Shown here: positions 1 to 64,000 of the stretch, one piece after another
Layout of the letters: the number at the start of each line of letters is the position of its first letter
How positions within the stretch are numbered: the first letter of the stretch is position 1
Assembly: GCA_046160825.1 (NCBI GenBank)
Contig: JBJXHC010000037.1
Location: 4,799 to 68,798 of the forward strand
DNA: 64,000 nucleotides
Direction of reading: 5' to 3'
Source: Bacteroidota bacterium
GTDB lineage: Bacteria; Bacteroidota; Ignavibacteria; UBA10030; UBA6906
Notes under the pieces: generated by a model
The model's database searches: none
What the model was told of the DNA's origin: nothing
Seen by the model: only the letters and a program-made list of their open reading frames with translations
Position numbers and translations under genes: made by a program

Positions 1-256
1 TGGCGTATATCTCGCCCGTCTGGAAAGCGCGGGCAAGACCCAGGTCAAACGAATGCTTTTAATGAAGTAATCAGTTGGCGGTGACTCCTCGGGGGGTGCG
101 AGAATTACCCTAATGAAACAGACTTTATGCCTCAAAGCGAGAAGTAGAACAGACGACGTTTTATGCGGCGCCACTTGCCGGTTTTAACATAGATCGCTGC
201 AAAGCAGCAACGATCTTTATCAGATCAATCGTGCTCCATGAGAACATCAGAACACC

Positions 257-2116
257 ATGGGATTTTCTGAAAGAGCCCCAACAATCTCATCTCTCCAATC
301 GAGGAGGGTTGACTCAAAAGAACTTGAGCATATCGCCTTCTCCGGGAGAGACGAGATCGCGCATGGAATCTTCCGCAGCATCCCGAAGGAAGATCGCCAC
401 AGATATGCCAACAGATACATTCTCAATGAAGTGATTGCGGGTGGCATCAAGAAACTCAGGAAGCTCCTTGCGGCTTCGGCGGAAGAGTCCGCCGCCCAAG
501 AGAAGGAGTTTGTTGATGAAACGATCAATTTGTTCATCACCACCTGTCGCGACAACGGTACGCAACCGAGGGAATTATTTCTGTCTCTTCAGAACTGGAG
601 TGAGGAGCTGACACGATTATCGCTCCTTCAGGAAGCGCTGCATTACTATGATGAAGGGCTGGCGTTGGGGATACGCAAGTACCCGGACATGTACATCAGG
701 TCATTGATCGCAAAAGCGTCCGTACTAAATATAATCGGCAACTTCCGGGAAGCACAGGCAATCCTCTTCTCACTCGCAACGCGTCCGTACGTTATCCCCG
801 ATCGCAACCTTATCCCCGATGTCCTATTCAATCTTGGACGAGAGGCTTTATTGGCAGGAGACATAGCCCGTTATAAGAATTTGTTATTCCGCGGCCTGAG
901 GCATTTCCATACCCGTGTTGAGAATCGAAAACTCTTCGTTGAACAGATCACGAAGACCTACCGCCGCTCATTCAAGGTAGCGTTTGATACCCGGATTACT
1001 CTATCAGACAAGGCCGTCTTTTTCTTGCACCGGGTGTACTTCGCAGTAGATGGAGTACGGGCCCTGAAAGCCCTTCGCATAACCACCGCGTTGAAGGCGA
1101 TCTTACTGGGGTATGTCTATTGCCTCAACTATGGCCTGAGAGTTTCCGTAACAGATTTGCTTGCCAACGCACAAGATTATGCACCACCGAAACGACAGAT
1201 ATTCCTCAAACGGAGAAATGCGCTGGTCACGCGGGCTATGGGTGGAATCGGTGACCTCCTGATGATGACGCCCGGGTTCCACGAGTTCAAGAAGAGACAC
1301 CCTCGCGACGAAATCCACCTTGCCATACCAAAGCGCTACTTCCCTGTATTTGAGGGAAACCCCGATGTTAAGCTGGTCGACATCGACAAAGAGCAGTTTG
1401 ATTCATTCCAATACCGGCGATGGTTCAATTTCACAGACTGCCCCGCCTCGCGAGTGGAATCCCGCACCGCTCCGAAAGTGAAACAGGGACGTATCGAGAT
1501 TTTCGCCCGTGCGCTGGGGATCAATCCATCTACAGTCCGGCGCATGGACAAGCGTCCGCGATATTTCGTCTTGCCGGAGGAGCGGGCATTCCAGATCAAC
1601 TTCTGGAAGGAGCACAAACTGGAGGACAAAAACATCATCGGTATTCAGCTCAGATCGGACGAGGTGTACAGGGACTATCCACAGATGCAACAACTTGTCA
1701 ACCGATTGGTTCAGGATTACCACGTTCTGGTGTTTGATGCTGAAACGATACAGGGATACGACGATGAGCGCATCACTAAAATCGACGGACTGTCGATGCG
1801 ACGGGCGTTTGCGCTGGCATCTGCATGTAACGCGATCATAGCGCCGGATTCATCATTCGTGCACCTTGCCGCGGCATTTGACCTCCCGTGTGTTGCACTC
1901 TTTGGCCCAATCGATGGACATATCCGCACAAGGCACTATCCGCAATGCAAATATCTTGACAGCAAGGAAAGGCTCGGATGCGCTCCTTGTTGGCGCAACG
2001 AACAGATTCCCTGCAAACTCACAGACATGCGCGCCAGTGTGTGCATGGCGGACATCTCGATTGACGACATCTTCAACGCACTCACCGAGGTTCTACAAGG
2101 GAAAGCAGATCAATGA
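257..2116 (+). CDS. TPR-like N-terminal region fused to a GT9 (heptosyltransferase-like) glycosyltransferase
   Basis: 619-aa ORF. C-terminal half carries the GT9 hallmark 'MGGIGDLLMMTPGFHEFKKRHPRDEIHLAIPKRYFPVFEGNPDVKLVDI'. N-terminal ~300 aa is helical-repeat/TPR-like. Stop overlaps the next start (ATGA at 2113-2116). Confidence 0.7.
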   Translation: MGFSERAPTISSLQSRRVDSKELEHIAFSGRDEIAHGIFRSIPKEDRHRYANRYILNEVIAGGIKKLRKLLAASAEESAAQEKEFVDETINLFITTCRDNGTQPRELFLSLQNWSEELTRLSLLQEALHYYDEGLALGIRKYPDMYIRSLIAKASVLNIIGNFREAQAILFSLATRPYVIPDRNLIPDVLFNLGREALLAGDIARYKNLLFRGLRHFHTRVENRKLFVEQITKTYRRSFKVAFDTRITLSDKAVFFLHRVYFAVDGVRALKALRITTALKAILLGYVYCLNYGLRVSVTDLLANAQDYAPPKRQIFLKRRNALVTRAMGGIGDLLMMTPGFHEFKKRHPRDEIHLAIPKRYFPVFEGNPDVKLVDIDKEQFDSFQYRRWFNFTDCPASRVESRTAPKVKQGRIEIFARALGINPSTVRRMDKRPRYFVLPEERAFQINFWKEHKLEDKNIIGIQLRSDEVYRDYPQMQQLVNRLVQDYHVLVFDAETIQGYDDERITKIDGLSMRRAFALASACNAIIAPDSSFVHLAAAFDLPCVALFGPIDGHIRTRHYPQCKYLDSKERLGCAPCWRNEQIPCKLTDMRASVCMADISIDDIFNALTEVLQGKADQ

Positions 2117-3495
2117 CGCTCATGAGCAAACTGTGCGATGCCGCCGACTGGTTCCGGTCCGACATTCAAGACATCATCACAAATGAACTACGCGAAACGC
2201 CGCGCTTACACCGTAAGCAATGGGAATCAGCAATGATCTTCCTTAACCTCCGTCAAGCAGGAAAGTTGCGGCCCGACAGCCTGGGGCTTTCCATGGGTGG
2301 AGGAAGGGAGTTGATCATGTATGCCATTGCACCACATGTGCAGCAGCTTGTTGTCACGGATCTCTACGATATGCAAACCGATTGGGACTGCGCAAAAACC
2401 AACGACCCCGATGCACTCATCAAACTGAACAAACCCTTCCCGGTCGATGATGCAAAACTGAAAGCCTTGCGGATGGATATGCGCGATCTTCACTTTCCCG
2501 ACAAATCGTTTGACTTCTGTTATTCGACGTGCGCCGTGGAACACATCGGAGCGCGCGAGGACTTTCTGAAACACTTCAATGAGGTGGCCCGAGTTTTGAA
2601 AGACGATGGGGTGTATGTGTTCACTACCGAAGTATCGTATGCCAACGAGACAATCAAGGATGAGCATAACTATGTCTTCTCGTTGCAGGAACTGTATGAG
2701 ATCTTAGCGGAAAGCAACCTGATCGCTCAACACGAATTCGATGCGCGCATCACGCGCCACAAGATCAACTACCCGACCCCATCGAACTTGAAGAATCTCT
2801 CACACTTTACACCTGCGCTATTCACCGAACAAGTGCTCCGGGAAAATCCACATATTCAACTTATGCGGGGCAAGCATCCTTTTACGTGCGGGATTTTTGT
2901 CATGGGGAAGAGACCTGAAACTGCGAAATCACCTGTGACCGGATTCGTCGGACTAGATTCTTCAAGAACATTCATGAACTCCGGAACAGATGAATATCGA
3001 AGTCTCCTCCAATGCTCAAGCGTAAGCATCAACCCATTCTCGTCGTTGCCGGGAGAATCGTCCCGGTTCTTTGCGGACCACACAGAGTTCTTCTCTCACA
3101 GGGGATCAAGCAACGAGGATACAGAGACGGTCTTTCATTCTGACTACTTCTGGTTTGGTCAAGGAAAAAGGGTTTTCGATGTCATTCTGGATCCAATCGA
3201 CGCCGATGAATCGAACATTGAAGTCAGGGTTCACACATTCAAAACGCTTGCCTCAAGACAGGTCGACTGCATTGCAACGGCCTCCCTCAACATTGTCGGT
3301 TCCAACCGACTCGTTTACAGACTCGAAGTCGTTACCGATGAGGAGTGCAACTATGCCATTCTGGCCAAGGCCCGAAGGGGATCCTGTCTGTTCAAACATA
3401 TCGAAATCAAGAGCTACCCCTCGCAACTGGCGCCCCAACTGTCTGACATAACTCCATTTGCGAACGAACCAATCAACGAGCCGATAATCGTGTAG
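2113..3495 (+). CDS. Class I SAM-dependent methyltransferase with a ~200-aa C-terminal domain of unknown function
   Basis: SAM-binding motif I 'LGLSMGGGRELIMYAIAPHVQQLVVTDL' and post-I/II motifs 'DLHFPDKSFDFCYSTCAVEHIGAREDFLKHFNEVARVLKDDGVYVF'. The MTase core is followed by ~200 extra residues. Translationally coupled to the upstream gene. Confidence 0.75.
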   Translation: MTLMSKLCDAADWFRSDIQDIITNELRETPRLHRKQWESAMIFLNLRQAGKLRPDSLGLSMGGGRELIMYAIAPHVQQLVVTDLYDMQTDWDCAKTNDPDALIKLNKPFPVDDAKLKALRMDMRDLHFPDKSFDFCYSTCAVEHIGAREDFLKHFNEVARVLKDDGVYVFTTEVSYANETIKDEHNYVFSLQELYEILAESNLIAQHEFDARITRHKINYPTPSNLKNLSHFTPALFTEQVLRENPHIQLMRGKHPFTCGIFVMGKRPETAKSPVTGFVGLDSSRTFMNSGTDEYRSLLQCSSVSINPFSSLPGESSRFFADHTEFFSHRGSSNEDTETVFHSDYFWFGQGKRVFDVILDPIDADESNIEVRVHTFKTLASRQVDCIATASLNIVGSNRLVYRLEVVTDEECNYAILAKARRGSCLFKHIEIKSYPSQLAPQLSDITPFANEPINEPIIV

Positions 3496-3503
3496 GATCA
3501 TTC

Positions 3504-4268
3504 ATGGACATTGTAGCAAGACGTTTTACCTGGCAATACGCGGTCACCCAACTCAAACTGAAGTACCGCTACACATCACTCGGTTTCTTCTGGAATTTCC
3601 TGGAACCGGCGCTGTTTCTTGCCGTGCTCAGCCTGGTGTTTTCCGTTGTGAACAAAATGGAAATCGGGGACTATACAGTATTTCTCTTCGGCGCGCTCTT
3701 ACCATGGAGGTATTTTGAGAAGGTGGTGAATACCTGTATGGATTCTGTTGTGGGTGGCGAGTGGCTCCTGAAAAAAATATTCGTCTCACCGTTCTCTCTT
3801 CCCCTCACCCGTTGGATTGTCGCAACATTTGAAGTTCTCTTTTCGTTCGCCATGATGTTTTTATTCCTCGCGGCACTCAGACATCCGTGGACAATCCACC
3901 TCGTGATTCTTCCACTATCAATTCTCCCCTGGTCAATGCTTGGCCTCGGCGTCGGACTTATAGCCGCAGTGTTGTTCACCTTCTTTCGTGATGTTCGCAC
4001 GGTCGTTCAGTTGGTCTTGATGCTCGTCTTCTTCTCATCACCGATTCTCTTCAAGGCGGATGTGTTTCAAGCAAGCACGGTTCAGGCCTGGATGGTTAAG
4101 CTGCATCCCATCACTTACTTTGCAGCATTGTTTCAAAAGCCCATCTACGAGGCCATTTGGCCGGATGCAACCGACTGGGTCGTTTCATTCGGTGTTGCTA
4201 TCGTCGCACTTGCAATCGGAATCTGGCTGATGAACAAATACAAAAGCGAATTCTATTACCACCTATGA
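3504..4268 (+). CDS. wzm: ABC-2 type polysaccharide/O-antigen export permease (Wzm/TagG/KpsM-like)
   Basis: 254 aa, about six predicted TM segments. N-terminal 'QLKLKYRYTSLGFFWNFLEPALFLAVLSLVF' is typical of ABC-2 Wzm permeases. Its stop overlaps the wzt start (ATGA at 4265-4268). Confidence 0.8.
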   Translation: MDIVARRFTWQYAVTQLKLKYRYTSLGFFWNFLEPALFLAVLSLVFSVVNKMEIGDYTVFLFGALLPWRYFEKVVNTCMDSVVGGEWLLKKIFVSPFSLPLTRWIVATFEVLFSFAMMFLFLAALRHPWTIHLVILPLSILPWSMLGLGVGLIAAVLFTFFRDVRTVVQLVLMLVFFSSPILFKADVFQASTVQAWMVKLHPITYFAALFQKPIYEAIWPDATDWVVSFGVAIVALAIGIWLMNKYKSEFYYHL

Positions 4269-5017
4269 TCGCCATGACCACAATATTCAAACTCACCAAC
4301 GTCAGCGTCAGGTTTACACAACGGAAATTTATCCGACAAAGCCTGAAGCACACCGTTGCCAATTTCTTCATTGAACAGGAGCAGGAGAAGTTCCGTGCTC
4401 TGACCAATGTCAGTTTCTCCATCCAAGAGGGAGAGCACGTTGGGGTCATCGGCAGGAATGGCGCGGGCAAATCAACCCTTCTGCGTGTCATGTCAAGGGT
4501 AATAACACCACAGGAAGGCGGAGTGTATTCAAATGGACAGAAACACATTGTCCCATTGCTGGAACTTGGGATCGGATTCCATCCCGATTTATCGGGGCGG
4601 GAGAACTGCTATCTCTCGGGAACTCTCATGGGATATTCCAGGGTCGAAATGAATGACAAGATGGAAAGCATCGCTTCATTCGCGGGCATTGCGGAGTTCT
4701 TCGACCAACCGGTGAAGACATATTCTTCAGGAATGTACGCCCGGCTTGCGTTCGCCCTCGCAACAGACATCGAGCCCGAAGTTCTTCTCATCGACGAAGT
4801 GTTCGGTGTTGGCGACGAATTCTTCATGCGCAAGTGCATTCTTCGTATGCAACAACTGATGCAAGCAGGGACAACAACGGTATTCGTTTCACACAACCTT
4901 GACTTTCTCGCTACGCAATGTGACCGCTTGATCTGGCTGGAGAAGGGTACCCTTGTCATGGATGGAAACCCCCCCGAGGTTGCAGCCGCGTACAGAAGGA
5001 TGGAGATTGCTGCATGA
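4265..5017 (+). CDS. wzt: ABC polysaccharide export ATP-binding protein (Wzt/TagH-like), NBD only with no C-terminal carbohydrate-binding domain
   Basis: Start chosen at ATG 4265 ('MIAMTTIFKL...'); the track ORF extends upstream into wzm. Walker A 'GVIGRNGAGKSTLL', signature 'YSSGMYARLAFALA', Walker B 'LLIDEVF'. Only ~250 aa. Confidence 0.85.
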   Translation: MIAMTTIFKLTNVSVRFTQRKFIRQSLKHTVANFFIEQEQEKFRALTNVSFSIQEGEHVGVIGRNGAGKSTLLRVMSRVITPQEGGVYSNGQKHIVPLLELGIGFHPDLSGRENCYLSGTLMGYSRVEMNDKMESIASFAGIAEFFDQPVKTYSSGMYARLAFALATDIEPEVLLIDEVFGVGDEFFMRKCILRMQQLMQAGTTTVFVSHNLDFLATQCDRLIWLEKGTLVMDGNPPEVAAAYRRMEIAA

Positions 5018-6312
5018 ATTCGCACATCGTTGTCAATGCAACCAATCTTGGAAGATACATCGGAGGTATCGGTGTCTATGCACTCAATCTTTTGAAGGAA
5101 CTTCCGCAACTTGATAGCGATCATCATTTCATCATCTATATCAATCGAAGTTGCGCCGTTCATGTGAACGAAATCCCGTTCCCGGACAATTGCGAACTCC
5201 GTTGGGTAAGCAGTGTGGTCTCACCCGACCACGGCTTCATGGGGCACTTGCTGAGACTCTTATACTCAAACTATCTGGGTCTCAAACACAGAAGTTCGTT
5301 AGTATTTGCCGCAAGCCAACTAGAAGCGATCCTGTTCCGGCGGAATCAGATCATCATGGTTCACGACATTATTCCCCTCTTGTTCAGAACGCTGCATAAG
5401 AAACAGTACTACTATTTCAAGTACGTCCTGAGTCATGTTCTGCACAAAACACGATGGATCATCACTCCTTCCAACCATACAAAGGAGCTGTTGGTGCAGA
5501 CGTATGGGATTAACGAATCCAAAGTCGGGGTTATTCACAATGGTGTCCGCGACTCGCTATTCGAGAAAGGACAAGGTCGACAAGAAAAGAGCGACGGCAA
5601 TTTCATTCTCTTTAGTGGTAGAATGGTCCCCATGAAGAATCTCGTCGGAGTACTGAAGGCGTTCAGTCTTATTCAGGAGAAGATTTCTCACAGAATCGTT
5701 ATTACGGGTCATGACGGAGGCCGACTTTTGAAGAGAATATCAAAGACCTCCACGGATGGTTACTCGCCTGTAACTGCTCGCGTCGAATTCAAGGGACACG
5801 TCTCGGCAAAGGAAATGGATGACCTGATGAACCACGCGTCGGTTCTTGTCTTCCCTTCGTTTTACGAGGGGTTTGGTTTGCCACCGCTGGAAGGCATGGC
5901 GCATGGCTGTCCCGTTGTTGTCTCCAACGTGTCCAGCCTTCCTGAAGTGTGTGGCGATGCCGCAGAATATGTTGATCCATGCAACGTGCAAAGCATTGCT
6001 GAAGGTATGTACAGAGTTCTCACTAACAGCGCTGTACGAAAACACCTTATAGAAAAGGGGCTTGAGCGATCAAAGCTTTTCAGTTGGAAGGACTCTGCAA
6101 GGCAACACCTCAGGTTGTTCGACCAGGCGATTTACTCGAGTGGACCGAAGACCCAGATTCATCGTATTCAATCTGAAGGATTTGCAGAGATTCCCCTTTC
6201 GATTGGCGCACATAGATTCTATCGAATGGAAAGTGGCTCACCGCAACGAGGAATATCCAGGCCCCCTAACATGGACTTTGGATTACCGAAAGCGAAACGA
6301 ATTGTATGTTGA
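5014..6312 (+). CDS. GT4-family glycosyltransferase (GT-B fold)
   Basis: C-terminal GT1/GT4 motif 'FPSFYEGFGLPPLEGMAHGCPVVVSNVSSLPEVCGDAAEYVDP'. ATGA overlap with wzt at 5014-5017. Confidence 0.8.
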   Translation: MNSHIVVNATNLGRYIGGIGVYALNLLKELPQLDSDHHFIIYINRSCAVHVNEIPFPDNCELRWVSSVVSPDHGFMGHLLRLLYSNYLGLKHRSSLVFAASQLEAILFRRNQIIMVHDIIPLLFRTLHKKQYYYFKYVLSHVLHKTRWIITPSNHTKELLVQTYGINESKVGVIHNGVRDSLFEKGQGRQEKSDGNFILFSGRMVPMKNLVGVLKAFSLIQEKISHRIVITGHDGGRLLKRISKTSTDGYSPVTARVEFKGHVSAKEMDDLMNHASVLVFPSFYEGFGLPPLEGMAHGCPVVVSNVSSLPEVCGDAAEYVDPCNVQSIAEGMYRVLTNSAVRKHLIEKGLERSKLFSWKDSARQHLRLFDQAIYSSGPKTQIHRIQSEGFAEIPLSIGAHRFYRMESGSPQRGISRPPNMDFGLPKAKRIVC

Positions 6313-6333
6313 AATAGGAGACATAGGACAAAG

Positions 6334-7290
6334 ATGAGTTCATCAATCTCTGGGGGCACAATGTTCCTTTTCCCGTGTCTCCTCTTGATGTTTGTGATCC
6401 TTCTGGGGAGTGGGCCTGTCCCCAAGGGAGTACCTCCTCCGACCTTTGAGGATATCTATCCGATCTTCGAGGACAACTGCATCATGTGCCACAGCGGTCC
6501 AAAAGCATCGAGAGGCTTGCAGCTCAATAGCATGGAGAATGTGCTCAAGGGAAGTGAGAACGGACCGGTACTGAAATCCGGAGATCCGCGGGGGAGTGAA
6601 TTGATCCGAAGGCTGCGCGGCATCAGCACACCGAGAATGCCTCTCTCAGGACCGCCATGGTTGGATGAATCCGAGATTCGCCTGATTGAAGAATGGATCA
6701 CTCAAGGAGCGCCTGCCGGAAATCCAGTTTCATCCTCTAAGAAACCCCTCACTCCTGCAAACGAAGAAGAAGCACCCACTCGACCAGACAATGTAACGTT
6801 CAAGGATGTCGCTCCAATCTTGAAAGCACACTGTGTGAAATGCCATAACCACAAGGGTCTCATGGGACCGCCACCGGAGGGGCTCGTACTCGCAAGCTAT
6901 CGGGAGGTTATGAACGGAACCGAACGAGCATATGTCGTTCCCGGGAACGCGAATGCAAGTGAACTTGTCCGGAAGATCCGCGGGCAGTCACTCCCCCGCA
7001 TGCCGTTCGATGGGCCACCGTACCTTACAATTGAAGAGATCTCTCTTGTCGAACGGTGGGTAAGCCAAGGCGCAATGGATGGAGCCGGGGCAAAAGCTGA
7101 GATCCCTCTCGGAAGAAAGGTTCGACTCCGGGGGCGTCTTGTCGGTCCGGCACTACTCGACGGACTGGAATTCGAAATGAGAGACGGAGTCGAGACGAAG
7201 AAGGGAATCGCGATTGGAGATTATGTCGAGGTCCGTGGGCGTGTGACAATCGGGGGTGGCATAGAGGCCGAACGTATCAGGGAGAGGTGA
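6334..7290 (+). CDS. Secreted di-heme c-type cytochrome with two PSCyt1-like (planctomycete cytochrome c) repeats
   Basis: N-terminal signal peptide. Two internal repeats, each with a CxxCH site ('CIMCHSG', 'CVKCHNH') followed by '...PRMP..GPP.L...EI.L.E.W...GA', matching the PSCyt1 domain consensus. A ~90-aa C-terminal domain has no match I recognise. Confidence 0.65.
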   Translation: MSSSISGGTMFLFPCLLLMFVILLGSGPVPKGVPPPTFEDIYPIFEDNCIMCHSGPKASRGLQLNSMENVLKGSENGPVLKSGDPRGSELIRRLRGISTPRMPLSGPPWLDESEIRLIEEWITQGAPAGNPVSSSKKPLTPANEEEAPTRPDNVTFKDVAPILKAHCVKCHNHKGLMGPPPEGLVLASYREVMNGTERAYVVPGNANASELVRKIRGQSLPRMPFDGPPYLTIEEISLVERWVSQGAMDGAGAKAEIPLGRKVRLRGRLVGPALLDGLEFEMRDGVETKKGIAIGDYVEVRGRVTIGGGIEAERIRER

Positions 7291-7423
7291 GCGGCACCCC
7301 GGCCCCGGGACTCTGTCTCCTCAAAACGGCTCTGTTTGTATGGGAAACCGCACGATCTCTGCCGCCTGTTGAATCCCAACTTTCCATCCCGTATCTTGTT
7401 GACCAATAAACACAATCACAACT

Positions 7424-7747
7424 ATGGGGTGGGATATGTTGCGATATGCGTTTGCGATGGTAGTAGTCGGCGTTTTGTTTCTCCTAACTCCTGATGTTAC
7501 GTCGGCGCAGGCAAGCAAAAGACTGAAGGAAAAACAAACGACCAATCCCCAGAAGGAGAGCTGGGACCAGGTGGACAAGATTAATCGTGAAGCGGATGGT
7601 ACACGCTCGCGCAACGATCAAGCCCGCAAAGCCGGAAAAATTGACAAGAAAGGTCACACGGGAGGGAAGATTACAAAGCGTCACGTGTTGCCAACAACTC
7701 CGAAGTCAACGGCAAAAAAACAAAAGCCGGCTCCCAAACAAAAGTAG
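7424..7747 (+). CDS. Small Lys-rich secreted protein (hypothetical)
   Basis: 107-aa ORF. The hydrophobic N-terminus 'MLRYAFAMVVVGVLFLLTPDVTSAQA' looks like a signal peptide; the rest is basic and low-complexity. No homology recognised. Confidence 0.3.
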   Translation: MGWDMLRYAFAMVVVGVLFLLTPDVTSAQASKRLKEKQTTNPQKESWDQVDKINREADGTRSRNDQARKAGKIDKKGHTGGKITKRHVLPTTPKSTAKKQKPAPKQK

Positions 7748-7881
7748 AGTTGATCTCCGATGAACGGTATCCATCACATAGGATGCCGTTTTGCATTTGA
7801 AACCATTTCCTGTCCTCTGGCGTCTCATCCGGCAATTCCCGAATATAGATACATCGCACAACCCCAATCACCCAATTCTTC

Positions 7882-9387
7882 ATGATAATCATTTTCCTTG
7901 TCGCTCTTGCTCTCGTCTCGGATGATTCTCGTTCCAATTCTCCCGACTGGATTCGCGTCCACGAACTTACAGTCAGCGGTCTTCACCAACTGTACAGTCT
8001 TGAAATCGATGACGCGAGGCGAACATTCGACTCGGTGACCGCGATGGCGCCCGGAGATCCGCGCGGACCGTTCTTCCAGTCCGTGCTTCATTTCTATGTC
8101 TACAATCTGAACCGCAGTGAGCGCGAGCTTAACACATTTCTTGACAAGTCCGAAAAGGTGGTCGCACTTTGCGAAGACTTGCTTGACAGGAACAGTCGGG
8201 ATGTGACAACAAAGTTCTACCTCGGCGGTATCCGCGGCTACCGCGGACTTGCCTATCAGGCGAGCGGTTCGTACCTCAAAGCCGTACAGGAGGGACGTAA
8301 GGGATTTCTGCTTCTTGAAGAAGCGGTGACAGAAAAGCCGGATCTCTACGATGCCCACATGGGCTTCGGGTTGTTTAACTATCTTCTGGCCAAGATTCCC
8401 TCATCGCTGAAATGGATCGTGAGCATGCTCGGCTTCAATGGCGATCTTGAAGGCGGATTGCGCTCGTTGCGTTATGCGGCAGAGAGAGGGACATATACAC
8501 GTGCCGAGGCAAAGCTCTATCTCGCGCAGTTCTTGTTTTCCGAGGGAAGGCGCGATAGCGCAGTCCAATATCTGAACGAGCTGCGCCGGGAGTATCCGGA
8601 GAACACGCTCTTCACGGTTCTCTACGCATCGTTTCAACACCGCATGGACAACCTGGATGAAGCGATGCGCGCAGCGAACGCGGCAATAGAATTGAACAAT
8701 CGGAAGAACATCCGCTACGGCGATGAGCTTGCACACAGCACGCTCGGCAGTATCTATTACACGAAGAACGATTTCACGAACGCGGCAACCAACTACCGAC
8801 TCTACCTGAAAGCAACTTCCGATGAGGCACGCGTGCCAAACTTTACATTATTCCGCGGCGGCGTGGCGTGTGAGATCGGGGGAGATAGAGCAACAGCACT
8901 GGAATTTTATCGGCGTATGAAATCCGATGACCAGGCGCGCGGAGGTGGAGCGCAACAGTACCGCAGGGCCCAGGAACTCATCCGTCGACCCATGACAGAA
9001 GCAGAAATCTTGATGGTGAAAGCGGGGAATGAATCATCGCAAAAGAAATATGAGGCTTCCGCGGAATTATTCCGTGCGGCGCTCGCGAAGGCCGGCGACA
9101 ACATTGATCTTCAGGCGCGGGCATTGTATGGACTTCAACAAGCCGAGTTCGATTCGGACAAGCTCGCCGATGCCGGGAAGACATCACGCCGTATACTTGC
9201 ACTGAAGCCTGTCAATGAGCAGTGGATTATTCCACACGCATGGTTCAGGCTGGGACAGATCCATGTAAAGTCGGGAAGAAAGGCTGAAGCAAAGACGGCA
9301 TTTGAGATGGTGGATGAGTTTGATGATTACGAGTTCGAGGAGCGTCTTGAGCCGCGCGCAGAAGAGGAATTGGAGAACCTCGACTAA
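7882..9387 (+). CDS. TPR-repeat protein with N-terminal membrane anchor/signal
   Basis: 501 aa. Repeated TPR-like helices (for example 'AEAKLYLAQFLFSEGRRDSAVQYLNELRREYPEN'). N-terminus is hydrophobic. Confidence 0.7.
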   Translation: MIIIFLVALALVSDDSRSNSPDWIRVHELTVSGLHQLYSLEIDDARRTFDSVTAMAPGDPRGPFFQSVLHFYVYNLNRSERELNTFLDKSEKVVALCEDLLDRNSRDVTTKFYLGGIRGYRGLAYQASGSYLKAVQEGRKGFLLLEEAVTEKPDLYDAHMGFGLFNYLLAKIPSSLKWIVSMLGFNGDLEGGLRSLRYAAERGTYTRAEAKLYLAQFLFSEGRRDSAVQYLNELRREYPENTLFTVLYASFQHRMDNLDEAMRAANAAIELNNRKNIRYGDELAHSTLGSIYYTKNDFTNAATNYRLYLKATSDEARVPNFTLFRGGVACEIGGDRATALEFYRRMKSDDQARGGGAQQYRRAQELIRRPMTEAEILMVKAGNESSQKKYEASAELFRAALAKAGDNIDLQARALYGLQQAEFDSDKLADAGKTSRRILALKPVNEQWIIPHAWFRLGQIHVKSGRKAEAKTAFEMVDEFDDYEFEERLEPRAEEELENLD

Positions 9388-9408
9388 ATATATCCTTCCC
9401 TCAAAGAC

Positions 9409-9437
9409 AAACACCGCCCCGGTTTGAGGCGGTGTTT
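9409..9437 (+). terminator. Rho-independent terminator-like hairpin after the TPR gene
   Basis: Perfect 10-bp stem AAACACCGCC / GGCGGTGTTT with a 9-nt loop, followed by 'GAGGTTT'. Lies 22 nt after the stop at 9385-9387. Confidence 0.5.
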
Positions 9438-9539
9438 GAGGTTTACTTCCACCAGCAGCGCATTGCTTCCGGGGGTTGCTTTGATAAAATGAACTCCGCA
9501 TATTGCGTCCCGTTTCCTCTAAAATGAAAGGCCAACTCA

Positions 9540-10523
9540 ATGAATCTCAATAGTCGATTCTCCCCATTTTTCTTGCTGGTTATGCTCTCGTGTACCGTAG
9601 CACAATCTCAAGACGCGTTCTTGCCCATCTCTACCTTCTCCATCGTCGCCCGCGATTCCATTACCGGTGAGCTGGGGATCGCCGTGGCGTCGCGTTTCTT
9701 TGCGGTTGGATCGGTGGTGCCGTGGGCCAAGGCCGATGTCGGTGCGGTGGCGACACAGTCTTATGCCAACACCTCATTCGGTTGGCGCGGGCTTGAGCTG
9801 CTTGAACGGGGAATGAGTCCGGGAGACGTGCAACGGGCATTGTTGGATGACGACCCGAACCCACAACGCCGGCAGTTCGGTATCGTGGCCGCGGATGGAA
9901 TGTCGGTGACATACACAGGATCAGATTGTGTTCCGTGGGCAGGCGGTCGCAAGGGACGGAACTACGCGGTGCAGGGAAACATCCTCGCGAGCGAAGCTGT
10001 CGTTGTCGCAATGGAGAGCACGTTTGTTCATACAAATGGAACATTGGCGGAGAGGATCTATGCCGCGCTGATAGCAGGAGAGAAAATGGGTGGCGACTCC
10101 CGTGGAAAGCAATCCGCCGCACTGATGGTTGTGAAGAAGAATGCCGGCTATGGTGGCTATACCGACCGCGCGATTGATATTCGCGTTGACGACCATGCCG
10201 AACCGTTTATCGAACTTGGCCGCCTGTTGAACTACGCGCAGATGAATTACGCCTGGAACGAAGGGTGGACACTGTTTCGAGCAAAGAAGCCGGCGGAAGC
10301 ATTGCCGCACATGGAGGTCGCCGTCAAGTATTCTCCAAACAACCCCGAGCTGATCTACGATCTTGCGGTCATTCATCTGGCGGCCGGAAATAAAGAACAG
10401 GCAATCAAAGCCCTTGAAGACGCAATCAAGCTCAACCCAAGTTTAAAAGCCCAGGCAAGGGGCGACAGCGACATGCAGAGACTCAAGGGCGATAAAACAT
10501 TTGAAGCCCTTGTAAAGGAATAA
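9540..10523 (+). CDS. DUF1028 (Ntn-hydrolase-like) domain protein fused to C-terminal TPR repeats
   Basis: Signal peptide, then 'FSIVARDSITGELGIAVASRFFAVGSVVPWAKADVGAVATQSYANTSFG', the characteristic DUF1028 N-terminus. C-terminal ~80 aa are TPR-like. Confidence 0.7.
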   Translation: MNLNSRFSPFFLLVMLSCTVAQSQDAFLPISTFSIVARDSITGELGIAVASRFFAVGSVVPWAKADVGAVATQSYANTSFGWRGLELLERGMSPGDVQRALLDDDPNPQRRQFGIVAADGMSVTYTGSDCVPWAGGRKGRNYAVQGNILASEAVVVAMESTFVHTNGTLAERIYAALIAGEKMGGDSRGKQSAALMVVKKNAGYGGYTDRAIDIRVDDHAEPFIELGRLLNYAQMNYAWNEGWTLFRAKKPAEALPHMEVAVKYSPNNPELIYDLAVIHLAAGNKEQAIKALEDAIKLNPSLKAQARGDSDMQRLKGDKTFEALVKE

Positions 10524-10561
10524 TCTTTTACAGTTATCTTGATTTCAGGAGAACCATCATC

Positions 10562-11437
10562 GTGCAATTGAACATCCAGGATGTTAGCAAGACGTACAGC
10601 GGAGGCGTTCATGCGTTGCGTGGACTGAACCTGCAAGTTGCGCCGGGTATTCTTGGTCTCCTTGGTCCGAATGGCGCAGGCAAATCTTCGCTGATGCGTA
10701 TTCTCGCCACCATCACCAAACCATCTGCAGGTACAGTACACTGGGACGAGATTGATATCGCCATAAATCCGGATCCCTTGCGCGAGGTGCTCGGTTATCT
10801 GCCGCAGGATTTCGGAGTCTATCCCAATCTCAACGCGGTGGAATTCCTCGAGTATATGGCGGCAATCAAAGGGCTGGTTGGAACCCGGCAACGAATTGAT
10901 GAATTGCTTGAGGTGGTTAATCTCACCGATGTCCGCAAGCGGCCGCTCGGCGGGTATTCCGGGGGAATGAAACAGAGGATTGGAATAGCGCAGGCTTTAT
11001 TGAACAACCCGCGCCTGTTGATTGTTGATGAACCGACGGCCGGACTCGATCCCGAAGAACGCGTCCGGTTCCGGACGCTTCTCTCCGATCTTGCCGGTGA
11101 ACGCATTATTATTCTCTCCACACATATCGTGTCTGATGTTGAAGCAACTGCTTCGAATATCGCCATTGTCTCTCACGGACAATTGCTCGCTCATGGCTCG
11201 CCGGAATCGTTGCTGCAACTGGTTGAAGGACGTGTATGGGAGTGGACGACGCAAAGCGCCGATCTTCCGGCACTCAAACAACGGTACACAATCAGTAGTG
11301 CTGTGCGCAGGAGCGACGGGATCAAAGTCCGGGCAGTAGCAGATGCAAAACCAACAGCAGACGCTCACGCCGTTTCCCCCGGATTGGAAGATGCATACCT
11401 CTCCGTTATCGCCACCGCGCGGCGTATTGCCGCATGA
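10562..11437 (+). CDS. ABC transporter ATP-binding protein
   Basis: GTG start per track. Walker A 'GLLGPNGAGKSSLMRIL', signature 'YSGGMKQRIGIAQAL', Walker B 'LLIVDEPTAGLD'. ATGA overlap with the downstream permease at 11434. Confidence 0.85.
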   Translation: MQLNIQDVSKTYSGGVHALRGLNLQVAPGILGLLGPNGAGKSSLMRILATITKPSAGTVHWDEIDIAINPDPLREVLGYLPQDFGVYPNLNAVEFLEYMAAIKGLVGTRQRIDELLEVVNLTDVRKRPLGGYSGGMKQRIGIAQALLNNPRLLIVDEPTAGLDPEERVRFRTLLSDLAGERIIILSTHIVSDVEATASNIAIVSHGQLLAHGSPESLLQLVEGRVWEWTTQSADLPALKQRYTISSAVRRSDGIKVRAVADAKPTADAHAVSPGLEDAYLSVIATARRIAA

Positions 11438-12996
11438 CCGGACACACGATCTATCATATCGTTCGTGCGGACTTCCTTGAACGGACGCGCCGCTTCAGTT
11501 TTCTCGCCACGCTCGGTCTCGCGATCTATCTCGGCTTTCTTGTCAACAACGGGACGATTGGCGTCTCGCTGGGAAAATACCGGGGGGAATTCAACGGCGC
11601 GTGGGTGGGAGCCATGATGTCCATCGTCGCCACGTTCTTTCTTTCGTGGTTCGGATTCTTCCTGGTGAAGAACAGCGTGCAACGCGACCGATCGACCGGT
11701 GTTGGCCAGATCATTGCCACAACGCCACTCGGAAAGTTACCATATGTTGCCGGCAAGACACTGAGTAACTTCGCTGTTCTCTCCGTCATGGTCGTGATAC
11801 TCATCCTCGCCGCTATCCTGTTGCTGCTCCTCGGTGACGCCCGCTCTGATTTCAATCTGTGGCAATTCGTAGCGCCGTTTCTTCTCCTCACAATTCCCTC
11901 GCTCGCGGTTGTTGCCGCTGTTGCAGTGCTGTTTGAGTGCATCGCGTTCTTGCGTGGTGGAATGGGCAATGTGGTCTTCTTCTTTGGATGGATGTCTATT
12001 CTTGTTTCGGGCATGGAGACCAGGTCCGACGTCTTGGATATCTCCGGGCTGCTGACTGTCAGCGAAAGCATGAAGGAGGCGGCTAACGCAGCTTTTGCCG
12101 ACTACGGCGATGGTTTCGTGCTGGGGAGTTCAGGCCATCCGGTGGAGGGCACGTTCTTATGGAATGGCATCGCATGGACAGGAGATCTCCTTCTCCGCAG
12201 ACTCGGTTGGGTTGGAGTGGCATGCTGTGTCGTCGGACTTGCATCACTCGTATTTACCCGGTTTGATCCGTCACGCGAAAAACTCATTGCAAGATCCCGC
12301 CGTGCAAAGAAACCCAGAGGCAGTGACGAAGCAGAGGCGGTGTCGTCACCCGCCCCCGTTCATCACCTAAGGTTGACATCTCTGCCAACACGTTCCAGAT
12401 TTGGAGCAATTGTTCTGGCTGAACTTCGCTTGATGCTGAAGGGCCTGCCCTGGTGGCGGTATGCCGGTGCGATGATTCTCGTTGTCGTGTGCTGCACCGT
12501 TCCTCTCAACGAAGCCCGGCAGTTCGCTTTACCGTTCGCCTGGATATGGCCGTTGTTGCTCTGGTCGTCCATGGGAACACGGGAGGAACAATTCCGCACA
12601 CATGAACTGGTTCGGTCCGCACCGCGATCTCTACAGAGACAACTTCCAGCGTTGTTGCTTGCCGGCGTTATCGTTGCTGCGATGACAGGTTCGGGAATCC
12701 TTGTCCGTCTGCTTGCCGATGGTGACCTTCCGGGAATTATGATGTGGAGTGTCGGCGTAGCGTTCATCCCATCGCTTGCCCTGGCGTCAGGAGTGTGGAG
12801 CGGCAGCGCACGGTTGTTCGAGGTGCTGTACATGGCAATGTGGTACGTCGGACCCCTGAGTAAGGCGGCAGAATTGGATTTCATCGGTGCGTTCGGTGTG
12901 ACGAACATACCGTCGCTTCCCATCATTTATGGCTGCGCAACGATTGTACTCTGCGTGCTGGCATTCGTTGGCCGGAAACATAAGATGATGGGGTGA
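11434..12996 (+). CDS. Large ABC-2 family transporter permease (apparently duplicated or fused membrane domain)
   Basis: 520 aa, many hydrophobic segments. Translationally coupled to the ABC ATPase. A central soluble linker is rich in R/K/S. Confidence 0.7.
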   Translation: MTGHTIYHIVRADFLERTRRFSFLATLGLAIYLGFLVNNGTIGVSLGKYRGEFNGAWVGAMMSIVATFFLSWFGFFLVKNSVQRDRSTGVGQIIATTPLGKLPYVAGKTLSNFAVLSVMVVILILAAILLLLLGDARSDFNLWQFVAPFLLLTIPSLAVVAAVAVLFECIAFLRGGMGNVVFFFGWMSILVSGMETRSDVLDISGLLTVSESMKEAANAAFADYGDGFVLGSSGHPVEGTFLWNGIAWTGDLLLRRLGWVGVACCVVGLASLVFTRFDPSREKLIARSRRAKKPRGSDEAEAVSSPAPVHHLRLTSLPTRSRFGAIVLAELRLMLKGLPWWRYAGAMILVVVCCTVPLNEARQFALPFAWIWPLLLWSSMGTREEQFRTHELVRSAPRSLQRQLPALLLAGVIVAAMTGSGILVRLLADGDLPGIMMWSVGVAFIPSLALASGVWSGSARLFEVLYMAMWYVGPLSKAAELDFIGAFGVTNIPSLPIIYGCATIVLCVLAFVGRKHKMMG

Positions 12997-13218
12997 TGGA
13001 GAACCCCTTCCCTGTGCTCATGGAAAACCGTTAGCCACCACCCTACGCTGACACAAAAATTCCGCATATGCTGCACATTGAATCTTTGCCACTGATTGCG
13101 CATCTTATGTCCGCCAACCGCACCTCCCTTGCTAAGCACGGTTGAAATATCGGGGTCAGGAACCAGCCTGAATAATCAGTAGGGCAATGGGATTCCTGTT
13201 TTTTGTGGAGATTGTTGC

Positions 13219-14724
13219 ATGTCGACGCCCCGATACAGTCCAAGTTACATTCTCATTCCCCTTCTCATTCTCTCAGTATTTGTAGCACTCGCAACTCTCA
13301 GTGAGAGCTTGATCCCGAACTTCGGCGTTCACTTCGTCGCTCAAGCCCGGGTAGTTGTCGCGTTGGCCGTTCAGGTTGGTATCTGGCTCTCTGCGGGCTG
13401 GATGCTTATACGGTGTATCAACTTCTTTCTCTGGGACAGGATTGTTGCACGTTCAATCGGTGGACGTGTCCCCGGTTTATTGAAGACCATCACCGCCTTT
13501 GCTATTGGCAGCATTGCAGTTGCCGGCGTTGTTGGTGTGGTGTTCGATCTTCCCGTCATGGGATTCTTTGCCACCTCCGGTGTTGTGGGTCTGGTGCTGG
13601 GCTTTGCACTACGCAACATGATCCAGGATGTTTTCACCGGTGTTGCGGTCAACCTCGATCGCTCATTCGCGATCAACGATTGGATTACCGTCCATTCAAA
13701 AGAGGGAGATGTGACCGGTCAGGTTACGGAAATCAACTGGCGCACAACATATATCAAGACGGAGAGCAACAGTATTGTAATTCTCCCGAATAGTTCGCTT
13801 GGACTCCTCACGGTGACCAACCACTGGAGCTCAGGTAAGGAATCGCGGTTCGAGGTCAAGTTCTGCCTGGATTTCTCCGTTCCCCCCAGGCGTGCTCAGC
13901 GTGTAATTGTCGGAGGTGTCAAGGCGATCGCGGGACGACACGGCATACTCGAAAGCCCTGAGCCTGCCGTGCTTCTTGGCGGGACGAGCGAGCTTGGCGT
14001 TGAGTACATCGCACGGTATTGGATCAAGGCGTGGGAAAACACTTCGCCAACTACCGCAAGACACCACGTTATTTCGAGTGTGATGGAGCATCTCCAGCAA
14101 TCCGGTCTTTCGCTTGCTTATCCCAAAGAGGACGTTTACTACGAGCGCATGCCGGCGCGCCAGCTTGATGCCGGCTCACTCACTGATCGCGAAAAGTTGC
14201 TGGCAACATTTCCACTATTCAAAATCCTCGGACCCGAAGATATTACATTCCTCGGCGGCCGGATGCGAGAGCATCACCATCGTAAGGGAGACGTGCTCTT
14301 CAAGAAGGGGGATGAAGGGAGTTCCATGCATGTTCTTTTTGAAGGCCTGCTGCATGTCCATGTCAATGGATCCTTGGATGAAAAGCATGTGGCACAATAC
14401 GAGCCCGGTCAGTTTTTCGGAGAGGTTTCCCTGCTTACCGGCGACGTCCGCGAGGCCACCCTCGTTGCAGCAACCGAAAGTGTTACGTACGAAATTACCA
14501 AAACCGATATGGAGTTGCTCTTTGAAAAACGCCCCAACCTCATCGAGGCACTCGCTGCCGCGTTGGTCGACAGACAAATGGATATCCACGAGACCGTGCA
14601 GAAGGCTCTCCACGCGGAAGTGAAGACCGAACAGCACCGCAGTCGCTCCAGCCAGATGCTTACCAAGATGAGGAGTATGTTCAGGGGCGTGTTCAAGTCG
14701 GAACCCGTCAACACTCCACAGTAG
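13219..14724 (+). CDS. MscS-family mechanosensitive channel fused to a C-terminal cyclic-nucleotide-binding domain
   Basis: MscS core 'DWITVHSKEGDVTGQVTEINWRTTYIKTESNSIVILPNSSL'. cNMP-binding domain 'FKILGPEDITFLGGRMREHHHRKGDVLFKKGDEGSSMHVLFEGLLHV...FGEVSLLTGDVREATLVAAT'. Confidence 0.8.
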   Translation: MSTPRYSPSYILIPLLILSVFVALATLSESLIPNFGVHFVAQARVVVALAVQVGIWLSAGWMLIRCINFFLWDRIVARSIGGRVPGLLKTITAFAIGSIAVAGVVGVVFDLPVMGFFATSGVVGLVLGFALRNMIQDVFTGVAVNLDRSFAINDWITVHSKEGDVTGQVTEINWRTTYIKTESNSIVILPNSSLGLLTVTNHWSSGKESRFEVKFCLDFSVPPRRAQRVIVGGVKAIAGRHGILESPEPAVLLGGTSELGVEYIARYWIKAWENTSPTTARHHVISSVMEHLQQSGLSLAYPKEDVYYERMPARQLDAGSLTDREKLLATFPLFKILGPEDITFLGGRMREHHHRKGDVLFKKGDEGSSMHVLFEGLLHVHVNGSLDEKHVAQYEPGQFFGEVSLLTGDVREATLVAATESVTYEITKTDMELLFEKRPNLIEALAAALVDRQMDIHETVQKALHAEVKTEQHRSRSSQMLTKMRSMFRGVFKSEPVNTPQ

Positions 14725-14827
14725 AAGGTTTGTTCTTCCTCCAATTCAGCGTTGGACTACCACTGAACCACCCCACCCTCAGTATTGAGTCCTACCCCAA
14801 TCATTCTTATATTTCCATTCAGATGGA

Positions 14828-15811
14828 TTGAGTTTTTCGGATAATAATGGACAAACGGAGCTGATTTCAATGGTTGAGAACAAAACCGACGAACAAAAGC
14901 TCGCCAACTTCGAGGCAAAGATCAATCGCGGCGAGAAGATCGAACCCGGCGATTGGATGCCGGAGGATTATCGGAAGAACCTCATCCGCATGATGAGCCA
15001 GCATGCACACAGCGAGATTGTGGGACAGCTTCCTGAAGGGAAGTGGATTCCATTTGCTCCGGGATTCCGTCGCAAGCTCACGCTGGTTGCCAAGGTGCAG
15101 GACGAGGCCGGCCACGGCCAGCTTCTCTACGCAGCGGCGGAGACACTCGGCGTTACCCGCGAGCAAATGCTCGATGATCTCCTGAGCGGCAAAGCAAAGT
15201 ATGCGAATGTTTTTAATTACCCGACGCCAACATGGGCGGACGTTGGGGTGATCGGTTGGCTTGTGGATACCGCCGCGGTCATCAACCAGACAATGCTTGC
15301 ACAAAGCTCGTATGGTCCGTACGGACGCGCGATGAAGCGCATCTGTTATGAAGAGTCGTTCCACATCAAGCAGGGATATGATTCCGTCGTCGTGCTTGCG
15401 AAGGGAGTGCCTGCACAGAAGGCAATGGTGCAGGATGCCGTCAACCGCTGGTGGTACCCGACGCTCATGATGTCCGGTCCGCCGGAGAGCAGGGGACTTT
15501 CGACACACTCACAGCTTGCGATGCGATGGAAGATCAAGACGAAGACCAACGAGCAGGTGCGGCAGGAGTTTGTGGACCACATCGTGCCGCAGATTCGCGC
15601 GCTCGGCTTGGATGTGCCCGACAAGGATTGCCGTTACGACGAGAAGACCGGCCACTGGCACTACACCCAACCCGACTGGGAAGAACTCAAGCGCGTTGTT
15701 AACGGCGATGGGCCGTGCAACAAGGAGCGGTTGGAAGTTCGCCGCAAAGCGCATGATGATGGTCGGTGGGTGAGAGAGGCGCTATCGCAGCATGTTAACA
15801 GGTTGTCCTGA
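14828..15811 (+). CDS. paaA: 1,2-phenylacetyl-CoA epoxidase subunit A
   Basis: Ferritin-like di-iron oxygenase. '[51 protein letters not shown]' and '[11 protein letters not shown]' match PaaA. Confidence 0.9.
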
Positions 15812-15825
15812 TACGATTCTGAATT

Positions 15826-16035
15826 ATGCCCTACTACGATGATGATGGAAATGAACTCAATCCGGATCTTGTTCCCAAACCAACACTATGTGTTGCCTGC
15901 ATGAACGATGACACAGAGGATAAGCATGAAAGAATCCTATGCAACCTCACAAGACTGGATCAAAGTGGAGATACGGAATTCAAGTGTTACGCGTTTGTAC
16001 CGAAGCGTCCGGCATCCACGAGGGATTCATGGTGA
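15826..16035 (+). CDS. Small Cys-containing hypothetical protein (possible Zn-ribbon)
   Basis: 69-aa ORF 14 nt after the paaA stop. Acidic N-terminus, Cys pattern CxxC...C...C ('CVAC', 'ILC', 'KCY'). No similarity recognised. Confidence 0.35.
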   Translation: MPYYDDDGNELNPDLVPKPTLCVACMNDDTEDKHERILCNLTRLDQSGDTEFKCYAFVPKRPASTRDSW

Positions 16036-16067
16036 GTCGTTGCTGATGTAAGAGAGGACACTGTTTT

Positions 16068-16310
16068 GTGCCAACGATACTCAGAGTCAAAGATTATCGG
16101 TTCTTCTTTTTCAGTCGTGAGGGTAATGAACCCGCCCATATACACATTGAACAAGCAGAGCGCTATGCAAAGTTCTGGTTGAATCCGGTTCAGTTGGCGG
16201 CATCGGAGGGATTTCGCAGTAGTGAGATTGCAGAGTTGAGGAAGTTGGTTCAAGAAAATAGAACTCTATTTGAGGAGAGATGGAATGAGTACTTTGGCAG
16301 TAAGGGTTGA
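16068..16310 (+). CDS. DUF4160-family small protein (toxin-antitoxin-like pair member)
   Basis: GTG start. 'MPTILRVKDYRFFFFSREGNEPAHIHIE' matches the DUF4160 N-terminal signature (MPT..R..G.RF.FYS.E...PHIH). Confidence 0.7.
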   Translation: MPTILRVKDYRFFFFSREGNEPAHIHIEQAERYAKFWLNPVQLAASEGFRSSEIAELRKLVQENRTLFEERWNEYFGSKG

Positions 16311-16527
16311 ATCAAGAATTATCGACTTGTCCTTTACCTCGAACGCTCTCAAAGTCGTGCTTGCAGACGGAAGGGAAGTTTCTGCACCGTTGGAATGGTT
16401 TCCCCGGTTGCGCGATGCGAGTGAACAACAGAGAAAAAACTGGCGCCTGATTGGTAGCGGGATCGGCATTCACTGGGAGGATGTTGACGAGGATATTTCC
16501 GTGAATAGTCTTCTGGCAGCAAACTAG
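16285..16527 (+). CDS. DUF2442-family small protein (partner of DUF4160)
   Basis: Start at ATG 16285 ('MSTLAVRV...'), overlapping the DUF4160 gene by 26 nt. 'WFPRLRDASEQQRKNWRLIGSGIGIHWEDVDEDIS' matches the DUF2442 C-terminal motif. Confidence 0.7.
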   Translation: MSTLAVRVESRIIDLSFTSNALKVVLADGREVSAPLEWFPRLRDASEQQRKNWRLIGSGIGIHWEDVDEDISVNSLLAAN

Positions 16528-17120
16528 TATTTCCATAGTAAAATTCGATAGGCGAGCGCGACACTGGAGGTGACAGGTGAAAAATTTCGCTTCGTTATCA
16601 CCCGAATCAACGGCAACAAACAAGGCATTTGACCTATTATGGCTACAAAACACACAATGCCCACGTTCTTGCAAGGCGTGATAACCGCTTAAGCATATGA
16701 ACGCTGGTTACGTCGAAAGGCGCATGCTCATGTTATCCGTGATCGAAAGCGCGAACGAAAGTGTACTGTATCGAACTACAAAGAAGCGATTCATGCCGCT
16801 GTACTTCTGTCACAAGGAAAGGATGCTTACACGGGGGAGACCCTCCACTGGAAGCTCATTAGCACATACAAAAACGAAGAATCTAAAAGGGAAGACACGC
16901 GTACAAAACCGGTTTTGCAATGTTGCCAACAGTAGATCACGTAACAGCAGAAGCGTCCGAAGCGAGCTTCAAAATTTGCTCCTGGCGCACGAATGATGCC
17001 AAGAACGATATGTCACTCGAAATGTTTTTGAAGTTATGTCAATTAGTACTCAAGCACGCCGGATATGATGTGAAGAAGAGTGCGTAAGACCTTTGGCTCT
17101 GATAGTTAAACTCAAACGAC

Positions 17121-17408
17121 ATGTCCGACACCCAGTGGGAAACATACGAAGTCTTTCATCAGAGTAAGAAGGGCGACCCGCATCAGTCCGTTGGCACTGT
17201 GCATGCGCCCGACCCTGAGATGGCGCTGCAGATGGCGCGTGACCAGTTTGCACGACGGCTCAAGTGCGTCAGCTTGTGGGTGGTGAGAACGAAAGACATC
17301 ACCGCAACCAACTACCAGGACGAAGACTTCTTTGCACAGACCACCGATAAAAGCTATCGCGACCCCAAGGCATTCGACGCGCCGATGAAAGACCTCTCGC
17401 ATGACTGA
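17121..17408 (+). CDS. paaB: 1,2-phenylacetyl-CoA epoxidase subunit B
   Basis: 95 aa. 'WETYEVFHQSKKGDPHQSVGTVHAPDPEMALQMARDQFARRLKCVSLWVV' matches PaaB. Confidence 0.85.
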   Translation: MSDTQWETYEVFHQSKKGDPHQSVGTVHAPDPEMALQMARDQFARRLKCVSLWVVRTKDITATNYQDEDFFAQTTDKSYRDPKAFDAPMKDLSHD

Positions 17409-18171
17409 GCTATCAAAAGGCACTCCACGGGAACCGCTTCTTCGTTTCATTCTCGCAATGGCCGACGATGAATTGATGCTCGGTCACCGCAACGCCGAGT
17501 GGACCGGACACTCGCCCATCCTCGAAGAAGACATCGCGTTCTCCAACATCGCACAGGATGAGCTTGGGCATTCGCTCGTCTGGTACACGCTGCACGAGGA
17601 GTATACAGGAAAATCTCCCGACAGCATGGCGTTTGAACGCGCATGGGGTGACTTTACATGCTGCCGGTTTGTTGCGTACCCCAAAGGCGATTTCGCGTAC
17701 ACGGTTGTTCGGCAATACCTGTTTGATGAAGCCGAACAGGTGCGACTGGCGTCGTTTGCCAAAAGTTCGTTCACACCATTCAAAGATATCGCCGGCAAAC
17801 TGTTGCGCGAGGAAGCGTATCATCTCATGCACCTAAAGGGGCTGGTAATGCGACTCGGCGATGCAACTGAGGAAAGTCACCGACGTATGCAGGCCGCATT
17901 GGACGTTGCGTTTCCGCAAGCGCTCGGCATGTTCGAAAAGGTCGAAGGCGAAGACGAACTGGTCAAGGCAGGAATCATCGCGGGTAATTCAACGTTTCAA
18001 GAAGAGTGGATGAGCAGGGTAAAGCCCGTTCTGTTATCGGCTGGCCTCAAGGTACCATTGTCACCCCATGCCGATCTCGGCGGACGTCAGCGCAAGCATA
18101 CGGAACACTTGAAGCAACTGGTGGATGATTTACAGTCGGTGTATAGGATTGCGCCGGAGGCGAAGTGGTAA
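17401..18171 (+). CDS. paaC: 1,2-phenylacetyl-CoA epoxidase subunit C
   Basis: 'LLRFILAMADDELMLGHRNAEWTGHSPILEEDIAFSNIAQDELGHSLVWY' matches PaaC. 8-nt ATGACTGA overlap with paaB. Confidence 0.85.
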   Translation: MTELSKGTPREPLLRFILAMADDELMLGHRNAEWTGHSPILEEDIAFSNIAQDELGHSLVWYTLHEEYTGKSPDSMAFERAWGDFTCCRFVAYPKGDFAYTVVRQYLFDEAEQVRLASFAKSSFTPFKDIAGKLLREEAYHLMHLKGLVMRLGDATEESHRRMQAALDVAFPQALGMFEKVEGEDELVKAGIIAGNSTFQEEWMSRVKPVLLSAGLKVPLSPHADLGGRQRKHTEHLKQLVDDLQSVYRIAPEAKW

Positions 18172-18220
18172 AGCATTGTATAATGACGGGCTCTCCCCCT
18201 GTTGAGCTAGTCGACAAGAC

Positions 18221-19345
18221 ATGCGCGGACTCTGCCCAATCCACCCCTCTCTTCCTAAGAGAGGGGCCGGGCCTGCACGCCGGAGGGCGTTATGGCCCGC
18301 AGGCGGGGGAGAGTTTGCGGGGACATCTACAATGAGCCTTTCCCGGAATTCTCATCTGATGCATCTCGCCCGGGAAGTGTGTCGTGAGCTTCGCAAGAAC
18401 CAGACCCACGCCGAGCAAATCATGTGGGGTGGCCTCAGAGCAAATCGATTCCGGGAAAAGAATTTTCTCCGTCAACATCCAATCTTCGTAGATGCGAATG
18501 GTAGAGAGACATTCTACGTTGCTGATTTCTATTGCCACGAGCATCGTCTCGCCATTGAGCTTGATGGCCGGATCCATGAGCGCACCAAGGAACGCGATGA
18601 AGTAAGAACAATGGTCATCAACGATCAAGGCATTGAGGTTCTTCGTTTCAGAAATGAAGAAGTGGAGAAGGATTTCAATGGTGTTCTTGAGCGCCTTGCA
18701 GAAAAACTAAATTTGCCGCCACGGAAAGACCAGAACTCTCCCCTCACCCCCGCCTGCCTCAACGAAAACTCGGAGGCGGGCAGGCCTCCCTTAGAAGGGG
18801 AGGGGGATGTTGGGCTTGTGAACAATGTACCAACCTCCCCTCTCTTCCCAAGAGAGGGGCAGGGGGAGAGTTTCTTATCCACCATCTGGTCCGCACTCGC
18901 CAAGATCCAGGATCCGGAAATCCCCGTTCTCTCTCTTGTGGAAATGAAAATCATCCGCAGTGTAACGGTGACGAATGGCGAAGTGTCGGTCGTGATGTCG
19001 CCGACGTTCGTCGGGTGTCCGGCGCTGGACCATATGAAGGAGGAGATCCACGAGCGACTCAGGAATCTCGGTTGTGAGAAAGTGAAAATCGCCATGACGT
19101 TTTCGCCGCCATGGTCAACCGATATGTTGGACGAAGCGACCCGGGAAAAATTGCGCGTCTATGGTATCGCACCTCCGCCGAAATTCGATCCGGTACTCGT
19201 CGACAGTTTGAATATAACTGCTCACTGCCCCTTCTGCGGTTCCGGGCAGACCCGTATGCAAAGTCCATTCGGTGCAACGCTCTGCAAGCAAATGTATGTG
19301 TGCGAAAACTGCCGGCAGCCGTTTGAGCGCTTCAAGCCGGTATGA
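18221..19345 (+). CDS. paaD: In-frame fusion ORF: DUF559 (Vsr-like endonuclease fold) domain followed by 1,2-phenylacetyl-CoA epoxidase subunit D
   Basis: Residues ~38-165 are DUF559 ('MSLSRNSHLMHLAREVCRELRKNQTHAEQIMW...FYVADFYCHEHRLAIELDGRIHER...GIEVLRFRNEEV'). Residues ~205-374 are PaaD ('IWSALAKIQDPEIPVLSLVEMKII...FVGCPALDHM...CPFCGS...CENCRQPFERFK'). An in-frame GTG at 18818 could also initiate a stand-alone PaaD. Confidence 0.7.
   Translation: MRGLCPIHPSLPKRGAGPARRRALWPAGGGEFAGTSTMSLSRNSHLMHLAREVCRELRKNQTHAEQIMWGGLRANRFREKNFLRQHPIFVDANGRETFYVADFYCHEHRLAIELDGRIHERTKERDEVRTMVINDQGIEVLRFRNEEVEKDFNGVLERLAEKLNLPPRKDQNSPLTPACLNENSEAGRPPLEGEGDVGLVNNVPTSPLFPREGQGESFLSTIWSALAKIQDPEIPVLSLVEMKIIRSVTVTNGEVSVVMSPTFVGCPALDHMKEEIHERLRNLGCEKVKIAMTFSPPWSTDMLDEATREKLRVYGIAPPPKFDPVLVDSLNITAHCPFCGSGQTRMQSPFGATLCKQMYVCENCRQPFERFKPV
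18244..18316. repeat. Hairpin repeat copy 1 (CCCCTCTC-TTCCTAA-GAGAGGGG ... GGGGGAGAGTTT) upstream of the DUF559 domain
   Basis: Perfect 8-bp inverted repeat at 18244-18266. Motif GGGGGAGAGTTT at 18305-18316. A near-identical copy lies at 18837-18873. Confidence 0.6.
18837..18873. repeat. Hairpin repeat copy 2 (CCCCTCTC-TTCCCAA-GAGAGGGG CA GGGGGAGAGTTT) between the DUF559 domain and the PaaD domain
   Basis: Same 8-bp stem and 7-nt loop (one loop substitution) as copy 1, immediately followed by GGGGGAGAGTTT. Further imperfect hairpins lie just upstream at 18747-18783 and 18788-18806. Confidence 0.6.
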
Positions 19346-19397
19346 TGCGAACCTCAAAGATTCACCCACTGATCTCCCCAAAAACGTCCGGGACAAC

Positions 19398-20045
19398 ATG
19401 AACCCAATCCGACTGATCCATTTTGCATTTGGCGCACTTGTCTTCTTTGCTGCGGCTGGCGTCGCGCAGAAGAAGAACGACAAGACCCCACAGATCACCG
19501 CTGCCGATGTTGTTGGAACATGGTGGGTGAAGCACGACCTCGGAAGTATGGACGGCTACCAGATGGAGTCTGACGGTACACTACAACTTGTCAACCACTA
19601 CGTATGGTTTGGCAAAACGTGGGAACTGAAGAAGGATACCTTGACGTGGGTGATGTATGCAGAAGGCCATGAACCGGAAACAGCGCGCTATATCATCTCC
19701 GAGTTTTCACATTCCTCATTTATGCTCACCCCGCTTAGCAAAAACGCCGGAGGCGAAAAACTCTTTGTCCACCAGCATACCGGCAGAACCGAAGCTGATT
19801 CCTGGACAGGTCGGTGGACTGGTAACAAGGGTGCGTTCATGGACATCATTCCACAACGCGACGGATTCAAGATCGTTATCATCCGGGAAGGTGGTAAAAA
19901 AGGCGATGAATACAAGGGGATTGTGGACGGCAGCCGCATAATAATCAAAGGAATGAAGAACGAGGAGTATATCACCGCCGGTGTTGATCGTGACAAACGT
20001 AAGACTCTCAAAATAACGTCTGCGGGAGAATTCCACCGAGAGTGA
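19398..20045 (+). CDS. Secreted hypothetical protein
   Basis: Start taken at ATG 19398 ('MNPIRLIHFAFGALVFFAAAGVAQ', signal peptide). The track ORF begins inside paaD. No domain recognised. Confidence 0.55.
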   Translation: MNPIRLIHFAFGALVFFAAAGVAQKKNDKTPQITAADVVGTWWVKHDLGSMDGYQMESDGTLQLVNHYVWFGKTWELKKDTLTWVMYAEGHEPETARYIISEFSHSSFMLTPLSKNAGGEKLFVHQHTGRTEADSWTGRWTGNKGAFMDIIPQRDGFKIVIIREGGKKGDEYKGIVDGSRIIIKGMKNEEYITAGVDRDKRKTLKITSAGEFHRE

Positions 20046-20084
20046 TGCCCGGAAGTCCGCTAACTCCCGGGCATTGCTCATTCC

Positions 20085-20978
20085 TTATTTCGTATCCAGT
20101 ATTAGCGGCAGTCCATCCTTGCCCGCACCGATGATAATTACTTTTGTGTTCGGTGATTGCGCAATCTTCTCCGTTGCTTCAATTCCCTTCCATCGGAGTA
20201 ACTGCTCGCTGATTCCTCGTGCGACAATGTTTTGGAAATCAGAAATACCCTGGGCCTCGATGCGCTTTCGATCGGCCTCCTGTTTTTCCTTCGTGAGAAT
20301 GAACTCCATCCGCTGGCTTTCCTGATCCGCTTTCTGCTTCTGCTCGATTGCTTCGGTGAGTTGAGTTGGCAGTGCGACGTTTCGTATCGGTGTGGTTTCG
20401 ATGATTACGCCGCGATTGCCGACCATTTTCGCAAGCTCTTCCTGAATTGACTGGCCGAGGCGCTCGCGTTCTGTTGAGTACAGTGCGCTGGCCTGAAAGC
20501 TCGCCGCAACAGCACGACTGATGGAGCGAAACTGTGGGACGAGAATAATGTTTTCATAGTCGCCGCCGGCAACCGTCTGGTAGACACGAGCCGCAGAATC
20601 AGGGTTGAGCCTGTAGAGGACACTGATCTCCAATCCGATGGTGAGACCTTCACGCGAGAGCACCTGCATTTGTTCCTTGTGTTCTTTCGTTTGGATCGAG
20701 TACTTGACCACCTTTGCCATGGGATTCACCGGATTAACGCCCGGTGCATACGTGCGGGTCTCTACGACACCCAGAAAGTCGGCTATACCAACATGGCCAG
20801 CCGGGACAATAGTAAACGCTTGTGTCGCGGCAATTGCAGCAAAGAGAACAGCAAGTGCCCCCGCCAGCAGACTTGAAGAGCGGAACATTGGATTCCGCTC
20901 CACCTGGAATTTCTTCCGGGCGGCATTCCAGGCAACGATGCTGATGAGGGCCGCTATGAGACTGAGAATGAATACCAT
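20085..20978 (-). CDS. SPFH/band-7 (prohibitin/HflK-like) membrane protein
   Basis: N-terminal TM 'MVFILSLIAALISIVAWNAA'. SPFH core 'QVLSREGLTIGLEISVLYRLNPDSAARVYQTVAGGDYENIIL'. C-terminal coiled-coil rich in E/K/Q. Confidence 0.8.
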   Translation of the reverse strand: MVFILSLIAALISIVAWNAARKKFQVERNPMFRSSSLLAGALAVLFAAIAATQAFTIVPAGHVGIADFLGVVETRTYAPGVNPVNPMAKVVKYSIQTKEHKEQMQVLSREGLTIGLEISVLYRLNPDSAARVYQTVAGGDYENIILVPQFRSISRAVAASFQASALYSTERERLGQSIQEELAKMVGNRGVIIETTPIRNVALPTQLTEAIEQKQKADQESQRMEFILTKEKQEADRKRIEAQGISDFQNIVARGISEQLLRWKGIEATEKIAQSPNTKVIIIGAGKDGLPLILDTK

Positions 20979-21018
20979 GACGTTCTCCTATATGTTAAAT
21001 GATGTTGAAAACTATGAG

Positions 21019-22260
21019 TCAATTCGCGCCTACCGATGCTCGCTCAGTATTCTTTCCGCGGTCGGTATCCGCAACAAGAAGCAAACAATTTCCGATTGCC
21101 CGTTCGCCGGTGGGGTCCGATGGTGAATTCACCACCCGTCCATTGATGACGAGCGTTGTCGATCCTCCGCCGTCGAGGTTGAGTCCTTGATAAATGCCGA
21201 GACGTATCATCAAATCAGCGAACTCGGAAAGAGACATCCCGACAGTTCGTTGCTGCCTGCCGTCAACGGTGATGAAATAGAGCGTGGTGCTATCACTTGA
21301 GAATCCCACCCCGGATCGGGGGTGTCGCTTTGAGAATATCGTTGCGCGCGGATCCTCTGGAAAATCCGATTGCTTGAACACATTCTTTCCATTCCGCACG
21401 ATTCTCGGCCAACCACCGACGAGCTCCTTCAATGGTCCGGAGTCCGGTAGCATAGCAAGAACAATGCGGAGCGAGTCTTCGTTCGATTGTGTGGAAAGTA
21501 TTTCACCGCCGTATTCGGTCAATACGAGTCCACCCTCCGGGATGATACCGCCTTCGGGCGAGATCGAATTTTCTATTGATGTGCAGATCATCGTGTCACC
21601 GGCAGTGCGCGCAATTCGCACTGTAAGCTCACTCGTTTTTGTCAGACCATCAGGGACGGGCGTTTGTTTGCCAAAGTATCGGTTGTACAGCACAACGCCC
21701 CCGCGTCGTGGAATAATATTCACCCCCGCCAGTGCAATGGACAATCCGGCACGGCCAAGCACACTTCCATCAAACATGAATTGCTCGATTAGTGGTCGGC
21801 CATCATGTGTGACGGCAAATTGGGAATTGGGGATATCGACAAATTCCGGTCGATGTCCGCGTGATCGGAATGCTTTTACAAATGATCCGCCAACAATGTG
21901 GTTGTTCTGAGCTTCCCCCGTACCCGGATTGAAATAATCACCATTGATGGCTACAGCGACATACTGGTCTGCATTACTCTTACGGATGGCGATAGAGCTT
22001 ACGGTTTCTCTGCCGAACAGTCGATCCTCAGCACACGCGCTCTCAATCCGTAATTCCGGATGCCCCACATTGATCTCGACGACATGAATACTCCACGGCC
22101 CATCACGGTCAACAATAGTGCGATGAATAACCCCTGGCCGGATGACTTCAACACTGCTGCCACCGCGCGCAGGAAGCGGCTGTGTGGCAAGCCATCCCGC
22201 CCAGCAGAAGCAAAGGATAACGAGCAGTGAGTGTATTATACGATTGAGGGCTCGAGTCAT
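21019..22260 (-). CDS. Secreted phosphodiester glycosidase family protein (DUF2233/NAGPA-like)
   Basis: Signal peptide. 'VAINGDYFNPGTGEAQNNHIVGGSF' and 'GLNLDGGGSTTLVINGRVVNSPSDP' are typical of the phosphodiester glycosidase domain. Confidence 0.7.
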   Translation of the reverse strand: MTRALNRIIHSLLVILCFCWAGWLATQPLPARGGSSVEVIRPGVIHRTIVDRDGPWSIHVVEINVGHPELRIESACAEDRLFGRETVSSIAIRKSNADQYVAVAINGDYFNPGTGEAQNNHIVGGSFVKAFRSRGHRPEFVDIPNSQFAVTHDGRPLIEQFMFDGSVLGRAGLSIALAGVNIIPRRGGVVLYNRYFGKQTPVPDGLTKTSELTVRIARTAGDTMICTSIENSISPEGGIIPEGGLVLTEYGGEILSTQSNEDSLRIVLAMLPDSGPLKELVGGWPRIVRNGKNVFKQSDFPEDPRATIFSKRHPRSGVGFSSDSTTLYFITVDGRQQRTVGMSLSEFADLMIRLGIYQGLNLDGGGSTTLVINGRVVNSPSDPTGERAIGNCLLLVADTDRGKNTERASVGAN

Positions 22261-22362
22261 GCGGACAACATAATATCAGATAATAACTTAGCCAAGACGG
22301 CAGGGAAAAGCAAGTGTTCAGCCGTACCCCTGCCCGGTCTTTGTATCACGACAGAAAGACAA

Positions 22363-22385
22363 AACCCGGATGAGTTGTCCGGGTT
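22363..22385 (-). terminator. Rho-independent terminator for the M2 peptidase gene
   Basis: Perfect 8-bp stem AACCCGGA/TCCGGGTT with a 7-nt loop. On the minus strand it is followed by TTTTGTCTTTCTG. Lies 26 nt downstream of the stop at 22411-22413. Confidence 0.6.
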
Positions 22386-22410
22386 TGATGAGCAGCGATC
22401 CGGCAAGAGA

Positions 22411-23580
22411 TTACAGTTCCGTCAACGTATGCGTGCGTCCCTTGTTTGCCGTTTTCAAATATTCCATCAATGGTTGATAATACTCGAGCATTGCTCGAGC
22501 ACTGAGGCCTTCTCCCGTCTTTTCCTTCAGCACAACTCTCCAGTCTCTGCTCGCACCCGGACGCATGATGCTTTGCAGAAACGCTCCGACCTCTTTGTTG
22601 CCGGAGTAGTTGCAGTTGTTGGGATCCTGCTTGAGAATATTCTTTGCGATATGGCCGTGGAGTTGAAACTTCAGTATGCATGAAAGCGCGTAGTCATAGT
22701 ATTGTGCCGCATCGTCGTTGACGTATGTTTTGGTCGCGGCATCGCAGTACTCCACGCCCCGTGCCGTCGGCGGAACGACCCCCTGATACTTTTGCACGTA
22801 TTCCCACCAGCGCGCGTTGTATTGATCTTTCGGGAGGTTCTGTTCATACAAGTCGTGCTCGAAATGCGACATCGTACCGGTCGAGAAGGGGATGAAGACA
22901 AGGGAACGGCTGGAGAGCGCGTCGTTCAACAACCATTGCACCTGATCGATCTTCACGTCAGTTGAGAGCAAGCCAAGCTCCTCAAGGTATGCGCGCTGGG
23001 ACGAAGCAAGGTCCATCAGATCACCCATGCCCTCGTGGTAACTCCGGTTCGCTCCTTCACGAAGGACCAGCGGGACATCGGGCATCGAGTATTCGATGTA
23101 GTAATAAATATGACCCAGCTCGTGATGCGTTGTGCCGAACCAATCAGCGTTCGGGATAACACTCATCAGCGAACGGTAATCATCCTGTAGATCCAGATGC
23201 CAGGCAGATGCATAATTATTTTTCTTGCGGGGAGTGCCCACTGGAACCGGGTAAAGGTCCGATTTCTCCCAGAAATTCTGCTTCATGGCAGGAAAGCCGA
23301 TGCTCACATAGAACTTCTCGGCCTGTTGCACGATCCACTCCGCCGATTTGTCTTTGAAGAGTGCATCCAGATCGACCGCCCTGATAATGCCCGGCCAGTT
23401 TTGGCCCCAGCGGTTTGATGTCCAATGTGCCGGAAGCATTTCTGGAACAGGCTGATTGTATCGCTTTGCCAATTCATAGCGAGCCCATGTGTGAAGTTCG
23501 ATACACAGTGGCCGCAGTTCACGCACAAGTTGATCCATCAACGCCATCATCTCCTGTGTCGTCATGCCGTAATCGGCCAC
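22411..23580 (-). CDS. M2-family (angiotensin-converting-enzyme-like) zinc peptidase, N-terminally truncated (catalytic half only)
   Basis: 'TTHHELGHIYYYIEYS' matches the ACE HHEMGHIQY zinc motif. 'EGANRSYHEGMGD' holds the third Zn ligand. The C-terminal 'YNARWWEYVQKYQGVVPP...' aligns to the ACE C-terminus. The ORF is only 389 aa (bacterial and animal M2 peptidases are ~600 aa). Only ~137 bp separate its start from the next gene. Confidence 0.6.
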   Translation of the reverse strand: MADYGMTTQEMMALMDQLVRELRPLCIELHTWARYELAKRYNQPVPEMLPAHWTSNRWGQNWPGIIRAVDLDALFKDKSAEWIVQQAEKFYVSIGFPAMKQNFWEKSDLYPVPVGTPRKKNNYASAWHLDLQDDYRSLMSVIPNADWFGTTHHELGHIYYYIEYSMPDVPLVLREGANRSYHEGMGDLMDLASSQRAYLEELGLLSTDVKIDQVQWLLNDALSSRSLVFIPFSTGTMSHFEHDLYEQNLPKDQYNARWWEYVQKYQGVVPPTARGVEYCDAATKTYVNDDAAQYYDYALSCILKFQLHGHIAKNILKQDPNNCNYSGNKEVGAFLQSIMRPGASRDWRVVLKEKTGEGLSARAMLEYYQPLMEYLKTANKGRTHTLTEL

Positions 23581-23717
23581 CTGGAATAAACTCCTATGTG
23601 AAACGGTTGATTGACAATCGGGATGGAGTTGAAAGCGTGAACATGGTACGGAAGGGGTAAGGGAAATGCAAGAAACCTAAAGGGAGCCCGGTGATGCCGG
23701 GCCCCCAAACAAGAACA

Positions 23718-25103
23718 TTATCCAATCACTTTCCCATACGGTGCAACCTGTTTCTGAATCTTCTTCTTGTCACCCGCAATGACAATCAGCATCTCCTCAT
23801 CACGAATGTACTTTGCAGTCAAGTCGCGCACCTGTTCTGGCGTGACAGAATAAATCGTCTTGACGTAGTCGGTCAGATAACTGTCGGGCAAGCCGTGAAG
23901 TTGCAGGAACGATAACTGGTTGATGATCCCCGCGGCAGACGAATTCTGCAGCACGAACACACCGGCCAGATAATTCTGGATTCCTTTCAGTTCCTCGGCG
24001 GTCGGGGCCTCCTTTTGCAGGCGGTCGATCTCGAAGAATATTTCCTTCAGGGAGGGACCGGTAACATCCGTTGTAACGCTGGCGAACTGCACCCAGTACG
24101 CATCCCGGTAACGCGACGAGATTGAGCTGTTGGGTGAATATGTATACCCCTTGTCTTCACGGATATTGGAAGTGATGCGCGAGCCGAATGATCCACCAAG
24201 AAGCGCGTTGGTCACGGTCAGCGCGCGGTAATCAGGATCGGATGGATTGATTGTCGGCAGACCAATGTACACCGTGGACTGCGGTGCGCCGGGCCGGTCG
24301 ATGAGATGGATTTCCTTCTTCGATAGTGGCTTTGGGATATTGGCCGCAGGTTCCGGTCCATGCTTCCAGGCGCCGAATGCCTTGCGGATCGCATCTTCCA
24401 TCTTTGTAGCATCGAACTTTCCGGCAACATAGACGTGGGTTCGCGCCGCGCCGAAATTACTCTCATAAAATCCGCGCACGTATTGTATTGTGTACGACTC
24501 AAGCATGGTCTCCGTGGGATAGAGTCTGCCATACGGGTGGTCGCCGTACATCAGTGTGCGGAACTTCTCCAGCGCAATTGAGTTCGGATCGGTCTTCTCG
24601 ATGCTGAGTTGACGCATGCGGTCGTTCTTCAGGCGCGCCAGTTCTGATTCCGGGAAGCTGGGATTGCATAGAATATCGGCAATGAGAGCAACCATTTCCG
24701 GCCCGAATTCCGAAAGCACGTCGCCGTCAATATTTGTCTGGTCTGGCCCAACGGCAATGGAAACACTGCCACCGAGTTTAGCCGCGTCTTTAGCAATCTG
24801 CTTTGCGTTGCGGGTCGTTGTTCCTTCCTTCATCAGGTCGCCCATAATGTCAGCGAGCCAGACTTCGTTCGGTGCTTCATGCACGTTGCCTGTATTCACA
24901 ACGGCGCGGATGGCAGCCTTTGGAAGAGTGCCGTATTGGACGAGCACAACAGTCAGCCCGTTATCAAGTGTGAATGTGGATTTTGCCGGGAGCGTAAAGT
25001 CCTTGGGCGTTGAACCTTCCGGCGGCGTTTGCTTCTGGGCGATTGCCGCACCGGCAACAAACAGCGCGAGAACGAGCGTGCCGAGAATGTGTTTAGTTCG
25101 CAT
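23718..25103 (-). CDS. M16-family peptidase, non-catalytic (HxxEH-less) subunit
   Basis: Signal peptide. M16 fold features ('NGLTVVLVQYGTLPKAAIRAVVNTGNVHE') but no HxxEH motif. 11-nt overlap with the upstream catalytic M16 gene. Confidence 0.8.
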   Translation of the reverse strand: MRTKHILGTLVLALFVAGAAIAQKQTPPEGSTPKDFTLPAKSTFTLDNGLTVVLVQYGTLPKAAIRAVVNTGNVHEAPNEVWLADIMGDLMKEGTTTRNAKQIAKDAAKLGGSVSIAVGPDQTNIDGDVLSEFGPEMVALIADILCNPSFPESELARLKNDRMRQLSIEKTDPNSIALEKFRTLMYGDHPYGRLYPTETMLESYTIQYVRGFYESNFGAARTHVYVAGKFDATKMEDAIRKAFGAWKHGPEPAANIPKPLSKKEIHLIDRPGAPQSTVYIGLPTINPSDPDYRALTVTNALLGGSFGSRITSNIREDKGYTYSPNSSISSRYRDAYWVQFASVTTDVTGPSLKEIFFEIDRLQKEAPTAEELKGIQNYLAGVFVLQNSSAAGIINQLSFLQLHGLPDSYLTDYVKTIYSVTPEQVRDLTAKYIRDEEMLIVIAGDKKKIQKQVAPYGKVIG

Positions 25104-26490
25104 ACTTGCGCTCCTCTTTGCTTAAGACCTTGGTTGGATTGACAGTCAGGATCGTCTGGTTTGTCCGGCGAAGATACTCCTGCGCCGTCTTCTGAATTAA
25201 TTCCGGCGTCACCTTGTTGATCATTTCTTCAATGGTGTTAATCCGGGCTGGATCGTCATCGAACAAAGCGAACGACGCGAGCAAGTCGGCACGACCGAAG
25301 CCGAAGGTACTGTTCACCTCGTTATAAAAAGCAGAGCGGAATTTTATCTTCGCACGTTCCAATGCCTCTTTGTCAACAGGTGTGGTCCGAAGCTTTTCAA
25401 TCACTCCTTCCATGACGTTCCTGATCGAGTCGGCGGGAGTGGTGTTATCATGGAAGAGATAGCCCATCCACAACATGGGACCGTTGTAGTTGAACATGTT
25501 GCCCAGTAGGTTGATACCCCCATCGACGGAACTGGAATAGCCCCGCTCCTGAACGAGCGCTTCGCGCAACATGCTGTCGTCTCCCTGTAATAGGAGTTGA
25601 TCGATCACCCCCATTGCAAAATACTCCGGTGTGTTTCGCTCAGGCATGTGATACGCGAAGGAAAGCGCCGGCTGACTTGCAAGTGAATCGTCCTTGCTGA
25701 ATTGTTTCGGCTGTTCCTGGCGCGGCTCACTCAGGTCGGGTTTCTGCGGCTGCTCCACGGATGGAATGGCGGCAAAGTATTTTTCGATTAACTGTTTGGC
25801 GTCTGCCGTTTCAAAATCACCGACGACAACAAGTACGGCATTGTTCGGTGAGTAATATGTTTTGAAGAATGATTGCACGTCTTCGAGTGTCGCAGCATCC
25901 AGGTCGGCAAGGTCGCCGTAGAAATTGTGAGCGTTGTACCAGTTGGTGTTCGCGTACTGTGGCATATCGAGCCACGGGAATCCGCCGTACGGCTGGTTGA
26001 GCACATTCACTTTTACCTCGTTCTTGACAACACCCTGCTGGTTCGTCAGGTTTGCCTGGGTAATGTCCAATCCCTTCATCCGGTCGGCTTCCGCCCAGAG
26101 AATGGTTTCCAGTTTGTGTGCCGGGACGATTTGAAAATAATTGGTAAAGTCGAACCGCGTCGAACCGTTGAGTACGCCGCCGTTCTTCTGGACAAGCTTG
26201 ATGAATTCCATCTTGCCGAGATTATCGGAACCCTGGAACATCATGTGCTCGAACAGGTGCGCAAAACCCGTCCGGTCCTTCGGCTCAATGCGGAAGCCGA
26301 TGTTGTAATAAACGGCAACCACGGCTGTCGGTGCTGTCTTGTCCGGGGAGAGGACAACCTTCAACCCGTTGGACAGTTTGTAGTATTCAACGGGCACTGT
26401 GTAACCCGTCGATTCTCCTTTAGGACTTGAGCAGGACAAGACTGCAAGCGCCAAACACCCAAGAATTGTTGGGAGGATGGGATTCCTCAT
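25093..26490 (-). CDS. M16-family zinc peptidase, catalytic subunit
   Basis: Signal peptide/lipobox ('LAVLSCSSP'). Inverted zinc motif HxxEH in 'GFAHLFEHMMFQGS'. Confidence 0.85.
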   Translation of the reverse strand: MRNPILPTILGCLALAVLSCSSPKGESTGYTVPVEYYKLSNGLKVVLSPDKTAPTAVVAVYYNIGFRIEPKDRTGFAHLFEHMMFQGSDNLGKMEFIKLVQKNGGVLNGSTRFDFTNYFQIVPAHKLETILWAEADRMKGLDITQANLTNQQGVVKNEVKVNVLNQPYGGFPWLDMPQYANTNWYNAHNFYGDLADLDAATLEDVQSFFKTYYSPNNAVLVVVGDFETADAKQLIEKYFAAIPSVEQPQKPDLSEPRQEQPKQFSKDDSLASQPALSFAYHMPERNTPEYFAMGVIDQLLLQGDDSMLREALVQERGYSSSVDGGINLLGNMFNYNGPMLWMGYLFHDNTTPADSIRNVMEGVIEKLRTTPVDKEALERAKIKFRSAFYNEVNSTFGFGRADLLASFALFDDDPARINTIEEMINKVTPELIQKTAQEYLRRTNQTILTVNPTKVLSKEERKYAN

Positions 26491-26648
26491 GAAAACCTCC
26501 GATGAGATGAATGGAATGAAGTGTGGACATCACCCGAACATGACCGACGTGAAGGAGGGAGGATATCACACCACCAGGGATAAAAATACTTCAACAGATA
26601 CGGAGGGGAAGGGTTTTTGTTGCGGAGTCAGTCCAGGATCCGGATGAC

Positions 26649-28796
26649 CTACAGCATTCCACTCCGTTTCCGGATGAACCACTCAACCGCAAACAATGTC
26701 ACAATGAGGGCGAGCATATACTGCCAATTCCAGAGCTCAAGACGGGTTGTGTCCAATACCTCCTCCGGTTTAAACGTGGGTTGCGTTGCAAGATCGGAAG
26801 GAAGACCGCCGATGTCGTCCGGTGAATAGTACTTCCCTCCGGTGCGCGAAGCAAGAAGCCGGAGCAATGAAATATTCATTTTTGTATCCAGGAACTCAAG
26901 GTTGAGTTCACCCACAGAAAATCGCCCGCGATCTTCACCGAGCGGTTGTCCATCAAGGGCCGCAACAGCGCGATAGGAATAATCCCCCACAGCAAGTCCG
27001 TCGATTGTTCCTTCGTACCTTCCGTTACCGATGGGTCTAAGAAGCGTCTCGAATTCTCGATTATCCTGTATTGCAGTTACGCGTAGTTGCGCGCTCTCCA
27101 CCGGTCGACCGCTTGCATCGTATACCTGGCCGAGAAATTCCACCGGCTCGCCGTGTGTGTAGATGTCTTTTGATGGTGCGACCTTCACGGGTTTGTTGTC
27201 TTCGCGCGTCGTCAGCCAACGGATACTATTGGCAAGCAACGCAGAGAGGAGTTTTTCTGTGTCGGGCGTTCCTTGTGCCATCAACCGCCAGCGCCACACA
27301 CCGTAGCCAAGAATTGCCATGGACTTCTGCCTGTTCACGTTACGGATGATCATCAGCGGATCGGGGGTGGCCACATTCATGATGCGAATATTTCCAAGCA
27401 CCACGGCTTCGGGTCGTGCCTTGTATCGCGATTGTTTGCTGAAGATGGGAGGAAGTCGGTCCCAGGCCCCCTCAATGCCGCCATTCAAGATCGGGTGATT
27501 CTTTTGCGTGCCCGAAGGTTGGAGAAAAATGAGTTGCTCGATCGCGCTTGATGGTGACGGAATAAATGGGAGCGACGGGCCAAGTGTACGAAGTCGGCCA
27601 TCGTCCACACCCTTACCATCTATGAAGAACAGTGGCTTACCCGCATCCAACGCCGCGACGCGAACGAGTTCCAGAGTTTGCATGTCCGTCGTTGTGGTCG
27701 GGAGTCCGATCAGCATAAGACAGTCAGCAGAATCGAGCGCCGCCCGGTTCGGTGTTTCTCCGTACCATCCGCCCAACGGGCGCTGGGCGAAAGATCGGAC
27801 AGCGATATTCTTTTCTTCTGCAAGCGTTTGTTCGAGAATGGAAAAATCTGGCCCGGGAAGTCCCAGTAATACAACGCGCAACTTGCTCTTGAGTATGCGC
27901 GCAAAGAATGACTTCCGATTGTTGTCTGTTGTCAGTTCACCCTCAATTCCTGAAACACGAAGAGTGAATTTCTTCATCCCTTCTCCTTCGGGTGTGTAGG
28001 GGAGCGACACCGGATATTCGCGCGTCCCATCCTGTAGTGCAAGGGTTGCGCGCTTGAGTTCTTTGTTCCCCTCCATCAATACCACGTCGACATTCTTGCC
28101 GCCGAATCCGGAGCTTTTGATGGTAACGTCCACAGGTGTCTCGACGTCACTGTAGACAAGGCTATTCGTCACGACTTTGGTAATGAGAACATCCCGTTGC
28201 TCTGAGGAATCACCGATGCCGACCGTGTAAATGGGTATGCCGAGTTTCTCGGCTTCATAGAGCGGATTCTGTCCGAGGTTGAACGCGCCATCCGTGACGA
28301 GCACTGCTGCGCGGATGTTGTTGCGCTCTTTTTGTTCGCCAAGCTGCTTCAATGCGGACGAGATATCCGTGGCTTCCTCGCTGAGTGCAAGCGAATCCAG
28401 GCCATCGTGCTCCGTCAAACGAGCGCCAAACGTATGCCAGTGAAGTTCCGTATTGCCGGCAAGCCGGTTCATGGAGGAATGGTGAACTACAGACGAGAGG
28501 ATTTGCCCGCGATCACCATCCTTGTCCTGTATCTGCATGCTTCGACTGTCGTCAATAAGCACGGCCACTCCCGGCGGTCGCATGAACGATCTCACAAGGC
28601 TGAGCAACGGCTCAAAGATAAGAATGAGAACGAGCGACAGCGCTGCGGCACGCAGAGCGGTCAGGAGAAATCTTTTCCAGCGGGGAATGGGAGGGAGTGT
28701 TGTGCGGTAGTAGTATGTGGCAACCGCGCACGCGGCAACAACAAGAAGGATGATGAAAAGAACAGAGATGCTGAAATCAATATTGATGTTGGGCAT
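26649..28796 (-). CDS. BatA-like membrane protein with vWA domain and long C-terminal extension
   Basis: Two N-terminal TM helices, then a vWA-like start 'GVAVLIDDSRSM...AVLVTDG'. ~400 additional residues and a C-terminal TM ('YMLALIVTLFAVEWFI'). Directly downstream of MoxR. Confidence 0.65.
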   Translation of the reverse strand: MPNINIDFSISVLFIILLVVAACAVATYYYRTTLPPIPRWKRFLLTALRAAALSLVLILIFEPLLSLVRSFMRPPGVAVLIDDSRSMQIQDKDGDRGQILSSVVHHSSMNRLAGNTELHWHTFGARLTEHDGLDSLALSEEATDISSALKQLGEQKERNNIRAAVLVTDGAFNLGQNPLYEAEKLGIPIYTVGIGDSSEQRDVLITKVVTNSLVYSDVETPVDVTIKSSGFGGKNVDVVLMEGNKELKRATLALQDGTREYPVSLPYTPEGEGMKKFTLRVSGIEGELTTDNNRKSFFARILKSKLRVVLLGLPGPDFSILEQTLAEEKNIAVRSFAQRPLGGWYGETPNRAALDSADCLMLIGLPTTTTDMQTLELVRVAALDAGKPLFFIDGKGVDDGRLRTLGPSLPFIPSPSSAIEQLIFLQPSGTQKNHPILNGGIEGAWDRLPPIFSKQSRYKARPEAVVLGNIRIMNVATPDPLMIIRNVNRQKSMAILGYGVWRWRLMAQGTPDTEKLLSALLANSIRWLTTREDNKPVKVAPSKDIYTHGEPVEFLGQVYDASGRPVESAQLRVTAIQDNREFETLLRPIGNGRYEGTIDGLAVGDYSYRAVAALDGQPLGEDRGRFSVGELNLEFLDTKMNISLLRLLASRTGGKYYSPDDIGGLPSDLATQPTFKPEEVLDTTRLELWNWQYMLALIVTLFAVEWFIRKRSGML

Positions 28797-28880
28797 GAGG
28801 ATGATGTCGGATTGAGGATCTGGCCCTTCGGATGATTGCGGGAAGTCTTCACCGAAATCGTCAACCCGGATTCCTGTTGC

Positions 28881-29861
28881 CTACGCGGTTTCCTTGACAA
28901 GACGCTCAACGATGTCGATCGTCGAGACGCCGTCGGCTTCAGCATTGAAGTTCGGCACGATGCGATGACGTAACACAGGCCCGGCCATCTGTCGCACGTC
29001 GTCAATGTCGGGTGTGTGACGGCCAGAGAGAATCGCACGCGTCTTCGCTCCAAGAATAAGATACTGGGAGGCGCGCGGCCCGGCTCCCCAACTCAACCAG
29101 TCTTTAATGAACTGTGGCGCTGTCTCACTCTTCGGGCGCGTGCGCGTGGCAAGTCGGACCGCAAATTCGATCACATTGTCCGCTACAGGCACTTTGCGCA
29201 CGAGTTCCTGGTACGCCATAATCTGATTTCCCGTCAGGACATGCGACAGTGTGGGCGCAAACTGGCTCGTTGTGGCTTTGACGATTTGTACTTCCTCGGA
29301 CATTTTCGGGTAGTCGAGCCAGAGGTTGAACATGAAACGATCCAGTTGTGCCTCCGGAAGCGGGTACGTGCCTTCCTGCTCAATGGGGTTCTGTGTTGCC
29401 AGAACAAAGAACGGTTCCTGTAACGTGTATGTTTGTCCAGCCGCAGTGACACGGTGTTCCTGCATGGCCTCAAGTAATGCCGCCTGCGTCTTGGGCGGAG
29501 TGCGATTGATTTCATCCGCCAGAACAATGTTGGCGAAGACGGGGCCCTGAATAAACTTGAACGATTTTGCCCCGGAGGTGACATTCTCCTCGATGATTTC
29601 TGTGCCTGTAATGTCGCTCGGCATCAGGTCGGGGGTGAACTGAATGCGGTTGAATTTCAGATCGAGCACCTGCGCAAGGGTCCGAATCAATAACGTCTTC
29701 GCAAGTCCGGGTACGCCGACAAGCAGACAATGGCCACGCGCGAGCAACGAGATCAAGAGTTGCTCGACGATCATCTCCTGTCCGACAATGACCTTGGCAA
29801 TTTCTTTTCGCAGCATCTCGTAGGAGTTCTTCAACTCATGCGCAGCATCCACATCATTCAT
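28881..29861 (-). CDS. MoxR-family AAA+ ATPase
   Basis: 'IAKVIVGQEMIVEQLLISLLARGHCLLVGVPGLAKTLLIRTLAQVLDLKFNRIQFTPDLMPSDITG' is canonical MoxR. Start placed at the internal ATG 29859-29861 ('MNDVDAAHEL'). The track ORF extends to 29984 and would overlap the upstream gene. Confidence 0.85.
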   Translation of the reverse strand: MNDVDAAHELKNSYEMLRKEIAKVIVGQEMIVEQLLISLLARGHCLLVGVPGLAKTLLIRTLAQVLDLKFNRIQFTPDLMPSDITGTEIIEENVTSGAKSFKFIQGPVFANIVLADEINRTPPKTQAALLEAMQEHRVTAAGQTYTLQEPFFVLATQNPIEQEGTYPLPEAQLDRFMFNLWLDYPKMSEEVQIVKATTSQFAPTLSHVLTGNQIMAYQELVRKVPVADNVIEFAVRLATRTRPKSETAPQFIKDWLSWGAGPRASQYLILGAKTRAILSGRHTPDIDDVRQMAGPVLRHRIVPNFNAEADGVSTIDIVERLVKETA

Positions 29862-29898
29862 CTTTTCCACGGTTTTGGACAACGTAAGCTCCTGTATC

Positions 29899-31170
29899 TT
29901 AGAGACGTGATTCCCAGTAGATATCGTTTTTGAGTTCAGCCAACCAAGCCTGGTATTCCTTGTTACGCTTGTAGTTTTTTGCAATCTCTTCGATGCGACG
30001 ATAGTCCTGCTCCAATGAAGGGGTATGTGCGGGAGTGCGTTTCTTCATCAACACGATATGATAACCGTTGGCTCCGGCAACCTTCAACGGAACAGGTTCG
30101 GAGATTTCAGCATCCTTCAAAGGCACTACCGTGGGATAGAAACTCTTTTCGATCTGTTCCAGCTCGGCAGTTCCGAGACTCCCACCGATGGCAGCGGTCT
30201 CCTTATCCTCGGAGTATTTCTTTGCCAGCCCGGCGAAGTCCTCGCCGGCGAGTGTGCGGTCACGGAGACTTTTCAGCAGTGCAATGGTCGAATCTTCATC
30301 GGCTTGAGACCGTTCAACCCGCATCAGGATGTGTCGCGCTCGTACCGATTCACCGCGACGCTCGAGCAACTCGATGATGTGCATGCCGTATTTGGTTTCG
30401 ACGACGCCGGACATTTGTCCTTCGCCGAGCGAAAATACGACGCTTTCAAACTCCGGCACAAAAAGTCCGCGGCGAACAAATCCAAGATCGCCCGCCTGTG
30501 CTGCGGAACCGGGATCCTGGGAGTGACGCCCTGCAAGCCCGGCGAAGTCTTCGCCGGCTTTGATTGAATCGAGGACGGTCTGGAGTTTCGCCCGTGCGGC
30601 GGCTTTCGCTTCAGGGCTTGGTTTCGGCTCAATGTAAATGTGTGCCAGTTCCACTTCTTCGGGGATACCACCAAGGCTATCCTTGTAGGTTGCAAAGAAC
30701 TCATCCACCTCACGGCGCGTGATCTGTGTTGTGCCGAACTGTTGCTGTTGCAGTTTGTTGGCCAGGATGCTCTTGCGCATTTCATCGCGGAACTCACGCT
30801 TGATCCTGCTGATCGGCATATTGTACAGTTCTTCCAGCTTTGCCTCGGACCCCACCTGCTGGATCCGCTGTTGGATAGTGTTTTCGAGTTGCTGCTGCAC
30901 CTCTTCATCACTCACGGTGATGCTGTCTTCAATCGCCTTGGCGACGATGAGTTTCTCGTTGATCATGGATCGCAGTACCTGTTCCTTCAAACCCGGGGTC
31001 GCGGGATCCTGCCGGTTGTTGAACACGAGGAATTGGACTTGTGCGTTCAACTCCGACTCGAGAATGATATCGTCATCAACGACGGCAATGACCCGGTCGA
31101 GCGTCTGCGCATTCGCTACACCAAAAAGAAACAGTGCGCCGATCATAATTCTATTCATGTATGCTTCCAT
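29899..31170 (-). CDS. SurA-like periplasmic chaperone / parvulin-type peptidyl-prolyl isomerase
   Basis: Signal peptide. SurA-N-like helical region followed by parvulin domains ('ILANKLQQQQFGTTQ...', 'FESVVFSLGEGQMSGVVETKYGMHIIELLERRG'). Confidence 0.75.
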   Translation of the reverse strand: MEAYMNRIMIGALFLFGVANAQTLDRVIAVVDDDIILESELNAQVQFLVFNNRQDPATPGLKEQVLRSMINEKLIVAKAIEDSITVSDEEVQQQLENTIQQRIQQVGSEAKLEELYNMPISRIKREFRDEMRKSILANKLQQQQFGTTQITRREVDEFFATYKDSLGGIPEEVELAHIYIEPKPSPEAKAAARAKLQTVLDSIKAGEDFAGLAGRHSQDPGSAAQAGDLGFVRRGLFVPEFESVVFSLGEGQMSGVVETKYGMHIIELLERRGESVRARHILMRVERSQADEDSTIALLKSLRDRTLAGEDFAGLAKKYSEDKETAAIGGSLGTAELEQIEKSFYPTVVPLKDAEISEPVPLKVAGANGYHIVLMKKRTPAHTPSLEQDYRRIEEIAKNYKRNKEYQAWLAELKNDIYWESRL

Positions 31171-32038
31171 CGTTGTGTGTGGTCACGGAGTCTTCGGGCA
31201 CGGAACGAACCTCCACCGGCTGTTCCTTGCGAAGTTGCTCCAGCAGTTGTTCATAGCGTAGCCGTCGTTGCTCAATCAACAATCTGTCCCGGATTTCGTT
31301 CCGGATATAGTCGAGGTCGGGCATTTCCCCCTTTTGTTTGAGACCATGGAGAACAAGCACGTGATACCCGGTATCGGTTTTGAGGACGAATGAGACGTCA
31401 CCCGCCGTTAAATTCCGCGCGAGCTTCCAAAGTTCCTCGGGATAGAGTGTTGATCGGGCGAAGTATTGACGTGTTGCCACCTGGAGAAGTTGCGTATTCT
31501 GGAGGGAGTCTTGTTGAACCGCAAGGAGTGCGTCCGGCCAGGAGACACCACGGAGGAGGTTTGAACGGAATGCGTTTGCCACGTCCCGGTCAACAAAGAA
31601 CGCGTAACTGGCGCTGACAACATCTTCCCTGAGAAGAAAAGCCGGACCCCCCGCAGCATAGACCGTGGCAATGATGTCCTCGCTTACCGAGGAGGTGTCC
31701 GCTGAGTATACATCGTCCTGAAGAAGGGCCTCAATGGCAAGACGTCGCCGGATGCTTTCTATCTGTTGCCGCAGGTTTTCAGAGTCGGCCAGGCCCCGGC
31801 GCGCAGCCTCCTGATACAGCATTTCGGAGGTGATCCACTCATTGATGAAGTCCTGTGTCCGCAGGTGCTTATTGCCGATGGAATCTCGCAACGCGTCAAT
31901 AGCATTCTGCGTAAGGACCGCTGTTCCCACACGGGCAACGTAGTCACGCGACTCGGGCTCCTTGGAGCATCCGGTTATGAACGCGAAGAGGAGTATGACG
32001 ACAGAGCATCGGATAATGTCAGTATGTTGTCGGAGCAA
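31151..32038 (-). CDS. SurA/PpiC-family lipoprotein (chaperone-like)
   Basis: Lipobox 'LFAFITGCSKE'. Parvulin-like segment 'SFVLKTDTGYHVLVLHGLKQKGEMPDL'. Overlaps the downstream gene by 20 nt. Confidence 0.55.
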   Translation of the reverse strand: MLRQHTDIIRCSVVILLFAFITGCSKEPESRDYVARVGTAVLTQNAIDALRDSIGNKHLRTQDFINEWITSEMLYQEAARRGLADSENLRQQIESIRRRLAIEALLQDDVYSADTSSVSEDIIATVYAAGGPAFLLREDVVSASYAFFVDRDVANAFRSNLLRGVSWPDALLAVQQDSLQNTQLLQVATRQYFARSTLYPEELWKLARNLTAGDVSFVLKTDTGYHVLVLHGLKQKGEMPDLDYIRNEIRDRLLIEQRRLRYEQLLEQLRKEQPVEVRSVPEDSVTTHNDGSIHE

Positions 32039-34463
32039 ACGCGTTCTTGAGAGCCTCCTTGTACTCCACCACCGGATACATCTTCTTCAGCCCATCAAGC
32101 CATTCCCTCTCAAGGCGTTTTGATTCGTACTCCTGAAATGCGCTTGAGACTTCTGTGCCCGCTTCCTCAAATGTTTTTGTGCGCGCGGGATCCTTCTTAT
32201 TCAAACGGACAATGAACCATGAGTTCTGGTATTGGAGAGGGAGCGAATACTCCCCGCTGGCGAGAGAATCGGCGCGCTGCGATCGTTCATCGGATGCCGC
32301 TGGAAGGATCGCATGACCGATAGGCCCGACGAGAGGCCGTCTTCCGATCAATTCAACTTCGACGCGTGCGTACAACGCCGTGATTGCGCTGTCAGATGTT
32401 CCGCGCGTGGGTACGCGTGTAAGAGTCGTGACGCGGCCGTCAGCAATCCCAAGGTTCTTCACAAGATGGTTCTTTGCGGCTTCGAGACGCCGTACTGCAA
32501 CACGTTCCCGCGTCCCTTTCCTTCCGAGCGTGTCGTGGTGTGCGACCAGGGTTAATTTCAATCCCGGTTCGGCGATGAGCGCCTTTGCCACAGCGGCAAG
32601 CACTTTCTTTGATTGAGGCGAAAGAGCTGTCGAAGTCCCCTTGAAGAGCATCTGGTAATTCTTCGGCTGACTCATACGCACGGAGTCCTCCGCGACCAGC
32701 TTCTCAAAAGTCTCTCCCCGCATAAGTCGTTCGCGCAACGCAATGCCGCTCGAATCGGTTTCGACCCTCAACGTGCTGAAATCCACCCGATCAGGGAACC
32801 GGAACCTCTCATTGTTTGCCTCATAGTACATACGCAACGCTGAATCCGAAACCGCGACACTGTTCCAGACACGGTCCTGCTCGATTTGGTACAAGAGGAT
32901 TCCCTCCGTGTATTCCTTCATAATGGAAGCGAACTCCGGGTGCTCGCGCTCAATGGTCTCGGACTTGACTTCGTAGACAAGTTGCTCGCCGATTTTTTCC
33001 ACGGTAGCGTGGATGGAGGCGGCGCGTAACGGGATGCTCGTCATATCCGGGCGATTCTTGATAATTGCCACCACACTGTCGACAGAGACTGTCCGAGTAT
33101 TGAACTTGAACATCGTTGCGCGTCCGAGTTCGGGGGGTATCGTTGCAAACCAGGCGGTATCGCGGGTCGAAGCATTGGTATCAACCGAAGTGATGAACGA
33201 TGAGACGGTGGAGTTGTCGACAGTATAACCCGTTTCCTGTTTCAGGCGGTCAAGGTATTTTTTATAATCATCCTGAAACCCCACCTGCTGGTATGCCTGT
33301 CGGACTTCGGCCTGTGCCTCTTCAAATGGCTTCGGTGGTTTTGTGTCGATGCATTTGATGAGGTGGTATCCGTAAATGGTTCGAACGATGTCGGAAACCT
33401 GACCAGCTTTCATCTCCACGGCGACCTCATCGAACGACTGTACCCAGCGCCGGCGCGAAAACCACCCAAGATCTCCGCCGCGCGGTGCCGATCCGGGATC
33501 CTCCGAATTGCGTTGCGCGAGTTCCGCGAAATCAACTCCCGTCTTGATACTGTCCTGGATCAATTTGATTTTTGCGTAGGCGGCAAGCGTGTCTTCCGGT
33601 GTTGGATCCTGTTTCTCGAACCGTACCATGATATGACTGCACTGCACTTCTCCCGGCGCGGGCTTCCGCTGTACGACTTTGATGATGTGTAACCCAAACT
33701 GTGAGCGGACCGGAGCGGAAGAGGTTTCACCAACCTTCATCGCGTATGCCGCATCTTCGAACGTACCCACCATCTGACCACCGGTAAAGAAATAGAGATC
33801 GCCTCTGTTTTGTTTTGCAGACGGGTCTTGTGAATGCTCCACGGCAAGACTATCAAAGGCCGCGCCGGCCTTGATCATCGCGATAATTTCATTCGCCTTC
33901 TTATATGCAGCAGCAGAATCATCCGCAGAAGCCTCCGGGGTGAGTGTAATCAGAATATGGCTTGCACGGATCTCATCACGGCGGCGGTCAAACATCTTCT
34001 TCACGCCTGGAGCGGTAACTTCCCGGTCGGTGAGATACGATGCAGCGAGGCTTCCTTTATACTGCTTCACCTCATTGATTGCCTCAGGGGTTTTATCGAG
34101 TCCGAGTCTGTATGCATCAGCCAGCTTCAAACGGAAGTTGGTCATCAGTCCGAGAAACTTCTCGCGTTCCTCCATGGTCGAAGCCGCGGCCTGCTCACGA
34201 CTACCGTTGCTCTTGATATACAGGTTTTCATACTCCGCAAGAGTGATTGGCGTTTCCCCGACTTTGGCAACAAGGGTGTCGCCGGCCTTTGGTGTACAGC
34301 CGGATATGAGAAGTAGCAGGAGAGAACTCAAGGTCAATACACACGTCGCCGTTGGTTTTGGATAGGATGTAACCATGCCGCTTACACTCCAATATTGGTG
34401 ATACAGACAGGAATTTCGAGGTTTTTGGTGAGTAAGTGTAACCAAAAGGCGGTTGATAATCAA
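32019..34463 (-). CDS. Multi-parvulin PPIase lipoprotein with an OmpA-like peptidoglycan-binding domain
   Basis: Probable start at M30 ('MVTSYPKPTATCVLTLSSLLLLLISGCTP', lipobox). Parvulin cores 'SQFGLHIIKVVQRKP' and 'TIYGYHLIKCIDTKPP'. OmpA-C-like segment 'KVLAAVAKALIAEPGLKLTLVAHHDTLGRKGTRERVAVRRLEAAKNHLVKNLGIADGRV'. Confidence 0.7.
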   Translation of the reverse strand: MIINRLLVTLTHQKPRNSCLYHQYWSVSGMVTSYPKPTATCVLTLSSLLLLLISGCTPKAGDTLVAKVGETPITLAEYENLYIKSNGSREQAAASTMEEREKFLGLMTNFRLKLADAYRLGLDKTPEAINEVKQYKGSLAASYLTDREVTAPGVKKMFDRRRDEIRASHILITLTPEASADDSAAAYKKANEIIAMIKAGAAFDSLAVEHSQDPSAKQNRGDLYFFTGGQMVGTFEDAAYAMKVGETSSAPVRSQFGLHIIKVVQRKPAPGEVQCSHIMVRFEKQDPTPEDTLAAYAKIKLIQDSIKTGVDFAELAQRNSEDPGSAPRGGDLGWFSRRRWVQSFDEVAVEMKAGQVSDIVRTIYGYHLIKCIDTKPPKPFEEAQAEVRQAYQQVGFQDDYKKYLDRLKQETGYTVDNSTVSSFITSVDTNASTRDTAWFATIPPELGRATMFKFNTRTVSVDSVVAIIKNRPDMTSIPLRAASIHATVEKIGEQLVYEVKSETIEREHPEFASIMKEYTEGILLYQIEQDRVWNSVAVSDSALRMYYEANNERFRFPDRVDFSTLRVETDSSGIALRERLMRGETFEKLVAEDSVRMSQPKNYQMLFKGTSTALSPQSKKVLAAVAKALIAEPGLKLTLVAHHDTLGRKGTRERVAVRRLEAAKNHLVKNLGIADGRVTTLTRVPTRGTSDSAITALYARVEVELIGRRPLVGPIGHAILPAASDERSQRADSLASGEYSLPLQYQNSWFIVRLNKKDPARTKTFEEAGTEVSSAFQEYESKRLEREWLDGLKKMYPVVEYKEALKNAFAPTTY

Positions 34464-34546
34464 GGAGTTACGAGGTGGTAAGTGTCGGCGAACAATGCCC
34501 GCCTATCCGCTGGTGACTGGTCGAACAATACGGTCCCGGTTGTCCA

Positions 34547-35758
34547 TCAAATGCGTCCCAGCGCAGCCGCGAAATCCCGTTTCAGATCGTCGATATCCTC
34601 CACGCCAACAGAGATACGAATCATTCCGGGTGTTACGCCATGACTTTCCAATTCCCTCTTTGTCATATTGATGTGTGAGGAATACACCGGTATGCTGACG
34701 AGCGTTTCGACGCTGCCGAGTGACATGGCATTTACGGCGACCTTCAGCGAATCGGACACCTTCACAGCCGAACGCACACCGCCCTTTACCTCGATTGTCA
34801 CCACACCGCCGAAACCCTCCATTTGTTGCCGCGCGATTTTGTGTTGAGGATGAGAGGGAAGCCCCGGGTAAATCGCCCGTTTAATCTTGCGGTGTCTTTG
34901 GAGGAAACGCGCAAGCGCCAATGCGTTCTCGTTCTGGCGTTGGACGCGCAGGTCGAACGTCTTCAGGCTGCGCAGGAGTAACCAGGCAGCGAACGGGTCC
35001 GCCGCGCCTCCGAAGTACTTGAGTTGAGCGTGTACTCCTTTGACAAACTTCTTCGTTCCGACAACAACGCCTGCGAGAATATCACTGTGACCACCAAGAT
35101 ACTTGGTGCCGCTTTCGAGAACGACGTCCACGCCGAGTGACAATGGATCCTGGTTCAGGATTGTGGCGAATGTATTATCGCACATGATGATAATCTTCGT
35201 TCCGAGCCGCGTTTCTGCGCGGCGTGTTTCCTTCACGAGCGCCTTGATGTCGACAATACCCAGTGTCGGGTTGGTGGGCGTTTCGAAATACACAATTCTG
35301 GTGCGCGGCGTTGCCAACGCGCCAATCGACCGCAGAGCGTCCGGATGAACGTAGCTGACGTCAATACCGTGGTCAGGAAGGATGTCGCGAAAGAACCGGT
35401 ACGTTCCCCCGTATAACCCCGGCGTGCTGATGATATGGTCGCCCGACTTTGCTGCCGAAAAAATTGCCGTCGTAATTGCCGCCATGCCGGAGGAGAAGAG
35501 CAGAGCGCTCTCTGCGTTCATCATCAATGCAATACGCTCTTGTGCCTCGCGAACGGTCGGGTTGTGGTAACGGGAATAGACGTATATATTTGGATCTCCC
35601 TTCGCGTACCGGATCGCGTCACCAGAGTTTGCAAAACGATATGTCGATGTCTGTACCAGCGGGGGTGCAACGGGCCCCTGATACGCGTACGTGGACACGC
35701 CGTGAATAGCCTTTGTTGACACAGCCATTGAGCCGGGAGAGTTTTTTTTGCGCGCCAT
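34547..35758 (-). CDS. PLP-dependent Cys/Met-metabolism enzyme (cystathionine gamma-synthase/beta-lyase or methionine gamma-lyase family)
   Basis: 'GVSTYAYQGPVAPPLVQTSTYRF' is a family N-terminal motif. PLP-lysine region 'VVLESGTKYLGGHSDILAGVVVG'. Confidence 0.85.
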   Translation of the reverse strand: MARKKNSPGSMAVSTKAIHGVSTYAYQGPVAPPLVQTSTYRFANSGDAIRYAKGDPNIYVYSRYHNPTVREAQERIALMMNAESALLFSSGMAAITTAIFSAAKSGDHIISTPGLYGGTYRFFRDILPDHGIDVSYVHPDALRSIGALATPRTRIVYFETPTNPTLGIVDIKALVKETRRAETRLGTKIIIMCDNTFATILNQDPLSLGVDVVLESGTKYLGGHSDILAGVVVGTKKFVKGVHAQLKYFGGAADPFAAWLLLRSLKTFDLRVQRQNENALALARFLQRHRKIKRAIYPGLPSHPQHKIARQQMEGFGGVVTIEVKGGVRSAVKVSDSLKVAVNAMSLGSVETLVSIPVYSSHINMTKRELESHGVTPGMIRISVGVEDIDDLKRDFAAALGRI

Positions 35759-35763
35759 ACTTT

Positions 35764-36702
35764 TTATCCTAACGCCTGTGAATGTTTGAGGTGATACGGC
35801 AACAGTGCAGCGTACACCGTTGCGTGAATCGGAGTGGGGATATTCAACTCCATGCCGTAACGGACAATGGTTCCGGAGAATGCTTCGATTTCCAACGGCT
35901 TGTTGTGTACGAGATCGTGGTACATGGAAGAACGATTTGAATCAGGGCGCTTGACGGTATCGAACACATGATCAATGTAGTCGGGCGCTATTGCCACGCC
36001 CTTTGCCTTTGCGATTGCTTCAACTTCGCGCATGGCATCCACCAACAGTTGCCGCGTCGGTTCAACCGCGAGTATCTCACCGAGTGTCAAGCGGGTCAAT
36101 GTGGTCAAACCACCGACGGCGGAGATGAAGATGAATTTCTTCCACAAGTCCGATTGGATATGCTCGCTCAGCGTCGCACTAATTCCCGCAGTCGTAAACA
36201 TGGCAAGAATCTTCTTGCCGCGTGTGGCCGTTCCGGGTATCGGTGCCGCAAGAGGGCCAAAGATGATCTTCCTTGGTCCGCCGGTCTCCGAAATTTCCCC
36301 GGGTGCGGTTATGGTGGAATAAATATAAGAAACCCCGCCCCACACAATTCCCGTTGAGAGCGTCTGCCGGAGTTTCTCTTCGTTGTCGATACCATTCTGC
36401 AAACTGATGACGATGGTGTGAGGTGAAAGCAGAGGCGAAAGCCGGCTGGCGACGGCCTCCGTATCATACGACTTCACACAGAACAACACAACATCGGCGG
36501 GTCCGATTGCCGTGTAATCGTCTGTCATTTTTCCAGGAGGCACCACGAACTCACCGTCGCTTGCGCGCACCTTCAATCCGCGGGCTTTCATGGTTTGCAA
36601 GTGTGTTCCGCGCGCAACAAACCATACATCAGCGCCACTCAGTGCAAGTTTGCCTCCAAAGTATCCCCCGACCCCTCCCGTTCCCACGACAACGAACTTC
36701 AT
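35764..36702 (-). CDS. panE: 2-dehydropantoate 2-reductase (ketopantoate reductase)
   Basis: N-terminal Rossmann 'MKFVVVGTGGVGGYFGGKLALSGADVWFVARG', ApbA/PanE family length and C-terminal domain. 4-nt overlap with the upstream rqcH-like gene. Confidence 0.8.
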   Translation of the reverse strand: MKFVVVGTGGVGGYFGGKLALSGADVWFVARGTHLQTMKARGLKVRASDGEFVVPPGKMTDDYTAIGPADVVLFCVKSYDTEAVASRLSPLLSPHTIVISLQNGIDNEEKLRQTLSTGIVWGGVSYIYSTITAPGEISETGGPRKIIFGPLAAPIPGTATRGKKILAMFTTAGISATLSEHIQSDLWKKFIFISAVGGLTTLTRLTLGEILAVEPTRQLLVDAMREVEAIAKAKGVAIAPDYIDHVFDTVKRPDSNRSSMYHDLVHNKPLEIEAFSGTIVRYGMELNIPTPIHATVYAALLPYHLKHSQALG

Positions 36703-38552
36703 GTCTCTTCTCCGGGCAATGCAGGCTCTGCGAAGATCACCTTCTCGCGTTCAATAACAACCGTTCCCGGCGGCGCACCCTTGGGTTTGCGGACGTATTT
36801 TTTCTCGGTCATCGCCACAGGTACCATCTTTGCGTTTCTCATCTTACTGTAGTACGCGGCGATGGCCGCGGTTTGTTCCTTCGCTTTCTTGCTTGGTTCG
36901 CCTTTGCCTGTGCCGACCTTGAGCACAACGTGCGACCCGCTGGAACCGCGTGCATGGAACCAGAGGTCGTTCGGCTTTGCATGGCGTACGGTCAACAGGT
37001 CGTTGTTCTGACTGCTTTTGCCTGCCCAGACTTCGAAACCGCCATCCACCGTGAACACGCGGAACGGCAACTGCTCACGCTCCTTCCCCTTCACATCCAA
37101 CCCGAATTCTTCAAGCTCGCCCTGATGCTCTTCCATGAATGCCTTCAGTTCTTCCTGTGTATGCAGCCCATCGAGTTTGGCGAGCAGCGTCTCTGCCGAC
37201 GCGATTTTCGTACGTTGCTCTTCCAACCGTGCAACGCTCTGCTTCCGTGCAACGCGTGCGGATTTTGCCTTCTCAAAAAATCGTTGAGCGTTCTCCGTCG
37301 GTGCAAGGCGTACGTCAAGCTTGATGGTGAGTTCACCATCACCGTCACTCAAGCGGATCGAACCCTGACCTTTTGTAATTTCAGATAAGTGTGAAAGCAG
37401 GAGCTTGCCGGAACGCTCGTACTCCCCTTCACGGGGGACATTATCACTTTCCTTTTCCAGTGCGGTGACAGTCCGACGCGCCCGTTCCACCTGCGACCTC
37501 AATGGACCGATCACGCCGCCAACGCCAACATTCAATCGTTGTGTGGCCGACTGTCGGGAAAGGAAGAAGCGAACGGCCTGGTGGAGATCATCAAACTGCT
37601 TCGGTTCGGTGTCCGGAAGATGATGGAGTGGAACGATGGACAGCGCGACAGACTGATCGTCTTTCCCGGCCTCAACGTACACAAGGGGAACGGGAGATGC
37701 AATCTCGCGATGGAGATGAAGAAGAGAACTCTTGAGTTGTTCGATCTTCTCCGGTGGAAGTTCACCGGCCTTCTGTGAGGAGGTGATGCCGGCACGATGA
37801 AGCAGTTCCTTGATCAACGTTGGTCCCAGAGTTGGGTAAGCCGACTTGATCAGTCCTCCGATTGGTGATTGCGGATGAGATAAGATGCTCTCATCGATCA
37901 ATGTCAGGTCTGTGATGAGGGGTTCTTCCGGTTTGGGCTGATATGATTTTCCGGCATGGCGCGCAGCATCATGAAACGACGAAAGGACATTCATCTTCTC
38001 ATCAACCAGAAGAACATTGGACATCAACCCGAAAAACTGGGCATAGAGTGAACAGCCGTCATCCAGTCGAAGCCGTACCACCCGGTCGGAAGGATGGATG
38101 GTTGCGGAAAGTAATGTTGTGCCAACTACACCGGGGAGAACGTTTGCGGTATTTCTTTTGGCCCGTGCATAGTCAGGATGAAGATAGAGGGAACCGGCAT
38201 GAGGCCGACACGAGAATACCAACGCGGAGGATTCCCCCTCGAACCCGATCACAAGTTCGTCTTTGTGTTGGGTAAAGACCCCGGCAATCCTCTTCCCACG
38301 TAAGCGCGAGTCAATGCCAACGGTCAGCCAGTGTAGCGTGTAGTAATTACTTAGCATAGGTGTTGTCAACAATATATTGAAAAGCGCCTCTTTTGCCAAA
38401 GCAGCGTCGGTTTGGTGTGGATAACTTGTTGATTCGGATGTTTGAAATCTGTGCGAAAGTTTCAATTGCAACTCCATCCCGTATTGCTTAGTTTTATGCT
38501 CCAAACCTAGCAAAGAGGATGTATGATAGCCAGTATGACCGGCTATGGCCAT
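36699..38552 (-). CDS. rqcH: NFACT-family RNA-binding protein (RqcH/FbpA-like, ribosome quality control)
   Basis: NFACT-N region plus NFACT-R/DUF814 'VFTVDGGFEVWAGKSSQNNDLLTVRHAKPNDLWFHARGSSGSHVVLK'. 617 aa. Confidence 0.8.
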   Translation of the reverse strand: MAIAGHTGYHTSSLLGLEHKTKQYGMELQLKLSHRFQTSESTSYPHQTDAALAKEALFNILLTTPMLSNYYTLHWLTVGIDSRLRGKRIAGVFTQHKDELVIGFEGESSALVFSCRPHAGSLYLHPDYARAKRNTANVLPGVVGTTLLSATIHPSDRVVRLRLDDGCSLYAQFFGLMSNVLLVDEKMNVLSSFHDAARHAGKSYQPKPEEPLITDLTLIDESILSHPQSPIGGLIKSAYPTLGPTLIKELLHRAGITSSQKAGELPPEKIEQLKSSLLHLHREIASPVPLVYVEAGKDDQSVALSIVPLHHLPDTEPKQFDDLHQAVRFFLSRQSATQRLNVGVGGVIGPLRSQVERARRTVTALEKESDNVPREGEYERSGKLLLSHLSEITKGQGSIRLSDGDGELTIKLDVRLAPTENAQRFFEKAKSARVARKQSVARLEEQRTKIASAETLLAKLDGLHTQEELKAFMEEHQGELEEFGLDVKGKEREQLPFRVFTVDGGFEVWAGKSSQNNDLLTVRHAKPNDLWFHARGSSGSHVVLKVGTGKGEPSKKAKEQTAAIAAYYSKMRNAKMVPVAMTEKKYVRKPKGAPPGTVVIEREKVIFAEPALPGEET

Positions 38553-39401
38553 GGCGTGGCCACCCGGAGCGGAATTACCGTCTCCGTGGAAGTCAGGAGC
38601 GTAAATAGCCGGTTTCTTGAGGTGACCACCCGTCTCCCCCGTTCGCTTTCCCTTCGCGAAAATGAGATAAAGGAAATCATCCGGAAACGCGCTTCCCGCG
38701 GGAAGGTAACACTTCTCGTCGGGGTTGAGCGGGAAACGGCCAATGATCTCGCATTGAAGATCAACGTTCCCGCCGCGAAGGCGTATTATAAATTATTGAA
38801 CCAGTTGCGTAAGAGTGTGAAGCTGCGGGAGACAGTGAAGCTTGAACACCTGCTCCGCTTCTCCGAGGTTATTGAGCCACAGGAAATTGAGAACAGTGAT
38901 GACGCGGAATGGGTAATCCTTCAGCAGGCGCTGAACGAGGCGCTGAGCAACCAGACGACCATGAGGGTGCAGGAGGGCGGGGAGCTTAAAAGGGATTTCT
39001 TTCAACGTATCGCTTCCATTGAGAAGACGTTGGAAAAAATTGAAGTCCTGTCGCGTGAACAAGTCCCCAACGAACGGATCCGGTTACGTGAGAGGATCCA
39101 GCAGTTCCTCGAAAAGGAATCCATTGATGAAGGACGCCTCGAACTGGAATTGACGATGCTTGCCGATCGTCTCGACGTTACCGAAGAGTGCGTCCGATTC
39201 AGGAGTCACAACAAGTTCTTTCTTGAAGCGATGGACAACGATGAACCCGCCGGACGTAAATTGAACTTCCTTATCCAGGAAATGAATCGTGAGGCAAACA
39301 CGATAGGCTCCAAATCCAGTGCCTCGGAAATTGCGCATCTTATTGTGGGAGTGAAGGAAGAGCTGGAGAAGATCCGGGAGCAACTACAGAATATCGAGTG
39401 A
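38523..39401 (+). CDS. yicC: YicC-family stress-induced protein
   Basis: 'MIASMTGYGHG...SVEVRSVNSRFLEV' N-terminus and C-terminal DUF1732 region. Followed by gmk, as in the conserved yicC-gmk-rpoZ arrangement. Confidence 0.8.
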   Translation: MIASMTGYGHGVATRSGITVSVEVRSVNSRFLEVTTRLPRSLSLRENEIKEIIRKRASRGKVTLLVGVERETANDLALKINVPAAKAYYKLLNQLRKSVKLRETVKLEHLLRFSEVIEPQEIENSDDAEWVILQQALNEALSNQTTMRVQEGGELKRDFFQRIASIEKTLEKIEVLSREQVPNERIRLRERIQQFLEKESIDEGRLELELTMLADRLDVTEECVRFRSHNKFFLEAMDNDEPAGRKLNFLIQEMNREANTIGSKSSASEIAHLIVGVKEELEKIREQLQNIE

Positions 39402-39964
39402 TGGCGCAGGGCAAGCTTATTGTTATTTCCGCGCCAAGCGGCTCCGGCAAAACGACGATTGCACGGGAGATTATGAAGCGCAACCCCGGACTGGGGTTTT
39501 CGGTTTCGGCAACGACACGCAAACGTCGCGACACCGAGATTGATGGCAGAGATTATTTCTTTCTGACGGATGAAGAGTTCAGGCGCAGGGTTGCCGCGGG
39601 AGAATTTGTGGAATGGGAAGAGATGTACGGCAACCTGTACGGCACATTGAAAACGGAAATTGATCGTGCGATTTCCAACGGCCAGCACCTGGTGTTTGAT
39701 GTTGACGTCAAGGGCGGGCGCTCAATAAAAGAACTCTACACGGATGCACTCCTGATTTTTATTTGCCCCCCATCGCTCGATACCCTGAAGCAGCGGTTGA
39801 CGGGAAGACGTACCGAAGACGAAGCCGCACTTGCGCGGCGCCTGGATCGCGTGCCGATGGAAATGGAAATGGGGAAGGGATTTGATATCACGGTTGTCAA
39901 CGATGATCTCGAGCGGGCAACTGCCGAGGTGGACAGAATAGTGAAACATCATGTACATTCATAG
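39398..39964 (+). CDS. gmk: Guanylate kinase
   Basis: P-loop 'ISAPSGSGKTTIAREI' and GMP-binding 'SATTRKRRDTEIDGRDYFFLTDEEF'. Confidence 0.9.
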   Translation: MMAQGKLIVISAPSGSGKTTIAREIMKRNPGLGFSVSATTRKRRDTEIDGRDYFFLTDEEFRRRVAAGEFVEWEEMYGNLYGTLKTEIDRAISNGQHLVFDVDVKGGRSIKELYTDALLIFICPPSLDTLKQRLTGRRTEDEAALARRLDRVPMEMEMGKGFDITVVNDDLERATAEVDRIVKHHVHS

Positions 39965-39975
39965 AGGAGAGAACA

Positions 39976-40329
39976 ATGGCAATCAAGCCTATTGACATCG
40001 AGGCATTTTCCGGACACGCAAAGAATATTCACGAAGCTATCGTTGCGACTTCCAAGCGGGCACGCCAGATCAATGAAGAGATCAAGATTGAATTCAGCCA
40101 GCGCGTCGAACTTGTCGCCCCGAAAACCGAATCGGAGAACGAGGAGAACGACATCAACCCGGATCAGCTCAAGGTGAGTCTTGAGTTCGAGAAACGTCCT
40201 AAGCCGACTGATACGGCGCTGGATGAACTGATGACCGGAAACTTGCAGTGGCGCTACAAGGAACGCGAAGAACCGGTCAAGCCGGCCGCCGAGGAAGCTG
40301 CGGAAGAATCAGACGAGTCTGAAGAATAG
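39976..40329 (+). CDS. rpoZ: DNA-directed RNA polymerase subunit omega
   Basis: 'HEAIVATSKRARQINEE' core. Acidic C-terminal tail. Position between gmk and coaBC. Confidence 0.7.
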   Translation: MAIKPIDIEAFSGHAKNIHEAIVATSKRARQINEEIKIEFSQRVELVAPKTESENEENDINPDQLKVSLEFEKRPKPTDTALDELMTGNLQWRYKEREEPVKPAAEEAAEESDESEE

Positions 40330-40332
40330 GGA

Positions 40333-41550
40333 ATGCTGCACGGGAAACACATAGTGCTCGGAGTTACCGGCGGCATTGCGGCATATAAAAGCGCCTGGCT
40401 TGTTCGCGAGCTTGTAAAAGCAGGCGCCGATGTGCAGGTGGTAATGACGAGAAATGCAACGCAGTTTGTAACACCGCTTACTCTTTCCACCCTCTCCAGG
40501 CGCGAAGTAATCATCGAACTGTTCCCGGCGTCCGGCGATCAGTCCACCGACCAGTGGACGAAGCATATTGATCTCGCGCTGTGGGCAGACATCATGTTTA
40601 TCGCTCCGGCAACAGCCAACACCATGGCGAAGATCGTCCATGGCATGGCGGATGATTTTCTCACCACGCTGGTGCTTGCCCTTCGTTGTCCTCTGGCGCT
40701 CGCTCCTGCCATGGATGTCGATATGTACAAGAACGATACGACGCAACGCAACATAGACGCGTTGCGACAGTCGGGTTGCCTTGTCCTTGATCCGGAAGAA
40801 GGCGAACTTGCCAGCGGGTTATCGGGACCCGGACGGTTGCCGGAGATTGAGCGCCTCGTGAAGTTTGTTGATGGCATTCTCGATAAAGTACACCAGGATC
40901 TCAAGGGTCGTAAAGTGCTCGTTACCGCCGGTCCGACCCATGAACCGATTGATCCCGTCCGGTTCATCGGGAATCGATCCTCAGGCAGGATGGGATTCGC
41001 GCTTGCCAATGCTGCCGCGCAACGCGGCGCAGACGTCACGCTCGTCAGCGGGCCTGTAGAGTTGCGCACGCCGCGCAACACCCGCCGCGTGGATGTGGAG
41101 ACAGCAGAACAAATGAAGACGGCGGTGGAAAAAGAATTCCCTTCCGCTGATCTCGTGGTCATGTCTGCAGCCGTTGCTGATTTTACCCCGGCCAATGTTG
41201 CAGAGAAGAAGATGAAGCGGGAGGCCTCTGCCGGTGATACCATGAATCTGGAATTGAAAAAGAACCCCGACATCCTCCGTGGACTCGGGGAGAAAAAATT
41301 GCGCCAGGTGCTTGTCGGCTTTGCACTCGAAACCAACGACGGCGTTGCCAACGCGAAGAAAAAACTCTCATCCAAAAATCTTGATGTCGTTGTTCTGAAT
41401 ACTGTTGGAGAAGAAGGCGCGGGTTTCGGCACCGAGACGAACATTGTCACCGTTATAACACCCGACGGTACGGTGGAACGTCTCCCCAAGATGTCCAAGT
41501 TCGATGTGGCACACGAGATTTTGAACAGAGTCGTTCCCCTGTTGAAGTAA
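40333..41550 (+). CDS. coaBC: Bifunctional phosphopantothenoylcysteine decarboxylase / phosphopantothenate-cysteine ligase
   Basis: Flavoprotein N-terminus 'HIVLGVTGGIAAYKSAWLVREL' and CoaB C-terminal domain 'VTAGPTHEPIDPVRFIGNRSSGRMG'. Confidence 0.9.
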   Translation: MLHGKHIVLGVTGGIAAYKSAWLVRELVKAGADVQVVMTRNATQFVTPLTLSTLSRREVIIELFPASGDQSTDQWTKHIDLALWADIMFIAPATANTMAKIVHGMADDFLTTLVLALRCPLALAPAMDVDMYKNDTTQRNIDALRQSGCLVLDPEEGELASGLSGPGRLPEIERLVKFVDGILDKVHQDLKGRKVLVTAGPTHEPIDPVRFIGNRSSGRMGFALANAAAQRGADVTLVSGPVELRTPRNTRRVDVETAEQMKTAVEKEFPSADLVVMSAAVADFTPANVAEKKMKREASAGDTMNLELKKNPDILRGLGEKKLRQVLVGFALETNDGVANAKKKLSSKNLDVVVLNTVGEEGAGFGTETNIVTVITPDGTVERLPKMSKFDVAHEILNRVVPLLK

Positions 41551-41586
41551 CACTGATTCGTTCCATTCCATTTTATTCTCTTCCCG

Positions 41587-42393
41587 ATGGCCGACGACAA
41601 CGCCAATGGTGTCCGCACAGCAACGGTTCTCCTGCGTGACATTGAATTCTTTCTGAAACAGGAACGCGATCTCTTTGGTGAGGCGCTTCTTGTCGAACAA
41701 TCAACCCCACCACCCACGAAAGAACCCATCATGCCAGTCCGTAATGAGGTGTTCACGGCAGAGCCACCGCTGTTTCAACTGCCCGATCCCGCAGTCCTGC
41801 CTGTCACCAACGAGCCCTGGGGAACGGCAACAACTCTTGCGGAGTTGAACAGCCAGATATGCAACTGCATGAAATGTGCGCTCGGAGCAACGCGAACAAA
41901 GTTTGTCTTCGGGGTCGGTAATCCCAATGCAACACTCATGATTGTAGGCGAAGCGCCCGGCGCAGATGAAGACGCGCAAGGTGAGCCGTTCGTCGGCAGG
42001 GCCGGACAGTTGTTGAATAAGATTCTCGAAGCAATCAATTTCAAGAGGGAAGAGGTATTCATCTGCAACATTCTGAAATGCAGACCGCCGAACAACAGGA
42101 AGCCGCAATCCGAAGAGGTGGAACAATGCATACCGTACTTGAAGAAGCAAATCCAACTTGTGAAGCCGAGAGTGATCCTGTGTCTTGGCCTGACAGCCGC
42201 CGAGAATCTTCTCGGCACAACCGAGAGTCTTGGCAAACTGCGCGGCCGTGTAATGAAATATGAGGGCATACCGCTCATGGTAACGTACCACCCCGCAGCG
42301 CTTTTGCGCAACCCGAATTGGAAACGTCCGGCGTGGGAAGACGTACAAGCCGTGCGGAAACTGCACGATGAACTCGTGATGCAACAACAATAA
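41587..42393 (+). CDS. Uracil-DNA glycosylase, family 4, with ~90-aa N-terminal extension
   Basis: '[50 protein letters not shown]' (4Fe-4S Cys motif and GEAPG). The true start may be downstream (for example M49). Confidence 0.8.
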
Positions 42394-42410
42394 GCGTTGA
42401 AGGAATTCTG

Positions 42411-43838
42411 ATGGAAGCATTAGTACGTCGAGGGATTGATCTTGTCGTGGAGCGCCCCGAGGGACGTATACCACCGCAAGCCGTGGATATTGAGTCGCAG
42501 GTGATTGGAGCGATGCTGCTGGAGCGCGAAGCCATCGCGCGCGTCATTGAGGTGCTGGATGAAGACGCGTTCCATGCAGACTATCATCGAAAGATCTACC
42601 AGGCGATTCTCGCAATGTTCGACCGCTCGGAGCCTGTCGATACCATCACGATTGCCGAAGAACTCCGCCGCCGCGGCCATCTGGAATTGATTGGAGGAGA
42701 AGCGTACCTCGTCGAGTTGACGATGAAGGTCACTTCCGCCGCCAACGTGGAATACCACGCAAAGATCGTCTTGGAAAAATCGCTGATGCGCAACCTGATT
42801 ACCGCGACTTCGAGTGTCACTGTGCGCGCATATCAACCAACAGAGGACGCATTCGATTTGCTGGACGAGGCGGAACAGGCCATCTTCCAGATTTCAGAAA
42901 AGCGCCTCCGGAAGAGCTTCGTCTCGATGCACAAGGCCGTCCATGACACGATCGAGATGCTGGAGAGCATTCATGGGAAACACAGCGGCGTGACCGGTGT
43001 TCCCACGGGTTTCCGCGAGTTGGATACGCTTACAGGCGGATGGCAAAGCTCCGACCTGATTATTATTGCAGGCCGTCCGAGTTCCGGAAAGACTGCCTTT
43101 GCGCTTTCCCTTGCGCGCAACGCAGCGATGCACAATGATAAACCGACCGGCGTTGGAATCTTCTCCCTTGAAATGTCCACGCAACAACTCGTCATGCGTC
43201 TTCTCTGTGCGGAAGCAAAAGTCGATGCCCACGCCGTGCGCACCGGACGTTTGCCTGAGGACGATTGGAAGCGATTGAGCATTGCCGCCGGACGTTTAAC
43301 AAATTCCAATATCTATATAGACGATACGGCTTCGCTTGGTATCCTCGAATTGCGAGCGAAAGCCCGTCGATTGAAAGCAGAGCGCAACATCGGTCTTCTT
43401 GTTGTTGATTACCTTCAGTTGATGCAGGGCCCGAAGAATTCGGAAAGTCGTGAGAAGGAAATTTCCGCCATCTCACGTTCACTCAAGGCGCTGGCGAAAG
43501 AATTGAATATTCCCGTTCTCGCTCTCTCGCAGTTGAGCCGCGCAGTGGAAGCCCGCAACGACAAACGTCCGATCCTTTCCGACCTTCGCGAGTCGGGTGC
43601 AATCGAACAGGATGCAGACGTTGTGGCATTCGTTCACCGGCCCGAGATGTACACGGACCCCAATTCCGACGGCTTCCGCGAAGTTGCAGGCCAGGCCGAT
43701 ATCATTGTTGGCAAGCAGCGTAACGGTCCGATTGACGACGTGAAGCTGGCGTTCGTTCACAAGTATGCGCGCTTCGAGAATCTTGCGCCAATGTCATTCG
43801 ATATGTTGCCGGCAGGTACGGATGAGCAACCATTCTAA
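42411..43838 (+). CDS. dnaB: Replicative DNA helicase
   Basis: N-terminal domain '[18 protein letters not shown]'. Walker A '[22 protein letters not shown]'. RecA-like C-terminal domain. No intein insertion visible. Confidence 0.9.
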
Positions 43839-44712
43839 AGCCGCATCTTCGAGACGCGAGTTTCTCAAAACAGCGATCCTCCTTACCGCGGGGTCTGTGG
43901 CATTCCGCCCGCGTTCGTTTGCAAAGCCCCACGTGAGCGATGATGAGTGGATCGTTGCGGCAAAGTTTGCGCTGGCCAGGAAGGAAGCGCTTGCCCAACG
44001 GCCCATCGGCGAAGTGATGGCCGCTATCGGCGCATCGTTTATCGGAACGCCATACGCGGCCAATACACTTGAACTCCCCGGCGACGAGCGGCTTGTCGTC
44101 AACCTCCACGGCCTCGATTGCGTCACGTTTGTGGAGAATACGCTTGCCCTTTCCCGTTGCGTCAAGTCGGGGAAGACTGACTTCGGAACATTCAATGATC
44201 AATTGCGTTTGATTCGGTACAGGGATGGGGTGCTCGACGGGTACGCGAGCCGACTCCATTACTTCTCCGAATGGATTCAGAACAACGGTAAGAAGGACAT
44301 TGTGAAAGATGTTGCGCGAGAGATTGGCGTCGAGGAGTATACCAAGAAGATCACGTTCATGTCATCCCACCGTGAATCGTACAAGCAATTGAAGGACGAT
44401 GCGGTGTACGAAAGCATCAGGGAGATTGAAGATGCGCTCAACACACAGACACGGTACCTCATTCCCAAGGACAAGGTGGAGAGCCTCGAAGCCGGCTTCA
44501 ACAGCGGCGACATCATTGCCATCACCACAACAATTGATGGACTGGATGTTTCGCACACGGGTTTGGCGTACCGCGAGAACGGCATACTCAAATATCTCCA
44601 CGCCCCGCTCTCCGGCGGCGCAGTACAGATCAGCGGGAATCCATTGTGGGAATATCTCGCACGCAACAAAAAGGCAACCGGCGTGATGGTTGCCCGTCCT
44701 CTTGAGCCATAA
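43822..44712 (+). CDS. Tat-exported DUF1460 domain protein
   Basis: Start placed at ATG 43822 ('[30 protein letters not shown]', twin-arginine signal). 'LDCVTFVENTLALSRC' is typical of DUF1460. The track ORF begins 57 nt earlier, inside dnaB. Confidence 0.7.
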   Translation: MSNHSKAASSRREFLKTAILLTAGSVAFRPRSFAKPHVSDDEWIVAAKFALARKEALAQRPIGEVMAAIGASFIGTPYAANTLELPGDERLVVNLHGLDCVTFVENTLALSRCVKSGKTDFGTFNDQLRLIRYRDGVLDGYASRLHYFSEWIQNNGKKDIVKDVAREIGVEEYTKKITFMSSHRESYKQLKDDAVYESIREIEDALNTQTRYLIPKDKVESLEAGFNSGDIIAITTTIDGLDVSHTGLAYRENGILKYLHAPLSGGAVQISGNPLWEYLARNKKATGVMVARPLEP

Positions 44713-44748
44713 AATTTTATTCATACCTACAACATGAAAGGCCACAAC

Positions 44749-45525
44749 ATGAAACACATAGCAACGCTTCTTGCGGTTCTGGTATTTGCGACCACACCCC
44801 TCGTTGCACAGGGAATGTACTGGGAGAGTATGACCACAACAAAAACCTCCGATGGCAAGGGACCCGTCACGAAGTACTATTACATGCCGAAGAAATTCAA
44901 ATCGGTGGATGAAGGTCAAACCGCCATTATGCGTCTCGACAAGGAGCTGATGATGCTGGTAGATCACGAGAAGAAGACCTACTGGCAGATGACGTTCGAT
45001 GAGATGGAATCCATGATGAAGGACATGGGCGGCAAGATGGATGAGGCGATGAAGCAGATGGAGAAGGAAATGGCCGGCATGGATCCCGAACAACGGAAAA
45101 TGGTGGAGCAGATGATGGGAAAGAAAATGGGAGGAGGGAGCCAGGAAGCCGTGGAGGTGGATAAAAGCTCAGACACGAAAAGCATCAGCGGGTACAAGTG
45201 TATAAAGTACACACTGAAGCAGGGCGACGATGTGATGGCGACCGTGTGGGCGACGAAAGAACTTGCAAGCTCGGAGGCCATGCGCAAAGAACTGGACGAG
45301 TTTGCAAAGCGCATGTCCGCCATGATGCCGAAGGGGATGGAAAACATCGTGAAGAAATCCATCAACACTATTGACGGTTTCCCGATTCAGACCGAGATGA
45401 AAGGCGGCTCGTTGATGACCGTGACGAAAATTGAAAAGACCTCGGTTGCCGCAAGTGAGTTCGAGGTCCCGACGGGCTACACGAAGGAAGACCCGCCGAT
45501 GATGGGCAAGCCGGAGAGAGAGTAA
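44749..45525 (+). CDS. Secreted Met/Lys/Glu-rich hypothetical protein (DUF4412-like)
   Basis: Signal peptide 'MKHIATLLAVLVFATTPLVAQG'. Repetitive Met/Lys-rich middle ('MMKDMGGKMDEAMKQMEKEMAGMDPEQRKMVEQMMGKKMGGG'). Confidence 0.5.
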   Translation: MKHIATLLAVLVFATTPLVAQGMYWESMTTTKTSDGKGPVTKYYYMPKKFKSVDEGQTAIMRLDKELMMLVDHEKKTYWQMTFDEMESMMKDMGGKMDEAMKQMEKEMAGMDPEQRKMVEQMMGKKMGGGSQEAVEVDKSSDTKSISGYKCIKYTLKQGDDVMATVWATKELASSEAMRKELDEFAKRMSAMMPKGMENIVKKSINTIDGFPIQTEMKGGSLMTVTKIEKTSVAASEFEVPTGYTKEDPPMMGKPERE

Positions 45526-45732
45526 CCGGGCAACCGCAACGGGTGGTGTTTTTGCAAGGCAGGTCACACGGCGGTAGTGTCTCAGTTTCAATTCAATGTC
45601 AGACTGAGCGTAGTCGAAGCCTGTGGTGTGTACAGATTTCACCCTTCCGCCTCGGCGAGCCTTCGGCGAGACGGGTCGACTCAGGGTGACTATTTTGCAT
45701 TGCGTTGGGTCAAGTGAAGACACCATCCCGTC

Positions 45733-48405
45733 TTGTTTCTCCCCCCAAACTTCTCTATATTTTCCGCAATTCAAACAATACCCAAGAGCGGAATGCCCAT
45801 CCAACGTTCATTAGTTCCTTACCTGCTCGCCTGTTGTTGTGCTGTTGCCCTCCTTTCCTGTAGCAAAGAAATTCCACCCGAGCAAAAGCAAGCCGATAAT
45901 CTTCTCGGCAAAGCGCGCGATGCCTTCGAGCGAAAACAGTATCACGAAGCCCGGCAATTACTCTGGTCGGCAAACACGTTGGATGCGCAACTTGTCCGTG
46001 TCCCCCAGCTTGCGGAAGAATATGAACTGTTGGGACGCATCTATGCGTCGGCCGCGTCGTTTGACAGCGCCATGTTGTTGTATGCGCGTGCCATCGAGCA
46101 ATACAAAGCACTGACAGACAGAAAATCCGCCACAACGCTCACCATCGAAACCGCGCTGCTTCATAGAAAAATGGGAGAAGAGCGCAAGGCTCACACGATG
46201 CTGACCGAGGCGTTGCGTCTTGCGCGATTGTTCAAGGACACGACCGGTATTCGGGATTTGTTGTGGGCTGTTATTCCCACCGCTCGCGCTCTTGATCTGC
46301 CGGAGGAGGAATCGTCTTACATTGGCGAACTTCTCAACGGTGCACTGACGCGCAGCGATCTCGGCGAACAAGCACGGCTTCACCGCGAGTCGGGACTCTC
46401 GATGCTCTACCGTGGCGATGCCGCCCGCGCAGAAGAGAACTTCCTCCGCACACTCACCTTTGCGGAGCAGATGCGCGACTCGCTTCTCGGTATTGAAGCG
46501 CTGTATCGTCTTGCGATAACGTACCAATCAGCCGGGAAAACGAGTCAGGCCCTTGAGACCTACAGCGAAGCCCTACGGCGGGCGGATGTCACACACGGTG
46601 CGAGGCACCTCCGCACCGAAATGCTGATCCGTGTCGGAAATGTTTATCTGGGAACCCACGCCTATGCGGATGCGGCGCGCTTTTATCGGGCGGCACTTTC
46701 CTCTGCGATTGCTGCCGGAGACAAGCTGACCGAAGGCTATTGCTTCGTACAAATCGGTCACAGCGAAGTGCTTGGTGATGGAGGAATAGCCGCGGCAACG
46801 AAAAGCTACCGCGCCGCGCTTGATCTGTTCAACGGTGTTCTTTATCCGCGCGGTGCATCGTATGCATTGCAAAGCCTGGGTTACGCAGCCCGACGCGCAC
46901 GCCAGACTACCGAGGCCTTGGACTATTGCAAGCAGGCCATCGAACAGTATGAATCGGTCTTCTCATCACCTCCTCGTGACGACTTGTACGCAGAGTGCGA
47001 ACAGGCGTTGGCCGACCTCAACAACGAATCGCCATACGATAACGTGATCGAGTTATCGCTGCAGCTTGGCCGCACCGATGAGGGCTTCTGGTACGCCAGC
47101 AGGAAGGCGGGCAATACGATGGCCCGCGCTTTGTGTGCGCTGGACATTCAGGAAAAGGACACGATGGGGTTGGATCGTTATGAGCACACGCGTGCCGTAC
47201 ATGTTGGGTCCGAGAGACAACTTGAATATATCCTCTCCGCCGGTCCGCGTGAACAGGTTCTTCATAAAGACGTCGTTGCGGTGCTTGAAGGCAACATGCG
47301 CCGGATGGATGAAGCATCATCGGACGTTGTGCAACGGAAACAATCACTTGAATCGGCCGTACGGATTGCGGGTTACGGGACAGCCGAAGTTCAGAAACTG
47401 ATACCACCGGGTTCTGCGCTTGTCGTCTATGTGCCGACCCGCCAGACGTTGCACGAGTTTGTCATAACATCATCACGTGTTTCAGCGCAGGTTGCGGCAG
47501 TGGAGAACACAGCGCTCCGGTCAATGGCGAAGGAATTCATTTCATTGTTGCGGCAGCAGGTTTCTTTTGAAGACTCGATGGAGGCCCAGCAACGTGCCAT
47601 CAATCGTCGTAGTGAAGAATTGAATAACAAATTGTACGGACTGCTCGTTCGTCCTGTTGAGCAGGATATCGGGTCGGCATCGAAACTTGTCGTGTTACTG
47701 CCGGATGTTCTGGCGGATGTTCCTGTGCACGCGCTACGCCGCGGCAGATCGCGGTCGCTCGCCACCTACGTTGCAGAACGATTCACCGTCAGTTATCTCC
47801 CTTCGTTGGGTGCGCTTGCATTACAGGGAACGGCTCTTCGGACGGAGCGACAGGTCGTTGGACTGGGCCACCCGGGAAATGCTTCGTGGGATGTGGAGTA
47901 TGAACTCCGCGATATCAGGGCGTTTTACAAGGACGCCCGACTGTATTTCGGAGCCCAGGCAACACTTCCAACATTGCGTGGTGAGAAAGCGGATGTTATC
48001 CACGTGGCACTGCAAACTGTGTTCAGCCGGACGTCTCCCGAGAATTCCTTCGTATACTTTTCCGATGGTCAATCGGGCACAACAACAAAGCGGGCACTCT
48101 GGGGAGAAATGTACTCGATCCCCGCTGTCGGTGCATTGTTGTTTTCCGATTTGGGAGACGATACAGAGATGCACCGCACCTCGCTTGTGCAAACCCTACT
48201 GATGAGCGGGTCCGGGAAAGTCGTGCTGAACTCATTCGTGCCATTGAGGAAATGCAAAAAGTTCTTCGGCGAGATATTCTATACATCGTTGCTTGGTGGT
48301 GCGGATGTGGATGGGGCGATGCGTGCAGTACAACTTGCGATGATCAAATCCCCGGAATACTCCGCCACCCACATGTGGGCGCCGTTCTTCCTCTGGGGAA
48401 AATAA
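45733..48405 (+). CDS. TPR-repeat lipoprotein with C-terminal CHAT (caspase-HetF-like) domain
   Basis: Probable lipobox start 'MPIQRSLVPYLLACCCAVALLSCSKE' at 45793. TPR repeats through ~res 450. C-terminal ~300 aa CHAT-like, ending with the family-typical 'HMWAPFFLWGK'. His motif 'DVIHVALQT'. I could not find the usual LSAC-type catalytic Cys. Confidence 0.7.
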   Translation: MFLPPNFSIFSAIQTIPKSGMPIQRSLVPYLLACCCAVALLSCSKEIPPEQKQADNLLGKARDAFERKQYHEARQLLWSANTLDAQLVRVPQLAEEYELLGRIYASAASFDSAMLLYARAIEQYKALTDRKSATTLTIETALLHRKMGEERKAHTMLTEALRLARLFKDTTGIRDLLWAVIPTARALDLPEEESSYIGELLNGALTRSDLGEQARLHRESGLSMLYRGDAARAEENFLRTLTFAEQMRDSLLGIEALYRLAITYQSAGKTSQALETYSEALRRADVTHGARHLRTEMLIRVGNVYLGTHAYADAARFYRAALSSAIAAGDKLTEGYCFVQIGHSEVLGDGGIAAATKSYRAALDLFNGVLYPRGASYALQSLGYAARRARQTTEALDYCKQAIEQYESVFSSPPRDDLYAECEQALADLNNESPYDNVIELSLQLGRTDEGFWYASRKAGNTMARALCALDIQEKDTMGLDRYEHTRAVHVGSERQLEYILSAGPREQVLHKDVVAVLEGNMRRMDEASSDVVQRKQSLESAVRIAGYGTAEVQKLIPPGSALVVYVPTRQTLHEFVITSSRVSAQVAAVENTALRSMAKEFISLLRQQVSFEDSMEAQQRAINRRSEELNNKLYGLLVRPVEQDIGSASKLVVLLPDVLADVPVHALRRGRSRSLATYVAERFTVSYLPSLGALALQGTALRTERQVVGLGHPGNASWDVEYELRDIRAFYKDARLYFGAQATLPTLRGEKADVIHVALQTVFSRTSPENSFVYFSDGQSGTTTKRALWGEMYSIPAVGALLFSDLGDDTEMHRTSLVQTLLMSGSGKVVLNSFVPLRKCKKFFGEIFYTSLLGGADVDGAMRAVQLAMIKSPEYSATHMWAPFFLWGK

Positions 48406-48408
48406 AAA

Positions 48409-48431
48409 GGTGAGGACGTTACACCCTCACC
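48409..48431. terminator. Bidirectional terminator hairpin between convergent genes
   Basis: 7-bp stem GGTGAGG/CCTCACC with an 8-nt loop, 4 nt after the CHAT stop. On the minus strand it is followed by TTTTTATTTT, downstream of the minus gene ending at 48458. Confidence 0.55.
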
Positions 48432-48457
48432 CGAATTTCAGCCAAACCCCTCCGACA

Positions 48458-49450
48458 TTACCGCCGCTCGATCGTCACGCTGCCCAATCCTGATTCGATC
48501 CTGATATTCATCTTCCCTTCGGACGTTGAGTAGTTATCGGTGATGTACATGTTCTCATCAGACTTTTTGAAATCCTTGTCGTGATACAACCGCGAGACCC
48601 AGCTTTCCTCGTAGACAATCCTCGCGCCGATGTTCTGCGGAACGATAACCTTCACGGAACCGAGTCCAACCTCGACATCAACGTCAACCTCGTTGTTTAA
48701 CGCGCCGCTGAAATCCAGCGTTGTCGTCCCAACACCCCCCTGAAATCTGAACCTCTTGAAGTTTGCGTTGCCGAGGTTCTGTCCGTAAAACTTACTCAAC
48801 CCGGATTCGATGTTGATGTTGTCGATGGAGGTCGTGTTCGGTCGGTCAAATCTGAGGAACACATCGCTCGCGCCCGTCGTCAGGTTGAAGTCCTTGATCT
48901 GGAGTCCGGTCAGATCGAAATCACCCTTGCCGACTCCCAATTCGATGTCGAATGAAATCGGCAGGGCATTGCTAAAATTCAGAAACCAATCGGAGCTTTC
49001 AAAATTGTTCACGACAAAAACACCCTTCTCGCGATCCTCTTGTTTCTCCTCGCCCAACGTCACGTCAAGATAGCCAACGCGGTTTCTGACGGCATACGAG
49101 AGATCAAGATGCGACTCGGCGGAATTCTGCGGACTTGCATCCACCGAAACGATTTTTGCCGATTCACCCCGCTTGATTACCACCTTGCCCCAGCCCGAGG
49201 AAAGCACCACGTTAATCTCTCGCTCCGTCGTTCTGCCGATTTCCTTGTAGCCGGGCTTTTCACCGCAATACACCACCGGGCCCGTCGTCGCGACCGCAAC
49301 CACGGTGAACAGCAAATATCCGACAATATTTCTTCCCTGAGTGTTCATTTCATTTTTTCCGGTTTCCACGTAGTAGTACGGTGTGGAGCGGTGAGAGTTT
49401 CGCTCAATAGTGTCTGATCCGTTTGCGTAGCTGTTTATACAAAAGCTCAC
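48458..49450 (-). CDS. Membrane-anchored beta-strand-rich protein downstream of ECF sigma (DUF4097/putative-adhesin-like; candidate anti-sigma/effector)
   Basis: Probable start at M35 ('MNTQGRNIVGYLLFTVVAVATTG', single TM). Repetitive beta-like segments. Immediately downstream of, and overlapping, the ECF sigma gene. Confidence 0.5.
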   Translation of the reverse strand: MSFCINSYANGSDTIERNSHRSTPYYYVETGKNEMNTQGRNIVGYLLFTVVAVATTGPVVYCGEKPGYKEIGRTTEREINVVLSSGWGKVVIKRGESAKIVSVDASPQNSAESHLDLSYAVRNRVGYLDVTLGEEKQEDREKGVFVVNNFESSDWFLNFSNALPISFDIELGVGKGDFDLTGLQIKDFNLTTGASDVFLRFDRPNTTSIDNINIESGLSKFYGQNLGNANFKRFRFQGGVGTTTLDFSGALNNEVDVDVEVGLGSVKVIVPQNIGARIVYEESWVSRLYHDKDFKKSDENMYITDNYSTSEGKMNIRIESGLGSVTIERR

Positions 49451-50081
49451 GCGCCCGGAAAATATGGGCTTTTACGGTTCCAATAGGGAGATGGAGTTCA
49501 TCGGCAATCTCTTCGTAGCTCTTCTCGTCCACATGGCGGAGTTGAATCACCTTCCTGTATTTTTCCGGCAGCGTGGCGATTGCCTTGTTGAGCAAGACGC
49601 TCCGTTGGTCGCTGATCATCTCCTTGTCCGCTTCATACGAATCGTCGGATATCTCGAACGAGTATTCGCTGTCTTTGGACTCGATGGGTTTGTCGATGGA
49701 GAAGGTCTGCAGCTTGCGCTTGCGGATATAGTCGATGCTGTTATTGGTGGCGATTTTGTACAGCCATGTGGAGAACGCGTATTCCTCGTTGAAACTCTTC
49801 AGCGAAGCAAACGCCTTGATGAAAGCCTCCTGGGTCAGGTCTTCCACCTGCTCACGGTCGTGGATCATCCTATAGACGAAACTGAAAATAGCGTCGTGGT
49901 ACTTGTTCATCAGGAGCTTGTACGCCTTATCGTCACCCTTCAAGGCGGCCTGGATAATCCGAGTGTCTTCAGAACGAGAATCGAGTCTTCGCTGTTCTTG
50001 CGGGTCAACCTGAGGCGAGGTGGAAGGCGTATGTGACCGCGGTTTTGTTGGCATAGGACGGAAAAAAGTTACAGAAATCAC
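49404..50081 (-). CDS. ECF-subfamily RNA polymerase sigma-70 factor
   Basis: Region 2 'YHDAIFSFVYRMIHDREQVEDLTQEAFIKAFASL'. Region 4 'ATLPEKYRKVIQLRHVDEKSYEEIADELHLPIGTVKAHIFRARELL'. Confidence 0.85.
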   Translation of the reverse strand: MISVTFFRPMPTKPRSHTPSTSPQVDPQEQRRLDSRSEDTRIIQAALKGDDKAYKLLMNKYHDAIFSFVYRMIHDREQVEDLTQEAFIKAFASLKSFNEEYAFSTWLYKIATNNSIDYIRKRKLQTFSIDKPIESKDSEYSFEISDDSYEADKEMISDQRSVLLNKAIATLPEKYRKVIQLRHVDEKSYEEIADELHLPIGTVKAHIFRARELLYKQLRKRIRHY

Positions 50082-50132
50082 CCGTCAGGTGCAAACAGCG
50101 CGTGCATTGAAGAGAGAAATGGCAACGCACCG

Positions 50133-50262
50133 GTAGTGCTAAAGTTTGAACCATGCGGTCAAGCGGGGACGCTTGACCTACTCCTCAGATCAATAGGTAG
50201 CAGGACAAACGTCCCCGTTTGTTCGCCACGCGAAACCCGAGCAATGAAACTTTAGCACCACT
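50133..50262. promoter_or_regulatory. Divergent promoter-like region with a 20-nt inverted repeat and two perfect internal hairpins
   Basis: Arms 'GTAGTGCTAAAGTTTGAACC' (50133-50152) and 'AATGAAACTTTAGCACCACT' (50243-50262). Each arm reads outward as (G/C)AAAC-N16-17-CGT, which is ECF-promoter-like. Internal hairpins GGTCAAGCG-GGGA-CGCTTGACC (50157-50178) and CAAACG-TCCC-CGTTTG (50206-50221). Confidence 0.35.
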
Positions 50263-50361
50263 GATGCACCGTGTCGTTGAATCCTCAAGAGGATTTTCGC
50301 TATATTATCACATAAAGAAGACTTGACGAAACATTTGCGATGGCTATCTGGTAAGCAGAGT

Positions 50362-52215
50362 ATGAACAACAGGCTCTTCATTCTTCCCCTCGTTCTGGTT
50401 GCAACTCTTGTTGCGGCACAATCACCGGACCAGACCACGAAGTTCCGTCTTGCGCAGAGCTATGAACAGGCGGGAGATTTTGAAAGCTCAGCCAAGATCT
50501 ATCGGGAACTTCACGCAAAAGACCAATCCAACGCCCTCTATTTTGATGGACTCCGTCGCACACTCCTTCAGCTCAAGCAGTATGACGAAGCGGTGCTGCT
50601 GATTCAACAACGTCTCAGCGGAAATCCCAAAGACATCAACTTGCGCGGTCAGCTCGGCAGTGTTTTGTACAAGGCAGGCAAGGAACTTGAAGCATACAAG
50701 GAGTGGGACAATGCAATCGCAACCGAGCCTGCAAACCCCAATGTGTACCGCGCACTCTCACAGGTAATGGTCGAGAACCGATTGCTGGAACGTGCTGCAG
50801 ACCTGTATCGGCGTGCCCGCGTTGCCTGTAACGACCAGAATCTCTTTACCGCCGACCTTGCACATCTGCTGGCCGTAACAATGGACTATGCCGGGGCAAC
50901 GCGGGAATACCTCCGGTTGATGGCACAGAACCCGGCACAGCTTGGCTTTATTCAAGGCCGTATGGCGGGTTTCACCGGCAAGGAAGAAGGACGCACGGCT
51001 GCGCTCGGTGTTGTGTTGGAAGAAGTGCGATCAAACAGTGACATGAAACTTTATCAGTTGCTTGGCTGGCTCTACCTCGAAGGGAAGAAATTCAGCGAGG
51101 CGTTTGATGTGTACAAGAAAATTGATGACCTCTCCAAAGCACAGGGGGCGGAGGTCTATGCGTTTGCCGAACGTGCCTACCGGGAAGGCGCATACGATAT
51201 TGCGGCCAAGGCATATCTCGAAGCAATCGAAACCCCGCTCACCACGAACCGTATGCCATATGCAAAGTATGGATATGCAAGCGCTCTCAAGGAAATCAGT
51301 GTGCTTCTGGATACGATTCCAACAGGAAGTATCTCAGTACAGTTACCCGTGTCAGAAATGCAGTCGCGCTATGCGGGTGCGGTCGCGTACTTCCGTCGCA
51401 TCATTAAAGAGTACCCCACTACCGAGTTTTCCGCCCGCTCGTATTTCCAGATAGGGACAATTCAGTTCGAACGGTATTTCGATCTGGACGGCGCGCTTGC
51501 TTCCTTTGAGCAGGTGGAACGGGAGATTCCCGGAATGGGAGAGCTTCGCCATGGTGTTGCCTTGAAGATCGGTGAGGTTCTTGTTGCCAAGGGCGATACG
51601 GGCCGGGCAGCGGCGCGATTCCGTAGTGTTGCGGCGGGACCGAATGCCACGCCGGACCAGCAGGATGAATCAACGTATCGTCTTGCGGAAATCATGTACT
51701 TCGGTGGCAACTTCGAGGGAGCAATCGAACTGCTCGCCAACATCGCGCTCAATCTCAAAGCCGACTATGCAAACGATGCTCTCCAGTTGCTCGCGTTCCT
51801 TCAGGAGAATACGATGACAGCGGAGCCGGCACTGCGCGACTTTGCACGCGCCGATTTCCTTGCACGACAAAGGAAGAACACAGAGGCCATTCCGCAGTTT
51901 CTCGCCGTCATCGAGAAGTATCCACGCGCATTACTGGTGGATGATGCCCTGATGAAAGTCGCCGCCCTGCAATCGCAGGCAAATCTGTACGCCGACGCGC
52001 TCGCATCATATGAACGGCTGCTGACACAATTCAAGGAATCGTCCATCGCGTTGGACCGGGCGCAGTTCAATGTTGCCGAGGTGTATCAGTTTGGCTTGCA
52101 CGACACAGCGAAGGCCATCGCCACGTACGAGAAACTTCTTGGCGATCATCCCAACTCACTCCTGGTCGCGGCGGCGCGAAAGCGAATACGCGATCTGCGC
52201 GGTGATTCACTATGA
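50362..52215 (+). CDS. Periplasmic TPR-repeat protein
   Basis: Start at ATG 50362 ('MNNRLFILPLVLVATLVAAQ', signal peptide). About 600 aa of TPR-like repeats. Confidence 0.7.
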   Translation: MNNRLFILPLVLVATLVAAQSPDQTTKFRLAQSYEQAGDFESSAKIYRELHAKDQSNALYFDGLRRTLLQLKQYDEAVLLIQQRLSGNPKDINLRGQLGSVLYKAGKELEAYKEWDNAIATEPANPNVYRALSQVMVENRLLERAADLYRRARVACNDQNLFTADLAHLLAVTMDYAGATREYLRLMAQNPAQLGFIQGRMAGFTGKEEGRTAALGVVLEEVRSNSDMKLYQLLGWLYLEGKKFSEAFDVYKKIDDLSKAQGAEVYAFAERAYREGAYDIAAKAYLEAIETPLTTNRMPYAKYGYASALKEISVLLDTIPTGSISVQLPVSEMQSRYAGAVAYFRRIIKEYPTTEFSARSYFQIGTIQFERYFDLDGALASFEQVEREIPGMGELRHGVALKIGEVLVAKGDTGRAAARFRSVAAGPNATPDQQDESTYRLAEIMYFGGNFEGAIELLANIALNLKADYANDALQLLAFLQENTMTAEPALRDFARADFLARQRKNTEAIPQFLAVIEKYPRALLVDDALMKVAALQSQANLYADALASYERLLTQFKESSIALDRAQFNVAEVYQFGLHDTAKAIATYEKLLGDHPNSLLVAAARKRIRDLRGDSL

Positions 52216-52234
52216 ATAACACACTCATCTCTTC

Positions 52235-53593
52235 ATGATTCGTTCAGGATCCAACATGCATAGACTTTTTGCAATGCTTCTTCTTTCTGTCGCAACGTCG
52301 GGTATTCTTATAGCCCAGAAGATTGACACAAAGGAGTTTACGCTCAAGAACGGCCTCACGGTGGTGATGGTGGAAGACCACACCGTGCCGAGTGTCTGTT
52401 TTGCAATAGCGTTTCACGTCGGCAGTCGCAACGAGCACCCCGGCATCACGGGGATCTCGCATCTGTTCGAGCACATGATGTTCAACGGTTCGAAAAAGTA
52501 CAAGCCCACGGAGTTCGACAAAATTCTCGAAACCGGAGGCGGCTACTCGAACGCATACACAAGCAACGACATCACTTTCTACTACGAGGAGTTCAATCCC
52601 GATCTGCTGGACAAGGTGTTGGATATGGAGGCCGACCGTATGCGGTCGCTCAAGATCGATACAGCGAACCTGGAACAGGAGCGGGGGATCGTGAAGGAAG
52701 AGCGAAGAGTCTCCACCGACAATAATGTGCAAAGCAAGATGTTTGAGGATATGTATGCGGCGGCGTTCATGGCGCATCCCTATGGTCAACCGGTCGTCGG
52801 TTGGATGGGAGATCTAAACAACATCAACTTGCAGGACGCAAAGGACTATTTCAAGACGTACTATGCACCGAACAACGCCACGGTATTTGTGATTGGGGCA
52901 TTCGACGCGAAGGCACTGCGAGGAAAGATGGAGAAGCTTTTCGGTGCGATCCCCCGGCAGCCGTCCCCGCGTCCGGTCGTGAACGCGGAACCGGAGCAAC
53001 AGGGAGAGCGGCGGATCCTGCTGCACAAAGCTGCAGAACTTCCAGCGATAGCCATGGGATACAAAAGCGTGAGCGTGTCGTCCCCCGATTTTCACGCGCT
53101 GAATCTTCTTGCGACGATTCTCTCCCGCGGACAAAGTTCACGTCTGTACAAAAGACTTGTGTATGATTTGCAGATTGCAACGGATGTCGGGGCGAGCAAC
53201 GATGAGTATGTCGATCCCGGATTGTTTGCGTTCTACACACAGATGCAGCCGGGGAAGAGTGTGGAAGACGCCGAGAGTGAGATCAATGAGATCATCGATG
53301 ATATTATCGAGAATGGCGTGACCATGGAAGAATTGCAAAAAGCAAGGAACACTGCCCAGGCGGACTACGTCAATCAGTTCAAAACAAATGTTGGTATTGC
53401 AAACCGGCTCGGCTATTATGAAGTGATCCACGGTGGATACAAGAAATCGTTCGATGTGTTGAAGTATCTCGAAGGCGTTACCGCGGATGATATCCGGCGC
53501 GTTGCGAAGCAGTACCTGCAACGGCGAAAACGCACGGTGATCATCCTCGTCCCCGAAGAGACCGGATCAGGTACAAATTCGTCAACCAACTAG
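52235..53593 (+). CDS. M16-family zinc peptidase, catalytic subunit
   Basis: HxxEH in 'GISHLFEHMMFNGS'. Signal peptide. Confidence 0.85.
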   Translation: MIRSGSNMHRLFAMLLLSVATSGILIAQKIDTKEFTLKNGLTVVMVEDHTVPSVCFAIAFHVGSRNEHPGITGISHLFEHMMFNGSKKYKPTEFDKILETGGGYSNAYTSNDITFYYEEFNPDLLDKVLDMEADRMRSLKIDTANLEQERGIVKEERRVSTDNNVQSKMFEDMYAAAFMAHPYGQPVVGWMGDLNNINLQDAKDYFKTYYAPNNATVFVIGAFDAKALRGKMEKLFGAIPRQPSPRPVVNAEPEQQGERRILLHKAAELPAIAMGYKSVSVSSPDFHALNLLATILSRGQSSRLYKRLVYDLQIATDVGASNDEYVDPGLFAFYTQMQPGKSVEDAESEINEIIDDIIENGVTMEELQKARNTAQADYVNQFKTNVGIANRLGYYEVIHGGYKKSFDVLKYLEGVTADDIRRVAKQYLQRRKRTVIILVPEETGSGTNSSTN

Positions 53594-53614
53594 TCACTCA
53601 CTACTACAGCGACC

Positions 53615-54979
53615 ATGAAACGACTCATTCTCCTCCTTGTCATATTCAGTTCAATAGGGTTGGCCCAAAAGATCCAGGTTCCCCCGGCGACACGCCACAC
53701 GCTCGATAACGGGCTCACTATCATCCTGATGCAATATAAGAAGGTTCCGGTGGTGCATTTCCGACTCGTTGCACGCGGCGGTTCGGCGGAGGATCCGGCG
53801 GGCCTTGAAGGCGTTGCAAGTATCGCGACTTCGTTGATGCGGGAAGGAACCACGACCCGCTCCTCCAATGACATTGCAACAGCCATTGATTTCGTTGGCG
53901 GATCACTTTTTGCTTCTGCGGGAGTTGACTACTGTGCCATTCGTGGAGAGGTCTTGAAGAAGGATCTTGATACAGGCCTCGACCTCTTTGCCGATATTCT
54001 CCTCAACCCTTCCTTCCCGGAAGAGGAGATTGAGCGCGAGCGCAAACAACGCCTCGCAAGTCTCGATGCGCTCAAAGAAGAACCCGGCAGCATTGCCTCG
54101 CGGGTTTTCACGCAAGCTCTCTATGGTTCTCATCCCTACGGGAAACAATTAACGCGCGTATCGCTTGATGGCGTCACCCGCGATCATCTTGTGCAGTTCC
54201 ACCACAGAATTTTCGTTCCGAACAACAGCGTGCTCGTCGTTGTGGGCGATTTTGCCGAACAGGAGATGCTCGCTCTTCTCAAACAGAAACTCAATGGCTG
54301 GCAGCGTGGAGAAACCTCCGCTCAATCATTCCCACTGCCAACGCCGGGTGAAGGTCGCCGGCTTGTCATGGTGGACAAATCGGATGCAACACAGACACAG
54401 ATTCGTATGGGGAACGTCGGCATTGATATAAAGAATCCGGACTTCTTCGCCGTTGCCGTGGCCAACACCATTTTTGGGAGCGGGTTTACCTCGCGACTCG
54501 TTGAGGAATTGCGCGTCAAGCGCAGCCTGACATACAGTGCATCCAGCAATTTCCCGGCAAATCTGTTCGGCGGATCGTTTAGTATTTCCACGTTCACCAA
54601 GAACGAAACCACGGGTGAAACCATCGACGTGATATTGGAAGAGGTGAAGAAGTATAGAGAAAAGGGTGCCACTCCGGACGAACTAACAAAGGCGCATAAT
54701 TATCTTTCCGGTGGGTTTGCGCGGGGACTTCAATCGCCCGAAGCGCTTGCCGCCCGCATGACCGACATTGAGTTCTATGGTTTTCCCAAAGATTATCTGG
54801 AATCGTATATCCAGAAATTGAAAAGTGTCACCCTCGCGGATGTCCGACGCGTGGTGGCGAAATACTTCGCGTATGACGACCTGCTCTTTGTTCTCGTTGC
54901 ACCAGCGGAATCAACCCGCGGAGCTGTCGAGAAATACGGAGCAGTAAACGTGATGTCTCTTGATGATGCGGTGAAATAG
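53615..54979 (+). CDS. M16-family peptidase, non-catalytic subunit
   Basis: M16 fold without HxxEH. Signal peptide 'MKRLILLLVIFSSIGLAQ'. Confidence 0.8.
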   Translation: MKRLILLLVIFSSIGLAQKIQVPPATRHTLDNGLTIILMQYKKVPVVHFRLVARGGSAEDPAGLEGVASIATSLMREGTTTRSSNDIATAIDFVGGSLFASAGVDYCAIRGEVLKKDLDTGLDLFADILLNPSFPEEEIERERKQRLASLDALKEEPGSIASRVFTQALYGSHPYGKQLTRVSLDGVTRDHLVQFHHRIFVPNNSVLVVVGDFAEQEMLALLKQKLNGWQRGETSAQSFPLPTPGEGRRLVMVDKSDATQTQIRMGNVGIDIKNPDFFAVAVANTIFGSGFTSRLVEELRVKRSLTYSASSNFPANLFGGSFSISTFTKNETTGETIDVILEEVKKYREKGATPDELTKAHNYLSGGFARGLQSPEALAARMTDIEFYGFPKDYLESYIQKLKSVTLADVRRVVAKYFAYDDLLFVLVAPAESTRGAVEKYGAVNVMSLDDAVK

Positions 54980-54991
54980 AAAGGGAAGAAC

Positions 54992-56263
54992 GTGAGACGG
55001 GTGATGTGTGTTGTCGGGGCAGTGTTAATGATGTGGAGCAATTCGGCAGCGCAGGACAAAATCCTGATCCCGATGGACTTGCAGCAGTCGGACCATTTGA
55101 AGGCGTATGGTATTGCCTACTGGGTGTTGACGAAGAACGTGGAAATGGACTGGCTTCTGAACTATCGCGGCGGGTCGTTCATGGTGGACTATCAGGATTT
55201 TATTGCCGCCGAGTGCCGTATTCGCGGCGTGGCGTTCACGGCAATTGGTGGCGGCGATGCCTCCGCAATCTATTCCGATGTCCAGCGTGAGGACAATAAC
55301 ATGGATGTTGTACGATTGGAGAAAGCGCCGCGCGTAGCCGTCTATGTGCCGCCGGGTTTCAAACCATGGGACGATGCCGTGACACTCGCTCTGGAGTACG
55401 CCGAAGTGAAGTACGACAAGCTGTGGGATGATGAGGTGATGAACGGGAAACTGATGGAGTACGACTGGCTTCACTTGCATCATGAGGACTTCACCGGACA
55501 GTACGGGAAGTTCTACGCGTCATTTGCAAACGCGGCATGGTACGTTGAGCAGCAGGTAATGTTGGAGAAAAAAGCGAAGGAACTTGGCTTCCGGAAAGTC
55601 TCTGACCTGAAAAAAGCCGTTGCGCGCAACATCAAGGAGTACATTGGCGGTGGCGGGTTCATGTTCTCGATGTGCTCTGCGACCGACACGTATGATATCG
55701 CGCTTGCCGCGGAGAATGTTGACATCTGCGACGTGATGTACGATGCCGATCCCCCCGATGCCAATGCACAAGCAGGACTTGATTTCAGCAAGACCCTCGC
55801 ATTTACCGACTTCACACTCGAGCGGAACCCGCTGCGTTATGAATACTCCGACATCGACCAACCGCCCAGCGACCTGCTCGGGATGCAAAACCCGGACACG
55901 GATTATTTTACACTGTTTGAGTTCTCCGCCAAGTTCGATCCTGTGCCGACCATGCTGACGCAGAACCACGTGAATGTCTTGAAAGCATTCCTCGGTCAAA
56001 CCACCAATTTTAAGAAGAGCACGATCAAGAAAACAGTGACGATTCTGGCGGAGAAGGAGGGCTTGGATCAGGTGCGGTACATGCATGGGAGCTTTGGTCG
56101 CGGGACATTTACTTTCTATGGGGGACATGACCCCGAGGATTACCAGCATGCTGTGGGCGATCCCCCGACCGATTTGTCATTGCACAAGAACTCGCCCGGC
56201 TACAGGCTTATTCTCAACAACATCCTATTTCCCGCAGCAAAGAAAAAACAACAAAAAACCTGA
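54992..56263 (+). CDS. Secreted hypothetical protein (possible class-I glutamine-amidotransferase-like fold)
   Basis: Signal peptide 'MRRVMCVVGAVLMMWSNSAAQ'. Segment 'GGGGFMFSMCSATDT' resembles a GATase1-type nucleophile elbow. No firm family assignment. Confidence 0.5.
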   Translation: MRRVMCVVGAVLMMWSNSAAQDKILIPMDLQQSDHLKAYGIAYWVLTKNVEMDWLLNYRGGSFMVDYQDFIAAECRIRGVAFTAIGGGDASAIYSDVQREDNNMDVVRLEKAPRVAVYVPPGFKPWDDAVTLALEYAEVKYDKLWDDEVMNGKLMEYDWLHLHHEDFTGQYGKFYASFANAAWYVEQQVMLEKKAKELGFRKVSDLKKAVARNIKEYIGGGGFMFSMCSATDTYDIALAAENVDICDVMYDADPPDANAQAGLDFSKTLAFTDFTLERNPLRYEYSDIDQPPSDLLGMQNPDTDYFTLFEFSAKFDPVPTMLTQNHVNVLKAFLGQTTNFKKSTIKKTVTILAEKEGLDQVRYMHGSFGRGTFTFYGGHDPEDYQHAVGDPPTDLSLHKNSPGYRLILNNILFPAAKKKQQKT

Positions 56264-56283
56264 CCATCATCATAGGAGGACGT

Positions 56284-56886
56284 ATGAAACCTGTGCTCAT
56301 CTCTGCATTACTGCTCGTTTCTTCCGGGGCATTTGCCCAGGGACTCAGCCCCGTGAGTTTCGGTATCCACGGCAATGCCGCAACCATCAATGTCGCGGAG
56401 CCGCTCAAAGATGTGTACGGAGCCGGTTTTGGCGGTGGCGCCCATCTCGATATTGATCTCGTGATTCTTAGTCTACGGATTTCGGGGGACTACATAGCTT
56501 TCTCACCGGACGACGCCAAATTCTTGAGTCTCATGAACGCTGCAAACCCGGGCGCAAATTTCACGAGCATTGACGGAGGGAGCTTGAGCATTATTTCCGG
56601 TCACGTGAATGGCAAGCTGCCCATTCTTCCATTACCTGTTGTGACTCCGTACGTCACCGGGGGAATCGGGCTCGCGAGGATTGGCTTCAGTGACGTGGAT
56701 GTTGCGTCGGCATCCGGAAGCGGGACGGCAACATTTGATTCCGAGACAAAGACCGCGGTGAACCTGGGAGCGGGCGTTGATCTGAAACTCGGTGTCTCGC
56801 TCTTCGTCGAAGCCCGTTACACTTGGATATTGACGGAAGGCGAAACGAGCACATATATTCCGGTGACAGTGGGGATTACGTTCTAG
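56284..56886 (+). CDS. Outer-membrane beta-barrel protein (OmpW/OmpA-barrel-like)
   Basis: Signal peptide 'MKPVLISALLLVSSGAFAQ'. Alternating amphipathic strands. C-terminus ends in 'GITF' (aromatic last residue). Confidence 0.6.
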   Translation: MKPVLISALLLVSSGAFAQGLSPVSFGIHGNAATINVAEPLKDVYGAGFGGGAHLDIDLVILSLRISGDYIAFSPDDAKFLSLMNAANPGANFTSIDGGSLSIISGHVNGKLPILPLPVVTPYVTGGIGLARIGFSDVDVASASGSGTATFDSETKTAVNLGAGVDLKLGVSLFVEARYTWILTEGETSTYIPVTVGITF

Positions 56887-57138
56887 CAGGTTACTGAAAA
56901 ACAGAAACATCGTCACACTGAGCGAAGTCGAAGTGTGGAATGTGAAGCACATGAGGTTCGACTCCGCTCACCTGACGCAGAAACTCTTTTTCAGCAACCA
57001 GCTAACAGTGAAGTGGTTGGGAAGAGCAACAACCAATTTCAAGGAACTGGAAACACAACCGCCCGCCAATCATTTTCTACAGGATTAGCGGGCGATGTTA
57101 TTCACAACCTTCGGGATTGGAATCTGTCCCCCAGGATG

Positions 57139-59844
57139 TTACTTCGTCACGATCATCTTCTTTACATCCGAGAAATCTCCTGCCACCAGCTTATAGAAGT
57201 ACAGGCCGCTCGATAGAGCGCTTGCGTCAAACTCCACCGACTTGAAACCCGCCACCTGGATTTCGTTGACGATGGTACTCACTTCCTTGCCGAGTACATC
57301 ATAAACCTTGAGGCTCACGTGTACATCCACCGGCAATCCATAGGATATTCTGGTGACAGGGTTAAACGGGTTGGGATAGTTTGTTGAGAGCGAGAAGACT
57401 TCCGGTATACCGGTTTCGCCCGCGGCCTTCTCCAGAATATCCTGACAGCCAATGGTGACCGTGCTCGATTGCGTGGCCAGGTTGCTACTATTGTCATATG
57501 CGACCACATAGTATCCAATGGTTGACGGACTGCCTGTTTGGATTGTTATGTTGGGGTCTTGATAGCTGGTTACAGTCGGACCAACCGTTGTTCTCAGTGA
57601 GAATGTCGCAATGCCACATTCAGAGCGGTAAATCTTGTATCCCGCAAGGTCCGATTCCGTATTCGCCGTCCATGAGACCGTCGGGTGTTGCCCTGTACTA
57701 CCGCTAATGGCAACACCCACTGTTTTTTCCGGCGCTGGATTTATTTTGTGTATCCCGGCAGCCGTCGCAAAGTAAATCAATGAATCCCTTGTTACATCAC
57801 GGCTCAGATCGGCGAATGGCGTTGTTAAACCCGACGTGCTGATTTCGGTCCAGTTGGAGCCACCGTCAATCGTCTCGAAAACCTTGTTGCCACCATCAGC
57901 AATAACCCACAAGTGATTTGTAGATGACGGATACGACGGATGCATCAGGACTTTGCGTACAGCATCAGACCGGATCCCGGTCCATGATGACCCGCTATTG
58001 GTGGATTTCCACATTCCGTAGCTGCTGTAAACATCGCCACCCGCGTAGACTGTGGAAGGAGAAGCGGTATTCAGAGCAAGGGATTTTATTGTATAACTGT
58101 TACCAAGTGACAGTTGAGACCAGTTGGTACCGGCATTTGTTGTCTTGTAGATTCCCTTACCGGAGACTCCGGCGTACAATATTTGTGATGTAGTCCCACC
58201 TCCAGCTCCCGTGGGATCAATTGCCATGCACAATGCCGGATTGCTCACGCCATCAATCTTGCTCTGGACGGTCCATGTCGAGTAGTTATTCATACTCACC
58301 ATGATATTCGACTCAATGTTTGTCGATCCATTGGATCCCTTCAGCCAACCCAATGCGTAGCGACGGACATTCTCGTTTGGGTCTGCGACCAAAGCGTTAA
58401 TGACGTAGTCGGACGCACTCACATTGGAGCGAAATTTCTCGGCCCAGTTGCTGGAACCGCTTGCGTCATTGTAGAAAGCAACTGCATCGTATGATGACGA
58501 CCCTGATGAAGGTTTCTGTCGCCCTCCAGCAGCAGCCTTTGACGTATTGTATGAATCGAATGTCACAACGGTCGGCTCAAGCGGCATATCAACGTCAGTA
58601 ACCACTGCCCGCCAAGACTGACCACCGCTGGCATATCGCCAAATGCCGCTGAATGTCGGCCCCACCGCAAGAACGGATGCACTTGCCGCAGAAACAGAAG
58701 TTGTGGGAACAATGGTAAGACCGTTGTTCTTATCCTGCCAGTTGATCAGCCCGGCGCTTGATCGAGACCCAAAAAATACCGACGAACTCGAAACAGCAAA
58801 GACATCATTGGCATCCGTCGAATTGACTGCGATACCACGGACATCCATGTCAAACATTCCATCATGAGCGGTGGTGCTATTGTCATGATACCAGTTTGCG
58901 CCGTTATCAAAACTATAGGAAATGCCAAGTTTATTATTGCCCACATAAATCCGGTTACTTGATGAATTTGTGGACATTACAGTGATAAATGTGATGGCCC
59001 CCTCCTCGCGGTCAAATACCTGCGTCCAGGAGCTTCCATCGTTCGTTGACTTCCACAATTCCCCATCGTCGCTCCCATAGTCCGCCGTCCCCACAAAAAT
59101 GGTGGTAGCACCACCACTCACGGTTGAGACTGCAATCGAGGAAAGACTCTTGCCCACCAAATCGCCCGAGGTAACTATTGGACCCCAATCAGCTCCTGCA
59201 TTTTCGGAGTACCATACACCTCTTTTGAGGACCATGGGCGAAGCCTCTCCATAATCGTAGTACATGTCTTCACTTGTTGGAGTAGCTTCAGATGCGGCAT
59301 TCACCGGTACTGCCGACCCGGCAACCCAGACCTTATTCTCGTCCGTAGGGTGCCAAGCGATACCGAGAATGTGTGTCTGGACTTCGTTAAAGAAGTAATA
59401 GTCGGGAGCCCAATTCTCTCCAGCATCATCACTTTTGTACAAGACAGGGTGCAATGAACCCGACTGTGGCCATGCGGTTCCAAGAAAAACATTGTCTGGT
59501 TCTGCAGATGATATGCCGAATCGACGTGGTAGCAGGTTGGAGACCGAAAAGGAGTAGAAAAAAGAACTGCCTCCGTTCGTACTGGTTTTGATGTTGCCAG
59601 CATCTGCAACTTGAACTTCATTCGCATTGCTCGGATTACAAACAACCGCAAATGGGCTACTGAGTGTAGTCCCTGTCGCCGACCAAGTTCCTCCTCCGTC
59701 AGTTGACTTCTTTAAATTAGTGCCATAGTCCGCAAGGTATAGAACTCTTGTCGAACTTACGTACCCCCCTGCAATATCCTTTCCATTGCTCACCCTCCAC
59801 GGACCGTTTAACGAAACCCATGTTTGAGCATTAAGCTGTAGCAT
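57139..59844 (-). CDS. T9SS-targeted BNR/Asp-box repeat protein (multi-propeller, sortilin/GH74-like)
   Basis: At least nine Asp-box motifs (SxDxGxxW/F: STDGGGTW, STNGGSSF, SDDAGENW, SENAGADW, STNDGSSW, SFDNGANW, TNAGTNW, STNSGSSW, TIDGGSNW). C-terminal T9SS sorting domain '...FDASALSSGLYFYKLVAGDFSDVKKMIVTK'. Confidence 0.8.
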   Translation of the reverse strand: MLQLNAQTWVSLNGPWRVSNGKDIAGGYVSSTRVLYLADYGTNLKKSTDGGGTWSATGTTLSSPFAVVCNPSNANEVQVADAGNIKTSTNGGSSFFYSFSVSNLLPRRFGISSAEPDNVFLGTAWPQSGSLHPVLYKSDDAGENWAPDYYFFNEVQTHILGIAWHPTDENKVWVAGSAVPVNAASEATPTSEDMYYDYGEASPMVLKRGVWYSENAGADWGPIVTSGDLVGKSLSSIAVSTVSGGATTIFVGTADYGSDDGELWKSTNDGSSWTQVFDREEGAITFITVMSTNSSSNRIYVGNNKLGISYSFDNGANWYHDNSTTAHDGMFDMDVRGIAVNSTDANDVFAVSSSSVFFGSRSSAGLINWQDKNNGLTIVPTTSVSAASASVLAVGPTFSGIWRYASGGQSWRAVVTDVDMPLEPTVVTFDSYNTSKAAAGGRQKPSSGSSSYDAVAFYNDASGSSNWAEKFRSNVSASDYVINALVADPNENVRRYALGWLKGSNGSTNIESNIMVSMNNYSTWTVQSKIDGVSNPALCMAIDPTGAGGGTTSQILYAGVSGKGIYKTTNAGTNWSQLSLGNSYTIKSLALNTASPSTVYAGGDVYSSYGMWKSTNSGSSWTGIRSDAVRKVLMHPSYPSSTNHLWVIADGGNKVFETIDGGSNWTEISTSGLTTPFADLSRDVTRDSLIYFATAAGIHKINPAPEKTVGVAISGSTGQHPTVSWTANTESDLAGYKIYRSECGIATFSLRTTVGPTVTSYQDPNITIQTGSPSTIGYYVVAYDNSSNLATQSSTVTIGCQDILEKAAGETGIPEVFSLSTNYPNPFNPVTRISYGLPVDVHVSLKVYDVLGKEVSTIVNEIQVAGFKSVEFDASALSSGLYFYKLVAGDFSDVKKMIVTK

Positions 59845-60088
59845 TGCAAGAAGGCAGCGGCACAGAACAGTTTGCGAATCATAGCGTACTCCTATTGTAG
59901 TATTGATGAAGAGGGGATTGTTTGTTACAATAGAAGTGCGAGGACACCGGCGTCACTTAGGTGACGATGGGTGGCGTCCTTCGCACCCGAGGGGCAGCGT
60001 TAACGCGCTGCCTCTCATTGTTTTTTAAACAAGGAGCATTGCCGCAACAACAATCACCTCCTTTCTGGTTTTTCTTCTCATATGAAGT

Positions 60089-61519
60089 TCATCTCAGCAG
60101 AAGAAACTTTCCCAAATGCACTTCTGTACCAGCGGTGATTCGATACATGTAGACCCCAGTTGGAAACTCGGTTGCTTCCCATCGTGTAGAATACTCGCCG
60201 GGACTCCGTTCTCCCACATCAGCAAGACTCTGTAGTTGCCCAAGAATGTTATAGACTTCAACGCGAACCCTTGCGTTCCTTGCGAGTCGGTACTTGATTG
60301 TTGTGCTACCATTAAATGGATTTGGAAATGGTTCGTACACTTTGAACATGTCAGGATAAGTTGAACGTGATCCTCCAACATTCACCAGCGGAAGGGTTCC
60401 AGCTCTCATGAAAACACCTCCGATGTCATTGACTCTTTTTCCCCATCCCACAAAAGCGACTGATGCCGACAAAGCGTTTGACGGATTTCCTCCTGTATCA
60501 GCTACAATACAAAGAGAACTCCAGCTTACCCCTTTGTCGATGGATAACCTGGATTCAACGCCTCCTCCACCAGCCCAAGTGGCCAAGAGATAAACACCAG
60601 AGTTCGTGAGTTTGGAAACATCACCCCATGGCGTTTCTGTAAGGGTTTGTTCATCAAACCATGTTGTGCCATTATCTGTTGAACAACGGAAAAGAACGCT
60701 GCATCCCACAAAACCCGTACAACCATATTTTGTATCAGTCCATGTGATATAGACGTTTTCTTCTGCGGAGGCTGCAATCGACGGTATGCCACCCCCGCGA
60801 TTGTCGCAAGTAGAAAGCATAATCGAATCGCTCCATGTGACGCCCAAATCGGAACTACGACGATACAACTGCTCGAAAGAACACCCCTGAATAAAATAAC
60901 TGTAGGCAAGATGCAGCCAGCCGTTACTGAGTGATACACGGGGGTCATTGGTATAGAATGGAAATTCCGCTTGAGTCCAAGTAATACCCCCATCCGTGCT
61001 TGAGATAATCCAGTCATAATCTATTGGGGCAAGGTAACCGACGATGGCAATCGTATCTCCAAGCACGGCAACATTCTGGATGTAACCATTTTGCGTGGTA
61101 ATCGCTTGTGGTTCAGACCATGTATCACCGCGATCATCTGATGCTAGCATGAAAATTGGACTGTCTCCCGAACCGTCAATACCACCAACAAAGAAAACAG
61201 AGAGTTTTCCGTCGTCGCTAATTATGAATGAGCTACCCACCGGGAACGGAAACTCAGTGGTATCGACGAGTAAATCTCTGACAGATTGCCAAGTGAGTCC
61301 ACCGTCAACTGATCTCCTGTACGGCAGCCAGAATCCCCCACCAGCAAATACGAGATGAATCGTGTCGCCTTGTGCTACCATCCGTGGCTTACTAGCACCG
61401 CCGCCGTCTGGAGAAAGTTGGAGAGATCCTTGCCACGTGATGCCGCAGTCGGTAGTTTGTCCATTTAGCCCAGCCGCAGTTGCCAAGAAAACAATCAGAG
61501 GGACCAACGCTCGTCGCAT
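60089..61519 (-). CDS. T9SS-targeted BNR-repeat sialidase-like beta-propeller protein (copy 1, intact)
   Basis: Signal peptide. Six Asp boxes (SVDGGLTW, SDDRGDTW, STDGGITW, SSDLGVTW, STDNGTTW, SIDKGVSW). T9SS CTD '...GVYMYRITAGTEVHLGKFLLLR'. Confidence 0.8.
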   Translation of the reverse strand: MRRALVPLIVFLATAAGLNGQTTDCGITWQGSLQLSPDGGGASKPRMVAQGDTIHLVFAGGGFWLPYRRSVDGGLTWQSVRDLLVDTTEFPFPVGSSFIISDDGKLSVFFVGGIDGSGDSPIFMLASDDRGDTWSEPQAITTQNGYIQNVAVLGDTIAIVGYLAPIDYDWIISSTDGGITWTQAEFPFYTNDPRVSLSNGWLHLAYSYFIQGCSFEQLYRRSSDLGVTWSDSIMLSTCDNRGGGIPSIAASAEENVYITWTDTKYGCTGFVGCSVLFRCSTDNGTTWFDEQTLTETPWGDVSKLTNSGVYLLATWAGGGGVESRLSIDKGVSWSSLCIVADTGGNPSNALSASVAFVGWGKRVNDIGGVFMRAGTLPLVNVGGSRSTYPDMFKVYEPFPNPFNGSTTIKYRLARNARVRVEVYNILGQLQSLADVGERSPGEYSTRWEATEFPTGVYMYRITAGTEVHLGKFLLLR

Positions 61520-61705
61520 TACAGTTCACCTTTGGTTTGTAATATGTTTATTGCTTCTTCAACACTTGAATTGCCACTCACGCCCGAGGGGCGGTGGTAG
61601 CACACCGCCTCTCATTTTTTTTCGAACCTGCACCATCGCCTCCCGGATTCCCCGCGTCTACAACAGGTTAGTGCCCCCTAATGACCTCCTGCTGAATATT
61701 GAGAA

Positions 61706-63216
61706 TTATCGAAGAAGAAGAATCTTACCAACAGCAATAAGTCCCCGGCTTTCCAGCCGGTAGAAATACACCCCGCTCCCGAAACCGTTTGCATCCCAAG
61801 CCACCTGATGCAAACCTGCACTCTGGAACTCATTGACAACGGCATCAACGGCTTCTCCCAGCACATTAAATATCGACAGTCGCACGTCTGCACCGGTTGA
61901 GAGAGAATATGAAATCGTTGTGGATGAATTGAACGGGTTCGGATACGCATCCAGGAATTGAAATGCTAATGGGCTTTCGTAAGCGGGTTCAGCTACCGAA
62001 ACCGCCAGGCTTCCAACACGTATTACTACATTAAAGGGAACTGCCGTTGTGTCTCTTTGGTCCCAGGCAACAATTACTCCGCTTCTGGCAATACTGTTTC
62101 TTGGGTAGACAGCCCTACCTGTTTGAGGAATCGAAGGCGTGAGATCAACAACCGGACACCAGGAGATTCCGTCATCAGTGGAGATACGCGTTTCAACATG
62201 AAGCAGAATGCTGGCCCTGAACCAAGTCACAAGCACAGTTTCGCCATTGGCAGAAACATCCGATACATTCCCCCAATGATTGTCCGTTAGAATGTGTTCG
62301 TCAAACCAACTCGCACCGTTGTCCGTGCTTTTTCGGAACAGAATCCCACATCCCCCGAATCCTGCACATCCATACTTCGAGTCTGTCCACGTGATGTATA
62401 CCCCCCCTTCCGGTGTTGCTGCAATCGCCGGTGTGCCACCGCCTCTATTGTCACATGTGGATAGCATAACAGAATCGCTCCATGTTTGACCGAGATCGTA
62501 ACTGCGTCGGTATAACTGCTCAATTGAACATCCCTGGATAAAATAGCCATACGCCAAATGAAGCCAGCCATTACTGAGAGCTACCCGTGGATCATTGGTG
62601 TAGAATGGGAGCTCGGTTTGAGTCCAACTAACACCGCCGTCCGTGCTTGAGATAATCCAGTCGTAATCTATTGGGGCAAGGTAACCGACAATAGTTATGG
62701 TGTCTCCCAAAACCCCAATATTTTGGATGTAGCCATTCTGTATTGTAATCGCTTCGGGTTCCGACCAAGTTTCACCGCGGTCATCTGATCTCAACATGAA
62801 GATCGGGCTGTCCCCCCAACAAAAAAAACATAGAGTCGTGAAGTGCTGACGACAGGGAATGCCTGGAGAGCTTCATTTGGGAAGGTAACTGTATCAGTAA
62901 GCACCTCTCTAATCTCACCCCAGTTCATCCCACCATCAGTCGACCTCCTATATGGTAGCCTGAATCCTGCAACCTCAAAGAAGAGATGGACTGTATCTCC
63001 TTGTACGACCATCATTGGCGAATTGGATTGGACATTGTCTGGAGAAAGCTGCATAGGTTGTTGCCACGTGATGCCGCAGTCGGTTTGTGCAAAACAGAAC
63101 GAGGAACAAGTAATAATCAATGAGGTAAGAACAACGAAGCGCATCATAGCACTCTCCTGTGTGAGAGACTTCCTGGCATCAAACTGATCGAGTGTTACTC
63201 TCGACAAACAAAACAC
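61706..63216 (-). pseudogene. Frameshifted tandem paralog of the BNR sialidase-like T9SS gene (copy 2)
   Basis: ORFs 62791-63216 (N-terminus, 'QTDCGITWQQPMQLSPD...') and 61706-62797 (rest, 'MLRSDDRGETWSEP...STDGGVSW...SYDLGQTW...') align collinearly to copy 1, with high nucleotide identity. Relative to copy 1 a ~13-14-nt segment (encoding IDGSG) is missing at ~62800-62830. This shifts the frame and creates a T8/G6 run on the coding strand. Confidence 0.7.
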
Positions 63217-63242
63217 TGAGATGAGATGAGATGAGATGAGAT
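63217..63242. repeat. Pentanucleotide microsatellite (TGAGA)5
   Basis: 'TGAGATGAGATGAGATGAGATGAGAT' immediately 5' of the first in-frame ATG of the copy-2 gene on the minus strand. Confidence 0.8.
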
Positions 63243-63353
63243 AAACCCTTGGTGAACCTCACGGAGCAACATAGGTATTTCTTGCGAACATGTCAACTTA
63301 CGCACCTGCGAATATACTCATCGCAAATCGCTTGCGCAACTGTGGTTTGTACT

Positions 63354-63362
63354 GGGGGGGGG
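63354..63362. repeat. Homopolymeric G9 (C9 on minus) tract in an intergenic region
   Basis: 'ACTGGGGGGGGGACACC' between the copy-2 5' region and the next T9SS gene. Confidence 0.7.
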
Positions 63363-63515
63363 ACACCGTAGTAATACGAGCTTTTTCAAAAACAAAATCG
63401 CCCGTCGCTCCGGTCTTCTCGGAACAACGGGCGGTGTTAATTCATATCCCATTCGGAGAGTGAAAATCGTCTCCCCTCAGAGCAGGCCTTCGGGACCAAG
63501 AACGTCCCTCAGGAT

Positions 63516-64000
63516 TTATTTTACAAGCACCATCTTCCTCATCTCATTGAAATTCCCAGACTCCGATGTGGCTTTGAGTCTATAGAAATAAATACCGCTT
63601 GCGACTGACCGACCGGAATGATCTTTGCCATTCCACACGACATCATAACTCCCGGCATTCATCTTGTCGTTCATCAGTGTGGTAATCTCCTGCCCGATCA
63701 GGTTATAGACACTCAGCGTCACGTTGCTGTTCGCCGGCAAGTTGAAACTGATGGTCGTGCTGGGATTGAACGGGTTCGGATAGTTCTGAGCAAGCTCAAA
63801 TCGCTCAGGGGTACCGGTCTCTCCGCCCACCGACAATACAGCAGATTGCAGCATGGTGAGGTTCACGTCTTCGAGAGTAAAAGTTGTCGGAGAAACCGTC
63901 ACATCGTTTGATGCAGGGTCGTATCCTTCACGATCGGCAACGATTTGAATTGTACCGGTGTTTACGGCGTCAATGGTGTAATTTCCGGCAACATCCGTTA
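63516..64000 (-). CDS. T9SS C-terminal sorting domain protein, 3' portion only (gene runs off the window end)
   Basis: C-terminal 'VTLSVYNLIGQEITTLMNDKMNAGSYDVVWNGKDHSGRSVASGIYFYRLKATSESGNFNEMRKMVLVK' is a canonical T9SS CTD. The reading frame remains open to position 64000. Confidence 0.6.
   Translation of the reverse strand, partial: TDVAGNYTIDAVNTGTIQIVADREGYDPASNDVTVSPTTFTLEDVNLTMLQSAVLSVGGETGTPERFELAQNYPNPFNPSTTISFNLPANSNVTLSVYNLIGQEITTLMNDKMNAGSYDVVWNGKDHSGRSVASGIYFYRLKATSESGNFNEMRKMVLVK

Follow-up and report, generated by a model that had tools for sequence, protein, structure and literature searches.

A probably functional stand-alone paaABCD locus of Ignavibacteria-type Bacteroidota, interrupted by unrelated insertions at two inter-cistronic junctions

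The genes paaA, paaB, paaC and paaD were located in a 64-kb window (the whole stretch of DNA analysed), which derives from a metagenome-assembled genome (MAG) and also matches MAG-derived records (Table 1). Profile matches confirmed the original prediction that all four are present and intact. In particular, the paaA ORF (14828-15811) reached 469 bits with TIGR02156 (cut-off 280), and its product aligned over the full length with E. coli PaaA (3PVR; E=8e-116), with retention of the HSE, DEAGH and EESFH motifs. This ORF opens at a TTG at 14828; the real start is probably the ATG at 14870, which gives a protein of 313 aa (310-316 aa in relatives). The MscS channel mentioned as a flanking gene was indeed found upstream, although that description was incomplete, as the protein also carries a cyclic-nucleotide-binding domain. 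The cluster encodes the di-iron oxygenase core PaaA/B/C together with the maturation factor PaaD.

Table 1. Features of the paaABCD locus, with positions in the window
Feature	Position	Strand	Evidence or detail
paaA, catalytic di-iron subunit (probable start)	14870..15811	+	TIGR02156; 3PVR match; lengths of relatives
Lineage-specific low-GC insert, ~1.32 kb	15790..17111	.	Homology breakpoints, GC, absence from relatives
4-Cys mini-protein, 69 aa, conserved	15826..16035	+	81 homologues, 52-75% identity
DUF4160, putative toxin of dhiTA-type type II TA pair	16068..16310	+	PF13711, E=8.6e-16
DUF2442, putative antitoxin (likely start)	16285..16527	+	PF10387, E=1.4e-20; overlaps toxin gene
Pseudogene, hypothetical-protein family	about 16639..17087	+	In-frame stop 16690-16692; frameshift near 16905-16925
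paaB	17121..17408	+	TIGR02157, 92 bits (cut-off 85.45)
paaC	17401..18171	+	TIGR02158, 241 bits; 8-nt overlap with paaB
Relic ORF, 56 aa	18165..18335	+	GTG at native paaD start/paaC stop overlap; reads through upstream palindromic element
Upstream palindromic-element copy	18236..18325	+	31-nt repeat 18241-18271; 23-nt palindrome 18244-18266
DUF559, Vsr-like PD-(D/E)xK nuclease domain, N-terminal part of fusion ORF	18332..18709	+	PF04480, E=4.5e-27
Downstream compound palindromic element, translated as linker	18734..18872	+	Second 31-nt repeat 18834-18864
PaaD core (FeS_assembly_P and PaaD zinc ribbon)	18881..19345	+	TIGR02159, 174.5 bits; PF01883, PF23451

No PaaE-, PaaK-, PaaG- or PaaZ-type domain was detected in the window when essentially every ORF of at least 150 aa was scanned with Pfam, a result that bears out the reported lack of these genes. 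This lack is, however, not a peculiarity of the locus, since about 58 Ignavibacteria-type relatives generally have a stand-alone paaABCD, and in none of the Ignavibacteria-type loci examined did a PaaE-, ECH-, PaaI- or PaaJ-like gene lie within ~8 kb of these genes. Recurrent neighbours in these relatives were the housekeeping genes Sua5, purE, purK and PEPCK; paaE was present in Bacteroidia-type paa loci, and an ECH gene in Planctomycete-type loci. The compact, coupled organization expected of paa operons was recovered in the relatives L001-L003, where the called paaA/paaB and paaB/paaC genes overlap by 1-4 and 4-8 nt, respectively. PaaE is needed for activity in vitro (PMC9493321); an unlinked paaE, or the full pathway, possibly lies elsewhere in the genome, and a role of the oxygenase other than in phenylacetate metabolism is also possible.

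These observations bear on the proposal of an operon in early decay, in which paaE and the remaining pathway were lost and a non-functional paaABCD is being colonised and broken up. Two insertions, a pseudogene within the cluster and the loss of paaA-paaB coupling would fit such a history, as would the absence of the other paa genes from the 64-kb window and the in vitro requirement for PaaE (PMC9493321). With the stand-alone arrangement being clade-wide, however, the missing paaE is no sign of decay, and the only pseudogene belongs to the inserted cargo rather than to any paa gene. Furthermore, all four ORFs are intact, and dozens of Ignavibacteria share a PaaA with 80-90% identity. In comparison with L001, dN/dS was 0.04 for paaA and 0.03 for paaB, while dN was 0.15 for paaC and 0.10 for paaD with saturated dS (overall, dN of 0.06-0.15 across the paa genes, dS saturated). 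These values indicate strong purifying selection on the paa genes, which contradicts the proposal of decay. The fusion described below has likewise outlasted saturating synonymous divergence with its frame still open, so that we consider decay decidedly improbable.

The first interruption lies at the paaA|paaB junction, where homology to relatives ends at 15783-15792 and resumes at 17115-17121. The gap between both genes is 1309 nt, 593 nt of which lack an intact ORF, and the GC content of the insert (0.458) departs from that of paaA (0.574) and paaB (0.559). As had been proposed, this DNA is foreign: the distance between PaaA and PaaB matches was at most 192 nt in 55/55 distinct relatives versus 1338 nt here. 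The insert was absent from all 55 and also from L213, which has an intact paaA|paaB junction and shares downstream synteny with the window. An ancestral gene order, with the toxin-antitoxin (TA)-like pair conserved across the clade, did not hold either, given that the pair was missing from 55/55 distinct relatives. On this comparative evidence, we regard the insertion as recent.

The insertion point lies 10-25 nt before paaB begins. The last ~8 PaaA codons (…SQHVNRLS and stop) are new sequence contributed by the insertion, with a tail unlike those of L001, L007 and L002; the event gave PaaA a new 8-residue tail and ended paaA-paaB translational coupling. All cargo genes are oriented as the operon, and no plus-strand terminator was predicted in the insert, which suggests continued transcription of paaBCD, either by read-through or from a promoter within the cargo; co-transcription across the 1.3 kb would correspond to the former. 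The inserts may also modulate expression, as originally proposed. Neither an integrase nor a transposase was found to mark the insert, nor was a target-site duplication or a terminal inverted repeat.

With regard to the cargo, the 69-aa protein harbors four near-invariant cysteines (C22, C25, C39 and C54) and is probably metal-binding. No Pfam, NCBIfam or PADLOC match was obtained for it, and its AlphaFold2 model (pLDDT 74) matched no PDB fold. Its gene begins 15 nt past the paaA stop in the same orientation, and this position, together with the CxxC…C…C pattern of conserved cysteines and the reductase missing from the cluster, could suggest that the oxygenase has recruited insert cargo, e.g., this protein as a rubredoxin-like electron carrier replacing PaaE. 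We consider this highly improbable, because the protein was detected by tblastn in no other paaABCD cluster examined, its homologues never adjoin paa genes (three unrelated contexts), and neither a rubredoxin/ferredoxin Pfam match nor a fold match supports such a function. The TA-like label given to the DUF4160/DUF2442 genes is justified, as these domains make up dhiTA, a type II TA pair known from Dickeya dadantii (PMC8198452; further TA literature in PMC12065111 and PMC12724237). The pair here would have TA activity, and post-segregational killing would help to hold the insert in place. The DUF2442 ORF opens at a TTG at 16270, its likely start being the ATG at 16285. Finally, the stretch of ~590 bp originally taken as AT-rich non-coding DNA in fact holds a pseudogene with one in-frame stop and one frameshift. 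It belongs to no Pfam or PADLOC family; its repaired translation was 59% identical to intact plasmid proteins over 97% of the length (tblastn, E=5e-42), and an intact 178-aa relative is encoded after brxL in a BREX system that a Paraburkholderia plasmid carries.

The metagenomic origin of the data raises the question of whether this insert is an artefact, produced by chimeric joining or by the collapse of strain variants. The records matched by the window are MAG-derived, none in the contig index had proteins exactly identical to those of the window, and no second assembly spanning the insert was found; moreover, the nearest strain (L005, 91% DNA identity in paaA) has a contig that stops 28 nt before the junction, and that of L011 stops at it. 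Misassembly or population heterogeneity is therefore conceivable. Such contig breaks, however, would be expected just as much in a population where real alleles with and without the insert coexist, and a chimera would require two precise joins. On either side of the insert, paaA and paaB have the proper order and orientation, and residual target sequence (…AACGACATG) is kept. In addition, L214 independently carries foreign DNA that meets paaB at this very nucleotide: genes for a HindIII-like restriction enzyme and a methyltransferase directly precede a 92% identical paaB, and homology to the window begins exactly at 17120. An artefact is thus quite improbable in our judgement. Given this restriction-modification pair at the same position in a close relative, the junction seems to be a favoured site of insertion.

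The second interruption concerns paaD. It had been described as a DUF559 insertion carried by paaD; DUF559 is indeed joined to PaaD, but the insertion is located between paaC and paaD and constitutes an N-terminal in-frame fusion with its own ATG at 18332. In the longer ORF 18221-19345, DUF559 occupies aa 51-163 and PaaD (TIGR02159) aa 229-374, whereas NCBI annotates the 328-aa fusion product (P0121) as plain PaaD, the PaaD core being the C-terminal part of ORF 18332-19345. The DUF559 segment matches 3HRL (E=1e-10) and keeps the D…ExDG…H…RD…RF.NxE motif, and we infer nuclease activity. Native paaC/paaD junctions of the ATGGTGA type were found in L007, L002, L010 and L037. A cassette of ~0.7 kb, the DUF559 gene between palindromic-element copies, would have displaced the native paaD start, leaving DUF559, a translated palindromic linker and PaaD as one ORF. 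The stop TGA of the relic ORF overlaps the DUF559 ATG (ATGA), and its peptide (SPLFLREG.GLHA..G...PQAGES) recurs in the linker of L001. Expression of the fusion would proceed via a stop/start relay, from the paaC stop to the relic GTG and then from the relic TGA to the DUF559 ATG.

The DUF559 segment is under purifying selection, with dN of 0.13, dS of about 3 and codon-position differences of 0.10/0.12/0.54 relative to L001. Four further fusions (P0122-P0125) are 61-82% identical to that of the window, with open frames and linkers of varying length. Unlike the recent paaA|paaB insert, DUF559 is, on these comparisons, an old insertion common to at least five lineages and maintained by selection. 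The distribution of DUF559 was judged sporadic from a PaaD-core tree, albeit a short one lacking bootstrap values. DUF559-PaaD fusions have also arisen repeatedly, with independent cases in other phyla, as exemplified by a paaABC-(DUF559-PaaD)-paaE cluster with palindromes of its own (P0127/L085) and by P0160/P0293 and P0291. Other N-terminal PaaD fusions, to NUDIX and to PaaC, were also found. PaaD is not found in the isolated complex and, although dispensable in vitro, is essential in vivo (PMC9493321); being outside the catalytic complex, it would tolerate an N-terminal extension.

Both domains might nevertheless be separate products, with the open frame a by-product of a stop-poor palindrome, PaaD made from an internal start, and DUF559 ending functionally or silent. 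The linker evolves neutrally (dN≈dS, 0.66/0.70), its very stable RNA structure could stall ribosomes, and in-frame GTG and ATG codons occur at …SLVEMK…; AlphaFold2 modelling of the fusion gave a poor structure in which two independent domains were not evident. However, initiation at these codons, which fall within the invariant DPEIPVLSLVEMK core, would truncate the domain, and one of the three palindrome frames contains a TAA, which means that an open frame is not automatic. The linkers of the five lineages (58/47/61/51/46 aa) are open in 5/5 cases, with length differences all multiples of three, and the independent fusions of other phyla are open as well. Separate products are therefore unlikely, and translation as a DUF559-linker-PaaD fusion through the -82 kcal/mol linker is what we infer.

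The 31-nt palindromic repeats flanking DUF559 lie 593 nt apart, and no occurrence of the repeat is expected by chance. While the RNA fold of the upstream copy gave z=-2.1, the downstream element comprises an outer stem (AACTCTCCCC…GGGGGAGAGTT) around four hairpins, including the second repeat, and the fold of 18730-18875 reached -81.9 kcal/mol (z=-5.3). The palindrome was present in more than 120 metagenome contigs, and in 22/120 a DUF559 gene lay within 400 nt, whereas control loci totalling about 1.09 Mb gave no hit. Other DUF559 cassettes were bracketed at a similar spacing (552-622 nt). Palindrome-derived coding sequence also occurs as a hairpin-derived N-extension of PaaD (P0126) and as an extra segment inside an AA-kinase domain (P0194). 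No description of such a cassette was found in the literature searched, and it may represent an undescribed selfish element, with a presumed mechanism of mobility.

Altogether, the original notion of selfish or accessory DNA within a cluster whose four oxygenase ORFs are intact holds for both interruptions. The locus is probably a stand-alone paaABCD typical of Ignavibacteria-type Bacteroidota, functional and tolerating two unrelated insertions at inter-cistronic junctions. In common with the PaaABC(D)E phenylacetyl-CoA 1,2-epoxidase of E. coli and Pseudomonas, it has orthologous PaaA-D, all above the NCBIfam equivalog cut-offs, and the A-B-C-D order with overlapping genes is shared by its relatives. 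Unlike in those operons, neither paaE nor paaK/G/Z/F/H/I/J is nearby, here or in the ~58 related loci, and the cluster sits amid housekeeping genes with two junctions interrupted. The putative TA genes share with dhiTA of Dickeya dadantii 3937 the same Pfam pair in two small, overlapping, co-oriented ORFs with the toxin gene first, but reside in a catabolic operon junction instead of a plasmid or island.

As for the DUF559 cassette, Vsr/VsrA-type very-short-patch repair nucleases and 3HRL share its domain and PD-(D/E)xK motif residues; in contrast to these, it is accompanied by no DNA cytosine methyltransferase domain in the window, and the gene lies between palindromic repeats and is fused to an unrelated protein. 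Homing endonucleases of the EDxHD family (I-Bth0305I) have the Vsr/DUF559 fold. Like free-standing and intron/intein-borne homing endonucleases, the cassette places a small predicted-nuclease gene between conserved genes, is sporadic among close relatives and always at one identical site, and has hit the same paaC|paaD junction again in distant phyla. It differs in lying in neither an intron nor an intein, and in its flanking palindromic repeats, which also exist as many solo copies and are not known from classical homing endonuclease genes. As in REP elements with RAYT transposases (REPtrons), a short palindrome exists as numerous solo copies, most of them intergenic, and as tandem arrays, and it also brackets a single small nuclease-type gene; the protein associated with REP elements, however, is an IS200/IS605-like Y1 (HUH) transposase and not a PD-(D/E)xK DUF559 nuclease. 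Rickettsia palindromic elements, reportedly described by Ogata and coworkers in 2000, are selfish DNA lying in frame within protein-coding genes and translated as an extra peptide. The palindrome described here is likewise translated in frame, e.g., in P0126 and P0194, but belongs to another sequence family and host range and is linked to a nuclease gene.

The four oxygenase genes of the cluster were identified by profile searches. PaaA, PaaB, PaaC and PaaD scored 469, 92.1, 241 and 174.5 bits against TIGR02156, TIGR02157, TIGR02158 and TIGR02159, respectively, thus exceeding the curated equivalog thresholds of these NCBIfam/TIGRFAM models (280, 85.45, 133 and 108), and the alignment of PaaA to its E. 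coli counterpart (3PVR; E=8e-116) is full-length and preserves the metal-ligand motifs. PaaD exists solely as the C-terminal part of a longer ORF, in which it is preceded by a DUF559 domain and a linker (hereafter, the fusion). The ORFs of the original prediction were present where it had placed them, with the domains that it had named scoring above the equivalog cut-offs; its statements that all four oxygenase ORFs are intact and that paaB and paaC overlap by 8 nt were likewise borne out. It had also reported paaE, paaK, paaG and paaZ as missing, and Pfam scans of essentially all long ORFs of the window indeed revealed no PaaE-, PaaK-, PaaG- or PaaZ-type domain; PaaE-type FAD/NAD-binding and 2Fe-2S domains were found nowhere in the window, and neither were tRNA genes or Rfam families. 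The remaining window has the look of ordinary chromosomal DNA, encoding dnaB, coaBC, gmk, several M16 peptidases as well as Por-secretion-tail proteins.

Coordinates of the features discussed within and around the paa cluster
Feature	Position	Strand	Remarks
ABC-2 permease gene	11434-12996		
MscS-type channel gene	13219-14724		C-terminal cyclic-nucleotide-binding domain
Insert 1 (paaA-paaB)	~15789 (left junction), ~17112 (right junction)		
Relic ORF	18165-18335		56 aa, opened by GTG
Fusion ORF	18221-19345		DUF559 aa 51-163, PaaD aa 229-374
Compound palindromic element (folded region)	18730-18875		-81.9 kcal/mol, z=-5.3
ORF 3' of paaD	19272-20045		no Pfam match; signal-peptide-like N-terminus from internal Met ~19401
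SPFH gene	20085-20978	opposite	
Peptidase M2 ORF	22411-23580	-	389 aa; covers profile positions 191-577 of 581 only

With regard to the genes flanking the cluster, the ORF 3' of paaD has a 42%-identical homologue at the same position in L007, a locus of a relative, and is thus a conserved neighbour in some close relatives. The MscS-type channel gene is additional compared to L005, the nearest strain, in which the ABC-2 permease gene lies just 87 bp from paaA; its cyclic-nucleotide-binding domain gave weak PADLOC matches to Pycsar/TIR effector models. The peptidase M2 homologue of the syntenic locus L213 is called at 604 aa; the shorter ORF of the window may reflect an N-terminal truncation or a wrongly assigned start.

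The original prediction had treated the missing paaE and pathway genes as a peculiarity of this cluster and a possible sign of decay, a view that did not survive comparison with relatives. PaaA homologues number in the hundreds at 78-90% identity, the named ones being Ignavibacteria, Ignavibacteriales or Bacteroidota MAGs. In relatives with long contigs, paaABCD forms a compact four-gene unit with overlapping genes, a PaaD of 160-164 aa and no paaE, and the flanking genes vary between genomes. From a scan of a genome collection, which yielded 80 loci, we measured PaaA-PaaB spacing by tblastn; the gap between both matches was at most 192 nt in 55 distinct Ignavibacteria-type loci compared to 1338 nt in the window, in line with the claim that the cluster is split here. 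When L085, a canonical cluster, supplied PaaE, enoyl-CoA hydratase, PaaI and PaaJ as probes, PaaE matched in Bacteroidia-type loci only and enoyl-CoA hydratase in Planctomycete- and Anaerolineae-type loci only. Since no homologue of these four proteins was present within ~8 kb in any Ignavibacteria-type locus, where the sole recurrent neighbours were the housekeeping genes for Sua5/TsaC, PurE, PurK and PEPCK (~26 of 58 loci), the layout without paaE and pathway genes is a property of the clade, and ancestral. Gene order differs in the Planctomycete-type loci L064, L066 and L069-L072, where paaD and an enoyl-CoA hydratase gene were found upstream of paaA-paaB-paaC.

According to previous studies, paaABCD is the invariant core of the operon, paaE at times lies apart from it or is lacking, and incomplete epoxidase configurations are on record (PMC2653477, PMC13186573); PaaE is required in vitro (PMC9493321). 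We found no paper describing paaABCD in Ignavibacteria. The paaE-less cluster is to be taken as the conserved norm and not as a wreck, which corrects a tempting misreading, and pathway surveys and annotation pipelines based on PaaA and PaaC may therefore over-call phenylacetate degradation in this Ignavibacteria-type clade. The role and the reductant of this highly conserved oxygenase become a testable question. Selection in these genes was assessed by comparing the window with L001, a relative's locus encoding a 90%-identical PaaA. Values of dN and dS were 0.062 and 1.62 for paaA and 0.076 and 2.46 for paaB, and dN was 0.15 for paaC and 0.10 for paaD, with dS being saturated for both. The paa genes are thus under strong purifying selection and not decaying, which contradicts the early decay of the operon that had been proposed.

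The low-GC DNA between paaA and paaB (insert 1; GC of 0.458 vs 0.574 in paaA and 0.559 in paaB) could be delimited by DNA alignments with L001, L007 and L002. Its entry point is 10-25 nt ahead of the paaB ATG, within the variable end of paaA that encodes the protein's tail; therefore, PaaA carries a new tail (…SQHVNRLS*) and the native paaA-paaB overlap is gone, and the motif AACGACATG upstream of paaB is still present. Three elements occupy the 1309-nt gap between both genes: the 69-aa Cys ORF, the DUF4160/DUF2442 pair, and a 593-nt stretch in which no ORF is intact. This last stretch had been read as about 590 bp of non-coding DNA. It is instead a pseudogene: two frames, joined over one frameshift and with one internal stop, match intact hypothetical plasmid proteins (59% identity, 97% coverage, E=5e-42), and one of its intact relatives lies directly 3' of brxL in a BREX system. 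The Cys ORF belongs to a genuine protein family (60-70 aa, four cysteines nearly invariant) that is found in Ignavibacteria, Rhodothermales and others in contexts unrelated to paa, and one of its homologues adjoins a cluster of toxin-antitoxin (TA) and immunity genes. Searches with the Cys ORF returned no family, PADLOC defence-model or fold match, and PADLOC assigned no defence-system model to the Cys ORF, the TA proteins or the pseudogene's intact relative. That the Cys mini-protein might act as a PaaE surrogate was rejected on genomic context, its AlphaFold2 model being without a PDB fold match.

DUF4160 (PF13711, E=8.6e-16) and DUF2442 (PF10387, E=1.4e-20) are encoded by overlapping, co-oriented ORFs, DUF4160 first. 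These domains constitute the type II TA system dhiTA of Dickeya dadantii, and a homologous pair raises plasmid persistence in Thermus (PMC8198452, PMC12724237, PMC12065111); the pair in insert 1 is accordingly a putative TA module. All of the insert 1 cargo has the same orientation as the operon, no plus-strand intrinsic terminator was predicted in the cluster, and a sigma-70 scan and a scan for TAnnTTTG, the Bacteroidetes-type -7 motif, yielded no informative promoter result; co-transcription across the insert is presumed. Neither a transposase, an integrase, a target-site duplication nor a terminal inverted repeat was found in insert 1, whose edges show only an imperfect GTTAAC / GTTAAAC pair. 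Integron cassettes are bounded by attC sites of the form RYYYAAC … GTTRRRY. Such a cassette was rejected for insert 1, as there is no RYYYAAC on the plus strand between 15700 and 17200; the three GTTRRRY sites in this interval correspond to background frequency. The main caveat concerns the assembly: the sequence of the window comes from a MAG, and a search revealed no other assembly that reaches across insert 1.

In L213, which is syntenic with the window on the downstream side (NAGPA, peptidase M2), the paaA-paaB junction is intact. L214, a close relative, encodes a PaaB 92% identical to that of the window and also a DUF559-PaaD; the genes directly upstream of its paaB (1-2720) encode a HindIII-like restriction endonuclease together with an N6/N4 DNA methyltransferase, paaA occurs neither in this 2.7-kb stretch nor elsewhere on the contig, and DNA homology with the window starts exactly at 17120. 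A common origin of both inserts was discarded, since there is no similarity outside paaB. L011 and L005 represent two further, independent MAG contigs that break off here, the former at …REALAAK and the latter 28 nt short of the junction, which could reflect strain heterogeneity at the site. Considered jointly, L213, L214, L011 and L005 indicate that at the paaA|paaB point several related populations have either acquired different addiction-type modules or are heterogeneous. Operon junctions emerge as landing sites for addiction modules: this locus harbours a TA pair, and one relative has a restriction-modification pair at that very nucleotide.

A second insert, the DUF559 cassette, is located at the paaC|paaD junction. 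In unfused relatives, the paaD ATG overlaps the paaC stop (ATGGTGA or ATGGTAA). At the native paaD start of the window there is a GTG that opens the relic ORF, which runs through a palindromic element and whose TGA overlaps the DUF559 ATG at 18332. DUF559 is bracketed by two copies, 593 nt apart, of a 31-nt repeat (zero copies expected by chance), each holding a 23-nt palindrome. The second of these copies, downstream of DUF559, belongs to a compound element, in which an outer stem (AACTCTCCCC…GGGGGAGAGTT) surrounds four hairpins and which lies in open frame as the linker to PaaD, with its translation being predicted. The NCBI annotation of the window's own fusion protein (P0121, 328 aa) shows PaaD only. 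Four further proteins (P0122-P0125) share this architecture at 61-82% identity, and the linkers of the five fusions measure 58, 47, 61, 51 and 46 aa, with the frame open in all.

The DUF559 segment (PF04480, E=4.5e-27) keeps the D, ExDG, H, RD and RF.NxE residues in an alignment with 3HRL, and these are invariant in all five fusions. Compared to L001, DUF559 showed a dN of 0.13 and a dS of ~3, with changes concentrated at third codon positions, and the linker showed dN≈dS. Because DUF559 is constrained, the linker evolves at dN≈dS and the frame is always open, the nuclease domain is predicted to be functional, the linker peptide appears to be unconstrained and frame continuity appears to be selected, as would be expected if PaaD were translatable only from the DUF559 start. 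DUF559-PaaD is accordingly predicted to be translated as one protein with putative nuclease activity. PaaD is found outside the isolated complex and has no effect in vitro, yet it is essential in vivo (PMC9493321), and it is therefore probably a maturation factor; an N-terminal extension is plausibly tolerable given its peripheral role, and elsewhere PaaD is N-terminally fused to a NUDIX-like domain and to PaaC (P0412, P0378). An AlphaFold2 model of the fusion, built from five sequences, reached a pLDDT of 47 and was set aside. No DNA methyltransferase domain, and hence no link to a cytosine methyltransferase, was found among the window's ORFs; by analogy with Caulobacter VsrA, there may be an unlinked methyltransferase partner (PMC12907096). 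The fusion would offer a clean case, replicated several times over, of a nuclease cassette whose survival depends on sharing a reading frame with an essential neighbour.

Across the clade, the paaC|paaD junction varies. It is widened by 430-1500 nt in eleven loci of other Ignavibacteria (L009, L014, L017, L020, L026, L027, L028, L031, L041, L042 and L055), where the added DNA encodes small lipoproteins (one or two, with a weak TonB Plug-like match), an SPFH/Band-7 protein or a combination of these, and no DUF559; the window has an SPFH gene nearby.

DUF559 has occupied this junction in other phyla too. Independent DUF559-PaaD fusions, with a DUF559 just ~33-39% identical to that of the window, include P0127, which belongs to the canonical paaABC-(DUF559-PaaD)-paaE cluster of L085 and has different palindromes between its domains, and P0160/P0293 and P0291, each with its own hairpin-type linker peptide. 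Through short 'SPL…G.GG' linkers, DUF559 is also joined to the N-terminus of an amino-acid kinase and of a HisF-like protein (P0192, P0194, P0186, P0181), and P0194 has an additional in-frame hairpin-type 'SSSPLEHGGT' segment inside the kinase domain, absent from P0192. The PaaD of L213 (P0126) carries a hairpin-derived N-terminal extension without DUF559 and is sister to the DUF559-bearing P0125. In a short PaaD tree without bootstrap support, branches with a plain paaD (L007, L002) fall among DUF559-bearing ones, a pattern which would fit recurrent gain and loss at a single site.

A scan of metagenome contigs for the 23-nt palindrome revealed at least 160 exact copies on at least 120 contigs, with the wider consensus AACTC(A/T)CCCC – palindrome – GGGG(G)TGAGTT and no match to a described RNA family in Rfam. 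Among the matches listed, copies were mostly solo and apparently intergenic, with a median open frame across the copy of 87 aa, and a few were located 29-47 codons into long ORFs or mid-ORF. A DUF559 gene lay within 400 nt of the palindrome at 22 of the 120 loci listed, with exact copies on both sides in 6, compared to no DUF559 gene in ~1.09 Mb of control loci; at other loci with bracketed DUF559, spacings of 552-622 nt resembled that of the window. Tandem arrays of a 68-nt palindromic unit were present in L119 (1-688; 10 copies) and L154 (6275-6540; 4 copies), the latter directly abutting the start of a DUF559 gene at whose 3' end a further unit begins. A CRISPR reading of these arrays was dismissed, as they are tandem repeats of 97%-identical units with no unique spacers.

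Tentatively, and with more doubt than conviction, we propose that DUF559 genes bracketed by AACTC(A/T)CCCC…CCCCTCTCTTCCNAAGAGAGGGG…GGGGTGAGTT-type palindromes form an undescribed class of selfish element; no description of DUF559 genes with flanking palindromes was found in the literature. Such an element would be REP/RAYT- or homing-gene-like, but built on a Vsr-like PD-(D/E)xK nuclease, and would spread its palindromes in solo form. Its targets would be the start codons of housekeeping genes, such as paaD, the amino-acid kinase gene and the hisF-like gene, and it would persist by capturing the translation start of the host gene, whose protein would then be made only as an in-frame chimera, with the paaC|paaD junction being a recurrent target across phyla. 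If the presumed mobility of the cassette is real, a nuclease family would join the few proteins that are associated with palindromic repeats of bacteria, and many odd 'DUF559 fusion' proteins in databases would be explained.

Overall, the observation of a paaABCD cluster split by foreign DNA is confirmed with corrections, and its interpretation is partly supported. Two junctions of an intact operon have been colonised, as the selfish-DNA reading holds. The rest of the interpretation is not supported: lack of paaE and the pathway genes is ancestral to the clade, the operon is strongly constrained, and one of the two colonisations, the DUF559 cassette, is ancient and predicted to be stably integrated into PaaD translation.

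In comparison with known systems, the cluster shares PaaA-D orthologues with the PaaABCDE epoxidase and differs from it by the absence of linked PaaE, paaK, paaG and paaZ, the NADPH- and O2-dependent epoxidation of phenylacetyl-CoA being a putative activity here. The TA-like pair has the domain pair and the overlapping small ORFs of dhiTA, its toxicity and neutralisation being putative here by way of the literature on homologues (PMC8198452, PMC12724237). The window's DUF559 has the domain and the catalytic motif of Vsr-like nucleases, without a linked methyltransferase, and the Vsr/DUF559 fold includes EDxHD homing endonucleases (PMC3424549, PMC9403480). It is this fold that likens the cassette to free-standing homing endonuclease genes, for which cleavage of the empty allele of the insertion site would be a putative activity here. 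Rickettsia palindromic elements are in-frame insertions, and the in-frame palindromes of the DUF559 cassette are similar to them. The likeness to REP/RAYT systems (REPtrons) lies in many solo palindromes that also flank an associated gene, here the DUF559 cassette, and the difference in that this gene encodes a PD-(D/E)xK nuclease and not an IS200/IS605-like Y1 transposase. The DUF559-palindrome pattern therefore resembles REP/RAYT, homing endonuclease genes and Rickettsia palindromic elements alike, while falling outside the definition of each.

Follow-up and report, generated by a model that had tools for sequence, protein, structure and literature searches.

In the Bacteroidota DNA studied here, a 64-kb stretch that we refer to as the window and to which all positions apply, the paaD gene is joined in frame to a DUF559 nuclease module flanked by palindromic repeats. 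Comparison of genomes showed that the DUF559 gene and its palindromic flanks behave as a discrete cassette with presence/absence polymorphism. On balance, we favor the interpretation that this locus represents a nuclease-plus-palindrome module, REP/RAYT-like or homing-like in nature, that was fixed as a translational fusion.

All features of the locus lie on the forward strand. The paaC gene (17401-18171, stop codon TAA at 18169-18171; TIGR02158 PaaC, 241 bits where the cut-off is 133), like paaD a gene of phenylacetate degradation, is the neighbor immediately upstream of the cassette and of DUF559-PaaD, and the order of the paa operon matches that in the related loci L001, L005 and L006. A long open reading frame listed at 18221-19345 encodes 374 amino acids and, as the initial annotation proposed, carries a complete DUF559 domain, a linker and a complete PaaD in a single frame, with Pfam and TIGR02159 in agreement. 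The DUF559 match spans amino acids 51-163 (18371-18709; E 6e-28 to 4.5e-27, 94.5-97.3 bits, cut-off 20.6). PaaD proper occupies 18875-19345, ending in TGA at 19343-19345, and contains FeS_assembly_P at amino acids 221-286 (18881-19078) and Zn_ribbon_PaaD at amino acids 333-372 (19217-19336); its identity as PaaD, a subunit of the phenylacetyl-CoA epoxidase, was confirmed by NCBIfam TIGR02159 (177.8 bits against a cut-off of 108.15). The beginning of the frame had to be revised, however. The conserved start is the ATG at 18332 (MSLSR), shared with relatives and with DUF559 proteins that stand alone, and 18221-18331 is merely open translation of the upstream repeat. The module itself, a Vsr-like PD-(D/E)XK nuclease, thus covers 18332-18733, and neither here nor in any other fusion lineage does it end in a stop codon. 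Exact-protein look-ups with the window ORF and with P0001 matched no record.

Two copies of a 23-nt perfect hairpin (CCCCTCTCTTCC[T/C]AAGAGAGGGG) bracket the module, at 18244-18266 (CCCCTCTCTT-CCT-AAGAGAGGGG) and 18837-18859 (CCCCTCTCTT-CCC-AAGAGAGGGG). They are the only two matches in the window, even with 3 mismatches allowed, with 0 expected from shuffled sequences. The hairpins had been taken for the ends of the cassette; its flanks are indeed palindromic, but each hairpin is only part of a composite multi-hairpin unit of 130-140 nt, with AACTCTCCCC/GGGGAGAGTT as the outer stem that closes it. The upstream unit (18188-18316), made up of four pieces, starts with a degenerate outer-left arm (GGGCTCTCCCCC, 18188-18199) and a decayed middle, and continues with the perfect hairpin, an extra hairpin insert (18269-18304) and the outer-right arm GGGGGAGAGTTT (18305-18316). 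The downstream unit (18734-18873), which forms the in-frame linker and is present in all fusion loci, starts with the outer-left arm AACTCTCCCC (18734-18743), followed by hairpins at 18751-18785 and 18785-18803 and a weak stem, and ends with the second perfect hairpin and a second copy of GGGGGAGAGTTT (18862-18873). The two further hairpins recognized earlier are real, at about 18751-18803, and the reported succession of hairpin and GGGGGAGAGTTT holds for the downstream unit, where 2 nt separate them, but not for the upstream one, where a 38-nt insert containing the extra hairpin intervenes. Both units are predicted to fold into closed multi-hairpins. The RNA minimum free energy is -73.4 kcal/mol for the upstream unit (z -4.1 against shuffles), with the outer stem closing the fold, and -81.9 kcal/mol for the downstream unit (z -5.9; as DNA, -39.7 kcal/mol and z -5.2). 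Homologs of the upstream unit were found in L002 and L003 and a partial one in L004, while its absence from L001/L126 means that it is dispensable. No further units were found in the rest of the window, so that dispersal of the hairpin within this genome, a question raised at the outset, was not seen over these 64 kb; the hairpin is instead a pan-bacterial motif (see below).

The junction between paaC and paaD differs among relatives. Empty sites, which the initial annotation had proposed to look for, were found in the relatives L005 and L206-L208, where a spacer of 20-46 nt separates paaC from a paaD with its own ATG and no unit is present. In L006 the junction holds a solo unit without DUF559, which aligns to the units of L003 at 75-78%. 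The occupied site of L001 and the empty site of L005 have flanks that are 74-100% identical at the nucleotide level in 150-nt segments, mostly 88-99%. Since close relatives carry empty sites or a solo unit, the cassette has been gained or lost. A recombination tract around the cassette was also considered for the L001-L005 pair, but none was evident, with only a mild dip to 90% identity beside the junction. Relative to the empty sites, the PaaD of the window is missing both the original start codon and the few codons at its beginning; likewise, the native paaD start of L005 is gone in the near-identical L001. A stand-alone PaaD of ~160 aa with its own start was not found at the window locus, the native spacer and ATG of L005 and L206-L208 having been replaced.

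These comparisons fit the scenario that we favor, in which a DUF559 cassette within multi-hairpin units lodged between paaC and paaD in an ancestor of this Bacteroidota (Ignavibacteria-like) group, an insertion that would have removed the paaD spacer, the start codon and the first few codons. Subsequent loss may have followed two routes. Recombination between the flanking units could remove DUF559, so that only a solo unit remains, as in L006, or allelic replacement could restore an empty site, as in L005.

The fusion is not confined to the window. An in-frame DUF559-unit-PaaD ORF is present in four further, more diverged lineages (59-78% identity with a DUF559-plus-linker query), and the architecture was recovered from P0002-P0005, L001-L004 and L126/127, which come from independent NCBI, Logan and JGI assemblies. 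We rejected an assembly artefact as its source because at least six independent assemblies show it. Synonymous divergence among the fusion lineages is saturated. The description of the locus as a small mobile cassette thus needs qualification: the cassette is discrete, differs between L001 and L005 and is reduced to a solo unit in L006, but its presence in four diverged lineages does not fit a recent local insertion. An ancient domain fusion lacking flanking repeats had been posed as the opposite case; the fusion is indeed old, but the repeats are still present.

Selection appears to have acted differently on the parts of the fusion. Between pairs of fusion lineages, dN/dS for DUF559 was 0.04-0.11 (pS 0.37-0.86), whereas for the linker it was 0.34-1.1 (0.6-1.1 in nine of ten pairs), with a pS of 0.16-0.65 (0.16-0.54 in nine of ten pairs). 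These substitution patterns show DUF559 to be under purifying selection. With its low pS and a dN/dS of about 1, the linker is conserved as nucleic acid, not as peptide, although the low pS could alternatively stem from gene conversion with other copies. Linker lengths in the five lineages are 59, 49, 62, 47 and 52 codons, so every indel is a multiple of 3 and the frame across the linker is maintained. Given the fusion in four further lineages, these frame-preserving indels, the lack of an internal linker start codon conserved across fusion lineages and the low dN/dS of DUF559, we infer that PaaD is most likely made as a fusion from the ATG at 18332. As DUF559 has no stop codon, translation from this ATG would run through the 3' unit, a linker of 47-62 codons, into PaaD. 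PaaD would then be the C-terminal part of a DUF559-linker-PaaD protein, with selection keeping the linker in frame.

An alternative, which we regard as unlikely, is that two separate proteins are made, with the long ORF an accident of a stop-free, GC-rich repeat, DUF559 translation without bearing on PaaD, and PaaD starting at a GTG or a non-canonical codon. Stop codons are indeed rare in the GC-rich units, and the in-frame GTG at 18818-18820, previously suggested as an internal start, does exist and is conserved in the closest relative, L004. In addition, a DUF559-HisF "fusion" in L214 has an in-frame TTG at the junction that is a candidate start for HisF. However, the GTG has no equivalent in L001, L002 or L003; the 62-codon linker of L001 contains no in-frame ATG, GTG or TTG, and the linkers of L002 and L003 contain no in-frame start codon near PaaD. 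The GTG also lies inside the folded downstream unit, buried in its -81.9 kcal/mol structure. Neither the multiple-of-3 indels in five lineages nor the missing DUF559 stop codon in all of them fits with an accidental frame. A PaaD made on its own thus does not hold as a general solution, since the GTG is restricted to the window and its closest relative and the L001 linker is start-free, yet some could be produced from the GTG in this particular lineage.

Conservation of the fusion across lineages, together with strong purifying selection on both domains, might also be read as adaptation, with the nuclease recruited to a PaaD-related role in phenylacetate catabolism and the repeats remaining as relics. 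We find this highly improbable. The closest PaaD proteins (74-83% identical) have no DUF559 domain, and in the PaaD tree the fusions are scattered among, and interleaved with, proteins from empty sites. Moreover, where genes of this DUF559 subfamily stand alone in unrelated contexts, they are flanked by the same units, and the linker is constrained as nucleic acid rather than as peptide.

The palindromic unit itself is widespread. The exact hairpin was found in at least 119 genome stretches from ~20 phylum-level groups, with several copies per genome; by simple arithmetic, ~1 would be expected by chance. The Ignavibacteriaceae chromosome OY762937.1 carries at least 6 copies, and several metagenome-assembled genomes have 4 to 5 hairpin loci each. 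The complete units that we extracted, 74 in number, measure about 40-200 nt and are bounded by AACTC[A/T]CCCC ... GGGG[T/A]GAGTT, with a terminal inverted repeat of 10-11 nt. Inspection of these 74 units placed AAC and GTT as the outermost bases, with the base before AAC mostly G. None of 73 unit ends was abutted by a direct repeat of more than 2 nt, and hence there was no sign of target-site duplication. Variants of the outer stem were mostly wobbles or mismatches and not compensatory changes. Near-identical copies occur within single genomes, and the inspected copies are mostly between genes and often clustered, with several just upstream of gene starts. Two other identities for the units were considered and rejected. 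Integron attC sites are expected to have an RYYYAAC ... GTTRRRY core and variable sequence, whereas the units are highly conserved and mostly have a G before AAC; a phage vehicle would not account for the units, the hairpin having been found in only 4 stretches, from 3 viral contigs.

Some of these properties raise the possibility that the system acts at the RNA level, with DUF559 binding or cleaving unit hairpins in transcripts, in the manner of the Vsr-like RAP domains of FASTK proteins, and the units being dispersed elements of post-transcriptional control or stability rather than mobile DNA. The strong RNA folding and the position of several inspected units just upstream of gene starts would be in line with this, as would position 7 of the outer stem, which in 38 of 89 units pairs as a G-T (G-U) wobble when read on one strand but is a C-A mismatch on its complement. 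Action of Vsr-like folds on RNA is also documented (PMC11879112). Still, the wobble variant showed no consistent strand bias with respect to the DUF559 gene. Searches with Rfam covariance models (E up to 10) returned only sub-threshold, miRNA-type chance matches, of at most 26.5 bits against gathering thresholds of 58-90. Near-identical intragenomic copies and a gene-splitting cassette (described below) point to spread at the DNA level, and we consider an RNA-level system improbable.

The unit was not only widespread but was shown, by neighborhood analysis, to be tightly tied to this DUF559 subfamily. We examined 80 loci of the subfamily that had been chosen by protein similarity alone, and the unit motif or a GC-rich hairpin lay within 250 nt of the gene in all 80, on both sides in 49 and on one side in 31. 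Counted by flank, 119 of 143 carried the motif or a GC-rich hairpin compared with 2 of 165 control segments; the repeat family flanks this subfamily nearly everywhere. Conversely, wherever a hairpin locus includes a DUF559 gene (~10 loci), the hairpin is 27-90 nt away from it, while ~90% of hairpin copies lack a DUF559 in their vicinity. Two layouts coexist: type A, in which the gene is nested in a unit, and type B, in which it lies between two units. A like layout is found on a plasmid of cultured Synechocystis, where the cassette splits a DUF1156 gene. The module in the window is best seen as one copy of a very widespread system, in which gene-less short units are scattered and DUF559 is nearly always inside or between units. 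The earlier remark that a hairpin-flanked DUF559 cassette had no prior description is in agreement with our searches, which found none in Rfam and no account of a DUF559-palindrome association in the literature searched (DUF559/PF04480, repeat strings, REP plus Vsr, small dispersed repeats).

DUF559 is among the commonest uncharacterised nuclease-like domains in bacteria. The module in the window is clearly homologous to the structural-genomics protein 3HRL from Neisseria gonorrhoeae (E 1e-10 with the single sequence, 3e-28 with a profile) and to E. coli-type DUF559, although it scored far below the cut-off for the NCBIfam equivalog PRK09767 (66 against 218 bits). To our knowledge, 3HRL has not been linked to repeats or to a fusion. 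The active-site-type residues D65, E76, D78 and H82, numbered from the methionine at 18332, do not vary among 22 members of the subfamily and are kept in the five fusion proteins. No domain beyond the DUF559 core of ~130 aa was detected, and Pfam revealed neither a Y1 transposase domain nor an intein (Hint) domain. The nuclease may recognize or cut the hairpin units and in this way drive or maintain their spread. Several observations weigh against this: target-site duplications are missing at the unit ends, the outer stem shows mismatches instead of clean covariation, type A and type B layouts coexist, the window holds no unit beyond the two at this locus, and most hairpin copies have no DUF559 gene close by. 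In addition, DUF559 divergence roughly tracks that of PaaD, which is easier to reconcile with long vertical residence than with active homing. Action of DUF559 on the units, mobilizing them, would be analogous to that of a RAYT transposase with REP/REPIN sequences, or of a homing endonuclease that homes to the repeat.

The latter analogy can be extended to a distinct explanation, in which a homing-type DUF559 parasitizes palindromic units that pre-existed as independent REP-like elements, cutting gene-less units and being copied into them by repair, with the paaC-paaD junction already holding a unit. In support of this, the DUF559 profile matched the catalytic domain of I-Bth0305I (3R3P; E 8e-5, 25.5 bits, C-terminal half only), and EDxHD/Vsr-like nucleases are an established homing endonuclease family (PMC3384342). 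Also in keeping with it, most units are gene-less, the gene is seen nested in a unit as well as flanked by two of them, L006 has a solo unit at the junction, and presence or absence differs between near-identical relatives. I-Bth0305I is bipartite, however, with architecture beyond the catalytic domain (PMC3384342), whereas the protein here is only ~130 aa. Furthermore, the truly empty sites of L005 and L206-L208 have no unit that could have served as a landing pad. A dN/dS of ~0.1, at a synonymous divergence that is already saturated, points to a long-term function, unlike the decay cycle that homing genes usually follow. We consider parasitism of pre-existing units somewhat unlikely.

As a nuclease-plus-palindrome module, the cassette can be compared with known systems. 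Like REP/REPIN sequences and their RAYTs, it combines short, GC-rich palindromes, present in several copies per genome, often clustered and mostly intergenic among the inspected copies, with a single small nuclease-type gene that is flanked by its cognate repeats, under purifying selection and long resident; in both, no target-site duplication is seen. REP-like dispersal was evident in other genomes, while the window held no further copy. In contrast to REP/RAYT systems, the enzyme is a Vsr-like PD-(D/E)XK DUF559 and not an IS200/IS605-type Y1/HUH transposase, the repeat is near-identical across ~20 phylum-level groups instead of lineage-specific, and the units are closed multi-hairpins with a fixed outer stem. 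With I-Bth0305I, other EDxHD homing genes and "fractured genes" the cassette shares a homologous catalytic domain and the form of a small selfish nuclease ORF that lies between or inside host genes and varies among close relatives (PMC3384342), but here the ~130-aa core stands alone, without an intein domain by Pfam, is embedded in palindromes and is fused in frame to a host protein instead of being spliced out. The gene-less units of 50-200 nt recall MITEs, as they share terminal inverted repeats and subterminal hairpins with the type A element and look like internal-deletion derivatives of it, yet unlike MITEs and DDE transposons the system has no DDE transposase and no target-site duplication, and the gene often lies between units.

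A broader proposal, which we advance tentatively and would rate at rather less than an even chance, is that the AACTCACCCC...hairpin...GGGGTGAGTT units and "ADFYC-type" DUF559 together constitute an unrecognised, horizontally spreading class of mobile or selfish element. In this class the palindromes would be propagated by a Vsr-like nuclease instead of by one of the known transposase families, and the element would persist for long periods by in-frame fusion to the starts of host genes, such that its loss costs host gene expression. The paaC-paaD junction is a clear case in which a selfish cassette has taken the place of a host translation start and has since stayed in frame while lineages diverged widely. 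The link between one large DUF559 subfamily and a nearly invariant palindromic DNA unit provides a testable candidate substrate, and hints at a partnership like that of REP and RAYT, but with another enzyme fold, in ~20 phylum-level groups. It also explains many odd gene models annotated as "PaaD", "HisF" or "ArgB" that have an N-terminal DUF559 and low-complexity "SPL...GEG" peptides.

A single long open reading frame (18221-19345) lies downstream of paaA, paaB and paaC in the window, the gene upstream of it being assigned to PaaC by NCBIfam. Pfam found a complete DUF559 domain in this frame (E 4.5e-27), followed by both domains of PaaD, FeS_assembly_P and the zinc ribbon, and NCBIfam assigned the C-terminal part to PaaD (177.8 bits, cut-off 108). 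These matches bear out the initial annotation, which had read the frame as a DUF559 module joined to a full PaaD. The start it had placed at 18221 holds as an open frame but not as the conserved nuclease start, which is the ATG at 18332 (MSLSR...), common to all relatives and to several stand-alone DUF559 proteins; 18221-18331 is mere open translation of the upstream repeat.

Two near-identical copies of a 23-nt perfect hairpin, CCCCTCTCTT-NNN-AAGAGAGGGG, bracket DUF559 at 18244-18266 and 18837-18859, as had been noticed. They had been taken for the ends of a cassette; the repeats are there, but the flanks are whole multi-hairpin units. The downstream unit (18734-18873) consists of AACTCTCCCC, three to four internal hairpins and then GGGGGAGAGTT, and the upstream unit (18188-18316) follows the same plan with its left part decayed. 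They fold as closed multi-branch RNAs with MFEs of -81.9 kcal/mol (z -5.9 versus shuffles) and -73.4 kcal/mol (z -4.1), respectively, and folding of the downstream unit as DNA gave an MFE of -39.7 (z -5.2 versus shuffles). The arms of a perfect inverted pair of 10 nt, GGGGAGAGTT (18306-18315) and AACTCTCCCC (18734-18743), closely bracket the DUF559 frame, and each arm pairs outward too. The motif GGGGGAGAGTTT, described as following each hairpin, is present in both copies (18305-18316 and 18862-18873), but the upstream one is set off by a 38-nt insert that contains a hairpin. Whether the hairpin is a dispersed repeat in its source genome had been put forward as a check; within the 64-kb window no further copy was found with up to three mismatches permitted (shuffles gave 0), nor any further unit.

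Searching proteins with the DUF559-plus-linker query returned the source protein (P0001, annotated as PaaD, from a Bacteroidota metagenome-assembled genome) and four diverged DUF559-PaaD proteins with 78, 66, 59 and 66% identity, encoded at loci L004, L001, L003 and L002, respectively; a metagenome scan added two fusion loci of the L001 lineage, L126 and L127. Most of the sequences used are metagenome assemblies. None of the fusion loci has a stop codon for DUF559, and in each the frame continues across a homologous unit into PaaD. The linkers are 59, 49, 62, 47 and 52 codons long, and thus each change in length preserved the frame. The in-frame GTG at 18818, put forward as an internal PaaD start, does exist, but among the fusion linkers it is shared by the window and L004 only, and the L001 linker has no in-frame ATG, GTG or TTG anywhere. 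An old domain fusion lacking flanking repeats had been named as the alternative to a cassette; the fusion is indeed conserved, yet a homologous linker unit is present in every case. L002 and L003 also have the upstream unit, the window and L004 have part of it, and L001/L126 lack it.

Nei-Gojobori counts among the fusion loci gave a dN/dS of 0.04-0.11 for the DUF559 part with synonymous sites near saturation (pS 0.37-0.86), resembling PaaD. Such low values argue that the nuclease is maintained as a working protein. For the linker, pS was 0.16-0.65 (nine of ten pairs did not exceed 0.54) and dN/dS 0.34-1.1 (0.6-1.1 in nine of ten). Its three codon positions are therefore about equally conserved and its synonymous sites more conserved than those of the flanking genes, a pattern indicating that selection holds the linker at the nucleic-acid level and asks of its reading frame only that it remain open.

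The nearest PaaD proteins, at 74-83% identity, are of the ordinary kind (159-165 aa, no DUF559), and in a simple neighbour-joining tree of ~150 residues the fusions are scattered among DUF559-less PaaDs. Empty sites, looked for in close relatives, were found: L005 is syntenic with L001, mostly 88-99% nucleotide-identical on both flanks, and has a plain junction of paaC stop, 25 nt and paaD's own ATG, and three further paaC-paaD junctions are similarly empty and contain no unit. L006, to which L003 is most closely related, carries one decayed unit in frame between paaC and PaaD with no DUF559; this solo unit, aligning to the L003 units with 75-78% identity, resembles what recombination between two flanking units would leave. 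DUF559 and PaaD identities run roughly parallel (89/88, 77/82 and 69/66%). Presence and absence among relatives thus agree with the proposed insertion of a mobile cassette, and its occurrence in four diverged lineages we read as a sign of age. Repeated fresh insertions at this junction may also have given rise to the scattered fusions; we favour one old insertion, probably followed by losses or allelic exchange.

In a scan of one genome per species (596 Gb), the exact 23-nt hairpin occurred in at least 119 genome stretches, where by our arithmetic ~1 is expected by chance for 20 fixed bases at uniform composition. Hosts among the matches listed include Ignavibacteria, several Bacteroidota orders, Zixibacteria, Fibrobacterota, Calditrichia, Margulisiibacteriota, Saganbacteria, Patescibacteria, Aminicenantes, Cloacimonadota, Latescibacterota, Cyanobacteria, Planctomycetota, Chloroflexota, Omnitrophota and others; the hairpin is pan-bacterial. 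Single genomes, complete chromosomes included, hold multiple copies. Nearly all copies share one frame, in which (G)AACTCACCCC and a few bases are followed by between one and four perfect GC-rich hairpins and then by GGGGTGAGTT(C). The 74 complete units extracted, mostly ~50-60 or 80-90 nt long, have AT-rich flanks and no target-site duplication at their ends. Their hairpin stems are a few C/T-rich variants, each still perfectly palindromic; clean covariation was not seen in the outer stem, where variants are wobbles or mismatches. Four units of a complete Ignavibacteriaceae chromosome (OY762937.1; L009, L018, L042, L057) have in common a genome-specific ~45-nt internal segment, ..GAGCCTGAAGAT...GGTGGCGAGGGTGAGTT, which looks like within-genome amplification of a single unit subtype; no DUF559 gene was found within their 8-kb loci. 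Unit pairs on one contig with near-identical flanks (L085, 57/290; L096, 3797/7329; L112, 641/1082; L124, 3938/5570) indicate that units sometimes sit in locally duplicated segments and are not independent insertions. Viral contigs rarely contain the hairpin (four stretches in the whole viral collection); a 32-kb contig classed as viral, IMGVR_UViG_3300028840_006884 (L209, L210), has three exact copies; it may represent a provirus, or else a piece of host DNA that was wrongly classed.

Only ~10 of the 119 hairpin loci listed have a DUF559 gene, with the hairpin 27-90 nt away in every one. Conversely, 80 metagenome loci were chosen on similarity to this DUF559 subfamily alone, and each of them had, no more than 250 nt from the gene, either the outer motif or a GC-rich hairpin of 8 bp or longer, 49 of them on both sides; by flank, the count was 119/143 versus 2/165 for control segments taken 1 kb or more from the gene. 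In type A layouts the gene is nested in one unit (AACTCACCCC-hairpin-gene-hairpin-GGGGTGAGTT), and units without the gene resemble products of internal deletion from these; in type B, the layout of the window, a complete unit stands on each side of the gene. A type A cassette, GAACCTCACCCC-hairpin-gene-hairpin-GGGAGTGAG, on a plasmid of the cultured Synechocystis sp. B12 (CP101712.1, 1385-1900; L213) splits a DUF1156 gene into an N-terminal part (...AEIGDLYPG) and the remainder (...VAYLWTRTVKCPNPACG...), which indicates insertion into coding sequence in a cultured organism. Few of the 80 loci have a long frame that runs on into the gene downstream, and those few are essentially the paaD case. 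Other in-frame gene models, DUF559-HisF and DUF559-ArgB (acetylglutamate kinase) (P0061/L214 400-470, P0064, P0065), have a short 'SSP...GG' linker, encoded by a hairpin, in the place of the first residues of the host protein, and an in-frame TTG at the L214 junction could be a separate HisF start. One survey lists DUF559 genes as enriched among predicted programmed-inversion targets, with odds ratios of 14 for 'DUF559 domain-containing protein' and 9.6 for 'endonuclease domain-containing protein' (PMC9881135). Such a signal would be expected of genes bracketed by inverted repeats, and the inverted units may be the reason for it.

The DUF559 protein is similar to 3HRL, a DUF559 protein from structural genomics (E 1e-10 as a single sequence, 3e-28 as a profile), and as a profile also to I-Bth0305I, a homing endonuclease, in its catalytic domain (3R3P, E 8e-5); acidic and histidine columns are invariant in the alignment. 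Vsr, DUF559 and I-Bth0305I form one PD-(D/E)XK clade (PMC3424549, PMC3384342). At paaC-paaD, then, a nuclease gene set in conserved palindromic units has replaced the paaD start, reads in frame into PaaD and is maintained by selection. PaaD would be made as a fusion from ATG 18332, and translation through the unit may be all that allows paaD, lying behind so stable a fold, to be expressed. The nuclease, in turn, is proposed to recognise the units, which would explain both their nucleotide-level conservation and the joint travel of gene and units. We hold this combined account to be somewhat on the probable side, its descriptive half being much firmer than its mechanistic half. The closest working analogies would be REP/REPIN sequences with their RAYT and a homing endonuclease with the repeat as its target. 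A REP/RAYT identity is ruled out by the different associated enzyme, a MITE/DDE element by the lack of duplication and transposase, an integron attC by ends that do not fit and an intein by the absence of a Hint domain; the units matched no Rfam family. EDxHD homing endonucleases share homology with DUF559 but seem to differ in genomic setting. The literature searched on DUF559 and repeat sequences contained no description of the association, and we rate it as a variant, without a description that we found, of a palindromic repeat plus a dedicated nuclease.

The paaA-paaB junction of the operon is occupied as well. In the window a ~1.3-kb insert (15826-17120) separates paaA (end 15811) from paaB (start 17121) and contains a DUF4160/DUF2442 gene pair (16068-16310 and 16270-16527); its small frames had no family matches. 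In L001, L005 and L006, paaA and paaB overlap or are ~30 nt apart at most, and L002 has a HindIII-like restriction-modification pair immediately upstream of paaB. Selfish modules seem to accumulate between the genes of the paa operon in this group.

Follow-up and report, generated by a model that had tools for sequence, protein, structure and literature searches.

XcACE of Xanthomonas is the characterised bacterial member of the M2 peptidase family (mentioned in PMC3235092). In human ACE2, Sub I comprises residues 19-102, 290-397 and 417-430, while Sub II comprises residues 103-289, 398-416 and 431-615 (PMC8691454); in ACE, His353 and His513 are among the active-site contact residues (PMC11579378). 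Full-length M2 homologues without peptidase activity are also known, such as ACN-1 of Caenorhabditis elegans, which is listed as a "non-peptidase ACE". The bacterial proteins most similar to the sequence described here are single-domain M2 lipoproteins of about 600 amino acids from metagenome-assembled genomes (MAGs) labelled Chitinophagales, Ignavibacteria, KSB1 and Calditrichota, among them the protein P0002.

The locus was analysed within the window, that is, the whole 64-kb stretch of DNA. Its M2 open reading frame (ORF) shares with the bacterial lipoproteins the HEXXH...E zinc site and the C-terminal two-thirds of the fold, but compared with P0002-type orthologues it lacks residues 1-208 and carries Tyr at both substrate-binding His positions. 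The ORF product also aligns to residues 222-601 of human ACE2 and to both domains of somatic ACE (sACE), with E values from about 1e-104 to 1e-53, and keeps the equivalents of ACE His383, Glu384, His387, Glu411, Lys511, Tyr520 and Tyr523; it differs from the human proteins in lacking the equivalent of ACE2 residues 19 to about 211, in the replacement of His353 and His513 by Tyr, and in having no signal peptide. Its altered active-site residues are a point in common with M2 homologues such as ACN-1, whereas the inactive homologues are, by description, full-length and evolutionarily retained, and the present sequence is a one-off truncation with intact zinc ligands. Ordinary genes commonly leave truncated remnants, a well-understood outcome, and the ORF is very probably one of these: a young, non-functional M2 remnant (pseudogene) left by a deletion of about 620 bp.

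The ORF (22411..23580, minus strand) is the longest possible reading of its own frame and comprises 389 codons with a GTG start. Its product matched the Pfam family PF01401 (Peptidase_M2) with 268 bits (cut-off 23; E = 2e-79), while an NCBIfam profile search of the same protein gave no family match. Residues 8-384 correspond to positions 191-577 of the 581 positions of the Pfam model, and thus the first ~190 positions are absent and the match extends almost to the end of the model, as the initial annotation had proposed in describing an ORF that holds only the C-terminal part of an M2 peptidase with its conserved C-terminus. Full-length P0002 covers model positions 4-573, and its residues 209-597 are the counterpart of the 389 residues. 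The start had been placed at about residue 230 of an ACE domain, which is close to the measured position, although the latter is residue 209 of the orthologues, or about 219 in testis ACE (tACE) numbering. The claim that the zinc site is retained was confirmed: the motif HHELGH (23113..23127, minus strand; residues 152-156) is intact, as is Glu183 in HEGMGD (23032..23034, minus strand), the third zinc ligand and equivalent of tACE Glu411, and the two segments align with HHEMGH and HEAIGD of human ACE, giving the gluzincin arrangement of HEXXH plus a downstream Glu. Alignment to sACE showed that the equivalents of the cleft residues Gln281, Lys511, Tyr520 and Tyr523 of tACE are also kept. The ORF does not encode a complete M2 catalytic domain, which spans about 580-600 residues with both subdomains around the cleft; three features of a working member are missing, as the domain is incomplete, the conserved pair of His is gone and there is no export signal of the kind that its orthologous group carries. 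The remnant has no internal stop or frameshift over its 389 codons. A public record of the protein already exists, NCBI MFN0157391.1 ("MAG: M2 family metallopeptidase [Bacteroidota bacterium]"), encoded on a 74-kb contig; it forms a single-member cluster seen on one contig, and the exact 389-aa protein had no record in the contig index searched.

Genomic context analysis revealed that the ORF occupies a conserved position. Upstream are two overlapping and intact M16 peptidase genes (23718..26490, minus strand; 465 and 461 aa), and downstream are intact genes for a NAGPA-family protein (413 aa) and a Band 7/SPFH protein (297 aa; 20085..22260, minus strand), all with the order found in relatives. 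The order M16-M16-M2-NAGPA(-Band7) is common to the window and three relatives (L001, L002 and L006), with Band7 following NAGPA in those relatives where the sequence reaches so far. In the relatives, the M16 genes encode about 465 aa and then 461 aa, and the M2 gene encodes a full-length lipoprotein of 597-605 aa; in the window, the flanking genes are normal in length and M2 alone is short. The remnant thus lies where the P0002-like group is found, after the M16 pair and before NAGPA and Band7. Its nearest relative is P0002 of L001 (87% protein and 80% nucleotide identity), followed by P0003 of L002 (82% protein identity). The cluster as a whole (20085..26490, minus strand) is kept in the window and in these three closest relatives, while in more distant genomes with an orthologous M2 gene the M16 pair was not found upstream of it. 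An 11-bp overlap between the two M16 genes occurs in the window (25093..25103, minus strand), in L001 (4484..4494) and in L002 (4518..4528), as might be expected if a two-subunit M16 peptidase were translationally coupled.

The short length has no parallel among close homologues. In the best 120 matches, which share 68-87% identity across the whole query, all of the 111 complete proteins have 587-622 aa, and so short orthologues are not common. Seven other short entries (377-480 aa) were each found on contigs of 1.3-2.1 kb and are cut by the contig end; short M2 proteins were accordingly rejected as a natural class, the other short homologues all being on contigs of 2.1 kb or less. Each of the 30 complete loci taken from species-representative genomes has 209 or more in-frame codons before the Val that corresponds to the start in the window; the genomes are labelled Chitinophagales, Ignavibacteria, KSB1, Caldithrix and Planctomycetota. 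The remnant is shorter than all of its orthologues, it occupies their syntenic position, and no nearby sequence encodes what is missing, as expected of a truncated remnant.

The spacer between the ORF and the upstream M16 gene, whose stop codon is at 23720..23718, is 137 bp long (23581..23717). Most of it (23587..23717, minus strand) is the retained ancestral M16-M2 intergenic region, which is 63% identical to that of L001, compared with 48% identity at the four-fold degenerate sites of the gene. In the DNA alignment, the homology between the window and the intergenic region of L001 continues as far as GGAGTTTA, in the Shine-Dalgarno region 8 nt before the L001 ATG. The alignment then has a clean gap of 622 bp relative to L001 (604 bp relative to L002), and homology picks up again at TTCCAG-GTG-GCC-GAT, which represents codons 207-211 (Phe/Leu-Gln-Val-Ala-Asp) of the orthologues. 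The Phe-Gln codons TTC CAG (23581..23586, minus strand), homologous to orthologue codons 207-208, are now part of the untranslated leader, and the GTG "start" corresponds to the codon for Val209, an internal and conserved residue of the orthologues. The junction falls between 23587 and 23586, with an uncertainty of about 3 nt owing to the microhomology TTTAAT/TTTGAT, in which about 5 of 6 bases are shared by the two ancestral sides, and it contains no inserted or foreign DNA. In agreement, the tblastn match begins at orthologue residue 207, at window position 23586. From these features, the junction would be a simple deletion that arose by slippage or illegitimate recombination.

The removed part is substantial and conserved. 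The orthologues begin with lipoprotein signals with the lipoboxes LTSC, VLSC, ALSC and LSSC, and the lipobox Cys (C17) is near-invariant among them, whereas the window ORF starts at residue 209 and has no signal. Near-invariant columns (C17, W48, N51-I54 and others) are numerous within the N-terminal 208 residues, and this region is therefore under constraint in relatives, as judged from the alignment. An AlphaFold model of P0002 (33 sequences, mean pLDDT 88, pTM 0.89) contains confident helices at residues 21-52, 56-73, 76-86, 94-109, 115-133, 151-160, 164-175 and 177-198, all of which are deleted here along with the beta-hairpin at 137-149; residue 209, where the ORF now begins, lies within the helix at 204-210. 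In the same model, the only segment with pLDDT below 50 is residues 330-335, the N-H-A-S-A-W strand with the His353 equivalent. By alignment (window residue 11 = ACE2 residue 222), the cut lies at about ACE2 residue 212, and thus the deletion removed the whole Sub I segment 19-102 and more than half of the Sub II segment 103-289. The missing part had been equated with the lid subdomain, which proved incorrect: since segments of both subdomains are gone, the change is not the loss of a separable lid.

Two further changes affect the active site. The codon TAT for Tyr123 (23212..23214, minus strand) and the codon TAC for Tyr286 (22723..22725, minus strand) each stand in place of an invariant His (CAY). 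In the alignment to human ACE these positions fall on the His of HASAW and the His of K-F-H, and from the sACE/tACE numbering offset we take them to be tACE His353, in the HASAW strand, and His513, in the K-x-H motif. Both His are invariant in 111 of 111 close homologues and are encoded by CAY in 32 of 32 and 31 of 31 loci, respectively, including relatives at 54-59% identity. The changes H123Y and H286Y each required one CAY-to-TAY (C-to-T) transition. The other 111 sequences share 99 invariant columns, and leaving the start codon aside, the window deviates at three of these (H123Y, A234T and H286Y); when the other sequences were assessed at the same columns, 88 of 111 deviated at none and only two reached three. 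A234T was downgraded as a violation, as Thr occurs at this position in more distant relatives. The two Tyr residues replace two His that touch the same part of the substrate in ACE. The pair may be the product of chance decay, of an inactivation that preceded the deletion, or of selection against an active fragment in the wrong compartment.

When 110 outgroups were used to polarise the sites at which the window and its sister, P0002, differ, 31 changes were assigned to the window and 19 to the sister; in columns that are at least 80% conserved the numbers were 12 and 3, and residues never seen in the outgroups numbered 10 and 2, respectively. In a cluster-wide comparison with two outgroups, available for every gene, the M16 genes showed the opposite trend (13 vs. 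28) to M2 (15 vs. 11; Fisher p = 0.045), but significance of the M2 contrast was lost when the fast-evolving NAGPA gene (23 vs. 14) was added to the controls. The rate evidence is thus only suggestive of relaxed constraint. Pairwise dN/dS against L001 was ~0.05, a value that mostly reflects history before the deletion because dS is saturated, and the three-point dN branch length equalled that of the sister; with dS saturated against the nearest relative, dN/dS was uninformative for dating the deletion. In simulations, the probability that 10-15 random substitutions would leave the frame free of premature stops was 50-63%, and so the intact frame is compatible with a young pseudogene.

The competing explanation that survives best, though an unlikely one, is an assembly or binning artefact or a minority allele, in which the organism normally has a full-length M2 gene and the contig represents a deletion variant or a mis-join. 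The source is a MAG, with the protein known from its single contig, and neither the junction nor its adjoining sequence had an exact match in the other public genome and metagenome contigs scanned. The wild-type allele likewise had no exact match in the public genome and metagenome contigs scanned. The microhomology at the junction, however, is far shorter than the k-mers behind repeat-collapse mis-joins, and such a repeat would be too short for collapse during k-mer assembly. In addition, both flanks are collinear with the orthologous loci, so that the contig is not a chimera of unrelated DNA, and a mis-join would not yield two His-to-Tyr substitutions together with an excess of changes at conserved sites, a pattern that fits an unconstrained copy.

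The upstream M16 gene had been described as terminator-less, but it is followed by a terminator-like hairpin (23682..23706, minus strand) with a stem of 10 pairs, of which 9 are G-C, and a T-rich tail; its folding energy is -23 kcal/mol (z = -4.0). L001 has an equivalent hairpin at 5876..5899, also between the second M16 gene and M2, with compensating differences in the stem (CCCGG/CCGGG vs. CCCGA/TCGGG), and the element may thus be a conserved terminator or attenuator that parts the M16 pair from M2. A terminator-like hairpin with a T-run also follows the remnant (22362..22386, minus strand), in line with the terminator originally assigned to the ORF. A sigma-70 consensus scan of the spacer on the gene's strand found no promoter, and the spacer blocks conserved with L001, CTTGCATTTCCC and CGTACCAT-TTCAC, are thus only candidate regulatory sequence. 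The Shine-Dalgarno-like AGGAG (23595..23591) is now 10 nt before the GTG; a Shine-Dalgarno-like 4-mer precedes ~31% of the long ORFs in the window, compared with a background of 12%. A fragment without a signal may therefore still be made from the GTG, while any such product would probably be inactive, judging from the absent export signal, the missing third of the fold and the two His-to-Tyr changes. The GTG itself was rejected as a sign of selection for translation, as 9 of 30 relatives have GTG at this Val.

A functional truncated protein translated from this GTG with the retained ribosome-binding site, either a minimal M2 enzyme or a cytoplasmic fragment that is non-catalytic or re-purposed for peptide binding, is very improbable. 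The intact frame, the kept zinc ligands and equivalents of Lys511, Tyr520 and Tyr523, the placement of AGGAG and the retained and conserved intergenic region would all agree with it, as would the precedent of ACN-1; moreover, the two His act together on one substrate region, and their joint change to Tyr could in principle be coordinated. Against this, the more than 110 close homologues and the 30 genomes offer no second example, the cut falls within a helix and removes eight confidently modelled helices of both subdomains, loss of the lipoprotein signal would leave the product in the wrong compartment, the frequency of GTG in relatives gives no sign of start-codon selection, and lineage-specific changes are enriched at conserved sites. 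The naturally minimal enzyme without a lid, offered by the initial annotation as one of two readings, fails because complete homologues are all full-length; no short homologue was found on a long contig, and the mid-helix cut and lost export signal also do not support it. A more specific form of the idea is equally doubtful, namely that the retained promoter region and AGGAG drive translation of a signal-less, cytoplasmic C-terminal two-thirds of the protein, with the paired His-to-Tyr changes disarming a mislocalised protease or marking a new non-catalytic role in peptide or metal binding.

The missing N-terminus was also sought in the window. Searches by tblastn with four full-length orthologues, a check recommended at the outset, matched only residues 207 onward at the locus, and the N-terminal 206 residues were not found in the whole 64 kb. 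The sole weak match to an M2 N-terminus (45799..45978; E = 0.001) was rejected as the missing segment, since it is the signal-peptide end of a TPR/CHAT protein. This protein (45733..48405, plus strand; 890 aa) combines a lipoprotein-like signal at its N-terminus with TPR repeats and, at the C-terminus, a CHAT (caspase-like) domain. As had been argued from its length, the 137-bp spacer cannot encode the N-terminal part: three-frame translation gave no M2 similarity, and the frame of the ORF contains a stop ahead of the GTG. A split or frameshifted gene, with its N-terminal part in an adjacent frame or in a separate ORF nearby, is refuted for the 64-kb window and can be dismissed as extremely unlikely, given that the spacer aligns to the orthologous intergenic region and that nothing apart from the weak match at 45.8 kb spoke in its favour.

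The first of the two original readings, a 5'-deleted pseudogene remnant, is supported by the synteny, the clean 622-bp gap, the absence of the N-terminus from the window and the loss of both His. On this account of a young and decaying gene, the ancestor would have been a lipoprotein M2 peptidyl-dipeptidase gene of ~600 codons in the M16-M16-M2-NAGPA-Band7 cluster, and one deletion of ~620 bp would have begun immediately past the ribosome-binding site and ended at codon 207. This single event would have taken away the start codon together with the lipoprotein signal peptide, a beta-hairpin and eight helices, and the leftover 389-codon frame would open by chance at the GTG Val codon, 10 nt past the old AGGAG. 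The resulting fragment would not be exportable, would lack parts of both cleft-forming subdomains and would have Tyr at both substrate-binding His positions, while the remnant would not yet have acquired stops or frameshifts. The truncation, the synteny, the junction, the missing signal peptide and both His-to-Tyr changes are direct observations; we infer the loss of activity, the recency of the deletion and its mechanism by slippage or illegitimate recombination.

If the fragment were functional, the M2 fold would tolerate the loss of a third of its helices, and nothing here points in that direction. The deletion appears by chance to have rebuilt a plausible start from the old ribosome-binding site and an internal GTG, so that a dead gene looks complete to gene callers. 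MFN0157391.1 is annotated as if it were a complete peptidase, and its sequence indicates a 5'-truncated remnant that is probably inactive; a pseudogene or partial flag is warranted when the peptide-degrading capacity of this MAG is inferred.

What the first reader, a model, noticed from the sequence alone, without database searches (positions are those of the whole stretch)
60089..63216. Recent tandem duplication of a T9SS BNR sialidase-like gene; second copy inactivated by a 13-14-nt deletion
The two copies share long stretches of near-identical nucleotide sequence, including the 3'-flanking hairpin. Copy 2 lacks the segment encoding 'IDGSG' between two Asp boxes. The deletion leaves the sequence GTTTTTTTTGTTGGGGGG at its site and splits the gene into two ORFs (62791-63216 and 61706-62797). 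A deletion this long is unlikely to be a homopolymer sequencing error. It suggests ongoing birth and death within a T9SS cargo family, or a switchable gene.
Basis: seen in the sequence. Interest (0 to 1): 0.6.

Follow-up and report, generated by a model that had tools for sequence, protein, structure and literature searches.

The report
Old paralogue pair, one copy frame-broken
Two neighbouring genes for secreted propeller proteins are ancient, much-diverged duplicates, not recent ones, and one copy is interrupted by what amounts to a single missing G in a run of Gs; this is an ordinary young pseudogene, switched-off copy or consensus error in a fast-evolving gene cluster.

Summary
The two tandem T9SS/BNR genes and the frame break in copy 2 are real in the sequence, but the reading "recent duplication plus a 13-14-nt deletion" does not hold. 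The copies are 54% identical in protein. Synonymous sites are saturated everywhere. The best 600 nt are 72% identical, with one 50-nt near-identical patch. The same cluster (paralogue, paralogue, ~900-aa BNR gene, plus the same 3' hairpin) occurs in two distantly related metagenome contigs, so the pair is old.

Copy 2 is 16 nt shorter than copy 1 at the site, that is 15 nt (IDGSG) plus 1. Adding one G to the G6 run restores a 480-aa ORF reading VFFVGG-DSPIFML. That protein models confidently with a tighter hairpin, and the loop varies in length among homologues. The disabling lesion may therefore be a single-base loss, and a homopolymer error is not excluded.

Points favouring a genuine lesion:
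- About 47 other ORFs in the window show no split.
- The adjacent 901-aa gene has lost its signal peptide to a second frame break.
- The upstream paralogue is independently split in a related contig.

Simple repeats are enriched around copy 2, so switching remains possible. Reads are needed to decide.

The parts
60089..61519 (-). Copy 1: intact 476-aa protein with a signal peptide, a six-bladed BNR/Asp-box beta-propeller and a T9SS type A C-terminal domain.
   Evidence: ORF. PF13088 scores 58.2 bits and PF18962 scores 33.8 bits. AF2 mean pLDDT is 90.3. Foldseek top hits are GH33 sialidases and a pseudaminidase at 13-20% identity.
61166..61180 (-). Codons for I114-D-G-S-G118 of copy 1, the loop segment absent from copy 2.
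   Evidence: Nucleotide alignment. The loop lies between strands 105-112 and 122-127 in the model. Its length varies among homologues.
62791..63147 (-). Copy 2, N-terminal fragment (118 aa from ATG 63147, with AGGAG 8 nt upstream). It ends at a TGA 19 nt after the G-run. The ORF listing extends it to GTG 63216.
   Evidence: Weak BNR_2 hit. Not annotated as a protein in the NCBI record.
62812..62828 (-). Frame-break site: T8 (62828-62821), GTT, G6 (62817-62812). One additional G restores a 480-aa ORF reading ...VFFVGGDSPIFML...
   Evidence: The restored protein models with pLDDT 88-89 across the junction.
61706..62797 (-). Copy 2, C-terminal fragment (363 aa): blades 2-6 plus the T9SS C-terminal domain. 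NCBI annotates it as a stand-alone protein, MFN0157420.1.
61586..61613 (+). Conserved 11-12-bp hairpin downstream of copy 2. It is perfectly paired only on the + strand and is followed there by T8 (61615-61622).
59989..60016 (+). Paralogous hairpin downstream of copy 1, with stem changes that are compensated relative to the other copy.
   Evidence: The same hairpin follows both L004 paralogues.
57139..59882 (-). Third gene of the cluster: a 901-aa Sortilin/Vps10-type BNR protein with a T9SS C-terminal domain. Its signal peptide is out of frame. The conserved RBS and ATG at 59882 open a 24-codon frame (to 59808), whereas the main ORF starts at 59844 as MLQLNAQTW.
   Evidence: The start context ACAATAGGAGT-N5-ATG is conserved in L004 and L034.
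63217..63242 (-). (CTCAT/TGAGA) x5.2 perfect pentanucleotide repeat between the promoter-like site (63296-63268) and the copy 2 start. It is the best-scoring tandem repeat in the window.
   Evidence: L036 has a different 10-nt tandem repeat at the same place.
63354..63362 (+). G9 run (C9 on the gene strand) in the intergenic region upstream of copy 2. It is the longest homopolymer in the window.

Best explanation
Copy 1 and copy 2 are old tandem paralogues. Each encodes a T9SS-exported six-bladed BNR/Asp-box propeller of sialidase-like fold and unknown activity. They sit in a conserved three-gene cluster (paralogue, paralogue, ~900-aa BNR protein) in an uncultured Bacteroidota MAG.

The family evolves by divergence of its ends and by exchange between paralogues, while a central block (residues ~106-300) is kept alike within each genome.

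Copy 2 naturally has a beta-hairpin loop five residues shorter than copy 1. It is interrupted by the equivalent of one missing G in a G7 to G6 run next to a T8 run.

I judge the break most likely to be a genuine and very recent inactivating mutation, that is a nascent pseudogene, in a cluster under relaxed or fluctuating selection. The neighbouring 901-aa gene has also lost its signal peptide to a frame break.

Shown: the anatomy, the age of the duplication, conservation of the cluster and the one-base repair. Inferred: that the short loop predates the frame break, and that the break is biological rather than a consensus error.
For: Age of the duplication:
- Protein identity is 54%.
- pS is 0.5-0.8 in all segments, with dN/dS 0.04-0.05 in the central block.
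- Third-position identity is 46%.

Conserved cluster:
- L004 carries two 486-aa paralogues followed by a homologue of the 901-aa gene.
- L034 has the same order of genes.
- The same hairpin follows each paralogue.

Within-genome versus between-genome similarity of the central block: residues 116-200 are 86% identical within the window and 74% within L004, against 35-41% between genomes.

Paralogue exchange: the upstream L034 gene is 72% identical to L004b in its N-terminal part and 83% identical to L004a in its C-terminal part.

One-base repair:
- Adding one G gives a 480-aa ORF with exactly the copy 1 flanks, VFFVGG and DSPIFML.
- The zero frame follows copy 1 codon for codon through GTT GGG GGG.
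- The loop length varies among 15 homologues.
- The restored protein models with pLDDT 88-89 across the junction.

Recent origin: neither fragment contains any other stop or frame shift.

Genuine rather than random error:
- About 47 other ORFs have full-length Pfam domains and none is split.
- The adjacent gene has a second break.
- The upstream paralogue is independently split at another site in L034.
Against: - No reads and no conspecific genome were available, so a consensus error at the G-run cannot be excluded.
- A single 16-nt deletion between GG microhomologies also explains the sequence with one event instead of two.
- The enrichment of simple repeats at copy 2 suggests something more than plain decay.
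- Clustering of two breaks within 3 kb is only mildly improbable under random error (about 0.05-0.1).
- The L034 break coincides with a chimeric junction and could itself be an assembly artefact.
Confidence: 0.5

Rival explanations
1. Assembly or consensus artefact. The organism has G7 and an intact 480-aa copy 2, and the contig carries a one-base homopolymer under-call. The same would apply to the signal-peptide break of the 901-aa gene.
For: - The frame is restored by exactly one G in a homopolymer that sits next to a T8 run.
- Both breaks need +1 nt.
- Both fragments are otherwise intact.
- The sequence comes from a MAG whose sequencing platform is unknown.
- Variable, paralogous regions are prone to strain-mixture consensus errors.
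Against: - No other split gene was found among about 47 ORFs.
- Other homopolymers of 6 to 8 bases, for example at 4969, 35742 and 62401, lie within or at the edge of ORFs that stay open.
- The second break is not at a homopolymer.
- An independent break of the same paralogue occurs in contig L034 from a JGI metagenome assembly.
Confidence: 0.27
2. Reversible switch (simple-sequence contingency locus). Slipped-strand changes in the G-tract turn copy 2 on (G7) and off (G6), and the contig captured the off state.
For: - Five of the window's 18 long simple repeats fall in the 1.8 kb of copy 2 and its upstream region (binomial P about 1e-4, post hoc).
- Copy 2 has two GGG-GGG-G tracts. In 47 other genes only 1 of 132 Gly-Gly pairs is GGG-GGG.
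- Copy 1 has interrupted runs at the same positions, TTTTCTTT and GGTGGT.
- There is a perfect 5-nt x5 repeat between promoter and start. L036 has a different 10-nt repeat at the same place.
- The break is recent, with no further decay.
Against: - To my knowledge, characterised phase-variable poly-G tracts are usually at least 7-8 bases long, so G6/G7 is short.
- The tract lies at codon 111, not near the start.
- The breaks in the 901-aa gene and in L034 are not at repeats.
- A full-text search found no paper combining phase variation, homopolymeric tracts and type IX secretion.
- No population data are available.
Confidence: 0.13
3. A single recent 16-nt deletion between GG microhomologies (GG|N16|GGGGAC) removed the loop and shifted the frame in one step.
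For: - It needs one event instead of two.
- The sequence is compatible if the ancestral codon before GAC was GGG.
- In L034 a break sits at a recombination junction, so imprecise exchange does occur in this family.
Against: - The deletion would have to remove exactly the variable loop and leave both conserved flanks untouched.
- In-frame differences in loop length are common among homologues and elsewhere between the two copies.
- One-base slips in G-runs are far more frequent than a specific 16-nt deletion. This rests on general knowledge and was not tested here.
Confidence: 0.08
4. Programmed recoding. A -1 ribosomal frameshift or transcriptional slippage at U UUU UUU or the G-run makes the full-length protein from the broken gene.
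For: - The canonical X XXY YYZ heptamer U UUU UUU is in the zero frame.
- The needed shift is -1.
- A weak 6-bp hairpin follows.
Against: - Slipping on the T-run gives FFCWGDSP, which does not match the family's FFVGG.
- The zero frame tracks copy 1 through the G-run, which places the break after it.
- No homologue is split at this position. L034 is split at a different position.
- The hairpin starts immediately after the heptamer and is weak.
Confidence: 0.02

Closest known systems
T9SS type A cargo proteins (C-terminal sorting domain PF18962 / TIGR04183) of Bacteroidota
   Same: Both copies, the 901-aa neighbour and the upstream partial gene all end in a Por_Secre_tail domain scoring above the Pfam cut-off. 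Copy 1 has an N-terminal signal peptide. NCBI names these proteins 'T9SS type A sorting domain-containing protein'.
   Different: No T9SS machinery genes lie in the window, and export was not tested. As assembled, the C-terminal fragment of copy 2 has a sorting domain but no signal peptide, and the same holds for the 901-aa ORF.
GH33 sialidase / BNR (Asp-box) six-bladed beta-propeller superfamily
   Same: BNR_2 scores above the cut-off. Six Asp-boxes are present. The AF2 model is a six-bladed propeller whose best PDB matches are bacterial sialidases and a pseudaminidase.
   Different: Identity to sialidases is only 13-20%. In a 44-sequence family alignment, the conserved propeller columns are Asp-box S/G/W residues and a WxDxKYG motif. 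No Arg, Glu or Tyr is conserved at 90% or more, as a sialidase active site would require. 'Sialidase-like' therefore describes the fold, not a demonstrated activity.
Simple-sequence contingency loci (for example the poly-G tracts in Neisseria lgt genes, PMC2192423)
   Same: A G-tract inside the ORF sets the reading frame. Simple repeats are also enriched in and upstream of the gene.
   Different: The tract is short (G6/G7) and lies 111 codons into the gene. No length polymorphism has been observed, and I found no precedent for T9SS cargo.
Concerted evolution and birth-and-death of tandem surface-protein paralogues
   Same: The central block is far more alike within a genome than between genomes. 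A 50-nt near-identical patch is present. L034 carries a chimeric b/a paralogue. Frame-broken copies occur in two of the three genomes that have the pair.
   Different: Synonymous sites in the shared block are saturated. Any homogenisation is therefore old, and present similarity is maintained mainly at the protein level.

Membership tests
T9SS type A cargo | C-terminal sorting domain (PF18962/TIGR04183) at the extreme C-terminus | tested here: met
   Copy 1 scores 33.8 bits (residues 398-471) and the copy 2 C-terminal fragment scores 35.1 bits, against a cut-off of 27.
T9SS type A cargo | N-terminal Sec signal peptide on the same polypeptide | tested here: inconclusive
   Copy 1 and the copy 2 N-terminal fragment start with typical n/h/c regions, judged by reading the sequence (helix 5-15). 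No signal-peptide predictor was available. As assembled, the copy 2 C-terminal fragment and the 901-aa ORF lack one.
T9SS type A cargo | T9SS machinery (PorK/L/M/N, SprA and others) present in the genome | not tested
   None lies in the 64-kb window, and the rest of the MAG was not available.
GH33 sialidase | Six-bladed beta-propeller with Asp-box repeats | tested here: met
   PF13088 scores 58.2 bits. AF2 pLDDT is 90. Foldseek probability is 1.0 against 2ber, 2w38, 8gn6 and 4fj6.
GH33 sialidase | Conserved catalytic residues (Arg triad including the RIP motif, Tyr/Glu nucleophile pair, acid/base Asp) | tested here: inconclusive
   No Arg, Glu or Tyr column in the propeller is at least 90% conserved among 44 family members, and no RIP motif is seen in the sequence. 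The residues were not mapped onto a structural superposition.
Recent tandem duplication | Low synonymous divergence and near-identity extending into the flanks | tested here: not met
   pS is 0.51-0.80 in all seven segments. The best block is 72% identical at the nucleotide level. The flanks are 34-48% identical in protein, no more than between genomes.
Simple-sequence phase-variable gene | A repeat tract whose length change by one unit switches the reading frame on and off | tested here: met
   G6 to G7 restores a 480-aa ORF.
Simple-sequence phase-variable gene | Tract-length heterogeneity within the population | not testable with these tools
   No reads were available, and no second assembly of the same species was found.
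Programmed -1 ribosomal frameshift | Slippery heptamer in frame, a spaced downstream structure, and a conserved split architecture in homologues | tested here: not met
   The heptamer U UUU UUU is present, but the slipped product, FFCWG, does not fit the family. The downstream hairpin is weak and has no spacer. Nearly all homologues are single ORFs, and none is split at this site.

The most novel reading that the evidence does not exclude
Copy 2 occupies a conserved 'expression site': its promoter-like element and its RBS plus signal-peptide region are 87-90% identical in nucleotide sequence to L036, although the mature proteins are about 34% identical. Under this reading, the output of the site is tuned by hypermutable simple repeats (G-tracts in the ORF and variable tandem repeats in the leader), and its propeller-coding body is exchanged among paralogues. 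That would be a contingency-locus style of variation for T9SS cargo in environmental Bacteroidota.
Probability: 0.12. Interest if true: 0.6.

Novelty: new member of a known kind. Interest (0 to 1): 0.25.

Why it matters
The finding is a routine case: one frame-broken member of a diverged paralogue pair in a fast-evolving family of secreted proteins. It mainly serves as a caution. Similarity between paralogues, and a shared 3' hairpin, do not imply a recent duplication. A multi-base gap relative to a paralogue can also conceal a one-base frameshift.

If the break proved to be a reversible G-tract switch, it would extend simple-sequence phase variation to T9SS cargo of uncultured Bacteroidota. 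The conserved regulatory elements seen in passing might then be worth study in their own right. These are the antisense-oriented terminator hairpins, the leader upstream of the 901-aa gene that hides its ribosome-binding site, and the conserved promoter and signal-peptide module.

Tried and rejected
Searches for the source contig or a conspecific genome, all without a useful result:
- Exact-protein look-ups for copy 1, the 363-aa ORF, the 901-aa ORF and the N-terminal fragment found nothing on record.
- A scan of GTDB species genomes found one distant C-terminal-domain match only.
- A scan of JGI metagenomes with peptide patterns found no relative.

Other approaches that led nowhere or were set aside:
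- A degenerate hairpin pattern scanned across JGI metagenomes returned 29 loci. All were generic GC-rich palindromes and none followed a T9SS gene.
- Rfam gave no hit at gathering scores. The only sub-threshold hit was tfoR (22 bits against a threshold of 70), which I regard as terminator-driven noise.
- A codon-usage census for frame switches was too insensitive, because it failed to flag the two known breaks. I replaced it with Pfam domain-coverage checks.
- Recent gene conversion of the whole central block is rejected, because pS there is 0.62-0.77.
- The equal ORF lengths at 7882/13219 (501 aa each) and 9540/14828 (327 aa each) looked like a second duplication. They belong to unrelated families.
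- Two literature searches on phase variation in T9SS or Bacteroidetes found nothing relevant.
Full report
**What is there.** On the minus strand, the end of the window carries a row of genes for T9SS cargo proteins.
- A partial gene is cut by the window end (63516-63902+).
- Copy 2 starts at ATG 63147 and is split into ORFs 62791-63216 and 61706-62797.
- Copy 1 is 61519-60089 (476 aa, intact).
- A 901-aa Sortilin/Vps10-type BNR protein is 59844-57139.

Copy 1 and both fragments of copy 2 hit BNR_2. Copy 1, the C-terminal fragment of copy 2, the 901-aa gene and the partial gene end in a Por_Secre_tail domain above the Pfam cut-off. The source is an NCBI MAG labelled 'Bacteroidota bacterium' (contig 74,043 bp). 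Its annotation lists the 363-aa fragment as MFN0157420.1 and a 430-aa version of copy 1 as MFN0157419.1. The N-terminal fragment of copy 2 is not annotated as a protein.

**The duplication is not recent.**
- A global nucleotide alignment shows high similarity only in the middle of the genes.
- With the frame repaired, the proteins are 54% identical.
- By segment, protein identity is 86% and 75% for copy 1 residues 116-200 and 201-300, but only 34-48% in the four flanking segments.
- Nei-Gojobori estimates give pS of 0.51-0.80 in every segment. In the central block pS is 0.62-0.77 with pN 0.06-0.19, so dN/dS is about 0.04-0.05 where it can be computed.
- In the best 600 nt, identity is 72%, and third codon positions are 46% identical.
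- One 50-nt patch with a single mismatch (61042-60993 versus 62689-62640) is longer than any of 5,000 codon-position-preserving permutations. It may be a short conversion tract.
- A 24-nt identical stretch encodes TDCGITWQ.

**The pair is conserved elsewhere.**
- JGI contig L004 carries two tandem 486-aa paralogues followed by a homologue of the 901-aa gene.
- Contig L034, from the same sample, has the same gene order.
- Their proteins are only about 36-46% identical to the window's copies.
- In L004, too, residues 116-200 are 74% identical between the two paralogues, against 35-41% between genomes.
- The upstream gene of L034 is a chimera. Its N-terminal 177 residues are 72% identical to L004b and 48% to L004a. 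Its C-terminal 303 residues are 83% identical to L004a and 45% to L004b.

Exchange between paralogues therefore happens in this family. The within-genome likeness of the central block is best read as old concerted evolution combined with strong purifying selection.

**The 3' hairpin is a conserved element, not a mark of recency.**
- The motif AATGAGAGGCnGnG...CnCnGCCCCTCGGG occurs exactly twice in the window, at 59986-60019 and 61583-61616.
- The same hairpin follows both L004 paralogues.
- Across the four copies, 11 of the 12 base pairs are kept in every copy and the loop-closing pair in three. Three pairs carry compensated double changes, and the position of the G-U pair shifts between copies. 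This holds only when the strand antisense to the genes is folded. On the gene strand the G-U pairs become A-C mismatches.
- The T-runs also lie on the antisense strand.

**The lesion.** Copy 2 is 16 nt shorter than copy 1 at this site, not 13-14.
- Copy 1 reads GTT GGT GGT ATT GAC GGT TCG GGA GAC AGT.
- Copy 2 reads GTT GGG GGG AC AGC.

That difference is the 15 nt encoding IDGSG plus one base. Inserting a single G into the G6 run (62817-62812) yields a 480-aa ORF reading ...LYVFFVGGDSPIFML..., with both flanks identical to copy 1.

In the copy 1 model (mean pLDDT 90.3) the segment is a surface loop between strands 105-112 and 122-127. Among 15 homologues this loop ranges from the copy 1 length, or one residue longer, down to five residues shorter. 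The repaired copy 2 models confidently, with mean pLDDT 84 and 88-89 across the junction, and has a tight GGDSP turn between strands 104-110 and 116-121.

The disabling event may therefore be a one-base loss in a homopolymer laid over an older in-frame loop shortening. A single 16-nt deletion between GG microhomologies remains possible. However, it would have to excise exactly the variable loop, so I rate it lower. Neither fragment has any further stop or frame shift, so the break is very young relative to the divergence of the copies.

**Real or artefact?** No reads and no conspecific assembly were found, so this cannot be settled. The indirect evidence is as follows.
- About 47 other ORFs in the window have Pfam domains covered end to end, and no adjacent pair splits one family. 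The contig is therefore not riddled with indels.
- The 901-aa gene has a second frame break. Homologues P0122, P0123, P0125 and L004c all carry a ~25-residue signal peptide directly before QTW(T/V)SLNGP(W/K) or the equivalent (P0123 differs slightly). In the window the conserved ACAATAGGAGT-N5-ATG start (ATG 59882) opens a different frame, MIRKLFCAAAFLQCYSLMLKHGFR*, and the main ORF begins MLQLNAQTW. This break also needs +1 nt and is not at a long homopolymer.
- In L034 the upstream paralogue is independently split into 180-aa and 303-aa ORFs inside Asp-box 3, again not at a homopolymer.

Two breaks within 3 kb of one cluster, plus an independent break of the same paralogue in another assembly, favour real lesions in a cluster under relaxed or fluctuating selection. 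A local consensus problem in a variable region remains plausible. My estimates are:
- About 0.5 for a fixed recent one-base lesion.
- About 0.08 for a single 16-nt deletion.
- About 0.27 for an artefact.
- About 0.13 for a reversible switch.
- About 0.02 for programmed recoding.

**Switching.** Simple repeats are concentrated at copy 2:
- G9 at 63354-63362.
- A perfect (TGAGA)5.2 repeat at 63217-63242, the top tandem repeat of the window.
- A8 and C6 at the break.
- C7 at 62401-62407.

Five of the window's 18 long repeats lie in 1.8 kb (binomial P about 1e-4, post hoc). In 47 other genes only 1 of 132 Gly-Gly codon pairs is GGG-GGG, whereas copy 2 has two, each followed by G. Copy 1 has interrupted runs at the same positions.

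Against switching, the tract is short and not near the start, the other two breaks are not at repeats, and no precedent was found in the literature.

Programmed frameshifting is unlikely. The U UUU UUU heptamer is in frame, but slipping there gives FFCWG rather than the family's FFVGG, and nearly all homologues are single ORFs, none split at this site.

**What the proteins are.** Each has a signal peptide, a six-bladed propeller with an Asp-box in every blade, and a T9SS C-terminal domain. The best structural matches are GH33 sialidases and a pseudaminidase at 13-20% identity. By sequence alone, the PDB matches are weak and confined to the Asp-box region, with the best stretch spanning Asp-boxes 1 and 2. 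In a 44-member alignment, the conserved propeller columns are Asp-box residues and WxDxKYG, with no conserved Arg, Glu or Tyr. 'Sialidase-like' is therefore a statement about fold only.

**Verdict.** 'Recent duplication' is wrong. 'Inactivated copy' is right as assembled. 'Birth and death, or switchable' is reasonable but unproven. This is an ordinary feature of a fast-evolving cargo-gene cluster, and I score its interest at 0.25.

Noticed in passing
window 59808-59882 (minus strand), start of the 901-aa gene 57139-59844: A second frame break in the cluster. The conserved RBS and ATG (59882) open a 24-codon frame, MIRKLFCAAAFLQCYSLMLKHGFR*. The main ORF starts at 59844 without a signal peptide, although all homologues have one. 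The break needs +1 nt and there is no long homopolymer. NCBI annotated only a 767-aa version (P0121).
   Followed up: partly
window 59989-60016 and 61586-61613 (+ strand); L004 7870-7899 and 9522-9551: The hairpin after each BNR paralogue pairs perfectly only on the strand antisense to the genes, where G-U pairs replace A-C mismatches. It is followed by a T-run on that strand and is conserved with compensatory changes in four copies from two genomes. It looks like an intrinsic terminator pointing against the genes. What it terminates is unknown.
   Followed up: partly
window 59885-60022 (minus strand); arms ACTTCTATTGTA 59937-59926 and TACAATAGGAGT 59899-59888: A structured leader upstream of the 901-aa gene is conserved in the window, L004 and L034. 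It consists of the hairpin, a long stem with compensated changes and a variable interior, and an invariant 12-bp helix that would sequester the AGGAG ribosome-binding site. There is no Rfam match. It may be a cis-regulatory RNA or a palindromic operator.
   Followed up: partly
window 63258-63296 and 63105-63168 versus L036 7787-7825 and 7977-8043: The promoter-like element and the RBS plus signal-peptide region of copy 2 are 87-90% identical in nucleotide sequence to those of a single BNR gene in GCA_964538485.1, although the mature proteins are about 34% identical. Between the two conserved pieces, the window has (CTCAT)5 and L036 has a 10-nt unit (GTTCTTCCCC) repeated about 4 times, near L036 7877-7915.
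   Followed up: partly
L034 3250-4711: The upstream paralogue in a related JGI contig is split into 180-aa and 303-aa ORFs inside Asp-box 3. It is also a chimera, with a b-type N-terminal part and an a-type C-terminal part relative to L004. The break sits at the junction.
   Followed up: partly
window 62401-62407, 62812-62828, 63217-63242, 63354-63362: Long simple repeats are unusually concentrated in and upstream of copy 2: C7, C6 plus A8, (TGAGA)5 and G9. Five of the window's 18 such repeats lie in 1.8 kb.
   Followed up: partly
window 61042-60993 and 62689-62640: A 50-nt stretch with one mismatch between the copies, encoding VGYLAPIDYDWIISSTD, lies in a block where third codon positions are otherwise 46% identical. 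It may be a short gene-conversion tract or reflect a constraint at the nucleotide level.
   Followed up: partly
window 22411-23580 (minus strand): The Peptidase_M2 (ACE-like) ORF matches only profile positions 191-577 of 581, starting at residue 8. There is no room upstream for the missing N-terminal third. It is either a truncated gene or a short subfamily.
   Followed up: no
window 14828-19345: The phenylacetate paaA-paaB-paaC-paaD cluster is interrupted between paaA and paaB by a small DUF4160/DUF2442 gene pair (16068-16527). The paaD ORF as listed also carries an N-terminal DUF559 endonuclease-like domain.
   Followed up: no
window 60089-61519: The NCBI annotation starts copy 1 at Met47 (430 aa, P0002), which cuts off the signal peptide and the conserved CGITW motif that align across homologues. 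The 476-aa start fits better.
   Followed up: partly
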